Shown: positions 1 through 64,000, numbered from the stretch's first letter. The stretch is DNA of 64,000 nt from an uncultured Mycoplasma sp. (GCA_946500895.1 CAMMXG010000001.1:705-64704), one strand, 5' to 3'. A program made the numbers and translations. The notes: a model not told the origin generated them from the sequence alone.

Positions 1-37
1 AGCACTTATAGTTCATTTTTATTAAGCCATACTAATA

Positions 38-1318
38 TTGGTGAATTTTATGAACAATTTTAATCAAGAATTAATGAACTTTTTAAAAGAAGGAACCTGT
101 ATTTTTACATGTATCAAAAAAATTAAAGAAATACTTTTAAATAATGATTATATAGAATTAAAAGAAAATGAAAAATGGAATTTAGATAATAAAAAATATT
201 TTATCATTAGAAATGATGCTTCCCTAATTGCATTCAATATAAATAAAAATAATGCTGATAAATTTAAAATAGTATGTACACATGGTGATACACCATCATT
301 TATTATCAAACCAAATCCCGAATATTATGAAAATGGTTATCAAAAATTAAATATTGCTCCCTATGGTGGAATTCTAAATTATGGGTTCATGGATAGGCCT
401 ATGTCAATTGCTGGAAGAATTATTACCAAAAAGGAAGAAAAATATCAAAGTCATATTATCGATTTAAAAAAAGCAGTTGCCATTATTCCTAGTATTGCTA
501 TTCATCAAAATGATTCTGCAAATTCAAATTTAGACTTAAATACCGAGGTTGATTTAATACCAATGATTTCTGTAAATCAAAAAGAAACAATAGAAAATTT
601 AATAAAAAATTATACAAATTTACCAGGAAAATTATTTGAATATGATTTATTTTTATATAATAATGAAGAACCAGTAATAATAAATAATGAATTTTTAGCA
701 AGTCCTAGAATTGACAATCTATCTTGTACCTATGCTGGATTAGAAGCTTTTTTAAAATCTAAAGGAAAAGATATTGACATACTAGTTATTTTTAACAGTG
801 AAGAAATTGGCTCTAACACCTTAGAAGGTGCTGATTCTAACTTTCTAATTGATACATTAAAAAAAATAAGTGCCAATTTAAATTTAGACCTACCAATTAC
901 ATTAAATAATTCTATTGTTATTAGTGCCGATAATACTCATGCAAGACATCCGAATCATGATGAATTATCCGATCATACAAACACTCCACCCCTAGATAGT
1001 GGCATTATGATTATGAAAGAAACAAGTAGTAGCACCAACAGTATTTCTTCTACTATTATGAAACATATTTGCGAAAGTAAAAAGATTAAATATTCTTATT
1101 ATACATCAAGAAACGATTATGCAACTGGTTCTACTCTAGCTGGACCCAATCTAAAACATTTAAGTATTAATTCTTTAGATATAGGCTTAGTTATGCTTGC
1201 TATGCATTCAAGTTTCGAAATTGTCGGCTTAAAAGATATTTACTTACTATATAAAGCATTACAAAAATTCTACGAAATAAAATACACATTAAATAATAAT
1301 GAAATAAATTTTCTATAA
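38..1318 (+). CDS. M18-family (aspartyl/aminopeptidase I-like) zinc aminopeptidase
   Basis: 426 aa. Segments 'IIRNDASLIAF' and 'HGDTPSF' resemble the conserved N-terminal block and metal-ligand block (HTDSP) of M18 aminopeptidases. Length is typical (~430 aa). Confidence 0.6.
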   Translation: MVNFMNNFNQELMNFLKEGTCIFTCIKKIKEILLNNDYIELKENEKWNLDNKKYFIIRNDASLIAFNINKNNADKFKIVCTHGDTPSFIIKPNPEYYENGYQKLNIAPYGGILNYGFMDRPMSIAGRIITKKEEKYQSHIIDLKKAVAIIPSIAIHQNDSANSNLDLNTEVDLIPMISVNQKETIENLIKNYTNLPGKLFEYDLFLYNNEEPVIINNEFLASPRIDNLSCTYAGLEAFLKSKGKDIDILVIFNSEEIGSNTLEGADSNFLIDTLKKISANLNLDLPITLNNSIVISADNTHARHPNHDELSDHTNTPPLDSGIMIMKETSSSTNSISSTIMKHICESKKIKYSYYTSRNDYATGSTLAGPNLKHLSINSLDIGLVMLAMHSSFEIVGLKDIYLLYKALQKFYEIKYTLNNNEINFL

Positions 1319-1352
1319 TATGATATAATAGAATCACCTAAAGAGGTTTGAT

Positions 1353-2390
1353 ATGAATATTATAGATTATATAAAAAAGAACAAAGATAAAACTTTTAAT
1401 GATTACCATTTTAATGAAATAGACAATTTAATTTTTTCTCTTTTAACATACATAGATTTTACGGGTATTGTCCCTGCTTTTAAAAATGGCAAAATAACTT
1501 TAAAGGAAGCAGCTGAAAAACTAAGTAATAAAAAGAAATATTATCGCGGTATGTTTATCAGCAATACTTTTAAAATGCTCCAAATAATGAAAGATACGAA
1601 AAGATATAAGGATACCCTACTTTATAATTATATGAAAGTAGTAAACGATGACATGCAATTTGGAGCTATAACAATGAAGTTACCTGATAAAAGTATATAT
1701 ATTTCTTTCGCTGGTACCGACTCATCTATTATTGGTTGGGAAGAAGATTTTAAAATGACTTATCTTTATCCCGGAGCTTCTCAAAAATATGCATCTGTTT
1801 ATTTAAATAAAGCAATTGGTTTATTAGATAAAACCGTACGAGTTGGTGGACACTCAAAAGGCGGTAATTTAGCTATTTGTGCTGTTATGAACGCTCACTT
1901 TTGGGTTAGAAAAAAAGTTGTAAAAATAAACAATTTTGATGGACCAGGTTTCTTAAAAAAAGAAATAGAATCTAAACCCTACAAAAAAATAGAACCAAGA
2001 ATAAAAATGTATGTTCCCAAAGAAAGTATTATTGGCATGCTTCTTTATAATACTCCTGAATATATTGTCATAAAATCAAAAGGACTAAATATATTGCAAC
2101 ATGATGCCTTTAACTGGCAAATAAAAGAAAAATCATTAATACGTGACACCCAAAGTAAAAGAAGTAAATCCCTGCAAAAAAAACTAACAAAAAAACTAGA
2201 AGAACTCTCTTTAGAAGAAAGAATTAATCTAGTTAAAAATTTATTTAATATCTTTAAAAACAACAATATTAAAGATACAAAAGAAATAAAAATAAGAGAA
2301 ATATTTAAGTTAATAAAAGAATTCAAAAAATTAGATAAAGAAGCACAAAATTTATTAACAGAATTATTAATCATTATTTTTATTAAATAA
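1353..2390 (+). CDS. lipase class-3-like alpha/beta hydrolase (DUF2974 / Mbeg1-like)
   Basis: 345 aa with nucleophile elbow 'GGHSKGG'. Lys-rich C-terminal tail. Confidence 0.5.
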   Translation: MNIIDYIKKNKDKTFNDYHFNEIDNLIFSLLTYIDFTGIVPAFKNGKITLKEAAEKLSNKKKYYRGMFISNTFKMLQIMKDTKRYKDTLLYNYMKVVNDDMQFGAITMKLPDKSIYISFAGTDSSIIGWEEDFKMTYLYPGASQKYASVYLNKAIGLLDKTVRVGGHSKGGNLAICAVMNAHFWVRKKVVKINNFDGPGFLKKEIESKPYKKIEPRIKMYVPKESIIGMLLYNTPEYIVIKSKGLNILQHDAFNWQIKEKSLIRDTQSKRSKSLQKKLTKKLEELSLEERINLVKNLFNIFKNNNIKDTKEIKIREIFKLIKEFKKLDKEAQNLLTELLIIIFIK

Positions 2391-2825
2391 CTATCTTGTT
2401 TTTTCTGTAAGTTTAATATTCTGTAATTCTATCTGCTTCAACATTAATTTTTTCTTTTCTAATGCTCTTTCTTGCATCTTTAATTCTTCCTCTTCAACTT
2501 TAACAAACATGTCTAAAATAAAATCATCAGAATATAATAACTTTAAAACATCAATAGGTAAATATCCTTCAAATCTTCCTAATATATCAGATAAATGCAA
2601 TCCCTCTTTCATAACATAACAGCCATGACTTCCCTGATAAGTAAAATAATCATCCAAATCATCTTGTGAAACACAAACTAAAGAGATATCCAATTCTTTT
2701 TCTTTTTGATACAACTCTTGCTCAAACCGCCGTAATTCCGAATTTGTTACAAAGTATTCATGAAAATATTTTATCTTCATTTTTAATAAACTAGCAAGTA
2801 AATAACCCTCTTCAACTCGATACAT
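2391..2825 (-). CDS. hypothetical protein
   Basis: 144-aa ORF, no recognisable motif. Start is 1 nt from the upstream gene's stop. Confidence 0.35.
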   Translation of the reverse strand: MYRVEEGYLLASLLKMKIKYFHEYFVTNSELRRFEQELYQKEKELDISLVCVSQDDLDDYFTYQGSHGCYVMKEGLHLSDILGRFEGYLPIDVLKLLYSDDFILDMFVKVEEEELKMQERALEKKKLMLKQIELQNIKLTEKTR

Positions 2826-2871
2826 TTTATCACTTCCTCAAAATAATATTAACACAATTATCTATATTAAA

Positions 2872-3759
2872 TCAATTTTTTCTAACACTTATTTTATCAT
2901 CACTTTCTAAATAACCAATAAGCATGGTTGAATCATTGTAATGTTTTCTTACGTTATCTTTTATTTGTTCTTCATCATAATTTGCATAACAATATTTGCA
3001 ATAATGCATACATGTATTATAACTTCCTATATCCACCATGCTAGCACAAGAACAATACTTATTATTTCTCCCTTTCCATTTTGGATAATTTTTTCCTGTT
3101 ATTTTTTTTACAAGACATCTAGGCACACAATCACCAACTCTAAATCCATATTCTTCAAGCGTATTATACTCCCCACAAGTTTGCACAGTCATATGATGAG
3201 TATGAGCTATTTTACTAAAAGATAAACCTAATTTTTTAAAATCTTCATTCGTAAAATTTTTAATACGTAAAGCATTCATATTTTTCCTAACATTTTTATA
3301 ATCGTCAATAAAAGATACAATAATATGAGCTATATACCCATCTAACTCTTTACATAATTTTTCAAATGCTCTTAGGTGATAATCCAAAGTATAGTAATTA
3401 TTTAAAAATATAGGGTCATACCGAACATATACATTTTCTTTACCAAGTAAATTAGCTATTTTTTTGATATCTAAAATTACTTGTTTCTTATCAAAAACAT
3501 TTGGTTCTATATCTATTTTATATGGTGTTAAAGTAACTTGAAATAAGATAGGCTTATTCATTTCTTTTAAATATGGTAGAATGGGATGAGGATTTTTCGT
3601 ACAAAAAACAATTAAATCAACATCATTAAAATAAATACGGCTAACAAGTTTAGGATAAATAGGATTTCTAACATCAACAAATCCCTCATGATATCGATTG
3701 ATAAACCATGGTGTATAAAAAGCTACAATATCGGTTCTACCACTAACATTCAAAATCAT
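2872..3759 (-). CDS. DUF1848-family protein with Cys-rich C-terminus
   Basis: N-terminus 'MILNVSGRTDIVAFYTPWFINR' matches the characteristic DUF1848 start. C-terminal Cys cluster (CSCASM...CMHYCKYC). Confidence 0.5.
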   Translation of the reverse strand: MILNVSGRTDIVAFYTPWFINRYHEGFVDVRNPIYPKLVSRIYFNDVDLIVFCTKNPHPILPYLKEMNKPILFQVTLTPYKIDIEPNVFDKKQVILDIKKIANLLGKENVYVRYDPIFLNNYYTLDYHLRAFEKLCKELDGYIAHIIVSFIDDYKNVRKNMNALRIKNFTNEDFKKLGLSFSKIAHTHHMTVQTCGEYNTLEEYGFRVGDCVPRCLVKKITGKNYPKWKGRNNKYCSCASMVDIGSYNTCMHYCKYCYANYDEEQIKDNVRKHYNDSTMLIGYLESDDKISVRKN

Positions 3760-3781
3760 ACTTCATCACAAGAATATTATA

Positions 3782-3812
3782 GCAAAAAAAAGAGAACTTA
3801 TTAAGCTCTCTT
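3782..3812 (-). terminator. rho-independent terminator of the surface-protein gene
   Basis: Stem AAGAGA/TCTCTT overlapping the stop codon, followed on the minus strand by a U-run (TTTTTTTTGC). Confidence 0.45.
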
Positions 3813-5435
3813 TGTTTGTTTTTTAATGTATAATGTTGCACCAACAATAGCAATGATACTAACTATTCCAGCAGCTACATAAGTAACTAAACTATCGAAT
3901 GTTTGTGGAACTTCTGGAGTTTCTTCACTAGGAGTTTCTGGAGTCGTTGGTGTATCTGTACCATCGCCAATTACATCGTCACCGTCTTCAGTTAAAGTAA
4001 CAGTATTATAACCAATTATTGCATATGTACTTAAGTGCGTAGTTTCAAATGTAATAACACCATTTGCTAATACTGCATCAAGTATTTCAGCAACTTCGCC
4101 TTCATCATTAATATAAACAACTTTAAAAGCATTATATCCTTTTACTTGATCCTCTGTTACTTTAATAGAAATAGCATAATTACCATTTGCTAATTTAACA
4201 ACTTGATCACTACTATCTTTAACAGATATATCATAAGTAGCTACTAATTTAGAATCTAATAACTCTTCCTTAGCTTCTTCTAAAGCAGTATTAATTTGTT
4301 TATTAACACTTTCCATTACCGCTTCCTCATTAGCAAGCTCTTCTTTCTCAACAACTAATTTATAGTCGTTAGAAATAGGTTCATCACTTTCAAAGGTAAC
4401 ATCTTCATCATCAGTACTAATTGTTAAATTAGGACCAACTACATAAGACTCACCATCTTGAGTTAATAAATAACCATCTGGAATATAGTTTTCATCAACC
4501 GTTACTGTATATGTACCACCTGTAATTTCTGTAGATACTTTTGAGCTAGCAGCTACCACTAGTCCTGTTCCTAAATTAAATGTTCCCCCAGTAACAGTTA
4601 CTTCTCCTATACCATCTGCTCTATACAAATATTGAGCATTAAACGTACCATCACTAATTGTTAATATACCAGGTTCAAATTCTGGACCAAATTCGTTTTC
4701 AAGTCCATAAATGGTTGCAATAGCATTATAACCTGTGAATGTTCCACCACTTACATTAACAGTACCAGTTGCTTGAATTAAAAATCCATTTTGACTTTCA
4801 AATGTTCCTTCAGTAATAGTTGTCTTTGACCAGTCATCACTTTTGATTGTTGAAGTTGTTGTTTTATGAACAAATTCACCACCATTAATAGTTAAAATGG
4901 CTACTGCGCTTGATCCCTTTTCTGGTGGTACAACTCCTAAATCATTAACAGAACCATTCACTTCCTTGCCGTCAAACCAACCATTAGCAATTAAACTAGA
5001 ATTAGCTTTATTCTCATCGCCTTGTGTAAATGTTCCGCCGTTAATATTCATAACGCTAAAGTTTTTAACAGTATACCAGTTTGCTGAATTAAATGAACCA
5101 CTTTCAACAGTAAGGGTACCCTCATTTACAATAGCAGCACGAACACTACCAGTTGCATTAATACTACCATCACCAGTAATTACTACTTCAGCACCACTTT
5201 CAACATAAATACCATGCCCATCTGTTGTTAAGCTATGACCTGCAAAATCAATGGTAATATCTTTGCTAATAGTTACTGAATCTGTGTAGTTAGCATCTAA
5301 TACTAATGTTCCTCCTTCCTCTGTAGCATCAATTTTTGATTGTAGAGTCGTTGACTCTGCATGAACAACACCCATGCTACCAAGTGTTAATCCAATTGAT
5401 ATTAAGAAAGCCCACATTACTTTCTTCATACTCAT
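3801..5435 (-). CDS. cell-surface protein: signal peptide, beta-helix-like repeats, C-terminal membrane anchor
   Basis: N-terminal signal peptide ending VHAES. Repeated 'GGTF/NGGEF/SGGTFTG' strands. Thr/Pro/Glu-rich stalk then hydrophobic helix plus KKQTKRA at the C-terminus. No LPXTG. Confidence 0.5.
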   Translation of the reverse strand: MSMKKVMWAFLISIGLTLGSMGVVHAESTTLQSKIDATEEGGTLVLDANYTDSVTISKDITIDFAGHSLTTDGHGIYVESGAEVVITGDGSINATGSVRAAIVNEGTLTVESGSFNSANWYTVKNFSVMNINGGTFTQGDENKANSSLIANGWFDGKEVNGSVNDLGVVPPEKGSSAVAILTINGGEFVHKTTTSTIKSDDWSKTTITEGTFESQNGFLIQATGTVNVSGGTFTGYNAIATIYGLENEFGPEFEPGILTISDGTFNAQYLYRADGIGEVTVTGGTFNLGTGLVVAASSKVSTEITGGTYTVTVDENYIPDGYLLTQDGESYVVGPNLTISTDDEDVTFESDEPISNDYKLVVEKEELANEEAVMESVNKQINTALEEAKEELLDSKLVATYDISVKDSSDQVVKLANGNYAISIKVTEDQVKGYNAFKVVYINDEGEVAEILDAVLANGVITFETTHLSTYAIIGYNTVTLTEDGDDVIGDGTDTPTTPETPSEETPEVPQTFDSLVTYVAAGIVSIIAIVGATLYIKKQTKRA

Positions 5436-5513
5436 TCTCCTTTCTATGAATAAATCATATCATGATTTAATTTAAAAATCAATCTCAAAACATAAATTAG
5501 TTAAAAATTGACA

Positions 5514-6617
5514 TTAATTTTCACCATAAAAAATACTAATCGTACTAACAAACCGAACTCCAAATAGTTTATCATAATACATTTTCTTATTTTTAAGTAA
5601 TAAAATAAAGTGAATGAGATAAAAAAGGAAAATCACCAAAAGTCCTCCGCCATATAAAAGAAAGGTAATTCCTTGTAAATTATAATAACTTCGTATGTAA
5701 CTGATAAGCATAATAAATCCAAGTGGCAAAGCAAAATAATAAAGATACAAAAAGAAATATCTTAAAGTATTAAATAAAAGTCCAAGTCTAATAAATTCCA
5801 TTTTTACATTCAAAAATCTCATTCCAATTGTTGCATTTCCTCTTATTAATGGAATCAAAACATAATAGATTCCAAAAGAAATGAAAAACAACCAACGATT
5901 ATGAGTAAAAATAGATAATAAAACCGTAAAGATGAAATATAAAACCAAATCTAAGAAAAAGACGGTAATGCGGCGCAATCCAGAAACCTGTTCTCCCATT
6001 TTCAAAGATTCTTCATCTATTTTTTCTCTTGTAGGTAAATAATGATCTAAAGCTCCCATAATTAAAAATCCCAAAACTCCTCCTAAAGTATTTTGAATTA
6101 AATCGTCTATATCACACAAACGATATGGATTTGGATAAATAAAATATAATCCTGTAAGTTGTGTTAATTCAAAAAATAAACTTAACAAAAGTGAATAAAG
6201 AACAGTTTTCTTAAAACTACACTTAAAATAATATCTTAAATACATTCCAAAAGGAACAAACATCACAATATTAAATACAACAACATAAAAACTCGGATCG
6301 ATGATTGCTTTTATATAGGTTGATAGATCATTCCATACAAATGGTGTTTCATGAATTAAATCTACTATAAACTTAAAAGGTATCGTATTAATATAAGGAC
6401 CTGTATTTTTAAGTGCTTCTTCAAATGTTGGTAGTGGTAATATAACTAGAAAATAAATTGTAATCAAATATAAAATAAAAGTATAAATAATAAAGACTCT
6501 TAAAAAATGAATCGAACCATATTTATGATAATTATGTAACATAAAAGGAATCGTAAATAAAAAGGCAATAAAAGGAAAAGCAATAAATGCCGTAGTAATT
6601 GATTCAACATAACTCAT
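5514..6617 (-). CDS. polytopic membrane protein (VanZ-like N-terminal half, RDD-like C-terminal half)
   Basis: 367 aa, ~9 predicted TM helices. Composition and spacing resemble a VanZ+RDD fusion. The call rests on pattern only. Confidence 0.4.
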   Translation of the reverse strand: MSYVESITTAFIAFPFIAFLFTIPFMLHNYHKYGSIHFLRVFIIYTFILYLITIYFLVILPLPTFEEALKNTGPYINTIPFKFIVDLIHETPFVWNDLSTYIKAIIDPSFYVVVFNIVMFVPFGMYLRYYFKCSFKKTVLYSLLLSLFFELTQLTGLYFIYPNPYRLCDIDDLIQNTLGGVLGFLIMGALDHYLPTREKIDEESLKMGEQVSGLRRITVFFLDLVLYFIFTVLLSIFTHNRWLFFISFGIYYVLIPLIRGNATIGMRFLNVKMEFIRLGLLFNTLRYFFLYLYYFALPLGFIMLISYIRSYYNLQGITFLLYGGGLLVIFLFYLIHFILLLKNKKMYYDKLFGVRFVSTISIFYGEN

Positions 6618-6665
6618 AATTCTAACCTCTCTATTTCTTTTCTATTATAACATATATCTTTTATT

Positions 6666-8159
6666 TTATTTCTTACAATTTAGTAACAAATCATTTTCAT
6701 TTAAATTAATAACTTTTGTTGCTACATTACACCCAAATGTCTCATCATGACAAACAAAAATAAGAGTAGGTTGATATTCCAGCAACACTTCTTCAATTTG
6801 AATACGTGAAAATAGATCAATATAATTTAATGGCTCATCCCATACATATAAATGGGCTTCTTCACTTAAACTCTTAGCAATTAATACTTTCTTTTTCATA
6901 CCTTCACTATATTCATCAAGCCTCATTTCAAAATATTCTCTTTTAAAATCCAATTTTCTTAATATGGTTTTAAATAAAGATTCATTAATTTCATATTCAT
7001 CAATAAAATTTTGTAATGTTCCCTTTAAAAAAGAAGTATCTTCTGGTATATAAGAAATTTTCAAATGATCATGTCCATTTATTTTCCCACAATATTTTAA
7101 ATGAAAATCTCCAACTATTAATTTTAAAATACTAGACTTACCACTACCATTATTTCCTATTAACCAAATTCGATCATGAGGTTGAATTTGAAAACTAATA
7201 GAATCTATAATTTTTTTATGATCATTGAATATAGACACATCTTCTAAAGTAAATAAACTTTGATAATTACTTTCTAAAGACTGCATTTTTAATGACTCCG
7301 TTTCTTCAATATCTTGCAATAATTTCTTCTTTTCGCTAATAAGATTTTCTTGTCTTCTTTCAATATTTTTTGATAACTGCATCATTTTAGCTGCTTTATG
7401 ACCAATATATCCCTTATCGCCTTTCGAACCAATCTTACTTTTTTCTACAATGTTTGACCATATTACTTTTTCATTTTTAGAATCATTCAAACGCTTCATT
7501 TCTTTTTTAATTTTTAAATTTTTTTCCAACTCATAATGGTCTTTTAACTGTTTATTATGATACCAACTAGAAAAATTTCCTTGAACAACTTCAATCGTCG
7601 ACCGATTAATCGCTAAAATATGATCAACTACCTGATCTAATAAATACCGATCATGAGATACAAGAATAAACCCTTGTTTCCCTTTTAAATATTCACAAAT
7701 TAATTTCTTTCCTTCAATATCCAAATAATTAGTTGGTTCATCTAGTAATAAAAAACGATCTTCATTTAAAAACATCAAAGCAATCAAAACCTTAGTCTGT
7801 TCACCATTAGACAAAGTATTAAATGGTTGATATAAAACTTCTTCTTTTAATTTCAACTTAGAAAATTCTTGAATAATTTGCCATTCATAAACATTTGGAC
7901 ATATATTATCAGCAATATTAATAACCAAATCCTCTTTCTGTTCCACTTGATAAGGAAAATAAGAGAATTCTTCTTTACTAAAAATAGTTCCTTGATAATC
8001 AAACTCTCTTAAAAGCAATTTTAAAAAGGTTGTTTTCCCTTTTCCATTTCGACCGATTAATCCCAATTTCCAAGACGTATCTAAATTAAGAGAAACATGA
8101 TCAAATATAAGATCAGTTCCATAAGAAAAAGTTAAATCTTTTACTTGTATTATACTCAT
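6666..8159 (-). CDS. ABC-F family ATPase (tandem NBDs, no membrane domain), ARE-like size
   Basis: Two Walker A motifs (GRNGKGKTT; GNNGSGKSS), two signature motifs (LSNGEQTK; YSEGMKKK), and a charged inter-domain linker. 497 aa, close to Lsa/Vga/Sal-type ribosomal-protection ABC-Fs. Confidence 0.7.
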   Translation of the reverse strand: MSIIQVKDLTFSYGTDLIFDHVSLNLDTSWKLGLIGRNGKGKTTFLKLLLREFDYQGTIFSKEEFSYFPYQVEQKEDLVINIADNICPNVYEWQIIQEFSKLKLKEEVLYQPFNTLSNGEQTKVLIALMFLNEDRFLLLDEPTNYLDIEGKKLICEYLKGKQGFILVSHDRYLLDQVVDHILAINRSTIEVVQGNFSSWYHNKQLKDHYELEKNLKIKKEMKRLNDSKNEKVIWSNIVEKSKIGSKGDKGYIGHKAAKMMQLSKNIERRQENLISEKKKLLQDIEETESLKMQSLESNYQSLFTLEDVSIFNDHKKIIDSISFQIQPHDRIWLIGNNGSGKSSILKLIVGDFHLKYCGKINGHDHLKISYIPEDTSFLKGTLQNFIDEYEINESLFKTILRKLDFKREYFEMRLDEYSEGMKKKVLIAKSLSEEAHLYVWDEPLNYIDLFSRIQIEEVLLEYQPTLIFVCHDETFGCNVATKVINLNENDLLLNCKK

Positions 8160-8363
8160 AATTTTTTCTCCTCACATAAAATAAAACCATAAGAAAGCTA
8201 TATCTCATGGTTTTTAATTTAATAATTTAATCCAAACAAAAATATAACTTTCTTGATAAAAGCATATAAAAACTTATTTTGCTTTCTATACTTATAAAAT
8301 ATCAAAAAAGTTATATTCTCATTTTATCACATCCGCCTACATTTTAGCATAAAGAAAGAAAGA
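8160..8363 (-). promoter_or_regulatory. 204-nt leader of the ABC-F gene with hairpin+U-tract adjacent to RBS (possible attenuator)
   Basis: On the minus strand: AAAACCAT-16nt loop-ATGGTTTT followed by ATTTTATG, then GGAGG and the ATG. Tiny uORFs sit upstream. ARE ABC-F genes are commonly attenuator-controlled. Confidence 0.3.
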
Positions 8364-8834
8364 TTACAAGCTGTTAATCCAAGCACTAATTTCTACATCA
8401 CTAGTAACCAAATCGTTTTCATTAAACTTTATACTAATTGGATTCTCTACTTGACTATTAGGACTATATTTCTTAATATCATCAAAAGTTGTACCTAGCC
8501 ATCCTCCATTGGTAGCAAATGGCACAATTACTTTACCACTCAAATCATATTTTTTTAAAAATGTCCGAATGGGAGGAGTCATAGTATACCACCAAACTGG
8601 AGTACCTAAAATAATGGTATCATAATTACTTAAATCAACATGAATTGGTTCAATTTCAACGATCTCTTCTTGATGCATTTTATTTTCTTCCTCATCTACT
8701 AACTTTTGATAATCATTTGTATAAGGAGTAACTGGCTTTATTTCCACCATATCATACCCTTTTTTCTCATGAATGAGTTCTGCTATTCTCTTAGTATTTC
8801 CACCATAAGAATAATAAATAATAATTGATTTCAT
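8364..8834 (-). CDS. flavodoxin
   Basis: 156 aa. N-terminal 'IIYYSYGGNTKRIAE' is a flavodoxin phosphate-binding loop. Confidence 0.6.
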   Translation of the reverse strand: MKSIIIYYSYGGNTKRIAELIHEKKGYDMVEIKPVTPYTNDYQKLVDEEENKMHQEEIVEIEPIHVDLSNYDTIILGTPVWWYTMTPPIRTFLKKYDLSGKVIVPFATNGGWLGTTFDDIKKYSPNSQVENPISIKFNENDLVTSDVEISAWINSL

Positions 8835-8837
8835 AAA

Positions 8838-9113
8838 TCATTCCTCCATTTTTTTAAAATTTGCTGCTACACTAGGAATATCTTGCAATTCAAAGCGATA
8901 TTTTTGTGTTACATTCGGATACTTTTCATGGTCCACTTCACTTAAAAACATTTTGAGTGGTCGAACCCATAATTTATGTTCCCCGTACAAAGCACGATAC
9001 ACAACACACTCTTCATCGGTTTCTGAAAAAGTACCAATGTCTTCTACCAAATAGTAATCGCCTTTAAAATGCTTATAGATTCCTTTAATTTTAACTTCTC
9101 TCATAATCATCAA
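8838..9113 (-). CDS. DUF1653-family small protein
   Basis: 91 aa with 'YKHFKGDYY' block typical of DUF1653. Confidence 0.5.
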   Translation of the reverse strand: MMIMREVKIKGIYKHFKGDYYLVEDIGTFSETDEECVVYRALYGEHKLWVRPLKMFLSEVDHEKYPNVTQKYRFELQDIPSVAANFKKMEE

Positions 9114-9115
9114 AC

Positions 9116-9529
9116 CTATAATTTAAAATATTCCTCATCACTTACAGGTTCTAACCATTCATTTTTGGTTTCCTCACCTGGTACTTCAACAGAAAGATGA
9201 GCAAACCATGAATCCTTCTTAGCCCCATGCCAATGTTTTGTATTCGGCTGGATTACCACGACATCACCAGTTTTTAAAGCTTGTGCCGGTTTACCCCATT
9301 CTTGATACCAACCTTCACCACCAGTAACAAGTAAAATTTGACCACCACCACTTTTCGCATGATGAATATGCCAGTTATTCCTACATCCTGGCTCAAACGT
9401 TACATTACCAATACCTACTCCTTCTGTTGTAAGCATCTTTAAATAACTAGTTCCAATAAAAAACTTACCAAAAGGATTAACCTCTCCTACTGGAAAAATT
9501 CCCTTATCCCTTAAATACTCATTCTTCAT
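9116..9529 (-). CDS. cupin-domain protein
   Basis: 137 aa. 'NWHIHH...GGQILLVTGGEGW...HWHGA' is a two-motif cupin His signature. Confidence 0.6.
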   Translation of the reverse strand: MKNEYLRDKGIFPVGEVNPFGKFFIGTSYLKMLTTEGVGIGNVTFEPGCRNNWHIHHAKSGGGQILLVTGGEGWYQEWGKPAQALKTGDVVVIQPNTKHWHGAKKDSWFAHLSVEVPGEETKNEWLEPVSDEEYFKL

Positions 9530-9842
9530 CTTGATACACCTCTCTTACTAAGCCAAATACTGCCCATGCCTTAGGCCAACCTACATAAAATGATAAATGA
9601 GTAATCATTTCTACTATTTCTTCCTTGGTAATTCCATTCTTCTTTCCTAATTCCAAATGACTCTTTAAAGAACTATCAACGATTCCCATCGCCATTAAAG
9701 CTGAAATTGTAATCATCGAACGATGTTTTAAAGAAAGTTTATCCTCTCTACTCCATACTTCACCAAATAATACATCATCATTTAATTCAGCAAATTTAGG
9801 TGCTAAATCACCTAAACGATCTCTTCCTGCTGTTTGTTTCAT
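9519..9842 (-). CDS. carboxymuconolactone decarboxylase / AhpD-like family protein
   Basis: 107 aa. Matches the CMD-family core; 11-nt overlap with the downstream cupin gene. Confidence 0.6.
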   Translation of the reverse strand: MKQTAGRDRLGDLAPKFAELNDDVLFGEVWSREDKLSLKHRSMITISALMAMGIVDSSLKSHLELGKKNGITKEEIVEMITHLSFYVGWPKAWAVFGLVREVYQDEE

Positions 9843-9868
9843 TTTAAAAATTCCTCCTTTATATTACC

Positions 9869-9899
9869 AGTATAAGACTTGAAGCATACTCCAAGTCAA
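9869..9899 (-). promoter_or_regulatory. MerR-type promoter: TTGACT-19 bp dyad spacer-TATACT upstream of the AhpD-like/cupin/DUF1653/flavodoxin operon
   Basis: Minus strand TTGACT (9894-9899 rc), 19-bp spacer TGGAGTATGCTTCAAGTCT, then TATACT. The spacer dyad is shared with two other promoters in the window. Confidence 0.45.
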
Positions 9900-9968
9900 T
9901 TCTTTTTCTAAAATTTGACAAAGAAATTGACAAACAAAAAGATAGAATTTTACTTTTCTATCCTTCTA

Positions 9969-11951
9969 TTATATATTTCTATTTTTAATATATTCAACAA
10001 TTGCTTTAACAACCCGTTCATTACCAATTTCACAATTAATACATAGATCATAATTTTCTTTAGCACCCCAAGTTTGATTTGAAATAAGTGCATAATACAT
10101 TGATCTAGATTTCATTGACTTAACAATATTTTTTTCAGCTTCTTGCTTAGAATCTTTATAGTTATGGCGAATATTATTAATTTTATAATCCATTCCTGCA
10201 TATAAGAAAATCTTAATTAATCTTGGATTGTCTTTCAAAATATAATCCGCAGCTCGCCCCACAATAACAGCATCTGTAGTCTTAGCAATTTCTTTAATAA
10301 TGGTAGATTGATGAATAATAGCGTCTTTATTTGCATCTAAAGACAAGAAATTATCATATAAATCTTGCTCACTTAAATTTCGGGTTAACTTATGGTCTAT
10401 GGCAAACTTCATAATTTCTTCTTTATCAAAGAAAGAAACATTTAAAGCTTTAGCTACTTCTTCAGCAATTCTCTTACCATTTGTTCCGTGTTCCCTAGAA
10501 ATACTAATAATGAAATGATAGTCCCCTTCACTCTTTTCATCAGTTGTTTCTAATCCCTTAATTTTACGATTATAAGAATCTTTCAAAATGAATAAAGAAA
10601 TAATTGCAGTAATAACTTCCGCAATTGGGAATGTCCACCAAACAAGACTTGTTACATTACTTGATTTTGTAAATAAATAAGCAATTGGAAAGACAAATAT
10701 TACTAAACGCAACAAAGAAATAATAAGAGGTCTTAAAGCATATCGAATAGATTGTAATACTCCTTGAATAGCAACCGAAACACCCATAAAGATATAACCA
10801 ATACTAGCAATTCTAAGAGCTGTTGTACATACGTCAATAATTTCGGTAGTAGATTCGCCAGCAAGACCAAATAAACTGGATAATGGTCTAGCAAATATTT
10901 CAAAAGCAATAGTAATAATGAAAGTTACAATAATGGTATCAATAATTCCATATTTAATACAATCATCAATTCTCTCTTTATCTTTCATACCATAATTGAA
11001 CGATAAAATAGAAATAATAGTATTCGATAATCCAAAAGCAGAGAATAAGGCAATTTGTTGAACTTTATAATAAATACCAAATGATCCAACTAACACTGTT
11101 GTATTTGTATTAGCAAGTCCTAAAATAGCGTTCATACCAACCATCATTACTGCAAGTAATCCTTGCATGAAAGCAGCAGACATACCAATCGAATAAATTC
11201 CTTTAATTAAACTGAAATCAGGTTTAATATATTTTAAGTTTCCATTAATCTCGTGATTATACTTATAATGGAAAAACATTGCCATCAAAAGTGAAACGAT
11301 TTGACCAATAATGGTTGCCCATGCAGCTCCAGCAACACCCATGCCCATTGGGAAAATAAAAACATAGTCTAAAACAATATTGACTAAAGCACCTGTAATT
11401 TGGGCAATCGTTGAAAGCATCGTTCTACCTGTAGCTTGCAAAAATCTTTCATATACAGTAAAACCTATAGCTCCAATTGAAAAACAAGTACAGATTTGCA
11501 AGTATGTTGTTCCCATTTCTATTACTTCCACATTTACCTGTGCAAATAAAGAAATAAACCATCTTGAACCAAACAAACCAAAAATTAAAAAGATAATATA
11601 AATACAAATACTTAAGAAAATACCATTACCAGCAATTTTATTAACTTTTTCCTGATTATTTTCACCCAAGCTTTTGGATAATAATGAATTTAATCCTACC
11701 CCTGTTCCTACACCTATCGCAATAATTAAAATTTGAATTGGAAATGCTAAAGTAAGTGCTTGATTAGCAATTGCTCCAATCTCTCCCATATTCGTAACAA
11801 AAATACTATCTACCACATTATATAAGGCTTGCAAAACCATGGATATAATCATTGGTAACCCCATCTTCCAAAAAAGTTTCTTCATTGGAAAAGTAGCCAT
11901 TTTGTTCTTTTCATTTTTTTCCATATAAATTCTCCTCTCCTTTAAACGCAA
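9969..11951 (-). CDS. MATE-family efflux transporter fused to C-terminal cytidylate-kinase-like (PF13189-type) domain
   Basis: About 450 aa of 12-TM MATE-like sequence, then a ~200-aa soluble domain starting 'HFIISISREHGTNGKRIAEEVAKALNVSFFDKE' (P-loop-like CMP-kinase-like family). Confidence 0.6.
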   Translation of the reverse strand: MRLKERRIYMEKNEKNKMATFPMKKLFWKMGLPMIISMVLQALYNVVDSIFVTNMGEIGAIANQALTLAFPIQILIIAIGVGTGVGLNSLLSKSLGENNQEKVNKIAGNGIFLSICIYIIFLIFGLFGSRWFISLFAQVNVEVIEMGTTYLQICTCFSIGAIGFTVYERFLQATGRTMLSTIAQITGALVNIVLDYVFIFPMGMGVAGAAWATIIGQIVSLLMAMFFHYKYNHEINGNLKYIKPDFSLIKGIYSIGMSAAFMQGLLAVMMVGMNAILGLANTNTTVLVGSFGIYYKVQQIALFSAFGLSNTIISILSFNYGMKDKERIDDCIKYGIIDTIIVTFIITIAFEIFARPLSSLFGLAGESTTEIIDVCTTALRIASIGYIFMGVSVAIQGVLQSIRYALRPLIISLLRLVIFVFPIAYLFTKSSNVTSLVWWTFPIAEVITAIISLFILKDSYNRKIKGLETTDEKSEGDYHFIISISREHGTNGKRIAEEVAKALNVSFFDKEEIMKFAIDHKLTRNLSEQDLYDNFLSLDANKDAIIHQSTIIKEIAKTTDAVIVGRAADYILKDNPRLIKIFLYAGMDYKINNIRHNYKDSKQEAEKNIVKSMKSRSMYYALISNQTWGAKENYDLCINCEIGNERVVKAIVEYIKNRNI

Positions 11952-12090
11952 AAAAGCGTAAACCCATCATCTGGACTTACGCTTTTCGCTACACGACAAG
12001 TATCATTTTAACACAATTTTTAAAATTATGTAAGAAAAAATTTCTCATTAAATTATATTTTTATTTTCTAAAAATGTTCATCAAAAAAGC

Positions 12091-12585
12091 CTATTTATAT
12101 ATTGTAACATTAACATTTTCACTTCCAACAATTTCTCTTAAATCACCTGGATAATCAATAGATCCAATCTTTGTATAACGATAACTAGTTTGAAAATTAT
12201 CATAAAATAAAACCAAACAATTATTTCCATAAAGCATAATATCACCCATATAAATTTCCTCTACCCGATTAGGATTACTAGGGAATATCTCATCAAAATA
12301 ATAATATTTTTCATTCCCATTTAATTCATTCAATGTTATAGTAAGTGGAAGCCTATTAAGTAGTTCCCTAGTTGTTACATTATCAATTAATGTTGCCACA
12401 TAACTAACTCCGTTAATATCCAACTTAATTGTTAATTCAGAATCATCCATATTACCGCTGTCTCCTTCCAAATTCTCGTTTGTATCCAAAGTTTGCTCGT
12501 CTCTTCCCTTTAAAAAATATATAATTAGTCCAATACTAATTACTAAAAAAATTACAGCTACTAATAAAATAGCTCTCCTTTTCAT
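12091..12585 (-). CDS. secreted/membrane-anchored hypothetical protein (cyclophilin-like-fold family?)
   Basis: N-terminal signal-anchor. C-terminal ~110 aa resemble small cyclophilin-like-fold proteins. Overlaps the upstream gene by 4 nt. Confidence 0.3.
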   Translation of the reverse strand: MKRRAILLVAVIFLVISIGLIIYFLKGRDEQTLDTNENLEGDSGNMDDSELTIKLDINGVSYVATLIDNVTTRELLNRLPLTITLNELNGNEKYYYFDEIFPSNPNRVEEIYMGDIMLYGNNCLVLFYDNFQTSYRYTKIGSIDYPGDLREIVGSENVNVTIYK

Positions 12586-13241
12586 TTCCGACTTTCCTTT
12601 CTATTTACGAAAGAAATAATCCCATAAGTAATAAAAGATAAACCAAATATAATAGCAAATTGTTCTAAATAAAACATAAGTGAGCTTTGATCATAATCAA
12701 AAAATTTAAAATCAGTTAGAAGAAGCATATCGCTCCAATATTGATTTTTAACAAAAGCATAAACCCCAAAAGGAATAATTAAAAAGATCAAAAGATAAAC
12801 GAAATATTCCAAACTAGAATTTTTAAGCTTTTTAAAACTTTTACCAAGCATCATTTTAAAATGTAATCCCAAGTGTATTCCCATAAGAACAAAGCCCCAA
12901 GCAGTAGAAAACAAATGAAGTTGTCTAGCAAAACTCGTTGTTGGAACATTTAGAAACTCAAATACATGAGCTGAAATCAAAACACCACTAATAAATATTC
13001 CTAATATAGCAAAGAGCAACATAAAATTAACAACAATAAACAGTATTTTTGTAAAAGTATATTTTCCTTTCAATAATGTTTTATACCACTTATAATTTAG
13101 AATATGATGAAGAATAAATAACAAGAATAAACATAACCCTAGTATTTCATGATACTCATCACTAATAATATGATACCCCATAAGTATTATAAATAATAGA
13201 AACATAACAAGATCAACAATAATTCTAAGTTTCTTTTTCAA
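12582..13241 (-). CDS. DUF4405-like membrane protein
   Basis: 219 aa, 4-5 TM helices, His-rich 'HHILNYKWY' block. The track starts it at TTG. Confidence 0.4.
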   Translation of the reverse strand: MKKKLRIIVDLVMFLLFIILMGYHIISDEYHEILGLCLFLLFILHHILNYKWYKTLLKGKYTFTKILFIVVNFMLLFAILGIFISGVLISAHVFEFLNVPTTSFARQLHLFSTAWGFVLMGIHLGLHFKMMLGKSFKKLKNSSLEYFVYLLIFLIIPFGVYAFVKNQYWSDMLLLTDFKFFDYDQSSLMFYLEQFAIIFGLSFITYGIISFVNRKESRK

Positions 13242-13258
13242 TTTTTATCACCATCAAA

Positions 13259-13289
13259 ATTATAATATTTAGAGTGCACTCTAAGTCAA
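13259..13289 (-). promoter_or_regulatory. MerR-type promoter: TTGACT-19 bp-TATAAT with perfect palindrome TTAGAGTGCACTCTAA
   Basis: Minus strand TTGACT, spacer TAGAGTGCACTCTAAATAT (19 bp, contains a 16-bp perfect palindrome), then TATAAT. Upstream of the DUF4405 operon. Confidence 0.45.
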
Positions 13290-13664
13290 GCTAAATAATT
13301 CCATTATCTTAGGAACAAAAATAATAAGGCCTACAATCGCTGATGCAACAGCAAAAACAAGCACCGCCCCAGCCGAAACATCTTTGGCAAGCTTTGCCTG
13401 AGGGCTTTTCTCTAAACTAATCATATCTACAACGGTTTCTATAGCTGTATTAAATAATTCAGCTCCAATTACCAAACCAAATAAAATAATACAAATAATC
13501 CATTCTCTCAAATTAATATGAAGAAGAAAACCAAACAAAATAACAAGTGCCATCATAAAAACATGAATCTTCATATTTCTCTCCTTCTTAAAAGATACCC
13601 AAATCCCCTCACCGGCATATTTAAAGCTATGTCCTAAACTTTTAATTTCTTTTTTGTACTTCAT
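13281..13664 (-). CDS. dgkA: diacylglycerol/undecaprenol kinase (DgkA family)
   Basis: 127 aa, three TM helices. N-terminal amphipathic region and conserved 'E..N' block typical of DgkA-family prokaryotic lipid kinases. Confidence 0.6.
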   Translation of the reverse strand: MKYKKEIKSLGHSFKYAGEGIWVSFKKERNMKIHVFMMALVILFGFLLHINLREWIICIILFGLVIGAELFNTAIETVVDMISLEKSPQAKLAKDVSAGAVLVFAVASAIVGLIIFVPKIMELFSLT

Positions 13665-14298
13665 ATAAATTCTCCATTCCCATTCTCTTAACCAATTTAA
13701 TATATAAAATTAAATAAGCAAAACTAATAATATAACCACCAATAATATCACTAAAATGATGTACTCCTAAATAAATTCTACTAAAACCAATAAATAATAT
13801 TAATAAAATAAGAAAAATAATGATTACTTTTTTTAAAATAGAAGGCTTCATATTCTTATCGATTAAATAAATTAAATAGCCATAAAAAGCAAAACTAATC
13901 ATTGCATGTCCAGAAGGAAAACTATATCCACTCTCATCAATTAAAGTTATCGTATCTGGTCTAGAAATCATAAAAATATTTTTTAAAAATAAATTAAAGA
14001 GGGAAACTAAAAAAAGATTAATTCCCATACTAATTCCAACATATTTATTCCTAATAAAAAGTAAACTAATTAAAACGATCCCAATTAAAACGATTGCACT
14101 TCCCATTTGTGTAATAATTTTAAAAAAAGAGATTAAAAAAGGATTTATCAAATAATGGTGAATCTCATCAAATATTTGATAATCAAAAGAAATGAATCTT
14201 CCTTGTAAAACCAAAATACTCCATATAATAAAGAAAATAATAAAAACCACCAAAAGTATCCAACTAAAATCAAACTTTATTTTTTTCATATCCATCAC
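13642..14298 (-). CDS. PAP2-family lipid phosphatase
   Basis: 218 aa membrane protein with 'PSGHA' and 'SRIYLGVHHFSD' phosphatase motifs. Overlaps dgkA by 23 nt. Confidence 0.65.
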   Translation of the reverse strand: MMDMKKIKFDFSWILLVVFIIFFIIWSILVLQGRFISFDYQIFDEIHHYLINPFLISFFKIITQMGSAIVLIGIVLISLLFIRNKYVGISMGINLFLVSLFNLFLKNIFMISRPDTITLIDESGYSFPSGHAMISFAFYGYLIYLIDKNMKPSILKKVIIIFLILLILFIGFSRIYLGVHHFSDIIGGYIISFAYLILYIKLVKRMGMENLYEVQKRN

Positions 14299-14339
14299 AA
14301 ATTTATTGTAACAAAAAAGAAGATTTTCGTAAACCTTCT

Positions 14340-15239
14340 TTAATCAATTTCTATTAATTCATATTCTCTTGAACCAAGTCCAATTTCTTCCGCATAAGGT
14401 AAAATATGACGACCATTTTGTCTTTCTACTCTCTCGATAAAATGAGCTCTACCTGGATCAGTAGAATTCCAAATCATATCAATACAAGCTTGATCAACAG
14501 CAACAGGATCAACACTCGCAAGAATACCAATATCTTTCATACAAGGATCTTCTGGATTTGAATCACAGTCACAATCAACAGACAAATTATTCATCACATC
14601 AATATATAAAATATTTCCTTTCATATAATCACGAACAGCTTTAGCAGCCTCAGCCATAGATTCTAAAAAGGCATTTTGTTCTGGTAACTTATTCCAAAGC
14701 TCTCCAGGATTTCTTGTAGCTCCTGCTGTATGAATATAAGCTTTACCATTACTTGAAGCAACACCAATGGACTGATTTTTAAGTACTCCACCAAATCCTC
14801 CCATCGCATGACCTTTAAAGTGAGCTAAGTTAATCATAAAATCATAATTAGAGAGATTCTTACCTACAATATCCACATCCAAATGTTTACCATTTGCAGG
14901 AATTTCCATTTCCCCGTCTTGATCCATTAAATCAACCGTAGCAATGGCATCAAAACCATGATCATGAATTGCTTTTAAGTGATCTTCAGAAGCCATTCTC
15001 TTACCACCATAAGCGGTATTGCACTCCAAAATATTAGCATTTAACTTTCCAACTAAATCTTTAATCAATTCTGGTTTTAAATAATTATGTCCTCCAGGTT
15101 CTCCAGTTGAAATTTTAACACCTACTTTTCCAGTTACTTCTACTCCTAGTGCCTCATAAATCTTAATTAAAGATTCTGGTGTAATTTCTTTTGTAAAATA
15201 AACTTTTGCTTTTTCCATTATAAATCCTCTCCTATCCAA
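14340..15239 (-). CDS. DUF362-domain protein
   Basis: 299 aa. N-terminal 'VYFTKEITPESL...KISTGEPGGHNYLKPELIK' fits DUF362. Confidence 0.5.
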   Translation of the reverse strand: MDRRGFIMEKAKVYFTKEITPESLIKIYEALGVEVTGKVGVKISTGEPGGHNYLKPELIKDLVGKLNANILECNTAYGGKRMASEDHLKAIHDHGFDAIATVDLMDQDGEMEIPANGKHLDVDIVGKNLSNYDFMINLAHFKGHAMGGFGGVLKNQSIGVASSNGKAYIHTAGATRNPGELWNKLPEQNAFLESMAEAAKAVRDYMKGNILYIDVMNNLSVDCDCDSNPEDPCMKDIGILASVDPVAVDQACIDMIWNSTDPGRAHFIERVERQNGRHILPYAEEIGLGSREYELIEID

Positions 15240-15727
15240 TTTTTAATTTCTTCATCTGATTCATATACATCACTACCCCGAATTAATAAACCCTTTTTTA
15301 TAATCGCTTGGGGAAAATATTTTTTTAAATCTTCTTCACTGTGCCCCATACCACTACCCTCATGAGTACAAAAAGGTTTTATTACTATACCACTTAAATC
15401 AATACTTTCCAAGAAAGTAAAAACTGCCATCGGCATCGTACCCCACCAATTAGGATACCTTAAATAAATTGTATCATAATTACCACTATTTTCTAAATAT
15501 TTTTTTAAGATTGGGCGTAAATGATCTCTAAGCTCCTCCTGAGCGATTCTTGTTGTTTCATAATAATCCACTGGATACTCTTTAATCGTTTCTATTTTAA
15601 ATAAATCGGCACTGGTAAGCTCACTAATCTTTTTAGCAACTACCTCAGTATTTCCAACACTTAAATTTTCAATCCCATTTCTTGTATAGTTTTCTCCATT
15701 CCGTGAAAAATAAGCGACTAATTTCAT
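15218..15727 (-). CDS. flavodoxin-family protein
   Basis: 169 aa. 'LVAYFSRNGENYTRNG' is a flavodoxin-like FMN phosphate-binding loop. Confidence 0.55.
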   Translation of the reverse strand: MKLVAYFSRNGENYTRNGIENLSVGNTEVVAKKISELTSADLFKIETIKEYPVDYYETTRIAQEELRDHLRPILKKYLENSGNYDTIYLRYPNWWGTMPMAVFTFLESIDLSGIVIKPFCTHEGSGMGHSEEDLKKYFPQAIIKKGLLIRGSDVYESDEEIKNWIGEDL

Positions 15728-16086
15728 TTTTCTCCCCTCTTATAATAATCTATCTTATATTCCAATTTTTGATAAGCTTCTTTCATACAATCAATTTTTC
15801 CTTTTAAAGCAACTCTTTCTTTTTCTAAAAGCTTAATTCTTGCTTCTTTTGTATGTTCTCCTTCATCATATAACTGTATATATTTCTTTAAAACAGCAAT
15901 CGATAAACCTGCATTACGCATACACTTAACAAATCCTATTCGATCTAAATCTTCTTTAGAATATTCTCTCATACCACTTTCATTCTTCTTTATCGGACCA
16001 ATTAATCCTTCTTTTTCATAATACCTTAAGGTATCTTTACTCAAATCATAATTACTTGCCACTTCTTGTATAGTTATTTTTACCAC
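15724..16086 (-). CDS. MerR-family transcriptional regulator (NmlR/AdhR-like, single conserved Cys)
   Basis: 120 aa. N-terminal MerR HTH (YYEKEGLI), a coiled-coil dimerisation helix, and a Cys in 'FVKCMRNAGL' positioned like the redox-sensing Cys of AdhR/NmlR. Confidence 0.7.
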   Translation of the reverse strand: MVKITIQEVASNYDLSKDTLRYYEKEGLIGPIKKNESGMREYSKEDLDRIGFVKCMRNAGLSIAVLKKYIQLYDEGEHTKEARIKLLEKERVALKGKIDCMKEAYQKLEYKIDYYKRGEK

Positions 16087-16095
16087 CTCAAGTTA

Positions 16096-16126
16096 ATCAT
16101 ACTACTTAAAGTACACTCCAAGTCAA
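16096..16126 (-). promoter_or_regulatory. MerR-type promoter of the MerR-flavodoxin-DUF362 operon (TTGACT-19 bp-TATGAT)
   Basis: Minus strand TTGACT, spacer TGGAGTGTACTTTAAGTAG (19 bp, same dyad family as 9869 and 13259), then TATGAT. ATG of merR is ~10 nt downstream. Confidence 0.45.
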
Positions 16127-16157
16127 GTGTTTTTTTAAAAGAAAAAAGAGAAATTTA

Positions 16158-18122
16158 CTACAATTCTCCTTTATAAAAATAAATCTTCATAGCATCTTCA
16201 CCATATACAGGCTTAGAAATATCTATGTTCAAAAAATTCGCAATATAATATATTAAATATTGAGAAGCAATTAATAAATCATATTCACATAATATTCCAT
16301 CATATCTACTTTCAATAATGAAATTTTGACTATTTTCTAAATATTTTAATAATTGTTTTTCATATAAACTAGTAGTTTTTTGTTTAAAATAAAAGTTTTT
16401 TTTACTACTCAAGTGTTCATAATTAATAAATCGTCCATGTGAAAAATTTTTCTTTTCATGAATTAAAGAGTTGTATATACCAGATTCAATTATCTTACTT
16501 TCCAAATCAACACAAGCCGATTCTGTAAAATCTCCCATAAAAATATTAAAACTACTCCCAATAGCCAAAAATTCTTTTAACATTTTTCCATTTTCCTTAA
16601 AATAATTGGTAAAGTAATTTTTCCAATAATTTATACTATCTCTAATAAATTCAACAATATCACTATTTACTTTTTCATCAAAATATAATTTCAAAAACAA
16701 ACTTGCCGGAGCTAAAGCACCCTCAAATGATAAAAAGCCCCTTTCTTTTCCTTTATTTACTCCTGAGCGATAAGAAATAATATGTTCTTTAGATATTCCA
16801 GTTTTTGTCACAACTTTTTGTAATTCTCCTTTAGTTATAATATATTTCTTTCCTCCACTAATTAAACTTGTTGCAACACATAAATCGTCAGTCGTTCCAG
16901 AATAAGTAAATAAAAATACTGCCTCTAAACACTTATTATTTCTATAATATAAATCTCTAGGGTACAAAGAAATCGTATTTACCCCATATAATTGATTAAT
17001 AACTTTTGATGCGAATTTTGCCCCAGCAAAAGAACCACCTGTACCAACAAAAATAATATTATTTAAATTATCAAAATTAATTTTAACCAATTTATCATAA
17101 GCTCCACTATTAACAGCATTAATAACTCTTGTTTCTAGATTATTAATATTGATATTGCATCTTTTTATTTGCTTTCTAACCACTAAATCAAAATTATTAC
17201 AAGTACAATTATCCCCAGACTTTTTTATTTTATATAAATTTTGAATATGTCCCCTTGCTCCCATTTTTTTAACAACTTTTTTCGTAAGTTTAGTAGCCTT
17301 ATCAAAAGTAGAATCAATAAATTTATAATCAATAATATAATCATTTTTTATATATTCACTAATAAATACAGCAAAAAAAGCATCTCCTGCACCTGTTGGG
17401 TCAACTTCAACCTCTGGATTAACTAGCGCTTTACTAACTTTATGATGATTAAAAACAAAATCAGATCCTTTGCTTCCTCTCGTAACAATTATCATTTTAG
17501 GTTGTAATAAACCATATACATCTTCTAATAATTTCAAAGAAAATCTATTCTTTAAATATTTTTCTACACGTTCATTCAAGTTTATAATATCAAATTTACC
17601 TTTTATCTTGTTTAATATTTCTTGATTACTCAAACTCTCTAATTCAAAATATTGCCCTAAATCCAACATCTTTTTACTATTACAATTATCAATAATAATT
17701 TGATTTTTATCATTTAAATTATCAAAAACCAAAACATCATCCTCATTAATTTGCTTTAAAATATTATTTACTTCGATTTCACTTTCTAAATACCATCTTT
17801 TTGTATTACAAAAAGGGCATCTTTTCTTAGAAATAAACTCAAGTTTACCATTTGCTTCTTGATAAAGAACGTGAAAAGAGCGAGTATGTATATCTTTCTT
17901 AATTTTGACTCCATCAATATTTACCCCAACATCTTTTAAACTATCAATAGCTACTTTACCTAAAGTATCATCACCACAAACTCCATAAACAGCTGTATTC
18001 AAACCTAACTTAGCAATATTAAAAATGATATTATGTGAGCTCATTCCTCCACTTACTCCTATAAGTTTACCGTTTTTATAATAAAAATCAGTAACCAAAT
18101 CGCCTATACTAATTACCTTCAT
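16158..18122 (-). CDS. PfkB-family carbohydrate/nucleoside kinase fused to SIS (phosphosugar-binding/isomerase) domain
   Basis: 654 aa. N-terminal ribokinase-like region with 'DPTGAGDAF' anion-hole motif. Central SIS-like 'IIFVGTGGSFAGAKFAS'. C-terminal ~130 aa unassigned. Confidence 0.55.
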   Translation of the reverse strand: MKVISIGDLVTDFYYKNGKLIGVSGGMSSHNIIFNIAKLGLNTAVYGVCGDDTLGKVAIDSLKDVGVNIDGVKIKKDIHTRSFHVLYQEANGKLEFISKKRCPFCNTKRWYLESEIEVNNILKQINEDDVLVFDNLNDKNQIIIDNCNSKKMLDLGQYFELESLSNQEILNKIKGKFDIINLNERVEKYLKNRFSLKLLEDVYGLLQPKMIIVTRGSKGSDFVFNHHKVSKALVNPEVEVDPTGAGDAFFAVFISEYIKNDYIIDYKFIDSTFDKATKLTKKVVKKMGARGHIQNLYKIKKSGDNCTCNNFDLVVRKQIKRCNININNLETRVINAVNSGAYDKLVKINFDNLNNIIFVGTGGSFAGAKFASKVINQLYGVNTISLYPRDLYYRNNKCLEAVFLFTYSGTTDDLCVATSLISGGKKYIITKGELQKVVTKTGISKEHIISYRSGVNKGKERGFLSFEGALAPASLFLKLYFDEKVNSDIVEFIRDSINYWKNYFTNYFKENGKMLKEFLAIGSSFNIFMGDFTESACVDLESKIIESGIYNSLIHEKKNFSHGRFINYEHLSSKKNFYFKQKTTSLYEKQLLKYLENSQNFIIESRYDGILCEYDLLIASQYLIYYIANFLNIDISKPVYGEDAMKIYFYKGEL

Positions 18123-19429
18123 TTTTTTATCACCCTTTTTACTAATAGTACTTCACTTTTTGGAGAATAATCTCCATTTTTTATTAAACATTCTAAGATT
18201 TTTCTTCTGTTTAAATCAAAGATTCCTAAAGAATCCTCATATAGATTTTCACTATATCTATCTCTCCAACTATATGGACTAGGAAAATATAAACCCTCTA
18301 TAAAATTAAAGAAATGTCTATAATCAACTGCCCCATGGTTTGGTAAAAACATTTGACTAATTCTATTCACTCCTGGATATCTTACAGCAACTATTTTGTC
18401 AACATCTATGCCTATATCAAAAAAAGTAGTTAAAACTAATTGCATTGTTTTCCCTGTCAATAAATTATCATCTAAAATAATATATTTCTTTTGTTTATCT
18501 ATTCCCAAAAGTTCAATCCCACCAGCCTCAGAAATATCAAAAAATCTTAATTCTAATGACTGTTTTTTAGCATACCCTGTTACATTTCTATTAAATTTCA
18601 ATACAGAAACATCATTCAATCTATTATCAATCGCTTTCATTATAATTGGTAATTCTAAGCCCCCATAGCACACTCCACAAATACCTTTATCAAAAATATT
18701 AGAATCTTTTTGCATAGTCAAATAACAAGTAATAAAATTTTCAGCAAAATTATCTATCTCTCTATACGCTCTAAAATCTTTAGAATAATTGCCTTTATCT
18801 TTGTACTTTGTAAATTCTGCGATAAACTCATTAGTAATTAAAATAACACTTTTAATTAAATTTGTAATATCAACACAATTAATTTTATAACTTTCATTAA
18901 ATGAAATATTTTTCATCAAATCTTCTGTAATTACTAAAGCATGATAAAGTTTATTCAATAACGATTCTTGAATGGATGCCTCTAAATTAACTATTACACT
19001 TTTTAAAATATCATTACTAATAATTTGTTGATTCAACAAAACTAACAAATAATTTCTGATATTATCAATTAAACCTAATATCATTTTAGTATTATTTAAA
19101 TCATTTACATCAAAAAGTTGATTAATTGCTATGAAAGCTTTTGAAAAGAAATCTACATTATTATTTAACCATTCATACACCATTTCCCTAGTAGTTAAAT
19201 CTTCTTGCGTATTTTCGTCATGAAGTCTTTGTGATAAAAAATAGTAATAAGTTTTTGAACCTCTTAATAAAATATTTTCATTATCATACATTGAATAACA
19301 CAGACTAAAATCATTACATATAAGCCATAACTGCTTTAATGGATTATCATCTGGTATTGTAATCCAATCATACATAGGAATTTTAACACTTCCACTCGAA
19401 GAATCAAATACAACTAGAAATTCCATCAA
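18119..19429 (-). CDS. two-domain protein: unassigned N-terminal domain (~250 aa) + type-I phosphoribosyltransferase domain
   Basis: 436 aa. PRPP-binding motif 'KYIILDDNLLTGKTM' near residue 320. 4-nt overlap (ATGA) with the downstream PfkB-SIS gene. Confidence 0.55.
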   Translation of the reverse strand: MMEFLVVFDSSSGSVKIPMYDWITIPDDNPLKQLWLICNDFSLCYSMYDNENILLRGSKTYYYFLSQRLHDENTQEDLTTREMVYEWLNNNVDFFSKAFIAINQLFDVNDLNNTKMILGLIDNIRNYLLVLLNQQIISNDILKSVIVNLEASIQESLLNKLYHALVITEDLMKNISFNESYKINCVDITNLIKSVILITNEFIAEFTKYKDKGNYSKDFRAYREIDNFAENFITCYLTMQKDSNIFDKGICGVCYGGLELPIIMKAIDNRLNDVSVLKFNRNVTGYAKKQSLELRFFDISEAGGIELLGIDKQKKYIILDDNLLTGKTMQLVLTTFFDIGIDVDKIVAVRYPGVNRISQMFLPNHGAVDYRHFFNFIEGLYFPSPYSWRDRYSENLYEDSLGIFDLNRRKILECLIKNGDYSPKSEVLLVKRVIKK

Positions 19430-20444
19430 TAGTTTGAAACTTATTATTAATCAAATTATTAAAATAGATAATTTTATTATTTTTACCTTGATTCATTTTC
19501 TTTTCAATTATAGCATATGCTCTTGCATATTCACTTTGAATAGCATGCTCTAAACAGATTGTTGGCAATAATTTTGCTTTTTTTAGTAAACTTAAAGTTC
19601 CATTAACACCCGTTATTATTTTGCCATTTTCAATAATTGGAAAACACTTATCAACATCTCCACTAGTTTTCCCAACACTAAACCCCTGAGAACATTGTAA
19701 CATAGAATAATCATTTCCGAATTTATCTCCGCAATCTCCAATTCGAAGCATTGAATTCTGAGGAATTCCTATTATTTTTTCGGCAATTTTTATAGCTTTA
19801 TCTTTAGTTGCAGTACCTATTTGTAAAACTTGTTTACCATTATGCATTCCTATTGTCAAATTTAAATTAGAATTTTTATAACTTCCTATTAATAAATTAA
19901 TGAAATCAAATACTTTATTATTATATTCTATATCATCACTTAAAACCATTATTCTTATATTTATTATAGTATTTGTTTTAGAATCGGTTGAGTAAGTAAG
20001 CTTACAATTTTTATCAAAGTTAAGAGCTTTAAATAAAGTAACAATTTTTTTGTTTAATTCTTCCAATTGAATAAGGTCTTCTTTAGAGGATATATATTCA
20101 CTAACATTAAACAATTGTTTACTTTCATTACCAGTCATGAATAACCTTGCACCATCATTTGTAAGAGCATACATTCTTAACAATTGTTTATCAGTAACGT
20201 CATATTTATTCTTTAAATCATTAACAATATCGCTTAATAAATCACTTAAACCGGTTTCTCCTCTACCAGTAATAAAAAGAATTGGAATATGTTTCTTTAA
20301 TAGATTAGCTAATATTGGCAAAATACGAGAATCTATTTTTGTAGAATGTTCTATAGTTAAAGTACCATCAATATCAAAACATACAGCATTATATTTTTGT
20401 TGCAATGCTCTCTTATAATTATTTAACAATTCTTGACTTACCAT
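19404..20444 (-). CDS. HAD-superfamily (IIB/Cof-like) phosphatase
   Basis: 346 aa. Motif I 'CFDIDGTLT'. Later 'GDCGDKFGNDYSMLQ' resembles HAD motif IV. Confidence 0.55.
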   Translation of the reverse strand: MVSQELLNNYKRALQQKYNAVCFDIDGTLTIEHSTKIDSRILPILANLLKKHIPILFITGRGETGLSDLLSDIVNDLKNKYDVTDKQLLRMYALTNDGARLFMTGNESKQLFNVSEYISSKEDLIQLEELNKKIVTLFKALNFDKNCKLTYSTDSKTNTIINIRIMVLSDDIEYNNKVFDFINLLIGSYKNSNLNLTIGMHNGKQVLQIGTATKDKAIKIAEKIIGIPQNSMLRIGDCGDKFGNDYSMLQCSQGFSVGKTSGDVDKCFPIIENGKIITGVNGTLSLLKKAKLLPTICLEHAIQSEYARAYAIIEKKMNQGKNNKIIYFNNLINNKFQTIDGISSCI

Positions 20445-20453
20445 ACTATTCTC

Positions 20454-20942
20454 CTATAAAATTCTACGCAAACTTTTCACGACTTCAAATTGATTGGAAA
20501 AATCTAAATTTTCACTAAAATAAAGACCTCTTCCTCCCTTTTGTTCCCAATCAATTAAATTTTTAATACTATCATCAATTAAAATTTCGCCATTATTCGG
20601 CAAATATATTTGGCTTTTTTTAATATGTGGTGGAACAAATAAAATTGGTATCTCAATATTTCTACTTCTTAAGGCTCTCACCTTTGCTTCCATTTCAAGC
20701 AAAGTATGAATTTTAGTTAAAATAGCGATTTGCTTAGATTTGCTTTGTGCTTCTAATATATAATCAATAGCATTATTTATTACTTTGGCTTCTTCTAATA
20801 ATTCAAACCAGTCTAACTCTTCAAAAAAAGCATTCCAACTTATATCAGGTCTTAACTTTTTTCTGTCAACAACTCTTTTCTCTGTATCAAATATTACTCC
20901 ATCAAAATCAATAAAAATATTCTCTTTGGACATAGCTAACAC
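20454..20942 (-). CDS. small HAD-like hydrolase (5'-nucleotidase-like)
   Basis: 162 aa. Motif I 'FIDFDGVIFDT', C-terminal 'ILIDDS'. Size and motifs recall NT5C-type 5'(3')-deoxyribonucleotidases. Confidence 0.45.
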   Translation of the reverse strand: MLAMSKENIFIDFDGVIFDTEKRVVDRKKLRPDISWNAFFEELDWFELLEEAKVINNAIDYILEAQSKSKQIAILTKIHTLLEMEAKVRALRSRNIEIPILFVPPHIKKSQIYLPNNGEILIDDSIKNLIDWEQKGGRGLYFSENLDFSNQFEVVKSLRRIL

Positions 20943-20989
20943 CTCAATAAACTTATTATATCACACTAATAGGAAATATTTTGTCTAAA

Positions 20990-21583
20990 TTATTTACTAT
21001 TTAATTTTATTCTATCTATCTCAAAATGTCTAATATCATTTCTTAATTCACAATAAGAAGTTACATAGAATGTGCTATCATAATTAAATATTTGTAAAGG
21101 ATGAATTATTCTTTCTTGCCATTCCTGATTTAAATTTCTATATAATATTTTTAATGGTGTTTTATTAGAAATTGCATCATTTAAAGCAAAGTACAATTCA
21201 GATTTATCAATAATACCATTATCTAAAAAAAATTTACTTTTTTCTTCCTCTACATCACTTGCAAATTGAATTCTATTAATTAATTTTCTATATTTTATAA
21301 TATCTTTATATCCTATTTTTTCTAATATCACATTAATATTTTCTAACAATTGAATATCATATTTATTAAAATGATTATACTGGTTTTTAACATTTATAAT
21401 ATAATATCCTCCATTAGGTCCCATAAAAGTTTCAATTGGAATTCCTGCTTGTTCTAATTCACATTTGTAATACCTTATCATTCGCTCAGTAATGCCTATT
21501 TTTTCTGATAATTCCTTTACACTATATTTATTTCCTGTATTTAAATAGTTTAACATTTGAATAGCATTTGATATTTTACCCAT
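20990..21583 (-). CDS. HTH + WYL-domain transcriptional regulator (BrxR/CapW-like architecture, short form)
   Basis: 197 aa. N-terminal HTH_11-like 'SVKELSEKIGITERMIRYYK'. C-terminal WYL-like block 'LKILYRNLNQEWQERIIHPLQIFNYDSTFYVTSYC'. First gene of the minus-strand operon. Confidence 0.55.
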   Translation of the reverse strand: MGKISNAIQMLNYLNTGNKYSVKELSEKIGITERMIRYYKCELEQAGIPIETFMGPNGGYYIINVKNQYNHFNKYDIQLLENINVILEKIGYKDIIKYRKLINRIQFASDVEEEKSKFFLDNGIIDKSELYFALNDAISNKTPLKILYRNLNQEWQERIIHPLQIFNYDSTFYVTSYCELRNDIRHFEIDRIKLNSK

Positions 21584-21644
21584 TTCTTCACTTCCTCATC
21601 TTATTTTATCATATTAATATACTTTTTTCATTTCTAATAAATAT

Positions 21645-21680
21645 TTATTTTAAAGAAAAAAAGAGAAATAACTTCTCTTA
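21645..21680 (-). terminator. rho-independent terminator after the arylsulfotransferase gene
   Basis: AAGAGAA-ATAAC-TTCTCTT hairpin overlapping the stop, followed on the minus strand by TTTTTTTCTTTAAAA. Confidence 0.45.
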
Positions 21681-23645
21681 AAATTCTACATACTCTCCTG
21701 TATCATAAATAACACCATCAATTTCTAAATAAATAGAATATTTACCAGTTAGTCCTTCAGCATTAATATATTTATTAACGACAATTCCATTTTCTGTTTC
21801 ATCTTCTGTAAATATATCTAAGCACATTGCCGTATAAGGTCTTCTACTAACAGATACATGATATTCTTTGATATTCATATTTTGATATAAAAGAATATTA
21901 ACATCTTCTCCTTGTTTGTATCTTCCACTAACCACAATTCGGTCAACCTCTTGTGTAACTGAAAATTCTCTATCAAATTCACTGATATCAGTTGTGCCAA
22001 GAACAAAGCCAAATCTTTCTTCCGTTACATCAGAACCACCAAGAGAACCAATTCTTTTTGCTGCGCCCATTTCATAATTTTCATTATCTGTATACAAACT
22101 CATTTTCTCAACTCGGTAATTATTAGTTGGTAAAATGATTTCAAAAACGACTTCATCATCGATTAATTCAACAGTATCACTAACTAATCTATCGGCTCCA
22201 CCTATTCCGGCTGGTTGATTGGAATTAACACCATCAACATAAACAATTCCTCCAGAGTGAACAATATAATGTTCTGCATCTATATAATCTACATCAGAAA
22301 TATATGGAGAATAAAATTCACTACCACGTTCTTTTCCATATTCCCAAATTTGTTCAATGGTCATATTATCGGTATCAATTTTATACATAACACCTCTAGT
22401 ATAACTATCTTCTGCCGGTACATATTCGGATTCTATTTTTGACTTATTATTACCATTATCTAAAATAAATACATAACCTTCCGGTGTAATCATCGCTGCA
22501 TGTTGACTCCATTGCCATTCAAAGTCATCTCCAACTGGTGTAAAGAAATACTTTTGATACTCCTCACTCCAGTTTGTAGGATCGCCAATAATCCAATTAA
22601 GTTCACCTGTATCATAATCTATATTAATAACAGCATCTTGATGTCTTCCTGATAAAGTTATGGAATCAGTCGCTTCATCATACCAAACCGAATTATTATG
22701 GAACCAATCATACTCTACCCAGTTTTCACTTTTACCATCTTCCATATTTAAGATGTCCTTTAAATCCCAAGTCTTAACAATCTCACCGGTATTCATATCC
22801 ACTTCCACAATGTAATCTTCAACTGTTCCATAATCATTATAAAAATCATCACTAGCTACTAACAAATTACCATTAGGCATTTCAAAATAATCATGGTGAT
22901 ATCCACCCTCTAGACTAATCTCTTTATAAATCTTGCCTAATAAATCCATTTCATACAAACCAGTCATATAATATGGCGAATTAATCAGTCTTTCAGTTGA
23001 AACGAGTAAATGACCATTATCTAAACGATTAATTTCCCATAAAGCATTAATCGTTAAATACCATCTTACATCTCCATTTACATCATAAGCACTAGTATAC
23101 CCGCTACTAGATGGTGTAAAAAAGTATAATTCATTTCCAAGTTCACTTTTATCTGCCTCTACACTAGTAGATAAGACAAAATCATCTGGTAATGCTTCTG
23201 TTTCAATAGTGATGGTTTTCTCTGTATCTCCAAATTCAATAATAACTTCATTGGCCTCACCAGCATATAAACCATAAATAGGTAAATAATGAACTGTATT
23301 ACGATCAAATTCATGAGTAAAAGTAGTATTGTCATCTTTACCAACAATTGTAATAGTCGGTGCTACTTCCTCCTTTGTTTCAAATATTACCAAAGCAGTT
23401 AAAGGTGATATTTCATAAGGATTAACAATGATATTAGGATTATCAATAGTATAGCCTTCACTAACAAACTCTTTTTCAAGCTCTACTTGCGTATCTACTA
23501 AACTAATTGTTTGTTCTACTTCTTCATTATTTGTTGACAAACTGTTTAAAACAAATAATGAAACGACAACTAAAACTATAACAATTAATAAAGTAATTAA
23601 AATTATTTTCTTTTTGTTTTTCATTTTTCTTCCCTCCAAAAACAA
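21678..23645 (-). CDS. arylsulfate sulfotransferase (ASST) family beta-propeller protein
   Basis: 655 aa with N-terminal signal-anchor. 'WFHNNSVWYDEATDSITLSGRHQDAVINIDYDTGELNWIIG' matches ASST-family blocks. Confidence 0.55.
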   Translation of the reverse strand: MFLEGRKMKNKKKIILITLLIVIVLVVVSLFVLNSLSTNNEEVEQTISLVDTQVELEKEFVSEGYTIDNPNIIVNPYEISPLTALVIFETKEEVAPTITIVGKDDNTTFTHEFDRNTVHYLPIYGLYAGEANEVIIEFGDTEKTITIETEALPDDFVLSTSVEADKSELGNELYFFTPSSSGYTSAYDVNGDVRWYLTINALWEINRLDNGHLLVSTERLINSPYYMTGLYEMDLLGKIYKEISLEGGYHHDYFEMPNGNLLVASDDFYNDYGTVEDYIVEVDMNTGEIVKTWDLKDILNMEDGKSENWVEYDWFHNNSVWYDEATDSITLSGRHQDAVINIDYDTGELNWIIGDPTNWSEEYQKYFFTPVGDDFEWQWSQHAAMITPEGYVFILDNGNNKSKIESEYVPAEDSYTRGVMYKIDTDNMTIEQIWEYGKERGSEFYSPYISDVDYIDAEHYIVHSGGIVYVDGVNSNQPAGIGGADRLVSDTVELIDDEVVFEIILPTNNYRVEKMSLYTDNENYEMGAAKRIGSLGGSDVTEERFGFVLGTTDISEFDREFSVTQEVDRIVVSGRYKQGEDVNILLYQNMNIKEYHVSVSRRPYTAMCLDIFTEDETENGIVVNKYINAEGLTGKYSIYLEIDGVIYDTGEYVEF

Positions 23646-23693
23646 TTTATCATAAAAAAAATGAAAAACAAATAAATTACAAGTTGAAAAAAC

Positions 23694-24410
23694 TCAACTT
23701 GAAGTTGAGCTACAATTTTCATTTAAAGTTAAAGGTATTTCATAAGTAATGGTATCACCATCTGAATTAACCGCTCTAAGTTCAATACTTAAGCTATCTT
23801 CTGTATAATTACTACAAGTACTTTCATAATTATCAATATTAAATTCCACAGTATTTAAATAATCATTTAAAGTAACAGCTTCTCCCTCATAAGTATCTCT
23901 ACTAATCTCTGTTTTTGTATTACCTACTTGTTCATATAAAACACAAGTAATATTAGAATACTTTTCTTTATCATCACTTAAACAACTAATACTAGAAATA
24001 TTAATAGATGTTTTATTATCATTATACGCCATGCTTCCAAGTACTGTAAAATCATCGCAATTACTACGAACATTTCTAAAAACAAAATCATGGTTATGCG
24101 TAAACTGATAAATTAGAACAAAACCTATAATAAAAAAAATGCAAAGAGAAGCAAAAATATACTTACCAATTTTTTTCTTTTTGGGTTTAGATCCACCCTC
24201 TAAAAGTTCATTAATATCAACATGAAACTGATTACTAATTTCTTTTAAAACTGCTATATCAGGAATGTTTAAACCATTTTCCCATTTACTAACAGCTTGA
24301 TAAGTAACCCCAAAAAGTTCTGCAAATTCTTTTTGTGTTAAATGATTATCTTTTCTAAGTTTCTTAATAAATTCACCAATTTTATTTTGATCCATAGCAT
24401 CATTCCTCAA
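23694..24410 (-). CDS. membrane-anchored Xre-family HTH regulator with extracytoplasmic domain
   Basis: 238 aa. N-terminal HTH_XRE ('LTQKEFAELFGVTYQAVSKWENG'), one TM helix near residue 85, then a ~140-aa outside domain. Confidence 0.6.
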   Translation of the reverse strand: MRNDAMDQNKIGEFIKKLRKDNHLTQKEFAELFGVTYQAVSKWENGLNIPDIAVLKEISNQFHVDINELLEGGSKPKKKKIGKYIFASLCIFFIIGFVLIYQFTHNHDFVFRNVRSNCDDFTVLGSMAYNDNKTSINISSISCLSDDKEKYSNITCVLYEQVGNTKTEISRDTYEGEAVTLNDYLNTVEFNIDNYESTCSNYTEDSLSIELRAVNSDGDTITYEIPLTLNENCSSTSS

Positions 24411-24440
24411 AAAATATTACTACCTAAGTATAACATATTT

Positions 24441-25712
24441 TTAAGAAATTGTGTAGGGATTACTACTTGTTCCGCTTCCAGTAATTGTAACATCAGCACG
24501 TAAATTGATAGCTGGGCGCACACCCCACGCGTTATCCACGCTGTTGTAGTTGAGGTTGCCAGGCGAATTCACAATGAACACCCAAGCCCAACCGTAGTCA
24601 AAGTAATACGGAGACATGGTCCAGTATCCGCTATTTGTATATAGGTAATAACTACTATTACTTGTTGCGTATACTCCTCCGGCATAGGATACTTCATCGG
24701 CTGTGATTAATCCTATTGGATATTGTAATGCTTTATTTCCTTTACTTGCTCCGCTTACTGTGAACAAGTCACTACTATTACTACATTTGAAACTTGGTGT
24801 TTTGTTTGTTACCAATCTATTATATACTGCATAAATGGTCGCTGTTTTTCCTGTTCCACTTCCACTATATGGTGTCCTATCATTACAGAATCCTGCATTC
24901 ATATCTATATCATCGGCATAACTTGCTAAATTGTTTTGGTACCATGTATTCAGTACTCCTAGTATTGTACTATTTGTTCCTGTTCCATGCACATTATTGG
25001 TCGTGTATTTAAATCCTACGTATGCATTATTATTATATGAACTATTGAATGTACTGGTTTGAATCTGTGTTCCGGTTCCGGTTGTTGTATTATTTGTTCC
25101 ATTATAGATTAATCTTATCGTTCCATCTCCATTAATCCTTATGATGCGCCAATAATATCCTGCCCAACGCACCCAGTTATCACTTGGGTTTCCTGCAAAG
25201 TAGTATGTTGTTCCATCATCATCTTCTGCTTGGTAGATTGTTCCTGTAGTGTTGGTTGTTAATGTTGATGAAAAGTTTGGTCTTGTTGTTATGTTTTTTC
25301 CTGCTAAGATTGTATCTCTTGCAAATACCTTCTCATTAAAATACAATGTACATTTTGTTCCTTTCATTGTAAAAGGTGTAATTGTCAAATTTCCTGTTTC
25401 ACTATCATAGCTGATACTTAAATTCTCTATTTCACTACCATCTTTATAAGTACAAGTACTTTGGGTTGTATCTAGTGTATATGTTTTACTACTATCAAGT
25501 TTATCTGCTTCTACTCCATCAATATATAATCCTATGATATTTAAGTCTGGTAGTGTATAGTTTATTGTTCCATTAACGAGTGGTATACTTTCTGTTACTC
25601 TGTATTTTGCTCTGGTAAAATTTAGTATTACTGCACTTATTATTAGTACTGCTATTACTCCTATAATGATATTTCTTTTTAAATGGCTTCTTTTTAATAC
25701 CTCAAATTTCAT
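24441..25712 (-). CDS. exported Thr/Gly-rich protein with N-terminal signal-anchor; C-terminal domain of foreign codon usage
   Basis: 423 aa. TM near the N-terminus. TGT-rich low-complexity stretch. Last ~50 codons (24441-24600) use GC-rich codons (CGC, GCG, GTG, CTC) unlike the rest of the window. Confidence 0.4.
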   Translation of the reverse strand: MKFEVLKRSHLKRNIIIGVIAVLIISAVILNFTRAKYRVTESIPLVNGTINYTLPDLNIIGLYIDGVEADKLDSSKTYTLDTTQSTCTYKDGSEIENLSISYDSETGNLTITPFTMKGTKCTLYFNEKVFARDTILAGKNITTRPNFSSTLTTNTTGTIYQAEDDDGTTYYFAGNPSDNWVRWAGYYWRIIRINGDGTIRLIYNGTNNTTTGTGTQIQTSTFNSSYNNNAYVGFKYTTNNVHGTGTNSTILGVLNTWYQNNLASYADDIDMNAGFCNDRTPYSGSGTGKTATIYAVYNRLVTNKTPSFKCSNSSDLFTVSGASKGNKALQYPIGLITADEVSYAGGVYATSNSSYYLYTNSGYWTMSPYYFDYGWAWVFIVNSPGNLNYNSVDNAWGVRPAINLRADVTITGSGTSSNPYTIS

Positions 25713-25909
25713 AATCTAGCCTCTTTCATGATGCTAGGCTTCATTTTAAATTTCATTAAAATAATCTATCATAGACATATGATAACTTTCCTAGCTTATA
25801 GTTAAATTATAATTTGAGCTATACCAAAAGTCAAGAAAAAGTTTGGTATTTCCGACAAAACGTTTTGATTAAAAGTCATTAATGAGAAAATACATTTAGG
25901 TGAAAGATT

Positions 25910-26356
25910 ATGTTTAGTGCAGAAAATATAAAGAAAATAAGAATTCAAAACAATAAAACCCAAGAAGAAACAGCACAATTATTAAACGTTAGTAGAAGTA
26001 GCTATGCTATGTGGGAAAGTAACAATGAAATAATACCAATAAAAAGATTAACTGAATTTTGTGATTTATTCAAAGTTTCAGTAGACTACGTCTTAGGTTT
26101 AACTGATAACTTATATAAAACATCAAAATATAAAAAAGAAATTTCAGCAACCAGACTTAAAGATTTTAGAAAAGAGAATAAACTAACGCAAGAAAAACTA
26201 GCCAAAATATTAAATACAAATAAAAGTGTTATTTGCGGATATGAAAAAGGAAGATACTTAATTGCTACCCCTTTTCTATATACAATATGCAAAAAATATA
26301 ATATATCCGCTGACTATCTTTTAGGAAAAACAGATAATCCCAAGTATTTAAAATAA
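25910..26356 (+). CDS. transcriptional regulator with two tandem Xre-family HTH domains
   Basis: 148 aa. Two repeats of 'NKTQEETAQLLNVSRSSYAMWE' / 'NKLTQEKLAKILNTNKSVICGYE', each followed by 'VDYVLGLTDN/ADYLLGKTDN'. Divergent from the 24441/23694 operon. Confidence 0.65.
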   Translation: MFSAENIKKIRIQNNKTQEETAQLLNVSRSSYAMWESNNEIIPIKRLTEFCDLFKVSVDYVLGLTDNLYKTSKYKKEISATRLKDFRKENKLTQEKLAKILNTNKSVICGYEKGRYLIATPFLYTICKKYNISADYLLGKTDNPKYLK

Positions 26357-26384
26357 CTTGGAAATTTTTATTTTTGACACAAAT

Positions 26385-26430
26385 GCAAGAAAGCGTCGAA
26401 CTTTGCCGAACGCTTTTTCTTGCTTTTTTA
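26385..26430 (+). terminator. rho-independent terminator of the tandem-HTH gene
   Basis: GCAAGAAAGCG...CGCTTTTTCTTGC extended hairpin followed by TTTTTT. Confidence 0.5.
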
Positions 26431-26456
26431 AATACTATCACTCATAATAATAACTC

Positions 26457-27362
26457 GAGCATTGGGGCTAATGCTTTCACTTATATAATAACTATTTCTT
26501 ACCTCCTTACTCTTAGGGGTTTTGGTTGTAGAAAGTAGGTGATTATATGGAGTTGCGTTTAATAGTAATATTACCGCTTAAATAAATTTCCACCAGCGTA
26601 GCTGGTGGTTTTTCTGTTTCGCCTAAAAGGCTTTACTACTGGCTTCTACTGAAGTAGCCTGTTTCGACTGCCATTCGCATCTTTTACTTGCTACCCTTTG
26701 AAAGGGTCAAAATCTTCTATTGTCATCTGTTGACTTAATCTATCTTCTTTTAATTGATTTGCTATATATTCTTTTATCTTTTTCGTATTTTTTCCTACTG
26801 TATCTACATAATATCCTCTGCACCAAAATTCTCTATTTCGATATTGATACCGCATATTCGCCCATTTACTATATATCATGATACTACTCTTGCCTTTCAA
26901 AAATCCCATGAAATCTGAAACACTATATTTCGGTGGTATCTCTATCAACATATGGATATGGTCTGGACATACTTCTGCCTCTATTATTGTTACTCCTTTC
27001 CATTCACATAATTGTCTCAAAATCTGACCGATTTCTAATCTCTTACTTTCATAAAATACCTTTCTTCTATATTTTGGCGCGAATACAACGTGGTATTTGC
27101 AATTCCACGTTGTATGTGCTAAACTTTTAATATCATTTATTTTGATTTCTTTCATTATAAATGTCCTCCTTCTAATATTTTTGTTGCTTCTTGGCAGTCG
27201 CAACAAATATTATATTAGAAGGAGTTTTACTTTTCAACTCATCGCTAAAGCTATACTGAACCCCCAGACTATCTGGGGGTTTTCTCTAACAAAAAACATT
27301 AGTCATAACGATACGACTAATGTCCCACAAAAATAGGCATTAGATCGCACCCCAATGCTCTA
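26457..27362 (-). mobile_element. IS200/IS605-family insertion sequence (TnpA only) with hairpin ends
   Basis: Single HUH transposase gene. Both ends carry GAGCATTGGGG...AATGC hairpins in inverted orientation (26458-26476 and 27338-27361). Internal hairpins CCACCAGC-GTA-GCTGGTGG (26591-26609) and CCCCCAGA-CTAT-CTGGGGG (27254-27272). Boundaries approximate. Confidence 0.45.
26691..27155 (-). CDS. tnpA: IS200/IS605-family transposase TnpA (HUH Y1)
   Basis: HUH motif 'CPDHIHMLIEI', catalytic Tyr region 'ANQLKED'. Likely start at MKEIKIND (GGAGG 8 nt upstream), giving ~154 aa. Confidence 0.8.
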   Translation of the reverse strand: MKEIKINDIKSLAHTTWNCKYHVVFAPKYRRKVFYESKRLEIGQILRQLCEWKGVTIIEAEVCPDHIHMLIEIPPKYSVSDFMGFLKGKSSIMIYSKWANMRYQYRNREFWCRGYYVDTVGKNTKKIKEYIANQLKEDRLSQQMTIEDFDPFKG

Positions 27363-27424
27363 CAAATTAAGTATATAATAATTTTTAAATAAATACAATT
27401 GACATTTCATTTACAACATTTAAA

Positions 27425-28441
27425 CTATCTACCATCGCTAATAATTTCCTTTAGCATCACTACTAATTCCTCTTGATTAATATTAGTACTTTCAATAATA
27501 TAATAAAAATTATTATTTTCAAATGATACAAAATGTCTATTTTCATATTGATTAATAATCATACATACTCCATTAATATAGCTCGCTTGACTATCACTTT
27601 TAAAAGAATAATCTTTAAGGGGTTCTCCTCTTTCTGACCTAGCAAGAATAAGTTTCTTATTATCTTTACTATATACATAACGAATATCTCTAATATCTTT
27701 AATATCATTAGAATCTTCATAAACTAAATAAGCTTCATCAAAATCTAGATTATCAAAAATCCAAGGTACATTTAAATTAATAGTTGAATCTGTTGAAGAT
27801 ACCACTCTAACATTATCATCAAAAGAAACATCTTGAAAGTCACTTACTTGATTAATAACAATATAATCTTCCCTATCATCAAATATCCCCTCTATCAAAG
27901 TAAGCAACTCTTTCTCATTTAAATATTCAGTTTCAATATCATAAAACACATTTTCATATTCAAACTCTACTAAATACATATTCTTATATTGATGAATAAT
28001 AACTTCATTACCAGAAACTTTACTTATTCCATTATCACTCATAATTAAATAATCTCGAAATGGTTTTTCTATTTTAGAAAAAACAACATTAACTTTTCTA
28101 TTATTATCTCCAATAAATTCATAACCAATATCATGTAAAACATTATACTCTCCACTACTATTTTTAACATATATACCATAATCATTATTTATTTTTAAAT
28201 CATCAGGCAAATTGTAACCTACATGTTCACTCCAAATACAATCACATAAATGATCGACCCTTTTGATATCCAAATCTTTACTTATTTCCTCATAACGAGT
28301 TAACTCATTAATAACAATATTATTTTCTTGATAAATATGATGTTTTTCATCATTATTTTGATAAATAACAACTCCTATTAAAACTCCTAAAACTATCACT
28401 ACCAGAACAATACCATATTTTAAATATTTTTTCATATACAC
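27425..28441 (-). CDS. membrane-anchored protein, paralog of the adjacent anti-sigma-like protein (DUF4367-like ectodomain)
   Basis: 338 aa. N-terminal TM. 'GEYNVLHDIGYEFIGDNNRKVNVVFS' block is shared with the upstream gene ('GRYDILHDVVQIYRDENRRVNVAYS'). Confidence 0.4.
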   Translation of the reverse strand: MYMKKYLKYGIVLVVIVLGVLIGVVIYQNNDEKHHIYQENNIVINELTRYEEISKDLDIKRVDHLCDCIWSEHVGYNLPDDLKINNDYGIYVKNSSGEYNVLHDIGYEFIGDNNRKVNVVFSKIEKPFRDYLIMSDNGISKVSGNEVIIHQYKNMYLVEFEYENVFYDIETEYLNEKELLTLIEGIFDDREDYIVINQVSDFQDVSFDDNVRVVSSTDSTINLNVPWIFDNLDFDEAYLVYEDSNDIKDIRDIRYVYSKDNKKLILARSERGEPLKDYSFKSDSQASYINGVCMIINQYENRHFVSFENNNFYYIIESTNINQEELVVMLKEIISDGR

Positions 28442-28443
28442 CC

Positions 28444-29112
28444 CTATTCTATAATACTTTTAATAATATCTAAAAACTCATCAACTGTTAAACCATACGA
28501 CTCAATATCATAATAAACATTCAAATACTCAAACTGTCCAATCAAAGTTTGATCATTTTTACTAATCATAACTTCTATTCCTTCTATAATAGAATAATTA
28601 CCCTTAGGTATGTCCATATCTCGAAGCACTTCACCAACAGAAGAATAAGCAACATTAACCCTTCGGTTTTCATCTCTATAGATTTGAACAACATCATGTA
28701 AAATATCATATCTTCCACTTTGATTTTCTTTAACAAAAACATAATATATTTCATCAAGTATTATATCCTCAGGAATATTCACTTCTATTGGCTGAATTGA
28801 AAGACTAGAGTTATCACTGCTAGTAACACGCACGTCTAAATTAGATACACTATCATACATAGTATTATCTATTTCATTAATATAAATTTCATCTTTTACT
28901 TCATCTAATACATTTGGATCTTCTTTCTTATCAAACAAGTTTTTACTAACGAAAAATCCTGATACAATCAAAATTAGAAGAATAGAAGCAAAACTATATT
29001 TCATAACTATTTGTTTTCTTTTTTTCTTTTTTAACTTATCTGTTATTTTTTGATACATGTCATCTTTATTAAACTGACAATCAAAAACTTGATAGACATC
29101 ATTCTTCTTCAT
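28444..29112 (-). CDS. putative anti-sigma factor (cytoplasmic N-terminus, one TM, DUF4367-like ectodomain)
   Basis: 222 aa. Start overlaps the sigma-factor stop by 1 nt. Single TM near residue 50. Confidence 0.4.
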   Translation of the reverse strand: MKKNDVYQVFDCQFNKDDMYQKITDKLKKKKRKQIVMKYSFASILLILIVSGFFVSKNLFDKKEDPNVLDEVKDEIYINEIDNTMYDSVSNLDVRVTSSDNSSLSIQPIEVNIPEDIILDEIYYVFVKENQSGRYDILHDVVQIYRDENRRVNVAYSSVGEVLRDMDIPKGNYSIIEGIEVMISKNDQTLIGQFEYLNVYYDIESYGLTVDEFLDIIKSIIE

Positions 29113-29618
29113 TATTCGCCCTCACTCCCTAAAAACAAATTGATTTCTTGTAAAGTACGATATAAATAATGTTTCACATTAGATTCAGTGATATTTAAAA
29201 TATTTGCTATTTCTTTTATAGAATAGTTTTTATAATAATAAAGAAAAAAGATTTTACCAATAATATTTTTTTTATTCTTTAAATAATTCCATACCAAATC
29301 TATTTGATCTTTATAAATTACCAATTCTAACAAATTAATATGATCCGGCACTTCATCAATAAATTCAGAATCAAAAATATGATCTTTATGATTATAACGA
29401 AAACGATAATAATCTTTAATCTTATGTTTAGCAATTCCCAAAACATACTCTTTCGTAATATCTTTCTTTATCTTTTTATAAACTGCTAAATAAATTTCCT
29501 GAATAATATCAGATACATCTTGAATAGATGAAACATTACAAACCACATACTTTAAAATATCATCATAAGTTGTATCATACACTTCTTGAAATTTATCTAA
29601 GGCTTCTTGAGTACTCAT
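29112..29618 (-). CDS. ECF-type RNA polymerase sigma-70 family factor
   Basis: 168 aa. Region-2-like 'DVSDIIQEIYLAVYKK'. Region-4 HTH 'YSIKEIANILNITESNVKHYLYRTLQEI'. Confidence 0.65.
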   Translation of the reverse strand: MSTQEALDKFQEVYDTTYDDILKYVVCNVSSIQDVSDIIQEIYLAVYKKIKKDITKEYVLGIAKHKIKDYYRFRYNHKDHIFDSEFIDEVPDHINLLELVIYKDQIDLVWNYLKNKKNIIGKIFFLYYYKNYSIKEIANILNITESNVKHYLYRTLQEINLFLGSEGE

Positions 29619-29668
29619 TTAATCCACCTCTATTTAAATAATCGCAATAATTTAAAAAAAGTTCCAAT

Positions 29669-29995
29669 TTAACCTAACTTTTCACCATTATTTACATGTT
29701 TATTAGGTTCAATTAGAACTACTCCATCTTTACTATATACACCCAAAACTAAAACTTCCGACATAAAATCAGCAACTTGCTTTTTGGGAAAGTTAACTAC
29801 TGCCAAAATCTGTTTTCCAACTAATTCACTTTTTTGATACAAATCAGTAATTTGTGCAGAAGATTTTTTTATTCCTAACTCTCCAAAATCAATTTCCAAT
29901 TTATAAGCAGGTCTTTTTGCTTTAGGAAAATCTTCAACCTTTATAATTGTACCAGCTCGAATATCAAGTTTTAAAAAATCATCAAATGTTACCAT
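29669..29995 (-). CDS. tRNA-binding domain protein (CsaA-like)
   Basis: 108 aa. 'LDIRAGTIIKVEDFPKAKRPAYKLEIDFGE...QILAVVNFPKKQVADFMSEVLVLG' matches the Myf/EMAP-like tRNA-binding fold of CsaA. Confidence 0.65.
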   Translation of the reverse strand: MVTFDDFLKLDIRAGTIIKVEDFPKAKRPAYKLEIDFGELGIKKSSAQITDLYQKSELVGKQILAVVNFPKKQVADFMSEVLVLGVYSKDGVVLIEPNKHVNNGEKLG

Positions 29996-29997
29996 AT

Positions 29998-30522
29998 TTA
30001 TTCTCCATCGACCGAAAGAACAACAATCTCTTTTTCTTTCAAATACTTCTTTACTTCTTCATTATAGGAACTTTCACCATATATAACAATTTTTCTGCGC
30101 ACAAAAAAGTATATACCATACTCTCCAAAATAAACAAAATCAATTAAATTCCAAGGAGCAAAAAAACGTAATCCATCTTTTTCTTTATCTTCTACTCCTT
30201 CTATACTAATATTTACTTCTCCACCTAATCTTTTACTTGTAAAATAATAGCCAATCAAGAAAAGAAGTGTCATTGCCAGTATAATAAAAATTAGAAAAAA
30301 CAAAAGAATTTGAACAATCATAAATAACAATTTGTATTTTTGCAAGAATAAAATAGCTAAAAGAGCAAGAACTAGAGTAGCAATAAAATAGAACAATATA
30401 TATGTTGTATAATGATATACTTTAGCATCTCTTTTTCTACATAATTTACTTGCTTGAAATCCAACTCCTTGCATCTCATTATATATTTTAAAGAAATTTT
30501 TACTCTCACATTTAATTTTCAT
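29998..30522 (-). CDS. YcxB-like two-TM membrane protein
   Basis: 174 aa, two adjacent TM helices and a C-terminal soluble region. Family call is tentative. Confidence 0.3.
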   Translation of the reverse strand: MKIKCESKNFFKIYNEMQGVGFQASKLCRKRDAKVYHYTTYILFYFIATLVLALLAILFLQKYKLLFMIVQILLFFLIFIILAMTLLFLIGYYFTSKRLGGEVNISIEGVEDKEKDGLRFFAPWNLIDFVYFGEYGIYFFVRRKIVIYGESSYNEEVKKYLKEKEIVVLSVDGE

Positions 30523-30524
30523 TA

Positions 30525-31385
30525 CTATTCACTCCTTATCTTTTTGATTGCATCTGGAATACTCTCTATCGTATCACTAGCAATCATACTAATATCAGTA
30601 TTTTTTCCCTCCGCAAGTTCACCAGCAAGACCATTTAATAACACTCCCGCACTAACACTTAAAGAATTATATTCTAAATATCCGAGCATACCAGTTAAAA
30701 TACCTGATAAAACATCTCCACTGCCACTAGTTGCCATACCTGGAGTTCCGCATTTACATAAATAAACATCTTCACCATCTGTAACAATAGTTGTATGTCC
30801 TTTAAGCACTAAGATGACATGATTGTTTCTAGCAAATTTTTTAGCAATACCAACCTCATCATTTAAAATATCATCCATAGATAATCCTGTTAATCTAGAA
30901 AATTCTTTTAAATGAGGAGTCAAAACAATTTTAGCATTGCTTTCTTTTAATAACTCCAAATGCCCTACCAGTGTATTAAGCCCATCAGCATCAAGAATGA
31001 GATTACCATTAAAATTTTCTAAAACATATTCTAAAATAGCTAAATGTTCTTCATCATAATCCCAACCCATACCAATAGCAAGAGAATCCAAATCTTTTAC
31101 TGCTTCTTTAATATCTTCCAAAGTATCATAAGGATGCATAGTTTGTTCTAAAAGATAAGGAGTAACAGATGAAACAATTGCTTTAGGCACAATTACTCGA
31201 ACTAGTCCACATCCACTTCTTAAAGTACACAAACTCATATTAGCAAGTTTAACAGCTCCACTATACTTAATAGAACCACCAAGTATACCTACTTTACCAA
31301 AATCACCCTTATTAGAATTGATATTTCTTTTTTCAAACAAACATTTAACATCTTCTAATTTAATTTCTTTTACCATAACTATCAC
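30525..31385 (-). CDS. ADP-dependent NAD(P)H-hydrate dehydratase (YjeF C-terminal / Nnr2 domain)
   Basis: 286 aa. 'GTPGMATSGSGDVLSGI' and 'LVLKGHTTIV' motifs are conserved in YjeF-C carbohydrate-kinase-like dehydratases. Confidence 0.7.
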   Translation of the reverse strand: MIVMVKEIKLEDVKCLFEKRNINSNKGDFGKVGILGGSIKYSGAVKLANMSLCTLRSGCGLVRVIVPKAIVSSVTPYLLEQTMHPYDTLEDIKEAVKDLDSLAIGMGWDYDEEHLAILEYVLENFNGNLILDADGLNTLVGHLELLKESNAKIVLTPHLKEFSRLTGLSMDDILNDEVGIAKKFARNNHVILVLKGHTTIVTDGEDVYLCKCGTPGMATSGSGDVLSGILTGMLGYLEYNSLSVSAGVLLNGLAGELAEGKNTDISMIASDTIESIPDAIKKIRSE

Positions 31386-31513
31386 TAAAATAATTGTATC
31401 AAAAAAGAGTGTATGAATAAAGATTAATTTCTATTTATTTCGAAAGTTTTTTATTTTCATCTTTATAGTGATAGCTAAGTTTATTTTCGTTATTTACTAC
31501 TGACTTACCAAGT

Positions 31514-32296
31514 CTACTTTCTATTTCTTTTGGTAATATTAGCTATTTCCCCACCAGAGGCAGCAATTTTCTTATTTTCTTCCAAGCCATAAGGTTTATG
31601 TTCTTTGGCAAGTTCTCTTGTAGTTACTTCTCCAATATCAGTAAGAAGTATTTCTAAATCTGACATATTATCACGAAGTGACTCTTTTCTAATTCCTTTA
31701 AATTCTTTGTATTCACTTGCTTTCATTCCCGACCAACCTTGATAAATTTCATTAGTAAGGATACCAAATTCATAATCTTCATGAATACCACTATCCATCC
31801 AAACATCCGTAAGTTTATTTCGATCAACAATTCCTGCTAGTCTAAGTTTAATCCACTCATCATCATACCCACGCATCTTATAATAATGAACTGCTCTTTT
31901 AACTGCCTTCTCTGGATCAAATACTTCATCAACTCTTTCACTACCTAAATTTGCTAACCAAACTTTAAAAGGCTCAGCTTTAGGACTAGGAATGGACTCA
32001 ATAAGTCTAAAGATTCCTTTCGTATCAAGTGTATCCGTCCCTCTGAACTTTCCATCAGATGCTTTCATCTTCAACCGTACACATTTTGTGGACAGTTCAC
32101 TTTTCTCTTCTTCAGTCATTCTTTTCTTTAACATATTCCAATAATTTCTAGGATTTGAACTATCCGTCAATGCTTTCACTACATCTACTACACTAAAGTA
32201 ATATTCTTCTTTCTCAGAATCCCAAATGCTTCGAATCTCAATCCCTTCAAATAAATTTGATATTGTTGCTAATTTACTATCTTTCATTAAAACCAC
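31514..32296 (-). CDS. Bro-N domain protein (phage antirepressor-like), probable prophage remnant
   Basis: 260 aa. N-terminal 'FEGIEIRSIWDSEKEEYYFSVVDVVKAL' is the Bro-N signature. Confidence 0.55.
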   Translation of the reverse strand: MVLMKDSKLATISNLFEGIEIRSIWDSEKEEYYFSVVDVVKALTDSSNPRNYWNMLKKRMTEEEKSELSTKCVRLKMKASDGKFRGTDTLDTKGIFRLIESIPSPKAEPFKVWLANLGSERVDEVFDPEKAVKRAVHYYKMRGYDDEWIKLRLAGIVDRNKLTDVWMDSGIHEDYEFGILTNEIYQGWSGMKASEYKEFKGIRKESLRDNMSDLEILLTDIGEVTTRELAKEHKPYGLEENKKIAASGGEIANITKRNRK

Positions 32297-32373
32297 CCTT
32301 CCTTACTCGTAAATTTTTTACAATTTTTACTTGTTAATTTTTTTGAATTATGCTATATTTAATATGTAAGTGT

Positions 32374-32387
32374 TATCCAATTGGATA
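32374..32387. repeat. perfect 14-bp palindrome TATCCAATTGGATA (putative operator)
   Basis: Read directly. Lies between the Bro-N gene start and the upstream ABC operon end. A second imperfect inverted repeat GGATAGCA...TGCTATC flanks 32383-32448. Confidence 0.4.
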
Positions 32388-32692
32388 GCACCTGCGATTT
32401 TTTGTCGAGGCGCTACATCAGCGTCTTTTTTCGTTGCTATCTCTAGAGATAAGCAAGATTATTATAATAAGTAATAAGGTCATATCACTCATTTACATCC
32501 CTCCTACTTTCATAAAACCCCCTGAATAAAATCCAAGTAGTCATTACTACTCATAAAAAGAAAGCAGGCACTTTACCAAATTGAATAACACCATTAGTGT
32601 ACCATAAACCAAGACAAAACTCAAGAACAAAAGTTCGACAAAATTGGACATTTTAATAAATGAAAAAAGCAAATCTTTTTTAAGACTTGCTT

Positions 32693-34756
32693 CTATTTAT
32701 CTTTAATAATATTCTTACTACAATAATAAGTAATAAGGAAATATCCACCATAAATAATAATTAAGAATACTGCAGTCATTGTAATTGATCTAGTCATTTC
32801 CTCATCACCAAAAGTCATTAAAATATATCTACAAAATTCTAATCCGAATATTGAGTGAATAATAGCCAAAATTAAAGGAACACTGAAGAAGATCGCAATT
32901 TGTTTAAATAATGCTCGGTTAATCATTTTCTCATCAGTACCAATCTTTCTAAGCATAGCATATCTTTCTTTATTATCAGTACTTTCAGATAATTCTTTTA
33001 AAGCAAGGATAGCTGCACTAGAAATAAGGAATATAATACCAAGATATAAACCAATGAATGTTACCATTGCACCTAATCCTACACTAGCTTCATAAATACT
33101 AATTTTTGTACTAGCATTTATTGAAATATTACCACTATTTGGATGATTTTCAATAGCAATTAAAGTATCTTCAACTGCTTGTTTACCCTCATCAGTATCT
33201 GCTTTATAATTAGCAAGTAGTACTTCACTTTCCAAATAAGTTTCACTAACTACATAATCAGGAACAACAATAATACCGGTATTAATATGATTATTTGAAA
33301 TTCGAACAAATCCATCTTGACATTCATCATATTTTGGTATTAATGTGACACCAAAAACATTGATAGAAGGTTTTGTCTTCAAAGCAACATTGCGCATTTC
33401 AATGGAACTTTCAAAATCTGCAACAATCATATATTCATTATCTGCTAAAGTATATTCAGTATTTCCATAAAGTCTAGCTACTTTATTATAATCGGAAATT
33501 GTCATTACTTCCTCAGGAGCATGATAAGTATAAATTGGATATTGTGATTTGATTGTTTCTCCAGCACTACCTAAGGTATCTTCAAAAGTAAAGTCATTGC
33601 TAGCATAAGTATAAACAGTTATAATATCTTTAAAATAATTATTCACATCAAAATCTACTAACTTTAAACTTTCTTCTAAACTACGATAAGAATCTTGACG
33701 TAAAACTTCGCTATAACCAGTTTGATATGCATAATCTTCACTAATATTCCTCGTTTTTGATAGTTCTACATCAACAGGAGCTAATTCCAACAAATTAGCC
33801 GTCATGGAATTTTTGATAGATAAAGAACTAGAGAATACACAAATCGTTACAAAAAGCATTAAACAAATAACAGTCATGGAGAACACCATCGTATTTACTT
33901 TACTACTAATTTGTCTTAACACAAAACTATTAAGTCCTTTATAATAAAGATTCTTGAAACTCATAACAATCTTTAATATTAAACCTGATAAAGACCAGAA
34001 AATAAAGAAAGTAGAAACACATCCTAAAATAATCGGAATAAAAATATCATTTGCACCTGTTAAAGTATCAACTCCAGCAGTAACCAAATAATAAGCATAG
34101 CCTAGAGCGCACACTGAAATAATAAATACAATCGTACATATAACAGGATTTTTCATTTTTACTTCTTCGCTTTTTCGGTTAGCATAAATCAAATCAATTA
34201 ATTTACAACGTCCCACATTAATAACATTAAAGATCATAACTAAAAGATACATAATACCAAAATAAATAATGGTTTTAATCATAGCACTACTAGAAAAAAC
34301 AAAGGTAAACTGAGTAAGATCTGCCTCAAAACTGTTGGCAACAAGTACACTCATAAGCTGTGATGCACCGACACCTACAATAAGACCAATAACTAAAGAG
34401 ATAATTCCAATAATAAGAGTTTCCAAAAGTAAAATCTTCGAAATTTTTCCTTTACTCATACCTAAAGTTAAGTAAATTCCAAACTCTTTATTTCTTCTTT
34501 TCATTAAAAACCGACTAGCATAAATAATTAAAAAACCTAGAATGAATGATACAAATACGCTAACACCCGAAAGCATATTAACCATTAAATCAATAATTTC
34601 TCTAGTACTAGATGTAACATTTAATAAAACAGTTTGACTACCAATCGCATTAAAAACATAAAATATGGCAACACCCAAAATAAGAGTGAAAAAATAAATG
34701 GCATAATCTTTAAAGCTTTTCCTAATATTTTTTAAAGATAACTTAAAGAGCATCAT
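32693..34756 (-). CDS. BceB-like ABC permease (FtsX-domain, 10 TM with large extracellular loop)
   Basis: 687 aa. Two FtsX-like 4-TM bundles separated by a ~200-aa extracellular domain. Overlaps the ATPase gene by 14 nt. Confidence 0.65.
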   Translation of the reverse strand: MMLFKLSLKNIRKSFKDYAIYFFTLILGVAIFYVFNAIGSQTVLLNVTSSTREIIDLMVNMLSGVSVFVSFILGFLIIYASRFLMKRRNKEFGIYLTLGMSKGKISKILLLETLIIGIISLVIGLIVGVGASQLMSVLVANSFEADLTQFTFVFSSSAMIKTIIYFGIMYLLVMIFNVINVGRCKLIDLIYANRKSEEVKMKNPVICTIVFIISVCALGYAYYLVTAGVDTLTGANDIFIPIILGCVSTFFIFWSLSGLILKIVMSFKNLYYKGLNSFVLRQISSKVNTMVFSMTVICLMLFVTICVFSSSLSIKNSMTANLLELAPVDVELSKTRNISEDYAYQTGYSEVLRQDSYRSLEESLKLVDFDVNNYFKDIITVYTYASNDFTFEDTLGSAGETIKSQYPIYTYHAPEEVMTISDYNKVARLYGNTEYTLADNEYMIVADFESSIEMRNVALKTKPSINVFGVTLIPKYDECQDGFVRISNNHINTGIIVVPDYVVSETYLESEVLLANYKADTDEGKQAVEDTLIAIENHPNSGNISINASTKISIYEASVGLGAMVTFIGLYLGIIFLISSAAILALKELSESTDNKERYAMLRKIGTDEKMINRALFKQIAIFFSVPLILAIIHSIFGLEFCRYILMTFGDEEMTRSITMTAVFLIIIYGGYFLITYYCSKNIIKDK

Positions 34757-35510
34757 TTAAATCTCCCCCAAGAATAGTTACCACATCAATAATTTCATCA
34801 AAAAATTCTTTTCTCGATTTATCAGCTTTCACTAACTCATTAAATATTTTCCCATCTTTAATAAATATAACCCGACTTGCATAAGAAGCACTAAAAGCAT
34901 CATGCGTAACCATTAAAATAGTTGTTTTAAGTTCGGTATTTAAGTAGTTAAAGCTTTCAAGTAACATTCTCGATGACTTTGAATCTAATGCTCCCGTTGG
35001 TTCATCAGCAAGCACTAATTTAGGATTTGTAATAATAGCTCTCGCACTTGCTACTCTCTGCTTTTCTCCTCCACTCATTTGATAAGGATATTTTTTTAAT
35101 ACATGTTTGATATTGAGTCTACTTGCAATATCCTCTATTTTTTTATTCATGAGTTTAACCGGAACATTTTGAATAGATAAAGCAAGGGAAATATTTTCAT
35201 AACCAGTTAAGGTATCAAGTAAATTAAAATCTTGAAAAATAAAACCTAATTCTTCTCTCCTGAAACGATTTAATTCATTTCCCTTTAATTTCGTAATATC
35301 ATCACCTGCTACATAAATATGTCCACTGGTAACTTTATCAATCGTCGAAATACAGTTAAGAAGCGTTGTCTTACCACTACCACTTGCACCCATAATAGCA
35401 ACAAATTCACCCTTATTAACACTAAAGCTAATATTATCAATCGCTTTTGTTAAGTTAGATTTATTACCATAATACTTTTCTATTTTTTCTATTTTTAAAA
35501 TTTCTTCCAT
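34743..35510 (-). CDS. BceA-like ABC ATP-binding protein
   Basis: 255 aa. Walker A 'GASGSGKTT', signature '[14 protein letters not shown]', Walker B '[12 protein letters not shown]'. Confidence 0.8.
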
Positions 35511-35597
35511 AAAATCTTTCCTTTCGTTTGGTATTATATACGAAAAAAAGAAAAAAATCGTAAGTTTAATCTTACATAACCTTACAATTTTGTAATC

Positions 35598-36611
35598 TTA
35601 CTTAACTTCTTTATAAAATAAATTATTATCAAAAATAAATTTAACTTTCGTATATTCTCCTTCAATAGAATCTATCTCTAATTTATGTCCAAGCTTTTTA
35701 CATAAATTATTAACGATATATAAACCCATACCAGTAGAACCCGGAACTTTTCTGCCATTTTGTCCTGTAAACGTTTTATTTAAGACTCTCCCAATATCAG
35801 ATGCCGGAATACCCATACCATTATCCAGTATTTCTAAAACAATATGCTTATTTTGTTTATAGGCTTTAATTTCAATTTTTTTATCATCTATATCTCGCAT
35901 ATATTTCATACTATTACTAATCACTTGATTAATCATAAATTCTAACCATTTGTAATCAGTTAAAACTTTAATATTATTAACATCACTTATAATATCAATA
36001 TTCCTTTCTAATAAAACATCTTTATTTTTAAGCATAACTTCACGAATGACTTTATTTAAATCTACTTCTTTAATGATATAATCTACCTCAGTATTTTCGA
36101 CTCTAATATAATAAAGAATTTGTTCTAAATAGTTATCTACTTTATTAATTTCTTTCACTAAAGCTTTACTAGTTTTTTTATTATGAGTATATAAAATTAA
36201 TGCTGATAAAGGAATTTTAACTTCATGAATCCAAAGCTCAACATACTCTTTAAAATCATTAATCTTACTCCGATAATCTCTAATATTTTCATTCATGGAT
36301 TTATTTATTTCATATAACATTTGATAAAGTATTTCTCCATCTAAAAAGTTTGGTTTACTAACTAGTTCACATATTAAGTATTTTTCATCTAATAACTCTA
36401 ACTTAGATAATATCTCTTTATAAAAAAAGTTTTTCCTGAAATAATCATACAAAAAGAGAGTAATAAAAAGCAAAAAGTAAATAACTGTAAAACACCATCT
36501 AAATTCATCAATTATTTTAAAACCGATCATAAAGGATAAAAGAATAAAATAAGTTAAAATAACGAGAATAATGATAATAATTTTATCTTTTAAATAATCT
36601 CTTAATTTCAT
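35598..36611 (-). CDS. intramembrane-sensing histidine kinase (BceS-like)
   Basis: 337 aa. Two N-terminal TM helices with no extracellular loop. H-box 'HEVKIPLSAL'. G-box 'GMGLYIV'. Confidence 0.7.
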   Translation of the reverse strand: MKLRDYLKDKIIIIILVILTYFILLSFMIGFKIIDEFRWCFTVIYFLLFITLFLYDYFRKNFFYKEILSKLELLDEKYLICELVSKPNFLDGEILYQMLYEINKSMNENIRDYRSKINDFKEYVELWIHEVKIPLSALILYTHNKKTSKALVKEINKVDNYLEQILYYIRVENTEVDYIIKEVDLNKVIREVMLKNKDVLLERNIDIISDVNNIKVLTDYKWLEFMINQVISNSMKYMRDIDDKKIEIKAYKQNKHIVLEILDNGMGIPASDIGRVLNKTFTGQNGRKVPGSTGMGLYIVNNLCKKLGHKLEIDSIEGEYTKVKFIFDNNLFYKEVK

Positions 36612-37282
36612 AACAAAATATAACCTTGTCCTTTTCTTGTTTCAATCGCGTCCTCTACTCCAAGTTCTCTAAATTTATTTCTAAGTCTACTAATATTAAC
36701 AGTTAAAGCATTATCATTGATATACTCATCATTATTCCAAAGTTCTGTCATTAACTCATCTCGAGAAACAATACTTCCCATTCTTTCATACAAATAAAGA
36801 AAAATAATCATTTCATTTTTCGTTAAAATTACTTCTTCCTTCTCTTTCTTCACAATTCCCCTTTTTACCTCGATAGTAAGATCATGATAAAGAATGACAT
36901 CCATAATATTTTTCTCAAATCTTTTTAAAACTGCTCCTATTCTTAAAAGTAAAATAGTTGGATTATAAGGTTTCGTAATATAGTCATCTGCACCATAACT
37001 CATCGATAAAACCTCATCTATCTCCGTATTTTTACTAGTTACCATAATTACTGGAATATTACTTACCTTTCTTAAATTTTTAAGTAATATCTCTCCATTC
37101 ATATAAGGAATATTAATATCAAGCAAAATTAAATCAGGGTGAATACTTAAAATATCATCTAACATATTAGTATAACTATCTAAAATTAAAGCATCATATC
37201 CGGCATTACTAAGAAGTTCTTTTAATTCTCCTCTAACACTTTCATCATCTTCAATAATTAAAATCTTTTTCATATCAATCAC
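36608..37282 (-). CDS. OmpR-family response regulator (BceR-like)
   Basis: 224 aa. Receiver 'ILIIEDDESV...LILLDINIP'. Winged-helix C-terminal 'LTKNEMIIFLYL...GYIL'. 4-nt overlap with the kinase gene. Confidence 0.8.
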   Translation of the reverse strand: MIDMKKILIIEDDESVRGELKELLSNAGYDALILDSYTNMLDDILSIHPDLILLDINIPYMNGEILLKNLRKVSNIPVIMVTSKNTEIDEVLSMSYGADDYITKPYNPTILLLRIGAVLKRFEKNIMDVILYHDLTIEVKRGIVKKEKEEVILTKNEMIIFLYLYERMGSIVSRDELMTELWNNDEYINDNALTVNISRLRNKFRELGVEDAIETRKGQGYILL

Positions 37283-37302
37283 TTCCTTAGTATACCATAT
37301 TT

Positions 37303-38313
37303 TTAAGATTTTTGTATTTCTTCATAAACTTTACTTTTAGGAAACACAAAACTAACTTTGGTATATTCTTCATATTTAGAATCAATAAAAACTTTAATAT
37401 CTAATTTTTCACTTAACTTTTTAACTAAATATAAGCCAATCCCCGTTGCATACTCCTTCTTTCTATTACTACCTGTAAATCCTTTATCAAAAACTCTTGG
37501 TACGTCCGATGCACGTATTCCACAACCATTATCTAATATTACTAAAACCACTTGATTATCTTTTCCTTCACTATAAATTTCAATAGTCTTTTCCTCTTTA
37601 TCTAAATATTTTATTGCATTATTAAGGACTTGACGAATCATAAAAGATACCCACTTTTCATCCGTATAAACGATTACTTCCAAATCATGAACATTTATAA
37701 TAATATGTTTACTAAGTAAAAGATCTTTATTCTTCAAGACTAATGGATGAATAAGTTCATTTAATTTAATTTTTTTGACAAAATAATCTTTTTCTGTCGC
37801 ATCACTTCTCGCATAATATAAAATTTGCTCTACATATTCTTCTATTTTTCTTATCTCATATTTTAAAGAAGCATCTTTCATATTATCAGCATATAAGGAT
37901 AATGCGGCAATCGGTGCTTTTATTTCATGAGCAAAGCTTTCAATGTATTCTTGGTAATCTCTTTCTTCTCTTTCTATATCACCAATCTTATCATTCATCG
38001 CTTTAGAGGCTTCTTTTAAAGCATAATAATAAGGATACCCCTCAATAGATTGATCTTTTGAAATTATTTCAGAAATATAATACTTTTCTCCAAGTTCATT
38101 ACAACTTTGAATAATTTGTAATGCTCTTTTCTTCTTCATAAAATAAATACAATACAAGTATAAAAAAGTAAAAAGTAAAATAAAAAGAATAAGTAGGATA
38201 GAAAAAATAAGTGGTATTTCTAAAAGAAAGAAAACAAAGAAAAGAATAACACACAAGCTAAATTGAAAAAGAATAAAAGCAATATTTTTCTCTAAAAATG
38301 TTCCAAAACTCAT
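37303..38313 (-). CDS. intramembrane-sensing histidine kinase (second BceS-like paralog)
   Basis: 336 aa. Two N-terminal TM helices. H-box 'HEIKAPIAAL'. 'GIGLYLV' G-box. Confidence 0.7.
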   Translation of the reverse strand: MSFGTFLEKNIAFILFQFSLCVILFFVFFLLEIPLIFSILLILFILLFTFLYLYCIYFMKKKRALQIIQSCNELGEKYYISEIISKDQSIEGYPYYYALKEASKAMNDKIGDIEREERDYQEYIESFAHEIKAPIAALSLYADNMKDASLKYEIRKIEEYVEQILYYARSDATEKDYFVKKIKLNELIHPLVLKNKDLLLSKHIIINVHDLEVIVYTDEKWVSFMIRQVLNNAIKYLDKEEKTIEIYSEGKDNQVVLVILDNGCGIRASDVPRVFDKGFTGSNRKKEYATGIGLYLVKKLSEKLDIKVFIDSKYEEYTKVSFVFPKSKVYEEIQKS

Positions 38314-38969
38314 ACGAAATAGCCAACTCCTCTTTTAGTTTGTACAAAATCAACTAATCCAATGTCTTCTAATTTTTTTCTTAAACGATTAATATTAACA
38401 AGCAAAATAGTTTCATCTAAGTAATACTGATCATTCCAAAGATACTCAATTAATTTTTCTTTACTTAAAACTTGACCTGCATTTAAAAACAAATAATATA
38501 AAATCCGAAATTCATTTCGAGTTAATTCTACTTCTTGATCATGATATTTAACAACAGAAAAATGAAGATCGAGCACAACGTCATGAACAACTAACTCTTT
38601 ATAACGAGTTGGATCATGTAGTTTTAATGCTCTTCTTATCTTTTCAAGTAAAATATATTTATTATATGGCTTGGTAACAAAATCATCACCACCAGAAAGA
38701 ATACTATTTAACTCATCTTCTTCGGTATTTCTACTCGTAACAAAAATAATCGGTGTTTGTTTATATTTCTTTACCTCTTTGCAAATCATAAACCCATTTT
38801 CATTTGGCAAATTAATATCTAATAATAATAAATCATATTCTTGTTTAGTAATGTCTTGAACAACATTTTGAAAAGAAGACAATGCCTCTACTTGATAACC
38901 TTCACTCTCTAAAAGAATTTTTAGTTCCTCACGAATTTTAGGTTCATCTTCCACAATAAATATTTTCAT
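38310..38969 (-). CDS. OmpR-family response regulator (second BceR-like paralog)
   Basis: 219 aa. 'IFIVEDEPKI...LLLLDINLP' receiver. C-terminal winged helix 'LTRNEFRILYYL...GYFV'. Confidence 0.8.
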   Translation of the reverse strand: MKIFIVEDEPKIREELKILLESEGYQVEALSSFQNVVQDITKQEYDLLLLDINLPNENGFMICKEVKKYKQTPIIFVTSRNTEEDELNSILSGGDDFVTKPYNKYILLEKIRRALKLHDPTRYKELVVHDVVLDLHFSVVKYHDQEVELTRNEFRILYYLFLNAGQVLSKEKLIEYLWNDQYYLDETILLVNINRLRKKLEDIGLVDFVQTKRGVGYFV

Positions 38970-39937
38970 TTTTTCACTCTCCTACAAAAGAGAAGAGTAG
39001 CTAAAAATATTAAAACAACAGCAATTATTATAGTTTCATAATGAACTGAAAATAAAGGAGCATCTACATCACTGACAACCGAAGGCTCACTAACCACTGC
39101 AACTTCTTCAACTGGAATCTCATAATTCAAATTCACATAATCAATAAGGGAAAGAGTATCCATCAAATTATAAGGAACGTCTTCAATTACTTCCGCACCT
39201 AGTGTAATTAGTAACATTTCATGATCTTCATGATAAAATAAAGCAGACATACATAAACCAGCATTGGTAGTATTACCTGTTTTACTACCAATAATCTTAG
39301 AAGTATCTAAATTAAGAGCTCTATTATATTTATTCACTGATGCTTCTACCTGAAGTCCATTTGTTAAAGTATAATTTTTCGTTGTATAAACGGTTCTAAA
39401 AATAGGATTTTCTAAAGCATAAGATAAAATGAGCAATTGATCATAAGCTGTGGAATAAGCACCATCTTGATCAAGTCCGGTTGTGTTAACATAATGAGTA
39501 TTTGTTGCACCTATCCTAGTTGCAAGTTCATTCATTTTTGTAACAAAATCACTAACATTTCCACTTACAACATAAGCTAGAACTTGTGTCGCATCTGCGC
39601 CACTTGGAAGGATTGCTGCATATAACAAATCCATATAAGTAACGGTATCACCGGGCTTTAATCCAGCAACCGAAGCATTCCAATAAATACCCGCAAGCAT
39701 TTCACTTGTAATGGTAACAGTAGCACTAAAGTCATTTATATTTTCTATAGCAGTAAAAACAGTCATAATTTTAGTTAAACTAGCAATACTACGTACTTCA
39801 TCACTATTTTTATCTAATATAACAGTATCAGCATCCATATCATAAACAATAGCAGCTTGACTATTAATATCAGGCATATCAAGTGCATAAACACCAATTG
39901 GAAAGAAACAAACGAATAATAAAAGTATCTTTTTCAT
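38966..39937 (-). CDS. D-alanyl-D-alanine carboxypeptidase (S11, low-MW PBP) with C-terminal membrane anchor
   Basis: 323 aa. Signal peptide, active-site 'SLTKIMT' (SxxK), 'SGN' and 'KTG' boxes, C-terminal hydrophobic helix. Confidence 0.65.
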   Translation of the reverse strand: MKKILLLFVCFFPIGVYALDMPDINSQAAIVYDMDADTVILDKNSDEVRSIASLTKIMTVFTAIENINDFSATVTITSEMLAGIYWNASVAGLKPGDTVTYMDLLYAAILPSGADATQVLAYVVSGNVSDFVTKMNELATRIGATNTHYVNTTGLDQDGAYSTAYDQLLILSYALENPIFRTVYTTKNYTLTNGLQVEASVNKYNRALNLDTSKIIGSKTGNTTNAGLCMSALFYHEDHEMLLITLGAEVIEDVPYNLMDTLSLIDYVNLNYEIPVEEVAVVSEPSVVSDVDAPLFSVHYETIIIAVVLIFLATLLFCRRVKK

Positions 39938-39996
39938 AGTATCCCTCTTCGTACTCTCTTATTATAACAAATAAAATAGAGATTTAAAACTAACAT

Positions 39997-41016
39997 TTAT
40001 TCCATCTTTTTGGTTTCTTCTAGTAACAAATCAAAATCTGATTTATATAATCTATCTTGCTTAACACGATATTTTTCAAATTCACTTAAAGCTTTATCAC
40101 AAGCTATTTTCTTTGATATTTTACCAGCATCTTTTAATATATCTCTGTTATCTAATAATAAATATTTATCCAATAAATTGCTCCAATCTTCCATAGTCAT
40201 TGGAATATTTCTTCTAGCTCTAGATTCAGCTAAATCTAAGAATGAAGAAACGATCAATTCTAATTCTTTAATTTCTTCTTTCGATAAATAATTTTTAGCA
40301 ATAACAACATCTGTTTCTAAAATTTTTCCATCAGGTGCATTTCTCCAAGAAGTAAGTCCCATATGTTCTTTTTTATGATCTACACGATTATATATAAGTT
40401 CAGCTGCAGTTTGATAAGATACAGAATAATGCATTTTATTCTGCACTTTCTTAAAGAATATAATAGTTATAGGAGAATTTCTATCATAATCAATACTAGT
40501 TGCATAAATATCCGTAATTTTTTGATAAAATCTTCTTTCAGATAATCTTATTTCTCTAATTTCAGCAAGCAACTTATCAAAATAATCCTGGTTAATGAAA
40601 GAACCGTTTTTCATTCTTTCCTTATCTAAAACATAACCTTGAATTGTAAATGTTCTTAAAACTCCAGTTGCCCATCTTCTAAATTGGGTTGCTCTCACAG
40701 AATTTACTCTATATCCTACTGAAATGATAGCATCTAAATTATAAAACTCTACATTTCTTTTAACGTTTCTATTACCTTCTTTTTGAACTAATTCCATTTT
40801 GGAATAAGTTGAATCCTTCTCTAATTCTTTTTCATTATAAATATTAATTAAATGTTTAGCAATAGCAGGTTGCTCAACATCAAATAACTCCGCCATTGCT
40901 TTTTGTGTCATCCATAAAGTTTCATTTTCATAACGAACTTGAATCCCTTTTTCTTTTTCATCTACCTTAAATGTAAGAAATTCCTCTGCACTACTTCTAA
41001 TCATTAAATCTTTCAC
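39997..41016 (-). CDS. RhuM-family protein (virulence/Fic-DOC-associated family)
   Basis: 339 aa. N-terminal 'FLTFKVDEKEKGIQVRYENETLWMTQKAMAELFDV' is the characteristic RhuM start. Confidence 0.55.
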   Translation of the reverse strand: MKDLMIRSSAEEFLTFKVDEKEKGIQVRYENETLWMTQKAMAELFDVEQPAIAKHLINIYNEKELEKDSTYSKMELVQKEGNRNVKRNVEFYNLDAIISVGYRVNSVRATQFRRWATGVLRTFTIQGYVLDKERMKNGSFINQDYFDKLLAEIREIRLSERRFYQKITDIYATSIDYDRNSPITIIFFKKVQNKMHYSVSYQTAAELIYNRVDHKKEHMGLTSWRNAPDGKILETDVVIAKNYLSKEEIKELELIVSSFLDLAESRARRNIPMTMEDWSNLLDKYLLLDNRDILKDAGKISKKIACDKALSEFEKYRVKQDRLYKSDFDLLLEETKKME

Positions 41017-41185
41017 TTTATCATCTCCGTTCTTTTAAATTTTATTTTTTTATCAATCTCTATCATATTCACATAAATATAATTTGCCTACTACCTAAAT
41101 CAAGTATACCACCCAAGAAAGAAAAGATAAAGCTTTTTAACGGCAAAGGATTAATAATTCTCAGTAATAATTTAGAATATTAGGC

Positions 41186-41213
41186 ATGGAAAAAGCTACC
41201 AATAAAGTAGCTT
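41186..41213 (-). terminator. rho-independent terminator after the second BceAB-like operon
   Basis: AAGCTACC-AATAA-AGTAGCTT hairpin followed on the minus strand by TTTTTCC. Confidence 0.45.
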
Positions 41214-41247
41214 CTGAAGCAGATGTTTTTTAAGATACCTACTTTTT

Positions 41248-43212
41248 TCATTCCATAATATTTTTCTTAAATCCAAAGTAAGTTGCCATAAAATAAATCG
41301 CATAAATCATTAAAAATAAAATTAAATTACTAAAGAAATAAACTAAATAAACTGTATCATTTGCTAAAATTAATTTAAATAAATCATTGAGTGATGTAAT
41401 GGTACAAATACTTACAACGATTGGATAAACTAAAGGAAATAAGAAAAATAATAATAATTGTTTACGAACAGTTTTAAATAACTCTTTATCTCTAACTCCG
41501 AGCTTTCGGAGAACTGTATAACGATATTTATATTTAGTAGAATCACTTAAAGATTGTATAGCTAAAATTGTACCTACTACTGCTGTAAAAATAAATGCTA
41601 CATAATAAAATACAAAACTAGTAATTGTCATAAATCCATTATTATTCGCTTCTTCTTGTCCTCTTACCACAATATTAGATAAAGAATAACACACTTGATA
41701 ACCATATTCATTCTCTTCGCAAAAATCAGGTGATGCAAAAGCAATTAATTCATTTGCTAACTCTTCGGTTGTATCTTCTTCAGTATCAATAATTAAATGA
41801 GATTCACTAACAAGTAACCCTTCTGTTGCTCTATCAGGAACCACAATAATATAACCATATCCATAAGCCCACGAAGAAGTATACCCTTCGGTTCGAAATT
41901 CTTTTAAATGAAGATTTACCCCATTTGATAAAGTAATATTTTCTATCTCTTCAACATCTAAAGTATCCTTATATTCTCTTGTCGCATGTAAAAGATATTC
42001 CCCTTCATCTAAAGAAACAGGATCCATTCCCCTCATTTCTAATAATTTATTATAAGAACTAAGAGAAATGACTAAATCAGACGTTCTCCAAGTATCACCA
42101 ATTAAATTTAAAATATTATTCGCTGAATCTACGTAAGCATCATATTCGAATGTTTCAAGTATGGTATAATCTTCATCTACTAAATTGACATATTCTGAAA
42201 ATTTTGCTTTATCATCATTGATATTAATATCATAAGGTGCAGCAAGTTCTATTTGATAATCAAACATTCCTTTAAATAAACTAGACATATTAAGTGATAC
42301 AAGTGTTAATGTAATAAGAAGTGTAAGTGTACCCAAAGTAAAACTCATTGTTTTCACTTTCGAACGAAATGTTCTTGCTACAAACAAATTATCAGAAGTA
42401 TATTTTAATCTTTTATTTTTCAATACAAAATTTAAAATAAAATCAGCAAGCGTAAAAGTAATACCATAAATACTAACAGCAAGCATACCTATACATAAAA
42501 AGATTGTACCCATATTAGGTTCCGTTCCTATATGAAATTCTCCATCAAACAAACAAATGGCATAAATTCCTAAAGCTAAAGAAATAATAAATCCAATATT
42601 TCTAATATTTTTATGCTTTATCATATTCTTTTCATTTTGACGTTCAAAATATAATAAATCATACACTTTCATCTTCTTTATTCTTCTATTCGATAAAAAT
42701 AATACAATTAAATAAATAATACCAAAATAGAGCATGGATAAAAACAAAGCATTACTATTGAAATCCATTAAAACTTGATAAGGAAGATCAAAAATGTTCA
42801 TAATAATCGCTGAAAACAAAATACTAAAAAGATATCCAATAGGAATAGAAACTAAAAAAGCAAAAACACCTAAAAACAAATTTTCTAAAGTAAACATTCT
42901 AGATATTTGCCTCTTCTTAATTCCTAAAACCATATAAGTGCCAAATTCATGACTTCTTTTACTAAACATAAACTTTGTCGTATAATTTATTAGGAAACAA
43001 ACAACTAAAATAATAAAAGCATTAACAAAATACATCACATACTTAAAATTATCCATCACACTACTTAAATTAAGTACATCTTCACTATTTGAAATTAAAT
43101 TAAAAGCAAAGATAAAAGAAAAAGCAAGAGTTACTGTAATTAAATAGATAATGTAATCTTTAATACTTCTTTTAGCATTACGAACCCCCAACTTACTTAG
43201 CAAGAGAATCAT
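41248..43212 (-). CDS. BceB-like ABC permease (second copy)
   Basis: 654 aa, same FtsX 4TM-loop-4TM architecture as 32693-34756. Confidence 0.6.
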   Translation of the reverse strand: MILLLSKLGVRNAKRSIKDYIIYLITVTLAFSFIFAFNLISNSEDVLNLSSVMDNFKYVMYFVNAFIILVVCFLINYTTKFMFSKRSHEFGTYMVLGIKKRQISRMFTLENLFLGVFAFLVSIPIGYLFSILFSAIIMNIFDLPYQVLMDFNSNALFLSMLYFGIIYLIVLFLSNRRIKKMKVYDLLYFERQNEKNMIKHKNIRNIGFIISLALGIYAICLFDGEFHIGTEPNMGTIFLCIGMLAVSIYGITFTLADFILNFVLKNKRLKYTSDNLFVARTFRSKVKTMSFTLGTLTLLITLTLVSLNMSSLFKGMFDYQIELAAPYDININDDKAKFSEYVNLVDEDYTILETFEYDAYVDSANNILNLIGDTWRTSDLVISLSSYNKLLEMRGMDPVSLDEGEYLLHATREYKDTLDVEEIENITLSNGVNLHLKEFRTEGYTSSWAYGYGYIIVVPDRATEGLLVSESHLIIDTEEDTTEELANELIAFASPDFCEENEYGYQVCYSLSNIVVRGQEEANNNGFMTITSFVFYYVAFIFTAVVGTILAIQSLSDSTKYKYRYTVLRKLGVRDKELFKTVRKQLLLFFLFPLVYPIVVSICTITSLNDLFKLILANDTVYLVYFFSNLILFLMIYAIYFMATYFGFKKNIME

Positions 43213-43960
43213 CTCCTCCTAAAAAAGTTAATACATCTAGTATTTCATTAAAAAATTCTTTTCTAGACTTTTCTCCTTTTAATATTTCATTAAATATTTT
43301 TCCATCTTTAATAAATATAACTCTTTTACAAAAACTAGCACTAAAAGAATCATGAGTAACCATTAAAATAGTTGCATTTAATCTTTCATTCATTTCATCC
43401 ATAGTTTCCAAAAGCATTCTTGAAGACTTAGAGTCTAAGGCACCCGTTGGTTCATCAGCTAAAATAAGTTTAGGTTCATTAATCAAAGCTCTTGCACACG
43501 CACACCTTTGTTTTTGACCACCACTGACTTCATAAGGAAATTTATCAAGAATGTCACTAATTCCTAATTTTTTTGCAATATCATCAACTTTTTTATCAAC
43601 CTTTAAAACATCTTCATGATTAATAATTAAAGATAAAGCAATATTTTCCTCGATAGTAAGAGTATCGAGTAAATTAAAATCTTGAAAGATAAAGCCTAAA
43701 TTTTCTCTTCGAAAATCTGCTAACTCTTCTTCTTTCAATGTTGTGATATCGACTCCATCTAAATAAATATTACCACTAGTAACCATATCAATAGTTGATA
43801 TTGTATTTAAAAGGGTTGTTTTACCACTACCACTTGCACCCATGATAGCAACAAACTCTCCCTCACTAACTAGAAAACTAATGCCATCAACAGCTTTCGT
43901 AATATTACCATGACTACCATAATATTTTTTTAAATTTTGAACTTCCAAAATTTTTTTCAT
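43193..43960 (-). CDS. BceA-like ABC ATP-binding protein (second copy)
   Basis: Walker A 'GASGSGKTT', signature 'VSGGQKQRCACARA'. Start placed at MKKILEV, which has a GGTGATGG RBS. The ORF track's longer N-terminus is unlikely. Confidence 0.75.
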   Translation of the reverse strand: MKKILEVQNLKKYYGSHGNITKAVDGISFLVSEGEFVAIMGASGSGKTTLLNTISTIDMVTSGNIYLDGVDITTLKEEELADFRRENLGFIFQDFNLLDTLTIEENIALSLIINHEDVLKVDKKVDDIAKKLGISDILDKFPYEVSGGQKQRCACARALINEPKLILADEPTGALDSKSSRMLLETMDEMNERLNATILMVTHDSFSASFCKRVIFIKDGKIFNEILKGEKSRKEFFNEILDVLTFLGGDDSLAK

Positions 43961-44018
43961 TTTTCCATCACCACTACCATTATAGCAAACAAAAACTGTA
44001 AAAAATATTACAGTTTTG

Positions 44019-44942
44019 TTATAAAGCAATTAAAGTAATCTCGGTTGGATAAACATTACCACCATGATAACGTAAATAAAACTTATAAGTAGGATCAATC
44101 TCTTTAATCATTTTTGGAATTTTCCACAAATCTTCATTCTTATGATAAACAGAAATTAATAATTTAGGATGATCATTCTTAATATGATTGATAGCTCCCT
44201 TCAAAGCTTCTTGTTCCATTCCTTCAATATCTGCTTTAATGATGGTAATCGCTTCTCCTATATCTTCATCTAACGTAACCATCGGTATCATTCCGTCTGT
44301 AGAAATAAGAACCGTATTCGCTGATGCATCAACCCCACTATTTATAACTGTTATAGCGCCTTTCTTATCACCAACACCTTTTAAATAGCAAACAACATTC
44401 GGATAATCTTTCAAATTAGATACTAACACTTGATAAGTTTCAGGAGTTATTTCATAGGCATAAATTTTTTTGTAAGAATCTCCATAATTACGTAAAAAAG
44501 AAATAGTAGAATCACCTGTATAAGCACCTAAATCAACAAATATCTCATTGTTACATGATGGAATTAAATCCAAATCAAAATAATCATCATAACATTTTTC
44601 TATTACTTCACTAAGTGTATTAAAATCATAATGAACCCAATTATTAAGTACTCCATAAAGTAATTTTTTAGAGCGATAATCTTCTAAATTTAAATACAAT
44701 TCTTCAAAATCATCTACATGTTCCTTTAATTCTTTTACCTTTAACTCAATTTCTTCATAATTGTTATTTTCTATATCCATACTACCCCAATAAAGAAATA
44801 GATTAAAAAATTTCATCATATTTTTCTTAGCAACGTCATCAATTTTATCAAATGAAGAACGTATTTGATGATATAATTCTTCCTTACTTAAACTCCTAAT
44901 TTCTTGAAGCAACAATGCAAACTTCAAATCTATTTGATTCAT
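44019..44942 (-). CDS. FkbM-family methyltransferase
   Basis: 307 aa. C-terminal half has a Rossmann-like 'VDLGAYTGDSTISFL' SAM-binding motif. Overlaps the upstream ATPase gene by 11 nt. Confidence 0.5.
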   Translation of the reverse strand: MNQIDLKFALLLQEIRSLSKEELYHQIRSSFDKIDDVAKKNMMKFFNLFLYWGSMDIENNNYEEIELKVKELKEHVDDFEELYLNLEDYRSKKLLYGVLNNWVHYDFNTLSEVIEKCYDDYFDLDLIPSCNNEIFVDLGAYTGDSTISFLRNYGDSYKKIYAYEITPETYQVLVSNLKDYPNVVCYLKGVGDKKGAITVINSGVDASANTVLISTDGMIPMVTLDEDIGEAITIIKADIEGMEQEALKGAINHIKNDHPKLLISVYHKNEDLWKIPKMIKEIDPTYKFYLRYHGGNVYPTEITLIAL

Positions 44943-44987
44943 ATATTTAAATCCTCCAGTTAAATATATGAAAAAATCGTTATAAAA

Positions 44988-47612
44988 TTACTCATCCCTA
45001 AAATATTTATTTAATACTGGTTTTAATAACTCAATAATAGCAAAACTAAATATATTAACAATAATAACAAAAAGAAACTCACCCATAGAAATGGAGGTTA
45101 ACGAAAATATTTTTCCAATCGGTGTTAAAAATACAAGTAGTTGTACAACCAGTAAAACAGCGATTCCAACATTTAAATATTTATTAGAGAAGAATCCTCT
45201 ATCTTTAATTTGTTCTTTTAAACTTCGACAATTATAAGCAAAAATAAATTCATTTATTACAATACTAAGTAAAGCAAGTGTTTGAGCAAGTTCTACAGAC
45301 TCACCTACAAATAAAGCATAAACAATCATCGATATTCCAGCCTCAACAATAACCGAAGTAATTAAAAAGGATATAAAGTATGGCGTAAAAATTGGTTTAT
45401 TAAGCCCATTTGGTTTCCTTTTCATATTATTTTTAGAAGCACTCTCAAAAGCAAGCATAATAGACGGAACAGTATCCGCTACCAAATCAATATACAAAAC
45501 ATGAAGAGGTAAAATAATATTCTGACTCAAAAACATGCCAACAATAATAATGACAATTTCGGTAAAATTACTAGATAAATTATAAAAAACATTACTAATT
45601 ACATTATCATATATTCTTCTACCTTCATCAACCGCTGTAACAATCGTTGAAAAAGAATCATCTAAAAGAAGAATATCTGCCACATTTTTTGTTACATCAG
45701 TACCATTTTTGCCCATTCCTACTGCTACACTGGCAAGCTTCATCGCTGGAGCATCATTGACACCATCTCCAGTCATCGCAACAACTTTGCCCTCACTCTT
45801 TAATGATTCAATAATTTGATATTTCTGCTCTGGTGTAACTCTAGCAAAAACACGATAATTTTTAACAAGTTCTTTCATTTCTTTATCAGTTATATGCTCA
45901 AATGAGGTAAGTTCTATTCCCATATTATCACTATCTACAATTCCTACTTCTTTAGCGATAGCCCGACCTGTTTCAATATTATCACCCGTAATCATATAAA
46001 CATCAATATGTGCATTTTTACAAATCTTGATAGCTTCTTTAACATCATTACGCGCCGGATCTTTAAAACCGATAAGACCAACAAAGACAAGATCATTTTC
46101 TTCTTTCTGATAATCTTCGTCATCTTTAATATTCTTATCATTTTTTTTATAAGCAAAAGCTAATACTTTTAAAGCATGATTAGAATACTCTTTTTCTTTT
46201 TCCTCCAATTTTTTTTTATCGTCTTTCCCAAGTTTCTTTTCTTTTCCGTCTATCAAAATAGAAGAACTTCTACTTAAAACGGAATCCAAACTTCCTTTAA
46301 CATACTTATATCTTTCTTGACCATTTTGATTAATTGTACTCATCATTTTTCTTTCCGAATCAAAAGGAATTTCCATAACTCTTGGATTTTCTTTTTCTAG
46401 ATTTTCTTTTAAAATATTGTGTTTTGCTAAATAGTTAGCAACTGCTACTTCTACTGCATCTCCATAATATTTTTTATGTTCATCTAACACAGCATTATTA
46501 CACAAACCAATAATACGTACAAGCAATGGATAACGATGAAAATCAAAATGATCTGGTTGATAATCTTCATAATTTACAAAAAGACGAATAACTTCCATTT
46601 GATTGGTTGTAATTGTTCCTGTTTTATCCGAACAAATAATTTCTGTTGCACCTAAAGTTTCAATTGCCGCCATATTTCTTACCACTGCTTTCTTCTTGGC
46701 CATGGCACTAACTCCAATTGATAAAGTAGCAGTAATCGCAATTGGTAAAGACTCCGGTACACTTGCAACAATCATAGAAATAGAAAGCATAATTAAAGAT
46801 AAAACATCATAATCTTTTACAATTCCAAAAATAAGAACAAATATTACTAAAAAAATAGCTAAAACCGAAATAAAAGTACTAATTTTTTTAACCTTTACTT
46901 GTAAAGGCGTAATCGGTTCTTCATTTTTATTTAAAGAATTAGCAATTTTTCCCATTTCGGTAGACATTCCAGTACTAGTTACAACTGCTATAACTTTGCC
47001 TGTAACGAGATTTGTTCCCGCAAAAATCATATTGCTTATTTCATGAATATTTTTCTTACCCATGATTACTTCATCACTTTTACTAACATAACCACTTTCA
47101 CCAGTTAAAATAGATTCATCTACTTTCGCAAACATCGCATCTATCACTCTTGCATCAGCAGGAACTTTATCACCAGCCTCTAAAACCAAGATATCACCAA
47201 CTACTAAATATCGAGAATCAACTTCTTTTTGTATGCCATCTCTTTTTACTGTTACTTTCGTTGTAGTATATTGTTTTAATTTTTCAATGGCATCTTCTGC
47301 TTTACTTTCTTGAAAATACCCCATCAAAATATTAACAAAGGTACAACCTAAAATAACAATCGGATCCAAATAATCCCCATCACCAAGAATAGCATAAATA
47401 AGTGATAAAACACCTACTACAAGTAACAAAATAATCATTAAGTTTTGAAATTGTTTTAAAAAAATACTGATTTTTGTTTTCTTTTTTCCCTCTTCTAATA
47501 TATTAAGTCCATTTTGATTTAATCTAGACTTTGCTTCTTCTTCGGTTAGACCATTTTCACAAGTATTTAAATCTTGATAAATTTCTTTTATTTCCAGATT
47601 ATAATATTTCAT
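44988..47612 (-). CDS. P-type cation-transporting ATPase (Ca2+-ATPase, type IIA-like)
   Basis: 'CSDKTGTITTNQM' phosphorylation motif, 'TGDN', 'GDGVNDAPAMK', 10 TM. Start chosen at MKYYNL (AGGTGA RBS). Confidence 0.85.
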   Translation of the reverse strand: MKYYNLEIKEIYQDLNTCENGLTEEEAKSRLNQNGLNILEEGKKKTKISIFLKQFQNLMIILLLVVGVLSLIYAILGDGDYLDPIVILGCTFVNILMGYFQESKAEDAIEKLKQYTTTKVTVKRDGIQKEVDSRYLVVGDILVLEAGDKVPADARVIDAMFAKVDESILTGESGYVSKSDEVIMGKKNIHEISNMIFAGTNLVTGKVIAVVTSTGMSTEMGKIANSLNKNEEPITPLQVKVKKISTFISVLAIFLVIFVLIFGIVKDYDVLSLIMLSISMIVASVPESLPIAITATLSIGVSAMAKKKAVVRNMAAIETLGATEIICSDKTGTITTNQMEVIRLFVNYEDYQPDHFDFHRYPLLVRIIGLCNNAVLDEHKKYYGDAVEVAVANYLAKHNILKENLEKENPRVMEIPFDSERKMMSTINQNGQERYKYVKGSLDSVLSRSSSILIDGKEKKLGKDDKKKLEEKEKEYSNHALKVLAFAYKKNDKNIKDDEDYQKEENDLVFVGLIGFKDPARNDVKEAIKICKNAHIDVYMITGDNIETGRAIAKEVGIVDSDNMGIELTSFEHITDKEMKELVKNYRVFARVTPEQKYQIIESLKSEGKVVAMTGDGVNDAPAMKLASVAVGMGKNGTDVTKNVADILLLDDSFSTIVTAVDEGRRIYDNVISNVFYNLSSNFTEIVIIIVGMFLSQNIILPLHVLYIDLVADTVPSIMLAFESASKNNMKRKPNGLNKPIFTPYFISFLITSVIVEAGISMIVYALFVGESVELAQTLALLSIVINEFIFAYNCRSLKEQIKDRGFFSNKYLNVGIAVLLVVQLLVFLTPIGKIFSLTSISMGEFLFVIIVNIFSFAIIELLKPVLNKYFRDE

Positions 47613-47705
47613 ATCATCACCTAATCTAGTATAGCACAAATCATAACAAGTTTCTTAAAAAGCCAAAAAGGTATACTAAATTTGACAAAAAAAAGGACTT
47701 ACGTC

Positions 47706-48257
47706 CTAAATATAAATATTCTCTTCTCTTCTTTTTGGTGCCTCATAATTAATTGGATCTTTATATTTTTCCACCAAGCAAACTTTATTTTCTGCTAAAC
47801 TCTTTGGTACATCAATAACCCTTTGATTTTTAGAACCTTTAAAATATAAAGAAAGACTTTTTTCTTTTAAGATAAATTTTCCATCGACTAAAACATCGAT
47901 ATAATTAAGAAACTCTCTTCTATCCTTATCTTCTAGCATCTCTTCATATAAAAAGCCGGTATAACACCAAACATTAAGACCTATGCTTTTAGCATATTTA
48001 GCAATAACAGCACATTCTTTAGACTGATAAACGGGATCTCCTCCAGAGAATGTTATTCCATCTTGACCTTCTAATTCATCTAAGGCTAGTAGCACATCCT
48101 CAACATCTACAAGCATACCACCATCAAAAGACCAAGTAGATGGATTTTGACATCCAGGGCAATGATGACCACAACCTTGAGTCCATAATACTGCTCGGAT
48201 ACCTTCTCCATCTACAATCGAATCTCTTTGAATATCGCTAGCTAAACGAATTTGCAT
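47706..48257 (-). CDS. nrdG: anaerobic ribonucleoside-triphosphate reductase activating protein (radical-SAM)
   Basis: 183 aa. 'CGHHCPGCQN' radical-SAM Cys cluster. Immediately downstream of nrdD. Confidence 0.8.
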   Translation of the reverse strand: MQIRLASDIQRDSIVDGEGIRAVLWTQGCGHHCPGCQNPSTWSFDGGMLVDVEDVLLALDELEGQDGITFSGGDPVYQSKECAVIAKYAKSIGLNVWCYTGFLYEEMLEDKDRREFLNYIDVLVDGKFILKEKSLSLYFKGSKNQRVIDVPKSLAENKVCLVEKYKDPINYEAPKRREENIYI

Positions 48258-48427
48258 TATGCTGCCTTATCGTTTAAAATACCTTTAACAGAATGTTTTA
48301 CACGATCTCTTTCTTCGGCTTTTTTACCATTATTAAATCTATCAGTTGTGCCAACCAAATAACCAGTTATTCTTCTAATTCTTTCAAATTTAACCCCTTC
48401 ACCAACAATTCTTTCACTATCTTTCAT
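48257..48427 (-). CDS. stand-alone 56-aa glycyl-radical motif protein (NrdD C-terminal domain homolog)
   Basis: Not in the supplied ORF track (<60 aa). Translation MKDSERIVGEGVKFERIRRITGYLVGTTDRFNNGKKAEERDRVKHSVKGILNDKAA. 'RRITGYLVG' matches the RVxGY glycyl-radical motif and 'NGKK..E..DR..H' matches the NrdD C-terminal tail. Own RBS AAGGGAAGGA 7 nt upstream. Confidence 0.5.
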   Translation of the reverse strand: MKDSERIVGEGVKFERIRRITGYLVGTTDRFNNGKKAEERDRVKHSVKGILNDKAA

Positions 48428-48442
48428 TTTTATCCTTCCCTT

Positions 48443-50725
48443 CTAATTTCCATAATAAGATAGACTTGCATTTTTTACTCTCTCAACCGTTACACCCTCA
48501 GATTCATGTCTACCACAACCTGGGCAAACATCATTAATAACCCCTGTATATCCACATACTGGATCACGATCTACTGGATGATTAATTGCTCCATATCCAA
48601 TATCATTATCATGCATCAAACGTACAATTGCTTCAAACGCTTCTAAATTATTCGCTGTATCTCCATCAAGTTCAATATAACTAATATGACCTCCATTTGT
48701 ATATTTATGATATTTACCCTCAATTTTAAGTTTATCTGCAACACTAATATCATAATATACTGGAACATGGAATGAATTTGTATAATACTCTCTATCTGTT
48801 ACACCTGGAATAATACCATAAATAGATTGATCAATTCTTGTAAATCTACCACTTAAACCTTCCGCAGGTGTAGCAATAAGGGAGAAGTTAAGTTTATATT
48901 CTTCTATATATTCATCACACTTATCTCTCATAAATTTAATAATTTCAAGTCCTAACTTCCCGGCTTTCTCATCTTCACCATGATGATGACCACATAAAGC
49001 TTTCAAACATTCAGCAAGACCAATGAAACCAATCGTAAGTGTTCCATTTTTAAGAACTGGCTTTAATCTTGAATTTGGTTTTAATCCTTTCGAATCAATC
49101 CACACACCTTGACCAAGCAAGAATGGGAAATTATAAACTTTTTTACTACATTGAAGTTCAAATCTCTCTAATAATTGATCTTTAACCATATCCATAATAC
49201 TTTCAAGTTCTTCGTAGAACCCTTTCATATCAGCCTTTTTACCATCCAAAATTCCATGCTTAATACCAAGTCTTGGTAGATTAATCGTTGTAAATGATAA
49301 ATTCCCTCTTCCCGGAACCACTTCATTATCTGGATTAGCTGGATTAGCCATTACTCTTGTACGGCATCCCATATAAGCAATTTCCGTTTTATAATCTCCA
49401 GGTTTATAATATGGTAAATTAAATGACGCATCAATAAATGAGAAATTTGGAAATAATCTTTTCGCAGAAACCTTACAAGATAACCTAAACAAATCATAGT
49501 TAGGTTCCCCAGGATTATAATTAAGTCCTTCTTTAACCTTAAAGATTGAAATTGGGAATATTGGTGTTTCTCCCTTTCCTAACCCAGCATCAGCGGCAAG
49601 CAAATAATTTTTCGTAACCATTCTTCCTTCAGGAGAAACATCTGTACCAAAATTAATAGATGAAAATGGTACTTGTGCTCCTGCTCTAGAATGCATTGTA
49701 TTTAAATTATGAATAAATGCTTCCATTGCTTGATAAGTCATTCTATTTGTTTTAGCCATCGCTTTATCATAAGAAACTCTAAATATTCTTTCTACTTCAC
49801 TACTATCTTTATAATACTCTTCAAAATCACTTATATCAAATTCAATAGACTTTAATTTGTCAATATCTTTAACAATATGATCCCATTTAATCAAATTAAC
49901 AAATCCCATTAAATCAAAGTAATCATATAAAGTTTGTTTAAATTGTTTTCTAAATGTTTTTAAAACGCCAGGTGCTAAAAAATAATCAAACGCTGGAATA
50001 CTTTGTCCACCATGTTGATCATTTTGATTAGATTGAATTGCTATTGCTGCAAGTGCAGAATAACTCATAATGTCTTGTGGACAACGTAAGAACCCATGCC
50101 CTGTTGAAAAACCATCTTTAAACAACTCTAATAAATCAATTTGACAACAAGTAGTAGTACCCATTGGTAAGAAATCCATATCATGAATATGAATCGTTCC
50201 ATTATCATGTGCCTCTGCAAATTTTGGATCCATCATATAAGATTTAGCAAATTCTTTTGATAAATTACTTCCGTATTGAAGCATTGTACCCATCGCTGAA
50301 TTTCCATCAATGTTACCATTTTCTCTTTTATTATCATCTTCTAAAGCTGTCTTCAAAGATAAAGATTCAACAATTTTCATTAATTTATGATATCTTTTTT
50401 GAAAAACATCTCTTGATTCCGCTCTTCTTTTACGATAACTTGAAAATGATTTTAATACATCATCATAACCAAGTTCTGAAAGTTTAGATTCAATTAAATC
50501 TTGAATATCCTCAATTTTAATAATTTCTAAACCAGCATATTTTTCTTTAATAGTATCAATAACGCTATTAAAAACCTTATTGCTATCTTCCGGATTATAG
50601 TTTTCATTTAATGCACTATCAAATCCTTTTTTAACAGCTATAGCAATCTTTTCTTCATTAAAAGGTACTTTCTTCCCATCTCTTTTAATAACTTTTAACG
50701 ATTCTAACTTCGTATCCGTTTTCAT
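48443..50725 (-). CDS. nrdD: anaerobic ribonucleoside-triphosphate reductase large chain (class III RNR), lacking the terminal glycyl-radical motif
   Basis: 760 aa. N-terminal ATP-cone, class III RNR core, C-terminal Zn-ribbon Cys (CGYTG...CPGC). Ends 15 nt before the mini-ORF. Confidence 0.85.
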   Translation of the reverse strand: MKTDTKLESLKVIKRDGKKVPFNEEKIAIAVKKGFDSALNENYNPEDSNKVFNSVIDTIKEKYAGLEIIKIEDIQDLIESKLSELGYDDVLKSFSSYRKRRAESRDVFQKRYHKLMKIVESLSLKTALEDDNKRENGNIDGNSAMGTMLQYGSNLSKEFAKSYMMDPKFAEAHDNGTIHIHDMDFLPMGTTTCCQIDLLELFKDGFSTGHGFLRCPQDIMSYSALAAIAIQSNQNDQHGGQSIPAFDYFLAPGVLKTFRKQFKQTLYDYFDLMGFVNLIKWDHIVKDIDKLKSIEFDISDFEEYYKDSSEVERIFRVSYDKAMAKTNRMTYQAMEAFIHNLNTMHSRAGAQVPFSSINFGTDVSPEGRMVTKNYLLAADAGLGKGETPIFPISIFKVKEGLNYNPGEPNYDLFRLSCKVSAKRLFPNFSFIDASFNLPYYKPGDYKTEIAYMGCRTRVMANPANPDNEVVPGRGNLSFTTINLPRLGIKHGILDGKKADMKGFYEELESIMDMVKDQLLERFELQCSKKVYNFPFLLGQGVWIDSKGLKPNSRLKPVLKNGTLTIGFIGLAECLKALCGHHHGEDEKAGKLGLEIIKFMRDKCDEYIEEYKLNFSLIATPAEGLSGRFTRIDQSIYGIIPGVTDREYYTNSFHVPVYYDISVADKLKIEGKYHKYTNGGHISYIELDGDTANNLEAFEAIVRLMHDNDIGYGAINHPVDRDPVCGYTGVINDVCPGCGRHESEGVTVERVKNASLSYYGN

Positions 50726-51154
50726 ACTCTTCCCTCCACTTAATACATCTACGATTTACAACTTGATTATAAATTCATATATAGAAAAAAACAAGTGCTT
50801 TTTTAGACAAATTTTTGCCATTTTTTTAAGATGCCCATAAACACTTAGAAGAATGAAAAAAATTTTTTTGTTCGCTTTACGACAATTGACAATTATTTAA
50901 CAAAATGAACATTCGTGATTTCAAAAAAATCTTAAAAGGTGTTTTTTGAAAAAAGTAGGAACTCATTTTTTGGCTTAAATTAAGCAAATAGTAAAAAATA
51001 TTTTTCTAAAAAAACGAAGTTTGACTATTTTTTTAAAATACAAAAGGTGTTTTTTTAAAAGAAATATTATTTAGAAATTAAACCACAAAATACCTAGAAA
51101 TTAGTAAAAGACTTGCAAGGAATTACATTTTTTAATATAATTGATATATCAAAT

Positions 51155-51197
51155 GTCCTCGTAGCTCAGTAGGATAGAGCAATTGCCTCCTAAGCAA
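51155..51197 (+). tRNA. 5' half of a disrupted host tRNA-Arg(CCT) (acceptor, D-arm, anticodon stem-loop up to the att core)
   Basis: GTCCTCG-TA-GCTC-AGTAGGATA-GAGC-A-ATTGC-CTCCTAA-GCAA, then diverges. Pairs perfectly with the 3' half at 60814-60847. Confidence 0.55.
51186..51197 (+). repeat. attL core (CCTCCTAAGCAA), identical to 60802-60813
   Basis: 12-bp exact direct repeat at both junctions. Corresponds to the tRNA anticodon loop plus 3' stem. Confidence 0.5.
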
Positions 51198-51247
51198 AGG
51201 GTGACGTTTGAAAAATGATAAAAACCCCAATAAAATCGGGAAAATTT

Positions 51248-51324
51248 GTTCTCGTAACTCAGTTGGATAGAGTATCCCTCTCCTAAAGGGAAAGTCGGCA
51301 GTTCGAGCCTGCCCGAGAACACCA
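51248..51324 (+). tRNA. tRNA-Arg (anticodon CCT), complete, element-encoded
   Basis: Manual fold: acceptor GTTCTCG/CGAGAAC, D-stem ACTC/GAGT, anticodon stem TCCCT/AGGGA with loop CTCCTAA, T-stem GGCAG/CTGCC with loop TTCGAGC, discriminator A, encoded CCA. Confidence 0.85.
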
Positions 51325-51436
51325 TTATTGTATATAGAAGTCTTGTAAATAAAGCATTTACAAGATTTTTTTGTATTTTTAAAAGTGTTACAAAGTATCA
51401 CAATTTAACATCATATGGCACCTAATTCGGCACTTT

Positions 51437-51478
51437 TTTCGGCACCAATTTCGGCACTCGGTAAAACACTTCAAATTG
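51437..51478 (+). repeat. four direct GGCAC(C) repeats at ~12-bp spacing (putative integrase arm-type sites, left end)
   Basis: ATGGCACC / TTCGGCAC / TTCGGCACC / TTCGGCAC. Three more copies at the right end (60634-60671) in the same orientation. Confidence 0.4.
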
Positions 51479-51565
51479 TCTATAAAAATCAAGTAAAATA
51501 TGAGCAAATACAGAGCGAGGAATTTCGTGTTGGAACAAACCAAAATTAAAGATAAGGAGTAAAAA

Positions 51566-51796
51566 ATGAGAGAAGAATTTAAAAACATGAGGTTTAATAT
51601 CACAGAGGATATGTATAATACTATGCTTGAAATGTTAGTCATACATCAAATGCTAGAAGATTTTAACCCAACTAAAAAAGAAAAGAGAATGCTTAATAAA
51701 AAGTTGAAAAACTTGCAATATCATTTTACGTATGAGCTACAACTTCATAACCCCATGCAAATACACATTTATAATAAATTTATGAAAGACGAATAG
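51566..51796 (+). CDS. small hypothetical protein (76 aa)
   Basis: ORF with AAGGAG RBS 8 nt upstream. No recognisable domain. Confidence 0.3.
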   Translation: MREEFKNMRFNITEDMYNTMLEMLVIHQMLEDFNPTKKEKRMLNKKLKNLQYHFTYELQLHNPMQIHIYNKFMKDE

Positions 51797-51851
51797 ATAG
51801 GCATAACACCCTATCTTTTTATCTACTTTAATACTATATATATGAGGACAA

Positions 51852-52379
51852 TTATTTTTTCCAAACATTAAATATCGAATCTTCAAACTTTTCATATAAT
51901 GTTCGGGGTATTTCTGTACCTTTTGCAAATATAAAAGGGTTTACCAAAATGTATTGTTCCTCACTTTCTACTTGTATAATTTCTTTTTCTATTAAGCCAT
52001 TAATGGCTCTATCAAAAGTTTTTGAGTTCATATTTAATATTTTACGTAAATCTCTTTTATTTAAAAAGCCTGCAAACATATTGCATTGTATTTTGATTAA
52101 ATAACCACTATACTCGCCAAAACCAATATGACTTAGCATAGCAAATATAATTTGTGCCTCGCTACCTGTAAAACGCATTATTGATAAAATATCGCTTGTT
52201 TTACAAAATAACTTAGTGAAGGTTATATTTTGGTTTAGCTTTATATATTGTTTATCATGTTCTACTTGCGAGGCACGTCTAATACGCACCTCATCACCTG
52301 CATTTATTTCTTTACAAACATTGTAGTCTTTATCGACAATATAACCCTCGTGAGGCATTTGTTTTGGTAAATTTAACAT
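51852..52379 (-). CDS. RepL-like replication initiator / winged-helix DNA-binding protein
   Basis: 175 aa. C-terminal pattern 'IGFGEYSGYLI...FLNKRDLRKILNMNSKTFDRAINGLIEKEIIQV...YILVNPFIFAKG' parallels Firmicute plasmid RepL ('...IGGKKLKIVNYIL...IAKATGTSLQTVITTLKILEEGNIIKR...MLNPELLMRG'). Confidence 0.45.
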   Translation of the reverse strand: MLNLPKQMPHEGYIVDKDYNVCKEINAGDEVRIRRASQVEHDKQYIKLNQNITFTKLFCKTSDILSIMRFTGSEAQIIFAMLSHIGFGEYSGYLIKIQCNMFAGFLNKRDLRKILNMNSKTFDRAINGLIEKEIIQVESEEQYILVNPFIFAKGTEIPRTLYEKFEDSIFNVWKK

Positions 52380-52531
52380 TTAAAATCATCTCCTTTTTGT
52401 TAAAAATGTCTCACATCTGTAAATAATTAGGACAAAAATGGCATATATTAAATAGCCATTTTTTCTTTTATATAAAGGGAAAGTTCACTAAAAAATGATT
52501 TTATCTATCTAATATCTTATTTCAACATTCG

Positions 52532-52879
52532 CTAACACCTACCGCTAGAGCAGTAATCTCTACTTGCATTATACATACAAGTAGGACAATTTCTCTCGAA
52601 GCCTTGGTATTCAAGAGCCTTTGTGAATTGGCTACCAAACACACCTGAACCAAAACGTATCTTTGCTATCTCTTCTCTTATGACTTCTCTAACTATCTTT
52701 TCTACAAGTTGTTCGAGTTCACTTTTCTCGAACGGCTTGTTTCTTTTGGTATCTTTTTCTTTCATAGCCTTAACATTGACTTCGTTTATCATTTCAGCAA
52801 TGTCGTATTCAAGCACTTCGCCAAAGCCTTTCCTAATACTCTCTAAGTCAAACAAGTCTTTAAACTCGTATTGTCTCAT
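52532..52879 (-). CDS. hypothetical protein with C-terminal Cys cluster (CPTCMYNASRDYCSSGRC)
   Basis: Start placed at MRQYEF (GGAGG 8 nt upstream), not the longer track ORF. No domain assignment. Confidence 0.35.
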   Translation of the reverse strand: MRQYEFKDLFDLESIRKGFGEVLEYDIAEMINEVNVKAMKEKDTKRNKPFEKSELEQLVEKIVREVIREEIAKIRFGSGVFGSQFTKALEYQGFERNCPTCMYNASRDYCSSGRC

Positions 52880-52945
52880 GAATATCGCCTCCATTGATTT
52901 TTTTTTACAATTACATTTTAAACGTTTTTGGTACGTTCTGTTATC

Positions 52946-53110
52946 TCTAAACAATTCTTTTTTTCAAAAATTCTTTGAAATCTTCGTCTTTAACTAAGTA
53001 CCTACCGCTCAAACGTATAGCAGGAAGATGTCTATCACGAATTAGCTTTTGGATAGTCTTAACGTTAATTCCCGTCATGCAACTTATTTCCTTAGTGGAA
53101 TAAAATTTCA
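52946..53110 (-). CDS. excisionase/AlpA-like HTH_17 small DNA-binding protein (54 aa)
   Basis: Not in the ORF track. MKFYSTKEISCMTGINVKTIQKLIRDRHLPAIRLSGRYLVKDEDFKEFLKKRIV. CCTAGGAGGTG RBS. Similar to the xis-like protein at 59198. Confidence 0.45.
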
Positions 53111-53383
53111 TGTACTCACACCTCCTAGGACTTATATTCCTTTGCCCTTACTTGTTAGGAGTGAAAAGGCGGCTGCACTCCACTAAAAGAACCGCAAAAA
53201 AACAAGCCTGTTAAATAAGCCTGTTTTAGCCTTTTAGAGAAACAAATATCCGAGAGCATATAATCAATGTTATGGGAAGAAAAAAAGCTCCCACGCATGA
53301 CTACTCAAAGAATAATCAGTACAATGGGGGCATAGTTTTGCGGTTTTTCTCTTGACTTTCTTAAAAAAGGGGCGGTTGTTCCT

Positions 53384-54097
53384 TTACTCACTTTGCGTTT
53401 TCAATTTGCACATAGTAAATAGATATATTACAAGTATATAGATACTATCTCCAAAACCACCAAAAGTAATAGTTGATATTACACATAATATTACGATTAA
53501 AACGTGTAAAATTATGCTTTTATAACCAAATTTGTTTAGCATATTAATTATCACGCATGATATAATACCTACAATAAAAGCAATACCCTGATAAAGCCCA
53601 TGGGAAATCAAAGAAAAACTTTCTAAAACACTTGGCCATCTAATTATAATGGCAAGTATTAATAGCATAATTATAGCTATATCATATAGATTTATTTTTT
53701 TACCTTTTTTATTAATTATAATCAAAGTGGTATAAATTAAAACAATTGCATTATATAAGCTAAAGTTTTTAAGTAGAACTACCAGTAGTAATATCGTTAA
53801 AATTGCTGCGAAAATAGGAATGATTTTATATTCTTCTTTTAACTTTATTGCCAAATACCAAAATACATATATTAAACAAAGTGGAATTAATCCAACTCCC
53901 TCCATAACAAGTAGCAAAAGCAGTAGAATGAATAACCCTATTAAAATATAATCGAATATTCCTATATTATACTTTTGTTTTATTTCTTTAAAACTAGTAC
54001 TCTCATTTGTTGTTTGAAGCTCGATACCACAATGAGGACATTCTGTTGCAGTATCACTTACTTTTTTACCACATTCTTTACATTTAATTAATGCCAT
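53384..54097 (-). CDS. zinc-ribbon (CxxC...CxxC) N-terminus fused to polytopic membrane domain; paralog 3 of 3
   Basis: Starts MALIKCKECG...CPHCG, then ~6 TM helices. The track uses an upstream GTG start. Confidence 0.5.
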   Translation of the reverse strand: MALIKCKECGKKVSDTATECPHCGIELQTTNESTSFKEIKQKYNIGIFDYILIGLFILLLLLLVMEGVGLIPLCLIYVFWYLAIKLKEEYKIIPIFAAILTILLLVVLLKNFSLYNAIVLIYTTLIIINKKGKKINLYDIAIIMLLILAIIIRWPSVLESFSLISHGLYQGIAFIVGIISCVIINMLNKFGYKSIILHVLIVILCVISTITFGGFGDSIYILVIYLFTMCKLKTQSE

Positions 54098-54102
54098 ATC
54101 TA

Positions 54103-54627
54103 TCACTCTTTCTCATACATATCTCCATCACTTTCTCTTAGGCTATTTCCAACTATTGTAAATCTTTTCAAAACTTCGCCATCCGAGTAAACCCTTAAAG
54201 TATTTCCGCTTCTTTCATAAGTACAATCAAAAGTTATCGCACCTGTATAATAAGAACAAGTCTTATCTTTATACAATGTTATACTACTTCTGAAAGTATA
54301 TCCATATCTCGTACTTTCATGAACGTAAGTTCCCTCAAGTGAAGATGTGCTAAATATAAAGATAATCGCTACCACAAGTATTATTGCAACAATACCAATA
54401 ATTATCTTTTTCTTTTTATCAAGATGGTTAATAATATTTTTTCCCTTTATTTTTTCTTTCAAAAGATTATAACCACATTCAGGACAAACTTTGCTATCAG
54501 CTTTGACTTTTTCTCCACATTCAGGGCATTCTATTTTTAATTCTTCGTTTGGTGCTTTGCATTTTGGACAAGCCTTTGCTTTATCGCTCATTTCTGCTCC
54601 ACATTCTTTACATTTAATTAATGCCAT
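54103..54627 (-). CDS. double zinc-ribbon + single-TM + extracytoplasmic domain protein; paralog 2 of 3
   Basis: Starts MALIKCKECG...CPKC, second ribbon CPECG...CPECG. One TM, C-terminal ~80-aa domain. AGGAGA RBS before the MALIKC start. Confidence 0.5.
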   Translation of the reverse strand: MALIKCKECGAEMSDKAKACPKCKAPNEELKIECPECGEKVKADSKVCPECGYNLLKEKIKGKNIINHLDKKKKIIIGIVAIILVVAIIFIFSTSSLEGTYVHESTRYGYTFRSSITLYKDKTCSYYTGAITFDCTYERSGNTLRVYSDGEVLKRFTIVGNSLRESDGDMYEKE

Positions 54628-54643
54628 TTTTATTCTCCTAACC

Positions 54644-55240
54644 TTACTCCACAACTAAATTTTGATTTAACCAAGCTATTTGTTCTTCTGAAAAAGTATA
54701 GAATGTATCTTTAACACCATCTCTATTATCTTCAAGACAATGCTGATTACCATAAAAATTATCAAGCATGTCAAGATAATCTCTACCACTGTATGTCATT
54801 CCATCTTGGTTTCCATCATATACTGTAGGATTTACTAATTCACCAGTATCTGCATTTGTTAACAACCATTGAGTGGTATATTTATTGTTGTAATCATAAT
54901 ACCAAAAGTCAACAGAATACCTATCATCACATTTGCTTACATTAGTAATATATACTTTATTATTACGATGAAGGTTTGGGGCATCTATATCCCAATCTAC
55001 TTCCATTAACATATTTAAAACTTCTTGCGTTTCTTCATCTATCTCATTTTCGCTATCCTTAGAATTAGGGCTAAATGCAAATAAACATGTAAATCCTATA
55101 GCAATTATTCCAATAATTACCATTAGTATTTTCCCAACATTTTCATTTTTATTTTTTTCTATTTTTTTGCCACAATTGGGGCAGTTTTTTTCTTGATTGC
55201 TTATATCTGCACCACATTCACTACATTTAATTAATGCCAT
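54644..55240 (-). CDS. zinc-ribbon + single-TM + Cys-containing extracytoplasmic domain protein; paralog 1 of 3
   Basis: Starts MALIKCSECG...CPNCG. One TM, then a ~140-aa outside domain rich in D/N/Y/W. Confidence 0.5.
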   Translation of the reverse strand: MALIKCSECGADISNQEKNCPNCGKKIEKNKNENVGKILMVIIGIIAIGFTCLFAFSPNSKDSENEIDEETQEVLNMLMEVDWDIDAPNLHRNNKVYITNVSKCDDRYSVDFWYYDYNNKYTTQWLLTNADTGELVNPTVYDGNQDGMTYSGRDYLDMLDNFYGNQHCLEDNRDGVKDTFYTFSEEQIAWLNQNLVVE

Positions 55241-55246
55241 TTGAAA

Positions 55247-55477
55247 TTACACTCCTTTATCATATTTAAAAATTATCTTTTTTTGCAAATGTATTTCAGG
55301 AATTACCTCGTAAGTAAAACCTTTATTTAATAATTCTTGTCTCAAGACAGATTTTTTACTATCGATATTTTTAGGTATATCAAAACCAGTTAGCTTTTTA
55401 AACTCTTCATTGCTTAACTCAAAATCTTGTTTCTTGTCAAGTTTCTCATAAAGTGGTTCATATCTTTTCTTAGCCAT
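55247..55477 (-). CDS. small hypothetical protein (76 aa), first gene of the zinc-ribbon operon
   Basis: ORF 6 nt upstream of paralog 1. Divergent from the Xre gene. Confidence 0.3.
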   Translation of the reverse strand: MAKKRYEPLYEKLDKKQDFELSNEEFKKLTGFDIPKNIDSKKSVLRQELLNKGFTYEVIPEIHLQKKIIFKYDKGV

Positions 55478-55583
55478 TTTCTCAAACTCCTTTCTTGCTT
55501 AATATTATAACATAAAACCCCACCTATTGGTAGGGGTATTTGTTTATAAAAATATAAGATAATTATTAAAAGGCAGGTGGACT

Positions 55584-55847
55584 ATGGAACATTCTAAAGA
55601 CGATAATAATTACGTTTATTATTGGGTGGGAAAAAACATCAGAAAGCAAAGGAAATTAAAAGGTTGGACGCAAAGACAACTTGCCGAGAAGTGTAGTTTT
55701 AGTGAAAACTTTATCGGCGACTTAGAGAATGAAACATTTAAGACTTGCTCTCTAAACACTTTGTATCACATTTCCAAAGTGCTTGGTGTTCCTTTAAAAG
55801 TATTCTTTGAAGAATTAGACGAGAGCGATATTAAGCCAAAGAAATAA
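55584..55847 (+). CDS. Xre/cI-family HTH regulator of the element
   Basis: 87 aa. 'LKGWTQRQLAEKCSFSENFIGDLENE' HTH_XRE. Divergent arrangement with a 106-bp control region. Confidence 0.65.
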   Translation: MEHSKDDNNYVYYWVGKNIRKQRKLKGWTQRQLAEKCSFSENFIGDLENETFKTCSLNTLYHISKVLGVPLKVFFEELDESDIKPKK

Positions 55848-55924
55848 GATATGCAAAACACATATCTTTTTTATATCCTAATTGTATGATTTTATATTGG
55901 AGAATTATTAAATAAAAAAGAGGA

Positions 55925-56698
55925 CTATTCTTCCTCTTGCAAATGATTTTCAAAATAATCTTCTTCACTTACGATTTTAAGTTTAGCACCTGTATATTCG
56001 CCAAAGTTAGTTTCGTCTAATTTCTTAAAGTCAATGGAGTTAATATTCTCATTGATAAAATTATAAAGCAAATTAGCAAAGTTTTGCTTAGCTTCCATAT
56101 TATCATTAAAAATAAAGCCAAATAGTTCTTGGTATTCACTAGGTAAAATATTTTTATACAAAGGATATGTTATATTCATTTCCAAACTATCTTTTAAGAA
56201 TTTATCTACTAACTTATCTATTTTTTTGGTAGGTATTTTGGTTTTATTATCAAGTGCATTTCTATCATAAGTGATTATATTTTCTTGTACTAATTTTTCT
56301 AAAATAGGTATGATGTATTCTTCTTTGTATTGATTAATTTTTTCGGGATAAGTTTTAATTCTTCGCATTACTTCTACAAAATCACGAGCAATTCTTTTTT
56401 TAGAGCTTGGTGTTGCAGTACCTAAATAATCATAATCTTTTCCAAATATTAGTTCTCGCTCATTTAAGGAAAGGTTAATGTTTTCAAATTGTCTGATGTA
56501 ATTAAGAATATCTATTTTAAAATCGTATTCCTCGGTTTCGTCCTCAAGTCCGAGCTTTAGTATTTCGGGCATTACATAATCACTTACAAATTTTTGTATT
56601 TTTTCTAATTCTTTTCTTTCTGATGTATTATCTTTTCTTTTGAAAATATCCTCTTTTCTATTTTCTTTTAACATTTTCATAGTATTAATTGATTTCAT
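55925..56698 (-). CDS. hypothetical protein (257 aa), cargo gene
   Basis: No recognisable motif. Start is 2 nt after the stop of the 387-aa gene. Confidence 0.35.
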   Translation of the reverse strand: MKSINTMKMLKENRKEDIFKRKDNTSERKELEKIQKFVSDYVMPEILKLGLEDETEEYDFKIDILNYIRQFENINLSLNERELIFGKDYDYLGTATPSSKKRIARDFVEVMRRIKTYPEKINQYKEEYIIPILEKLVQENIITYDRNALDNKTKIPTKKIDKLVDKFLKDSLEMNITYPLYKNILPSEYQELFGFIFNDNMEAKQNFANLLYNFINENINSIDFKKLDETNFGEYTGAKLKIVSEEDYFENHLQEEE

Positions 56699-56699
56699 T

Positions 56700-57863
56700 T
56701 TAACTCACTCTTTCAAATAATTTTTGGTTTCTTTCAATAATCTTTTGTATTTTGATTAAAGCCTCTTGAACTTGGCTTTTGTCGTTCATTGTTGGAACGT
56801 TATCATATATTAAGGCATATACCTCTTTTAAATCTCGGACTATCTTTAAAAGCAAATCGGATCGTATTGTAAAAGTTAAATCATTCGTTGTAATTCTATC
56901 CATATTTATATAGAAAAAATATAAGTCAGAGTTAGACACATACTCATCAGGTTTAAAAAGGTATATCACATCAAGAATATGCTTATTCGTGCAAATATTA
57001 CTATATACATATTTTGTCAATGCTTTCATAGTTTTTGCAATTTCACTAGTATAAGCTTTACTTAATTGTTGGAAGTTTTCACTATTTTCCATATTGATAT
57101 TAAGTGTTTGTAAATAGGCATTAAAGTAATTGTCAGAGAAAGACATTTCATTTAAGCCAAACTCTTTTTTGCTATCGTCAAAAAATAATTTTACAATACC
57201 ATTATTTCCACAGGCAATTAGTTTATAAATTAAGCAAACGTCATTCATTTCTTGTTCTTGCAATTCCACTCCATATATATCATAAAACTCTTGCTTGTAC
57301 TTGATTATTTCTTCTTGTTGGTTAGGATATAGGTAATCAAGTTTACTTATATAGATTTTATAATCACTATCTTTGTTTTTCTTATAACTTATATTTTCTT
57401 TTACAACACTATCAAACTCAACACTTTCCAAGTCGCTCATTTCTTCTTCTACTTCTTTTTTTACGAAGTCAAGCTCATTGATATTAGATAGATAATCATA
57501 CCACTCAATAAACTTATTAAAAAGGTGTCGTGTATGGCTATCAATTAGATTTTTAATTGTTCTCGTGCTATATTTATACTTTCCTGTGTCTACATCATCA
57601 CTTTCAAGACTACCATATAAGGCAATAGTTAGAGTATCCAATATCTCTATTTTTTTATCATAGAGGTTTTTGTTACTATCGGCAAAGAGAATGTTATTGA
57701 TTTTAATTAGTGTTTTAAACACATCAAGCATAATGTCATATTGCTCTTTGTATTCCTTTCTAAAATCAGTTATTTCAAGAGTGTGTTCTAACGCATTAAT
57801 ATACTTGCTATTTCTAAAAATATTGTCCGATAAGGTATTATGTCTATATCCCATTAAAATCAC
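56700..57863 (-). CDS. hypothetical protein (387 aa), cargo gene
   Basis: No recognisable motif, acidic. Forms a tight pair with the 257-aa gene. Confidence 0.35.
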   Translation of the reverse strand: MILMGYRHNTLSDNIFRNSKYINALEHTLEITDFRKEYKEQYDIMLDVFKTLIKINNILFADSNKNLYDKKIEILDTLTIALYGSLESDDVDTGKYKYSTRTIKNLIDSHTRHLFNKFIEWYDYLSNINELDFVKKEVEEEMSDLESVEFDSVVKENISYKKNKDSDYKIYISKLDYLYPNQQEEIIKYKQEFYDIYGVELQEQEMNDVCLIYKLIACGNNGIVKLFFDDSKKEFGLNEMSFSDNYFNAYLQTLNINMENSENFQQLSKAYTSEIAKTMKALTKYVYSNICTNKHILDVIYLFKPDEYVSNSDLYFFYINMDRITTNDLTFTIRSDLLLKIVRDLKEVYALIYDNVPTMNDKSQVQEALIKIQKIIERNQKLFERVS

Positions 57864-57920
57864 TCCTACAAGCCAAATTATAGCATAAAAAAAGGCTATC
57901 TCAAACAGGATAGCAACGTT

Positions 57921-58265
57921 TTATTGTAATTCTTTATCAATAAAGGCTTTAATACTTTTATCAGAGCAGTCCTCTACGTTTTGTTTGTCTAAGCTATCAA
58001 ACTTTAAGCTAAGTTCTTCGGCATAGCTTGAAGCCTTTTCCTTATCCATATTCTTTTCGCTAATTAAATATTTTTCGATAAAGTCAAAAAGATATTCTTC
58101 CCACATCATTTGCCTGTCTTTATTAGAATAATCATTCGTTAAATAAAGATACATAAGATAGTCGCCTTTATCAGAAGAATAGTTTTGTAAAAAGCCTTTG
58201 TATTCTTCTCGCTCTTTCTCTAACTTTTTAAGCTCGTTTGTCAGTTCTTGCATTTTCATATACAT
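57921..58265 (-). CDS. hypothetical charged/coiled-coil protein (114 aa)
   Basis: ORF only. Confidence 0.3.
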   Translation of the reverse strand: MYMKMQELTNELKKLEKEREEYKGFLQNYSSDKGDYLMYLYLTNDYSNKDRQMMWEEYLFDFIEKYLISEKNMDKEKASSYAEELSLKFDSLDKQNVEDCSDKSIKAFIDKELQ

Positions 58266-58380
58266 ACCTCTTTTCTACATCAATATTATAGCATTAAAAA
58301 AGCTATCTTGCTATAAGATAACTTTAATTTTGTTTTTTAATAGCTTATTTTAGCTTGTTTATAGTTTAAAATAGTTTAAA

Positions 58381-58650
58381 TTAGTCTAATTCACTTAGAA
58401 TCTCGTTATACTTCATAAAATCATTGTATAGCTTTTGGATAGCAGTATATAAACTCGCTATTCTACTATCAATACTATTCTTAGAAGTATTATTCTTTTG
58501 TTGTACGCTCAAGAATTTTTGAAATTTCTTAATTGTTGCTTTAGATAACTCTTTTTCAGTATATCTATTAAGCATAACTTCAACCATAACCTCTCTAATA
58601 TCGTTTAAATCTAAAATATTTTTTGTTTTACTATCTAACATTCTAATCAC
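58381..58650 (-). CDS. hypothetical protein (89 aa)
   Basis: ORF only. First gene of the leftward cargo operon. Confidence 0.3.
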   Translation of the reverse strand: MIRMLDSKTKNILDLNDIREVMVEVMLNRYTEKELSKATIKKFQKFLSVQQKNNTSKNSIDSRIASLYTAIQKLYNDFMKYNEILSELD

Positions 58651-58950
58651 TTTCCTTTCTTTGTGGGGTTGCCACGTTTTGTTAGATTTTACAAACGTTT
58701 AAGTCGACTTGTTCGTTTGTGATTTCATTCTAGCAAAGAAAAGCGAGAAAAAAAGATACATAAAAAAAAGATAAGTGTACCATTCTTGAAAACTGCAAAC
58801 CCTTTATTTACAGGACTTTCAGAGCTTTTTGATACCGATTTTTCGAGTTAAAAGTTTAAAAATAGAATAAAATTTTTTTAACATTTATTAGCAGGAGTAC
58901 ACTCATTTTTTATCCTTATATATATTTAATAGCTGTCGCAGAAAAAAACT

Positions 58951-58996
58951 ATCATAAACTATCACAAACTATTACAAAGTATCACAAAGTGTTAAA
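58951..58996 (+). repeat. five tandem ~10-bp iteron-like direct repeats (AAACTATCAT/AAACTATCAC/AAACTATTAC/AAAGTATCAC/AAAGTGTTAA)
   Basis: Read directly. A two-unit copy (AAAGTGTTAC/AAAGTATCAC) occurs at the other end of the element (51402-51421). Confidence 0.4.
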
Positions 58997-59197
58997 TTTT
59001 TTTTAAATCTTTTTTTTAAATCTCATTCGATAAATCGGAACAGGCATTTTTAAGAAATCCCCATAAATACTAGGTTTATGACTTGAAAAACTCTTTCAAA
59101 ATTAGTGCAGAAAAAAATTTTTTTCGTTCGAGAACGTGCTTTTTTTATCTTGTATTATGTAATCACTCAAGCAAGAGAGAAAGGACGAGTGAGAACA

Positions 59198-59395
59198 ATG
59201 ACAAAAAAGATATGTGATATTACAGAGGTAGCAAGTTATTTACAGGTTTCTGTTTCCGAGGTTAGAAAGTTAGTGAGATCAAAAAGAATACCACACTTTA
59301 GAATTGGAAATAGACTAAAGTTTGACTTAATCAAAATTAATTCTTGGCTCGATGATTTAGAGGCACAAGAAAGCAAAAGAGTATTTATTTTCTAA
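59198..59395 (+). CDS. xis: excisionase-like HTH_17 DNA-binding protein
   Basis: MTKKICDITEVASYLQVSVSEVRKLVRSKRIPHFRIGNRLKFD. AAAGGA RBS. Immediately upstream of int. The track's longer N-terminus is unlikely. Confidence 0.55.
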   Translation: MTKKICDITEVASYLQVSVSEVRKLVRSKRIPHFRIGNRLKFDLIKINSWLDDLEAQESKRVFIF

Positions 59396-59499
59396 ATAAA
59401 AAAATAGCGGTTTTACTAGGAATTATGGGCAAAATATGATATAATTATATTAGATAATTTGAAGTTTTGCTCATATAAGAAAGGAGTTAAAAAAAGATT

Positions 59500-60627
59500 A
59501 TGAGCATAAAAAGATTATCAAATAATAAATATAAAATAACAATAGAACTTGGATATGATATTTTAGGTAATAGAAAGAGAAAAACAGAAACATTTAATGG
59601 TACTAAAGCGGAGGCAACTATAAGAGAGGCAGAACTTATGAAAAAGTTTTACCACATCGGTCAGTCAAGTAATATAAACGACTTAAATTTCGAGGAATAC
59701 TCTCAAATTTTTGTAGCAAAATATTGTGATAAAATTGGTCTAGTTACTAAAGATGGCTACGTAAGGTCATTAAAAATGATTATTCCAATAATAGGTAAAA
59801 TTAAACTCAATAAAATTACCCCTCTTGTTTTAGACAATATGTATCAAAAATTAAAAATTGGCGAAAAAGGACAAGAGCTTGGCTACCACTCAATGTATGC
59901 TTATTACAAACTAATAAATGTTATGTTTAATCAAGCTATCAAATGGGAGCTTATTGATAAAAACCCAAACTTGAAAGCAAATAAACCTAAAAAAGAAAAA
60001 ACAGAGCGTAGATATTATGACTTAGAGCAAGTTCACAAATTATTATCTTGCCTATCTAATGAAAGAATAAAGTATAGAACTCTGATAACTCTAGCTTTAG
60101 ATAGTGGCATGAGAAGAAGTGAAATTTGTGCTTTACGTTGGAGCGATGTTGATTTTGATACCAATACGATTAAAATCAATAAATCTTTAAAGGTTGTTAA
60201 GGGTGTTGTTGACGAGGAAACTACAAAAACAGAAAGTTCAAAAAGAGAAATTATTGTTAGTAATGCTACCATTAATCTTTTGAAAAAGTATAAAGAATGG
60301 CAAGACAATTATATTAAAGAAATGGGTAAAAAGTGGATAGGTACTGATAGAGTATTTACTTCTAAAGAGGGCAACTATATGTACCCAAGCACTTGCGACC
60401 ATACTTTAAGAAAAATAATCAAAAAATATAACCTAGACCCTATTTGCTTTCACGAACTAAGACATACATCTGCAAGCATCTTAATTCATAAAGGTATAAA
60501 CCCAAAAGCAGTAAGTCAAAGATTAGGTCATGCCGACACAAGTATTACAATGGAAATCTATTCACATACCTTTGATGTTACCAAAAAAGAAAGTGCTAAA
60601 GCATTCGACGAAGTATTAAGTTATTAA
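59500..60627 (+). CDS. int: tyrosine-type site-specific recombinase/integrase
   Basis: 375 aa. N-terminal SAM-like/arm-binding region. Catalytic 'LDSGMRRSEICALRW' (R), 'HELRHTSAS' (HxxR), 'LGHADTSITMEIYSH' (Y). Transcribed toward attR. Confidence 0.85.
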   Translation: MSIKRLSNNKYKITIELGYDILGNRKRKTETFNGTKAEATIREAELMKKFYHIGQSSNINDLNFEEYSQIFVAKYCDKIGLVTKDGYVRSLKMIIPIIGKIKLNKITPLVLDNMYQKLKIGEKGQELGYHSMYAYYKLINVMFNQAIKWELIDKNPNLKANKPKKEKTERRYYDLEQVHKLLSCLSNERIKYRTLITLALDSGMRRSEICALRWSDVDFDTNTIKINKSLKVVKGVVDEETTKTESSKREIIVSNATINLLKKYKEWQDNYIKEMGKKWIGTDRVFTSKEGNYMYPSTCDHTLRKIIKKYNLDPICFHELRHTSASILIHKGINPKAVSQRLGHADTSITMEIYSHTFDVTKKESAKAFDEVLSY

Positions 60628-60633
60628 AAAAAT

Positions 60634-60671
60634 GGCACCAAAAAAAAGAAATGGCACCAATTTTCGGCACC
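60634..60671 (+). repeat. three GGCACC direct repeats between int and attR (putative arm-type sites, right end)
   Basis: AATGGCACC...AATGGCACC...TTCGGCACC. Same motif and orientation as 51437-51478. Confidence 0.4.
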
Positions 60672-60801
60672 AACCTAAAAAATCAAGTTCTAAAAGTTAG
60701 TAATAAAGAATAATAAAATGCTAAAAAAAACCTTAAATAAAGGGAAAACAAGCCTTTCTATATATTAAAAAAATGGTGTTCTTGTTGGAATAGAACACAC
60801 C

Positions 60802-60813
60802 CCTCCTAAGCAA
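60802..60813 (+). repeat. attR core (CCTCCTAAGCAA)
   Basis: Exact copy of 51186-51197. Confidence 0.5.
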
Positions 60814-60847
60814 TAGGTCGTTGGTTCGATTCCAATCGGGGACGCCA
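60802..60847 (+). tRNA. 3' half of the disrupted host tRNA-Arg(CCT) (anticodon loop to CCA)
   Basis: CTCCTAA-GCAAT-AGGTC-GTTGG-TTCGATT-CCAAT-CGGGGAC-G-CCA. Acceptor 3' strand pairs with GTCCTCG at 51155. No 5' half is present locally. Confidence 0.55.
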
Positions 60848-60921
60848 TTAAAAGCACAAATAAGAGCATAACCACTCTTATTTTTTCATGTCGTTTTACT
60901 TCTCTTTTAAATTATGCTAAA

Positions 60922-62805
60922 ATGAACATTGTGATGTTTATGAAAGAACTACTTAATAAACTTAAAAACTTTTTCAAATGGCTATTTAGATGGCTAAAAT
61001 ATATTATCATAATTATAATTAGTTTTATTTACTCACTATTAAAAAAAGAAGAAACGTCAAAAATAGAAAAAATCAAAAAAGAACTAAAACCAATCAAAAA
61101 AGAAAATAGAAACAATATAATAGAAATACCCAATGAAAATCCAAATAATTTAACCAAAAATTCTATTTTTAAGCCAACCAAAGAAATATTAAAGGAAGAA
61201 ATCCTTATATTTTATTGCAAAGAAAAAAATATTAAAAAATACGAACTAGAAAAACAAGATGAAAAAATAATAGAATATCTTGAAGAAAAATTAATTCTTA
61301 TTCTAGAAAAAGAAATTCTAGAAAAACATATAGAAACAAAAGAATTATTGGAAGAACAAATCAAAAAATTAGGAACAGATGAACTTTTAGTTTTAGAAGA
61401 GAAAAAGAAGATACCCACTCTTCTCATTAATGAAACATTAGAAAAGCAAAATGAAAATAGTTCTAACTTAATATTTTCTAACCCTACTTACCAATCCTAT
61501 AAAGAAAAGACAATTACCCAACAAATAGAAAAAGCAACAAGCATATCAGCAGAAAATCTTAAACCTAAAACAAATCAAGAAGCATCAACTATCAATATGA
61601 ATCCTTTCAATCCATCTTTTAATTTAGAAAAAGAAGAAAAATATCCGAATCAAGAAATAGAAACTCTAGTTCAAACAACACCCTTAATTATTTCTACCGC
61701 TATTCTTAAAGAAGAATTAGAAAAACCTCAAACAGATATAAAACAATCTAATGAAGAAATAAAAGAGTATACGCTAGAAGCGATGGATTCTAAAGAAAAA
61801 GTTAAAGAAATCCAAGAAGAAAAAATTAAAACAAGTTTAAAAGAAGAAAAGCAAGAAAATAAACAAGAAAAAGCAGAAGTAAAACAAGAGGAAAAAAAGC
61901 CTGAAGAAGTAAAATTCATATCCATTAATTTATACCCAATTGAAAATGAAACCAAAAGATTAGAACTAGAACAATCGGAATTAGAAGAAAAACGAGAATT
62001 TGAAGATAAAAATTATGACGAACTATTACTAAGAGTTGAGAATCTTTTAAAAGAAATTGAAAAAATAAAAACACTAAATTTAAAACCTGAAGATAAAAAA
62101 CAAGTTTTAGCAAATGAATCTAAATTAAAAAATTTACAAAATAATATTGAAAACAAAAAAGCAGTAGATTTAGAAGCAGAAAAAACACTTTTAGAAGAAA
62201 ATATTACAGAAGAAGAAATTGCTGGACTACTAGAAAACTTAAAAAAACTACATTTAGAACACCAAATTGATTTAAACGAACATTTAATAAATAAAGCAGA
62301 AGAACTAGAAAATTTAAGCAAGGAAAAAGTAGAAAAAATTGAAAAAGAATTAATCAAAATCAAACTAAAGAAAGCAAGCCGAAGTTTAGAACTTCCCTCT
62401 TTAATCCTTCTCCCCTTTATACGTAATCGCTATTTTTTTATGTTTACCGCCGGAATATTCGTAAACAATCACTTCAAATTATTAGATCATCTCTTAAAGC
62501 ATAAATCAGTTACCTACACTCCTCCTCTACTTGAACACATAAAAAAAGGAAGTGATTCTCTAGAAGAAGCCTTAAATTTAACAATTACAAATCTTTCCTT
62601 TTTAAATTATTTAGAACAAAATATTTTATCAAAATATCCGGAATTACCTCTAGATGAAGAATATTTATTATACATAAATAAACTTCGTTATTCTCTTCTA
62701 AAAAATGAAGAAAAACTATTAAAGAAAAAGCAAACAATCGAAAAATACAATTTAAAATATCAAATAAAAATACGCAAATTAAAAAAGAAGAAAAAAGTTG
62801 CATAG
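60922..62805 (+). CDS. Lys/Glu-rich coiled-coil protein with N-terminal TM helix
   Basis: 627 aa. TM 'YIIIIIISFIYSLL'. Long KE-rich low-complexity helical region, then a less biased C-terminal ~170 aa. Confidence 0.4.
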   Translation: MNIVMFMKELLNKLKNFFKWLFRWLKYIIIIIISFIYSLLKKEETSKIEKIKKELKPIKKENRNNIIEIPNENPNNLTKNSIFKPTKEILKEEILIFYCKEKNIKKYELEKQDEKIIEYLEEKLILILEKEILEKHIETKELLEEQIKKLGTDELLVLEEKKKIPTLLINETLEKQNENSSNLIFSNPTYQSYKEKTITQQIEKATSISAENLKPKTNQEASTINMNPFNPSFNLEKEEKYPNQEIETLVQTTPLIISTAILKEELEKPQTDIKQSNEEIKEYTLEAMDSKEKVKEIQEEKIKTSLKEEKQENKQEKAEVKQEEKKPEEVKFISINLYPIENETKRLELEQSELEEKREFEDKNYDELLLRVENLLKEIEKIKTLNLKPEDKKQVLANESKLKNLQNNIENKKAVDLEAEKTLLEENITEEEIAGLLENLKKLHLEHQIDLNEHLINKAEELENLSKEKVEKIEKELIKIKLKKASRSLELPSLILLPFIRNRYFFMFTAGIFVNNHFKLLDHLLKHKSVTYTPPLLEHIKKGSDSLEEALNLTITNLSFLNYLEQNILSKYPELPLDEEYLLYINKLRYSLLKNEEKLLKKKQTIEKYNLKYQIKIRKLKKKKKVA

Positions 62806-62806
62806 G

Positions 62807-64000
62807 CTAACTCTCAAGCTTATGCAATTTTTCTTCTTCTTGAGCAAGTTTAACACGTTCTTGTTCTACCAAATTACTTGGCGCACGATTAACAAAATTT
62901 TCATTTGCAAGAAGTGCTTTTCTCTTTGCAATAGATGCTTTTAAACTTTGGATTTCCTTTTCTAAATTAAGCTTATCTTCCTCACTCATAACACTTTCAA
63001 AATAAATCGTTGCATCATACTCCCCAAAATGTACAGGATAAGCTGTAACATCAAGATTTTCTAAAGTAATATTTTCTATTTTAAGCATCTTCTTAATTAA
63101 ATCATAATCACTATCATTATTAAATTTTACTTGAACACTTTTATTCATATGATTTTCTTGATAAGTTTTACGATAAAGTTTAATAAATTCTATCATATGT
63201 TCTACCTGTGTTGCATCACTCATAAATACTTCTTTTTTATTAAATTTCGGATAATCACTAATCATAATATTTTCTACTACTCCAGGTATCATACTATAAA
63301 TCTCATCTGTTACATATGGCATAAATGGATGTAACATCTTTAAAATACCCTTAAGTACTTTAACAAGTACTTTTTTAGTAGTATCTTCATCCATATTAAA
63401 TTTAGCAAACTCAATATAATTATCACAAAAATCATTATAGATAAAATTATATATTTCTACTCCGGCATTATTAAGTTCAAACTTATCCATATATTTGGTC
63501 ACATTTTTAATGGTTTCATTATATTTAGATAAAATCCATTTATCTGTCAAAGATAGATTTTCTAATCTCTCATCACTAACAAAGCCTTCAATATTCATGA
63601 GAACAAATCGAGAAGCATTCCAAAGTTTATTAATAAAATTCCATGTAGACTTTAGTGCGTCTTCATCAAATTTCATATCAAGTCCATTTGATACGGCAGT
63701 AGTAAGGTAATAGCGTAGCGCATCTGCCCCATATTTTTCTATCATATCCATCGGATCAATACCATTACCTAAACTCTTAGACATCTTACGTCCTTCTTTA
63801 TCACGAATGAGGCCATGAATTAAACAATATTCAAAAGGTCTTTTTCCTAAAAATTCTAAACCTTGAAAAGTCATTCTGTTAACCCAGAAAGGAATAATAT
63901 CATAACCTGTTACCAAAACAGAATTAGGATAATATCTTTTTAAATCTTCAGTATCATTTGGCCAACCTAAAGTAGAAAATGGCCATAGTGCGCTGGAAAA
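62807..64000 (-). CDS. valS: valine--tRNA ligase, C-terminal ~400 aa (gene continues beyond window end)
   Basis: 'KMSKSLGN' class-I motif, anticodon-binding region, C-terminal coiled coil. Reading frame is open to the window edge ('FSTLGWP'). Confidence 0.85.
   Translation of the reverse strand, partial: FSSALWPFSTLGWPNDTEDLKRYYPNSVLVTGYDIIPFWVNRMTFQGLEFLGKRPFEYCLIHGLIRDKEGRKMSKSLGNGIDPMDMIEKYGADALRYYLTTAVSNGLDMKFDEDALKSTWNFINKLWNASRFVLMNIEGFVSDERLENLSLTDKWILSKYNETIKNVTKYMDKFELNNAGVEIYNFIYNDFCDNYIEFAKFNMDEDTTKKVLVKVLKGILKMLHPFMPYVTDEIYSMIPGVVENIMISDYPKFNKKEVFMSDATQVEHMIEFIKLYRKTYQENHMNKSVQVKFNNDSDYDLIKKMLKIENITLENLDVTAYPVHFGEYDATIYFESVMSEEDKLNLEKEIQSLKASIAKRKALLANENFVNRAPSNLVEQERVKLAQEEEKLHKLES

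Follow-up and report, generated by a model that had tools for sequence, protein, structure and literature searches.

A translationally coupled gene pair, fixed in the backbone of a small integrative element and containing an exchangeable cassette

In SaPIs, the specificity for the helper partner is set by Stl, and exchange of the integration module has been described for streptococcal IMEs. The element analysed here resembles both types in part. It spans ~9.6 kb (approximately positions 51200-60804) and splits a host tRNA-Arg(CCT) gene in a window of 64,000 nucleotides from an uncultured Mycoplasma sp., the window being the whole stretch of DNA that was analysed. We know of no helper phage for these uncultured hosts and, to our knowledge, essentially nothing is known of the mobile-element biology of uncultured small-genome gut Bacilli. 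Our focus is on four leftward genes, p89, p114, A and B (Table 1), which the original prediction regarded as one operon of defence-like cargo on a satellite-like element. Like PICIs and SaPIs, the element is a small island inserted at a specific site within a tRNA gene. It encodes an integrase, an Xis/AlpA-like protein of the HTH_17 type and, flanked by divergent promoters, an Xre-type regulator, carries no structural or lysis genes, and contains an element-specific, fast-diversifying module that may set partner specificity.

The PICI model of SatelliteFinder (PMC10085698) comprises five core components, of which an integrase and an AlpA/Xis-like HTH protein are detectable here whereas primase/replicase, TerS and capsid-morphogenesis proteins are not. 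Specifically, the integrase matches are highly significant (Table 1), and the AlpA/Stl type of regulator is represented by the HTH_17 matches at 59105-59395, a 54-aa HTH_17 protein and the HTH_3 domain of Xre. For primase/replicase, only sub-threshold, winged-helix initiator-like matches of a 175-aa protein were obtained, and for small terminase and capsid morphogenesis there was no significant PHROG match and a Foldseek search with B came back empty. A single B homolog matched a PHROG terS profile (E=0.042), and Xis showed only a weak HTH overlap with terS. The original description was accurate in placing the genes on a small integrative element and in seeing nothing here that looks like replication, packaging or structural proteins; A and B show no primase or replication homology, and none of the four proteins has a significant PHROG head-and-packaging match. 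However, the gene order differs from that of PICIs, in that xis-int lie at one end and point outward, with A-B diverging from them, and A and B have neither sequence nor fold similarity to the PICI/SaPI proteins in PHROGs, PDB and BFVD. Also unlike PICIs, no copy of the element was found in viral contig collections: searches of IMG/VR viral contigs returned neither A nor the predicted attP junction nor the iterons described below, and tblastn with A and the 175-aa protein found no match in phage and plasmid collections. Hence, there is no sign of packaging or transfer; further, none of the 30 fetched loci was a circular contig, and a metagenome scan added three loci and no more. An identity as an inovirus, plectrovirus or plasmavirus was rejected (no morphogenesis ATPase, no phage-database matches).

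With Firmicutes IMEs the element shares its small size, a constant core combined with an exchanged integration module (tyrosine integrase plus Xis vs. a large serine recombinase), and a conserved non-coding region with an inverted repeat, located ahead of the operon in the place expected of an oriT. It differs from them in that none of the known families of relaxases, coupling proteins or replication proteins was detected, A being acidic and free of relaxase motifs, and in that these hosts show no sign of conjugative systems. The relatives come from metagenome-assembled genomes labelled Clostridium sp. CAG:914, Ca. Scybalousia and "uncultured Bacilli", and the best explanation is a previously undescribed family of integrative elements of ~9-10 kb in small-genome uncultured gut Bacilli. 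The backbone of this family is almost devoid of annotated function, which makes it a clean case of mobile-element "dark matter".

The ORF listing of the window confirms all four genes on the minus strand, with xis/int (59105-60627, plus strand) on one side and Xre (55584-55847, plus strand) on the other, as originally predicted. With 372 homologs of A, and dN/dS values of 0.1-0.4 for A, B and p89 (0.16-0.39 for A and 0.14-0.24 for p89), the genes are more than chance ORFs; that is, all four are real and under purifying selection. Two starts need to be moved: A begins at the ATG at 57854 (MGYRH..., 384 aa, RBS GGAG), a start shared by all homologs, and p89 most likely begins at the ATG at 58641, which yields a basic protein of 86 aa (pI 9.2). 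The four ORFs constitute three transcription units, namely p89, p114 and the coupled pair A and B, and not the single operon of the original prediction. Specifically, p114 is split from A by a hairpin with a T-run (57914-57895) followed by an extended -10 promoter (57904-57877), the same arrangement lies immediately upstream of A in a relative without p114 (L025), and the promoter box recurs upstream of p114 (58302-58285). A and B form their own bicistron, read from a strong predicted sigma-A extended -10 promoter and translationally coupled. The RBS of B lies inside the end of A, and the coupling that had been noted for the pair holds, with the junction reading TAA-A-ATG, i.e., one base from stop to start; in all loci examined (10 related loci) this distance ranges from -1 to +2 nt. 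No operator shared between the Xre switch region and the promoters of A, p114 and p89 was found.

Table 1. Features of the element and of the A-B locus, in coordinates of the window.
Feature	Position	Strand	Description
attL core CCTCCTAAGCAA	51188-51199	+	Anticodon loop of split host tRNA-Arg(CCT)
Winged-helix protein	51852-52379	-	175 aa
54-aa ORF	52947-53111		HTH_17 (PF12728) called on its homologs
Three paralogous N-terminal Zn-ribbon proteins	53384-55240	-	Each with internal hydrophobic stretch
Xre-type HTH regulator	55584-55847	+	HTH_3; converges on B, diverges from p76/Zn-ribbon operon
Terminator-like hairpin with T-run, called on minus strand	55918-55938	.	End of B, short gap where B and Xre converge
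Gene B	55925-56698	-	257 aa, acidic, all-helical (AF2); coupled to A; fast-evolving, discrete types
Gene A, as first called	56700-57863	-	387 aa from GTG
Gene A, corrected	56700-57854	-	384 aa, acidic, mostly helical by prediction; orphan family
A C-module, variable, co-inherited with B	56700-57254	-	Residues ~200-384
A N-module, constant	57255-57854	-	Residues ~1-200
Hairpin with T-run, then predicted A-B promoter	57877-57914	-	TTGAGA-16-TGcTATAAT (near-consensus extended -10)
p114 cassette	57895-58302	-	408 bp; 18-nt direct repeat of promoter box at both ends
p114	57921-58265	-	114 aa, acidic; strain-specific accessory gene
Phased AAACTA/AAGCTA repeats	58341-58389	-	~10-11 bp period; between p89 and next promoter
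p89 ORF, as first called	58381-58650	-	89 aa from GTG
p89, from most likely ATG	58381-58641	-	86 aa, basic; found in many, not all, elements
p89 leader, non-coding	58651-58945	-	~300 nt, upstream of p89
Iteron-like array	58946-59023	.	4-5 copies of AAACTATCAC (10 bp each), with AT-rich 13-mer repeats; flanked by recombination module and p89
Xis, HTH_17	59198 (ATG start)	+	65 aa; HTH_17 matches at 59105-59395
Tyrosine integrase	59500-60627	+	PF00589 1.5e-32; phrog_1 3.8e-73
attR copy of core	60804-60815		

The original prediction also treated the whole region as a cargo hotspot. p114, and more loosely p89, do lie in a slot that differs from element to element, but the pair A-B does not. p114 is a strain-specific insertion of 408 bp, the exact ends of which are ambiguous within the 18-nt repeat that flanks it; it is missing from elements that are 100% identical on the p89 side and ~98-99% identical from A on, being absent from L025, L026, L029 and L030 and represented by weak partial homologs in three others (L010, L014, L019). 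Similarly, p89 is lacking in L001, L004-L006 and L008. The variable content of the element consists of this small-gene slot between xis and A and of the Zn-ribbon membrane-protein array to the left of Xre (at least one of its paralogs, Zn240, is strongly hydrophobic), and where A is 99% identical, p114 and this array are all that distinguishes the elements. By contrast, A and B are a fixed module of the backbone and not optional cargo. In each of the 20+ related loci whose sequence continues past A, a homolog of A is found at the corresponding position, at 29-57% identity across the deep divergence of these relatives, and is kept in elements in which a large serine recombinase replaces the tyrosine integrase and Xis. 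Since A itself was the query that retrieved most of the loci, independent checks of its constant presence are few; one of them is a locus retrieved independently via the 175-aa winged-helix gene, where A is also present (L039). In nearly all related elements, the gene after A is B or a shorter B-like ORF; L019 has a form of 137 aa and L021 an ORF of 67 aa only, and both retain A.

Against this background, it is unlikely that A and B represent dispensable defence cargo, that is, an accessory anti-phage or abortive-infection module that benefits the host. Several properties would fit such a role, including the lack of likeness to known families, the coupling, the acidity of both proteins, their own strong predicted promoter outside the Xre-divergent switch, and a diversification of the C-terminal half of A and of B (below) that is reminiscent of sensor diversification in defence systems. 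However, the slot of A is constant across deep divergence and swapped recombinases, where neighbouring slots turn over at 99% identity, as opposed to the patchy presence typical of defence hotspots: A was found in every relative retrieved (again, mostly loci found via A). Further, the homolog survey called for by the original prediction never found the A-B pair outside the element family, PADLOC-DB v2 returned 0 families at E<=0.1 for any of the four proteins, contrary to what a known defence system would have given, and no effector domain (nuclease, NTPase, TM, TIR etc.) was recognised. A search for defence cargo is better aimed at the slots that do vary, i.e., the array of Zn-ribbon membrane proteins and the small-gene slot flanked by xis and A.

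What does vary in the pair, and how, is most evident in the comparison of the window with a close relative (L028). Nucleotide identity is 97-99% through p89 and A residues 1 to ~197 (~57262), drops sharply to 45-70% over the remaining part of A and the whole of B, and returns to 96-99% at Xre (97% for the Xre gene), with the hairpin at the end of B marking the right-hand edge of the exchanged cassette. Across 105 element pairs, which are not phylogenetically independent, the identity of the C-terminal half of A tracks that of B (Spearman 0.81; partial r 0.93 given the N-terminal half; difference never >0.20 in any pair), as opposed to a partial correlation of 0.21 between the N-terminal half of A and B. 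Seven B types were distinguished among 15 elements, and these cross-cut the types of the A N-terminal half in both directions. Thus, A consists of two modules, a constant N-terminal half and a C-terminal half that travels with B, the two making up an exchangeable cassette of discrete types. Such matched swapping suggests that the C-terminal half of A and B make up a recognition module. In this sense, the phage-interference idea of the original prediction retains some appeal, since the diversification resembles that of an arms-race recognition module; if so, the pair would act as a built-in component of the element and not as exchangeable defence cargo.

Two described kinds of mosaic loci are relevant for interpreting this pattern. 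The immunity cassettes of temperate phages and satellites show the same sharp mosaic boundary between flanks of 96-99% and a cassette of 45-70% identity, and the same discrete types cross-cutting backbone lineages; nonetheless, the unit swapped here is not a repressor/operator, Xre staying 97% identical, and neither A nor B has a detectable DNA-binding domain. Polymorphic toxin/immunity loci, such as LXG toxins with their Lap partners, share with this locus a constant N-terminal half, a C-terminal half co-inherited with a coupled downstream gene, and small helical proteins encoded upstream. By analogy, A could be a toxin-like protein and B its immunity protein or antidote, in a T7SS/LXG-like competition or an addiction module, with p89 and p114 as small helical targeting partners, and WXG100-like small genes do adjoin the related element in L001 (as read from the sequence). 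We regard this reading as very improbable. The variable C-terminal halves of A, and likewise the B proteins of different types, are mutually homologous, i.e., divergent alleles of one family as opposed to unrelated domains, and A is conserved over its last 25 residues. In addition, A, p89 and p114 have no PF04740, WXG100, DUF3130 or DUF3958 domain, no LXG or toxin-domain match appeared even at permissive thresholds, a secretion signal is lacking, the backbone of an integrative element has the pair as a fixed part, and lineages with a truncated or replaced B still have A. B is also larger than typical immunity proteins.

The proteins themselves offer few clues from homology. As originally noted, A and B are acidic (pI 4.98 and 5.07, respectively), as is p114 (pI 4.66), and no domain is recognisable: neither these three proteins nor p89 matched a significant family in Pfam, PHROGs, NCBIfam or PADLOC, and the same profile libraries gave no recurrent family when applied to sets of 18, 10 and 19 members of the A family and to nine B members. 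None of the 372 A homologs is named or carries a Pfam domain, and an exhaustive search for A returned only 55 representatives. PDB sequence profiles for A, B and the A N-terminal half yielded a single match, a spurious one to a repetitive protein. The AF2 model of B is all-helical (pLDDT 80.7, pTM 0.76), and the structural comparison by Foldseek that had been proposed for it found no match in PDB or BFVD. The model of A is helical but poor overall (pLDDT 56, with residues 40-145 at 70-87), hence "all-helical, non-enzymatic" is a weak description for A. Residues 1-24 of A have a mean pairwise identity of 84%, and across the broad family only seven columns are invariant, mostly aromatic or hydrophobic, the invariant polar residues being Y18, Y95, D148 and N218. 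Direct reading of the sequence revealed no Walker A motif, and there is neither a catalytic motif nor an invariant His/Asp/Glu cluster; accordingly, an NTPase (no Walker A) and an ImmA-like protease (no HExxH) were rejected, as was an origin of A and B by internal duplication (unrelated by hhalign, with a probability of 4%).

The acidity could alternatively signify an anti-defence or establishment module, in which A and B, possibly as DNA-mimic-like proteins, would inhibit host restriction or defence and be switched on at entry. The acidic and helical character of A, B and p114 (pI 4.7-5.1), their place in the core of a mobile element, the strong predicted promoter, and a type diversification that fits an arms race with variable host defences are all in line with this scenario. 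However, there is no likeness to ArdA, Ocr, KlcA or any PHROG/Pfam anti-restriction family, the fold of B has no counterpart in PDB or BFVD, and a pair of 384 and 257 aa exceeds typical DNA mimics in size, all of which leads us to consider it quite unlikely.

Instead, we tentatively favor, at somewhat less than an even chance, the reading that A and B constitute a recognition complex, fixed in the backbone and directed at a variable partner, that would serve satellite-style sensing, hijacking or interference in the life cycle of the element. A and B would form a hetero-complex via the C-terminal half of A; the case for a complex derives from the linkage described above, which physical adjacency alone partly explains. 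Because both proteins are acidic and helical, with seven invariant residues in A and no recognisable catalytic motif, the complex would act by binding and not by catalysis. The constant N-terminal half of A may couple to something invariant, either the element itself or a host component, and the C-terminal half and B may recognise a varying partner, most likely a protein of a helper phage or competing mobile element on which the island depends or which it fights, although a host factor is also among the possible partners. A core pair with a swappable specificity cassette predicts type-specific binding of A-B to such a partner. If A-B is indeed a helper-sensing or interference module, the element would represent a new satellite-like family in a clade with none described. 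A more far-reaching version, which appears possible but rather doubtful to us, is that A-B is the founding member of a novel class of two-protein recognition systems with a constant output N-domain and an exchangeable, type-specific input cassette (C-domain plus B). Such a system would respond to, or neutralise, some variable protein from a helper phage, rival element or host defence, and would decide on the induction of the island or on which invader is blocked. If so, the element family and its propagation would fit no described class of satellites or IMEs.

The DNA upstream of the pair brings up yet another alternative, namely that A, assisted by B, enzymatically processes the adjacent non-coding DNA, either as a replication initiator or as a conjugative relaxase of a novel type, with p89 as a small DNA-binding accessory protein. 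Consistent with it, ori/oriT-like DNA, a small basic protein and a large protein follow one another in order, the iterons, AT-rich 13-mers and ultra-conserved inverted-repeat leader of 300 nt lie directly upstream, two tyrosines of A (Y18, Y95) are invariant and its N-terminus is extremely conserved, and the element has no other detectable relaxase or primase. We nevertheless deem it improbable. A carries a net charge of -15, with no net positive charge in its first 60 residues, and lacks the invariant His/Asp/Glu cluster; moreover, A gave not even a weak match to HUH, Rep_trans, Rep_3, primase or relaxase profiles, and neither A nor B, nor 18+10+19 family members, matched these or RepA_N, primase-polymerase or MOB families in Pfam, NCBIfam and PHROG. 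In four A-bearing elements (L010, L012, L014, L019), the iterons and the leader are missing or degenerate, and L001 and L005 keep A but lack both p89 and the leader. A variable C-terminal half and B beside conserved DNA sites are also unlike what would be expected of a Rep/ori specificity pair.

Further, the element has a separate winged-helix, initiator-like protein, the 175-aa product, with recurrent weak matches to PHROG DnaD-like proteins (0.006) and the phage O N-terminus (0.08), its homologs matching Rep3_N (0.026) and DnaD_N (0.00096). In the distant element L021, the operon corresponding to that of the 175-aa gene includes a DnaB_C helicase. Replication is thus probably encoded elsewhere on the element than in A-B, and we consider the 175-aa protein the best candidate for an initiator or loader. 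No primase or helicase profile matched the element ORFs that were searched (ten against Pfam and PHROGs, ten others against NCBIfam). The array at 58946-59023 is a candidate origin or operator, and a second iteron-like array of two copies lies at 51382-51403.

Finally, the non-coding DNA around p89 has features of its own. The phased AAACTA/AAGCTA repeats occur in 3-7 copies in relatives, together with p89. The leader, which is more conserved than the proteins of the element, includes a stem ACAAAC...GTTTGT and an RBS-proximal hairpin GTGGCAACCCCAC, and had no match in Rfam. A 24-mer from this leader also occurs in three IMG/VR phage contigs; p89 is unrelated to the phage protein encoded downstream of the common motif, and the sharing of the motif hints at cross-talk with phages.

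In the element inserted in a tRNA gene, the two large leftward genes, A (384 aa) and B (257 aa), make up a conserved and novel part of the backbone that includes an exchangeable cassette for specificity; the element belongs to a new integrative family found in uncultured gut Bacilli. The original prediction had read A, B and the two small genes 5' of them (p89 and p114) as a four-gene cargo operon; its observations largely held, while that interpretation proved only partly right. An ORF check of the window found all four genes on the minus strand as placed, between xis/int (HTH_17 and PF00589 matches) and the Xre-type HTH gene. The lengths needed correction, since the predicted 387-aa ORF begins at ATG 57854 (MGYRHNTL...), with a GGAG RBS in front and the same start in every homolog, and the 89-aa gene most likely encodes 86 aa from ATG 58641. 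All four are real genes, given the homologs of A (n = 372) and B (nine cluster representatives plus copies in the related loci, which carry L numbers) and the purifying selection on A, B and p89 (dN/dS 0.1-0.4). The proposed coupling of the large pair is borne out by a TAA-A-ATG junction of A stop and B start, with an RBS within the last codons of A, as is the acidity of both (pI 4.98 for A, 5.07 for B; p114 is acidic at 4.66 and p89 basic at 9.19), and none of the four proteins, including the large two, in which no domain had been recognised, has a significant match in Pfam, PHROGs, PADLOC or NCBIfam.

Instead of one operon, the hairpins, the promoters and the p114 insertion define three transcription units, p89, p114 and A-B, the last with its own promoter. 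That is, a hairpin with T-run and an extended -10 promoter part p114 from A-B, and alignment with L025, an element identical to the window (100%) through p89, reveals p114 as a 408-bp insertion just behind the -10 box that brings a second hairpin/promoter copy; p114 is also missing from L026, L029 and L030. The same arrangement of hairpin, T-run and TGnTATAAT, in effect an extended -10 promoter that is "insulated", opens each leftward unit (57914-57877, 58302-58285 and 55535-55500), one being duplicated by the p114 insertion. Phased AAACTA repeats (3-7 copies, ~10-11 bp spacing) lie directly 3' of p89 and 5' of the A promoter, and were seen in p89-carrying elements only.

Coordinates of features in the window and in related loci
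Feature	Locus	Position	Strand	Remark
Split host tRNA-Arg(CCT) parts	window	51154-51201, 60790-60848		not rebuilt at either junction
Core repeat	window	51188-51199, 60804-60815		
Element's own tRNA-Arg(CCT)	window	51248-51324		just inside attL; differs in sequence from host copy
Iteron-like array, 2 copies	window	51382-51403		far element end
Iteron-like array, 4-5 copies	window	58946-59023		between recombinase module and p89
Iteron-like array counterparts	L001	9089-9143, 16950-16975		
Zn-ribbon array	window	53384-55240	-	
Hairpin, T-run, TGnTATAAT	window	55535-55500	-	ahead of p76 operon
Xre-type HTH gene	window	55584-55847	+	
Closing hairpin + T-run of B	window	55938-55918	-	
B	window	55925-56698	-	
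A	window	56700-57854	-	
Promoter TTGAGA-16-TGcTATAAT	window	57904-57877	-	near-consensus extended -10; overlaps hairpin/T-run
Hairpin + T-run	window	57914-57895	-	behind p114
18-nt promoter box, second copy (repeat D19)	window	58285-58302	-	5' of p114
AAACTA repeats	window	58341-58389		
AAACTA repeats	L007; L009; L015; L018	9859-9938; 9243-9318; 9826-9907; 9866-9947		
Non-coding leader	window	58651-58945	-	5' of p89
24-mer	L036; L037; L038	2893-2916; 2768-2791; 5051-5074		phage contigs
Glu/Lys-rich ORF	window	60922-62805		directly outside attR
Serine-recombinase relatives	L017	6984-8588, 15989-17620		
Serine-recombinase relatives	L010	5156-8583		
DnaB_C helicase	L021	5481-6350		
IS21-family insertion	L039	280-2290		

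Homologs of A are confined to MAGs of uncultured gut Bacilli, whose chromosomes measure 1.3-1.5 Mb and whose labels are Clostridium sp. CAG:914, Ca. Scybalousia and "uncultured Bacilli". All loci of sufficient length share one gene order: a recombination module (Tyr-int with Xis or, as in L010 and L017, a large serine recombinase), at least one small gene, A, B and, on the opposite strand, Xre; then a varying set of surface proteins (Zn-ribbon/TM or other), a 54-aa HTH_17 protein, p140 (usually present), a 175-aa winged-helix protein and, again on the other strand, a 76-aa gene. Gene content between xis and A varies (p89 and p114; a 172-aa gene in L001; 96- and 115-aa genes in L017; a 107-aa gene in L021), elements whose A is 99% identical are unlike in p114 and the Zn-ribbon array, and L039, retrieved via the 175-aa protein rather than A, holds the same A-B pair. 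Therefore, among loci mostly retrieved through A, A-B is backbone, with cargo slots on either side. The pair had been proposed as a cargo defence module; it keeps one position across loci, L039 included, unlike exchangeable cargo, and has no PADLOC match, so that A-B is probably not a known defence system.

The Zn-ribbon array (also in L025, L029, L005-L007 and L039) encodes paralogs that begin with a zinc ribbon (MALIKCxECG...CPxCG), continue into a hydrophobic segment predicted to be TM and end in a variable part; its content is unlike between elements with 99% identical A. It is the actual variable cargo slot, and its proteins are candidates for surface or superinfection-exclusion functions. 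Where a large serine recombinase replaces Tyr-int/Xis (L017, L010), the A-B core is unchanged, and another, apparently N-terminally truncated, serine-recombinase gene adjoins the element, suggesting nested insertion. L039 has an insertion of the IS21 family, with IstB and a Mu-transposase-like gene, at the recombination-module position, and L021, a distant member with A 29-32% identical, has only a 67-aa ORF where B would be.

A itself comprises two modules, of which the C-half travels with B. The window and L028 match at 97-99% over p89 and roughly the initial 600 nt of A; identity then falls to 45-70%, a stretch that runs from A residue ~197 through the end of B, and is back at 96-99% from the terminator into Xre. 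In 105 pairs from 15 elements, which are phylogenetically non-independent and in which A-B adjacency adds to the correlation, C-half identity followed that of B (Spearman 0.81; partial r 0.93 when controlled for the N-half), with a gap above 0.20 in no pair, whereas the N-half did not (partial r 0.21; gap of at least 0.3 in 48 of the 105). Despite these limits, the discrete A/B mosaics are unambiguous and occur in both directions: the window and L028 are alike in the N-half (0.96; C-half 0.46, B 0.46), L001 and L032 in the C-half and B (0.90 and 0.96; N-half 0.69). Seven B types cut across N-half lineages and recombinase type. The recurrent breakpoint inside A, not at the A/B gene boundary, together with the conserved translational coupling, points to a physical interaction between the C-half and B, and to selection on their exchange as a unit. 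Polymorphic toxin and immunity cassettes have a similar architecture, but A-B is probably not one of them, given that LXG and WXG signals are absent, its variants are homologous alleles, and A is kept in L019, whose B is truncated, and in L021, whose B is replaced.

Exhaustive phmmer searching of 1.84 billion representatives returned only 55 matches to A, ~30 of them full length; A had no match in phage collections, plasmid collections or IMG/VR, a PDB sequence-profile search gave no match, and no recurrent Pfam or PHROG family was found across A/B family members. By sequence, the A family is closed and orphan, and the only residues invariant across the broad family (Y18, I50, Y95, L142, D148, N218, F314) make a thin catalytic signature. 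Structure prediction and Foldseek, as originally suggested for both proteins, gave a confident AF2 model of B (pLDDT 80.7, pTM 0.76), all-helical with a 42-residue central helix and without neighbours in PDB or BFVD; for A the AF2 model was poor (pLDDT 55.9; helical, one hairpin), and no structural neighbour of that model was found. A relationship between A and B was rejected, as their mutual comparison shows none.

We tentatively propose, at somewhat less than even odds, that A-B serves as a sensing, hijacking or interference complex aimed at a helper-phage or rival-element protein. The two proteins would form a constitutively transcribable, non-enzymatic hetero-complex, in which the constant N-half of A would contact an invariant component while the exchangeable C-half and B would recognise a variable partner; on an island this small and devoid of structural genes, a helper-phage or competing-element protein is the most plausible one. 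Of this picture, the core status, separate promoter and translational coupling of the pair, the joint inheritance of the cassette and the purifying selection are shown, whereas complex formation, binding in place of catalysis and the nature of the partner are inferred. Against this recognition reading, traces of the element were not found in viral collections, and no helper is known. A less likely alternative, that A is a Rep or relaxase acting on adjacent DNA, would fit the ori/oriT-like layout 5' of A; however, A is acidic and without motifs, and replication seems to be supplied elsewhere on the element. The latter rests on repeated sub-threshold matches of the 175-aa family to winged-helix domains of initiators or loaders (PHROG DnaD-like 0.006; phage O N-terminus 0.08; Rep3_N 0.026; DnaD_N 0.00096), on a DnaB_C helicase (2e-38; DnaB_C/AAA_25) in the 175-aa-type operon of L021, 5' of the HTH_17 gene, and on the iteron-like arrays. 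The larger array (TTTrTGATAC, 10/20-bp period) is accompanied by AT-rich 13-mers; two-array counterparts occur in L001 and others, and variants with a serine recombinase keep the arrays too. Candidates for an origin or an operator, the two arrays would bracket attP-int-xis in an excised circle.

The ~300 nt of non-coding DNA 5' of p89 is conserved above any element protein. This leader contains a stem with compensatory change and has no Rfam match; the 24-mer GTGGYARCCCCACAAAGAAAGGAA (its 3' hairpin plus RBS) occurs once in every p89-bearing element and also, with homologous flanks and 5' of unrelated 120-132-aa genes, in three IMG/VR phage contigs of 78-127 kb. It could be a regulatory leader common to phages and the element.

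The element (~9.6 kb) interrupts the host tRNA-Arg(CCT) in the anticodon loop, with the core CCTCCTAAGCAA at both ends; the outer halves joined give a perfect tRNA (ARAGORN), and neither junction alone does. The element-borne tRNA-Arg(CCT) apparently replaces the split host gene. GGCACC repeats lie inside both element ends, and the ORF flanking attR encodes a 627-aa, Glu/Lys-rich, low-complexity protein with an N-terminal hydrophobic segment.
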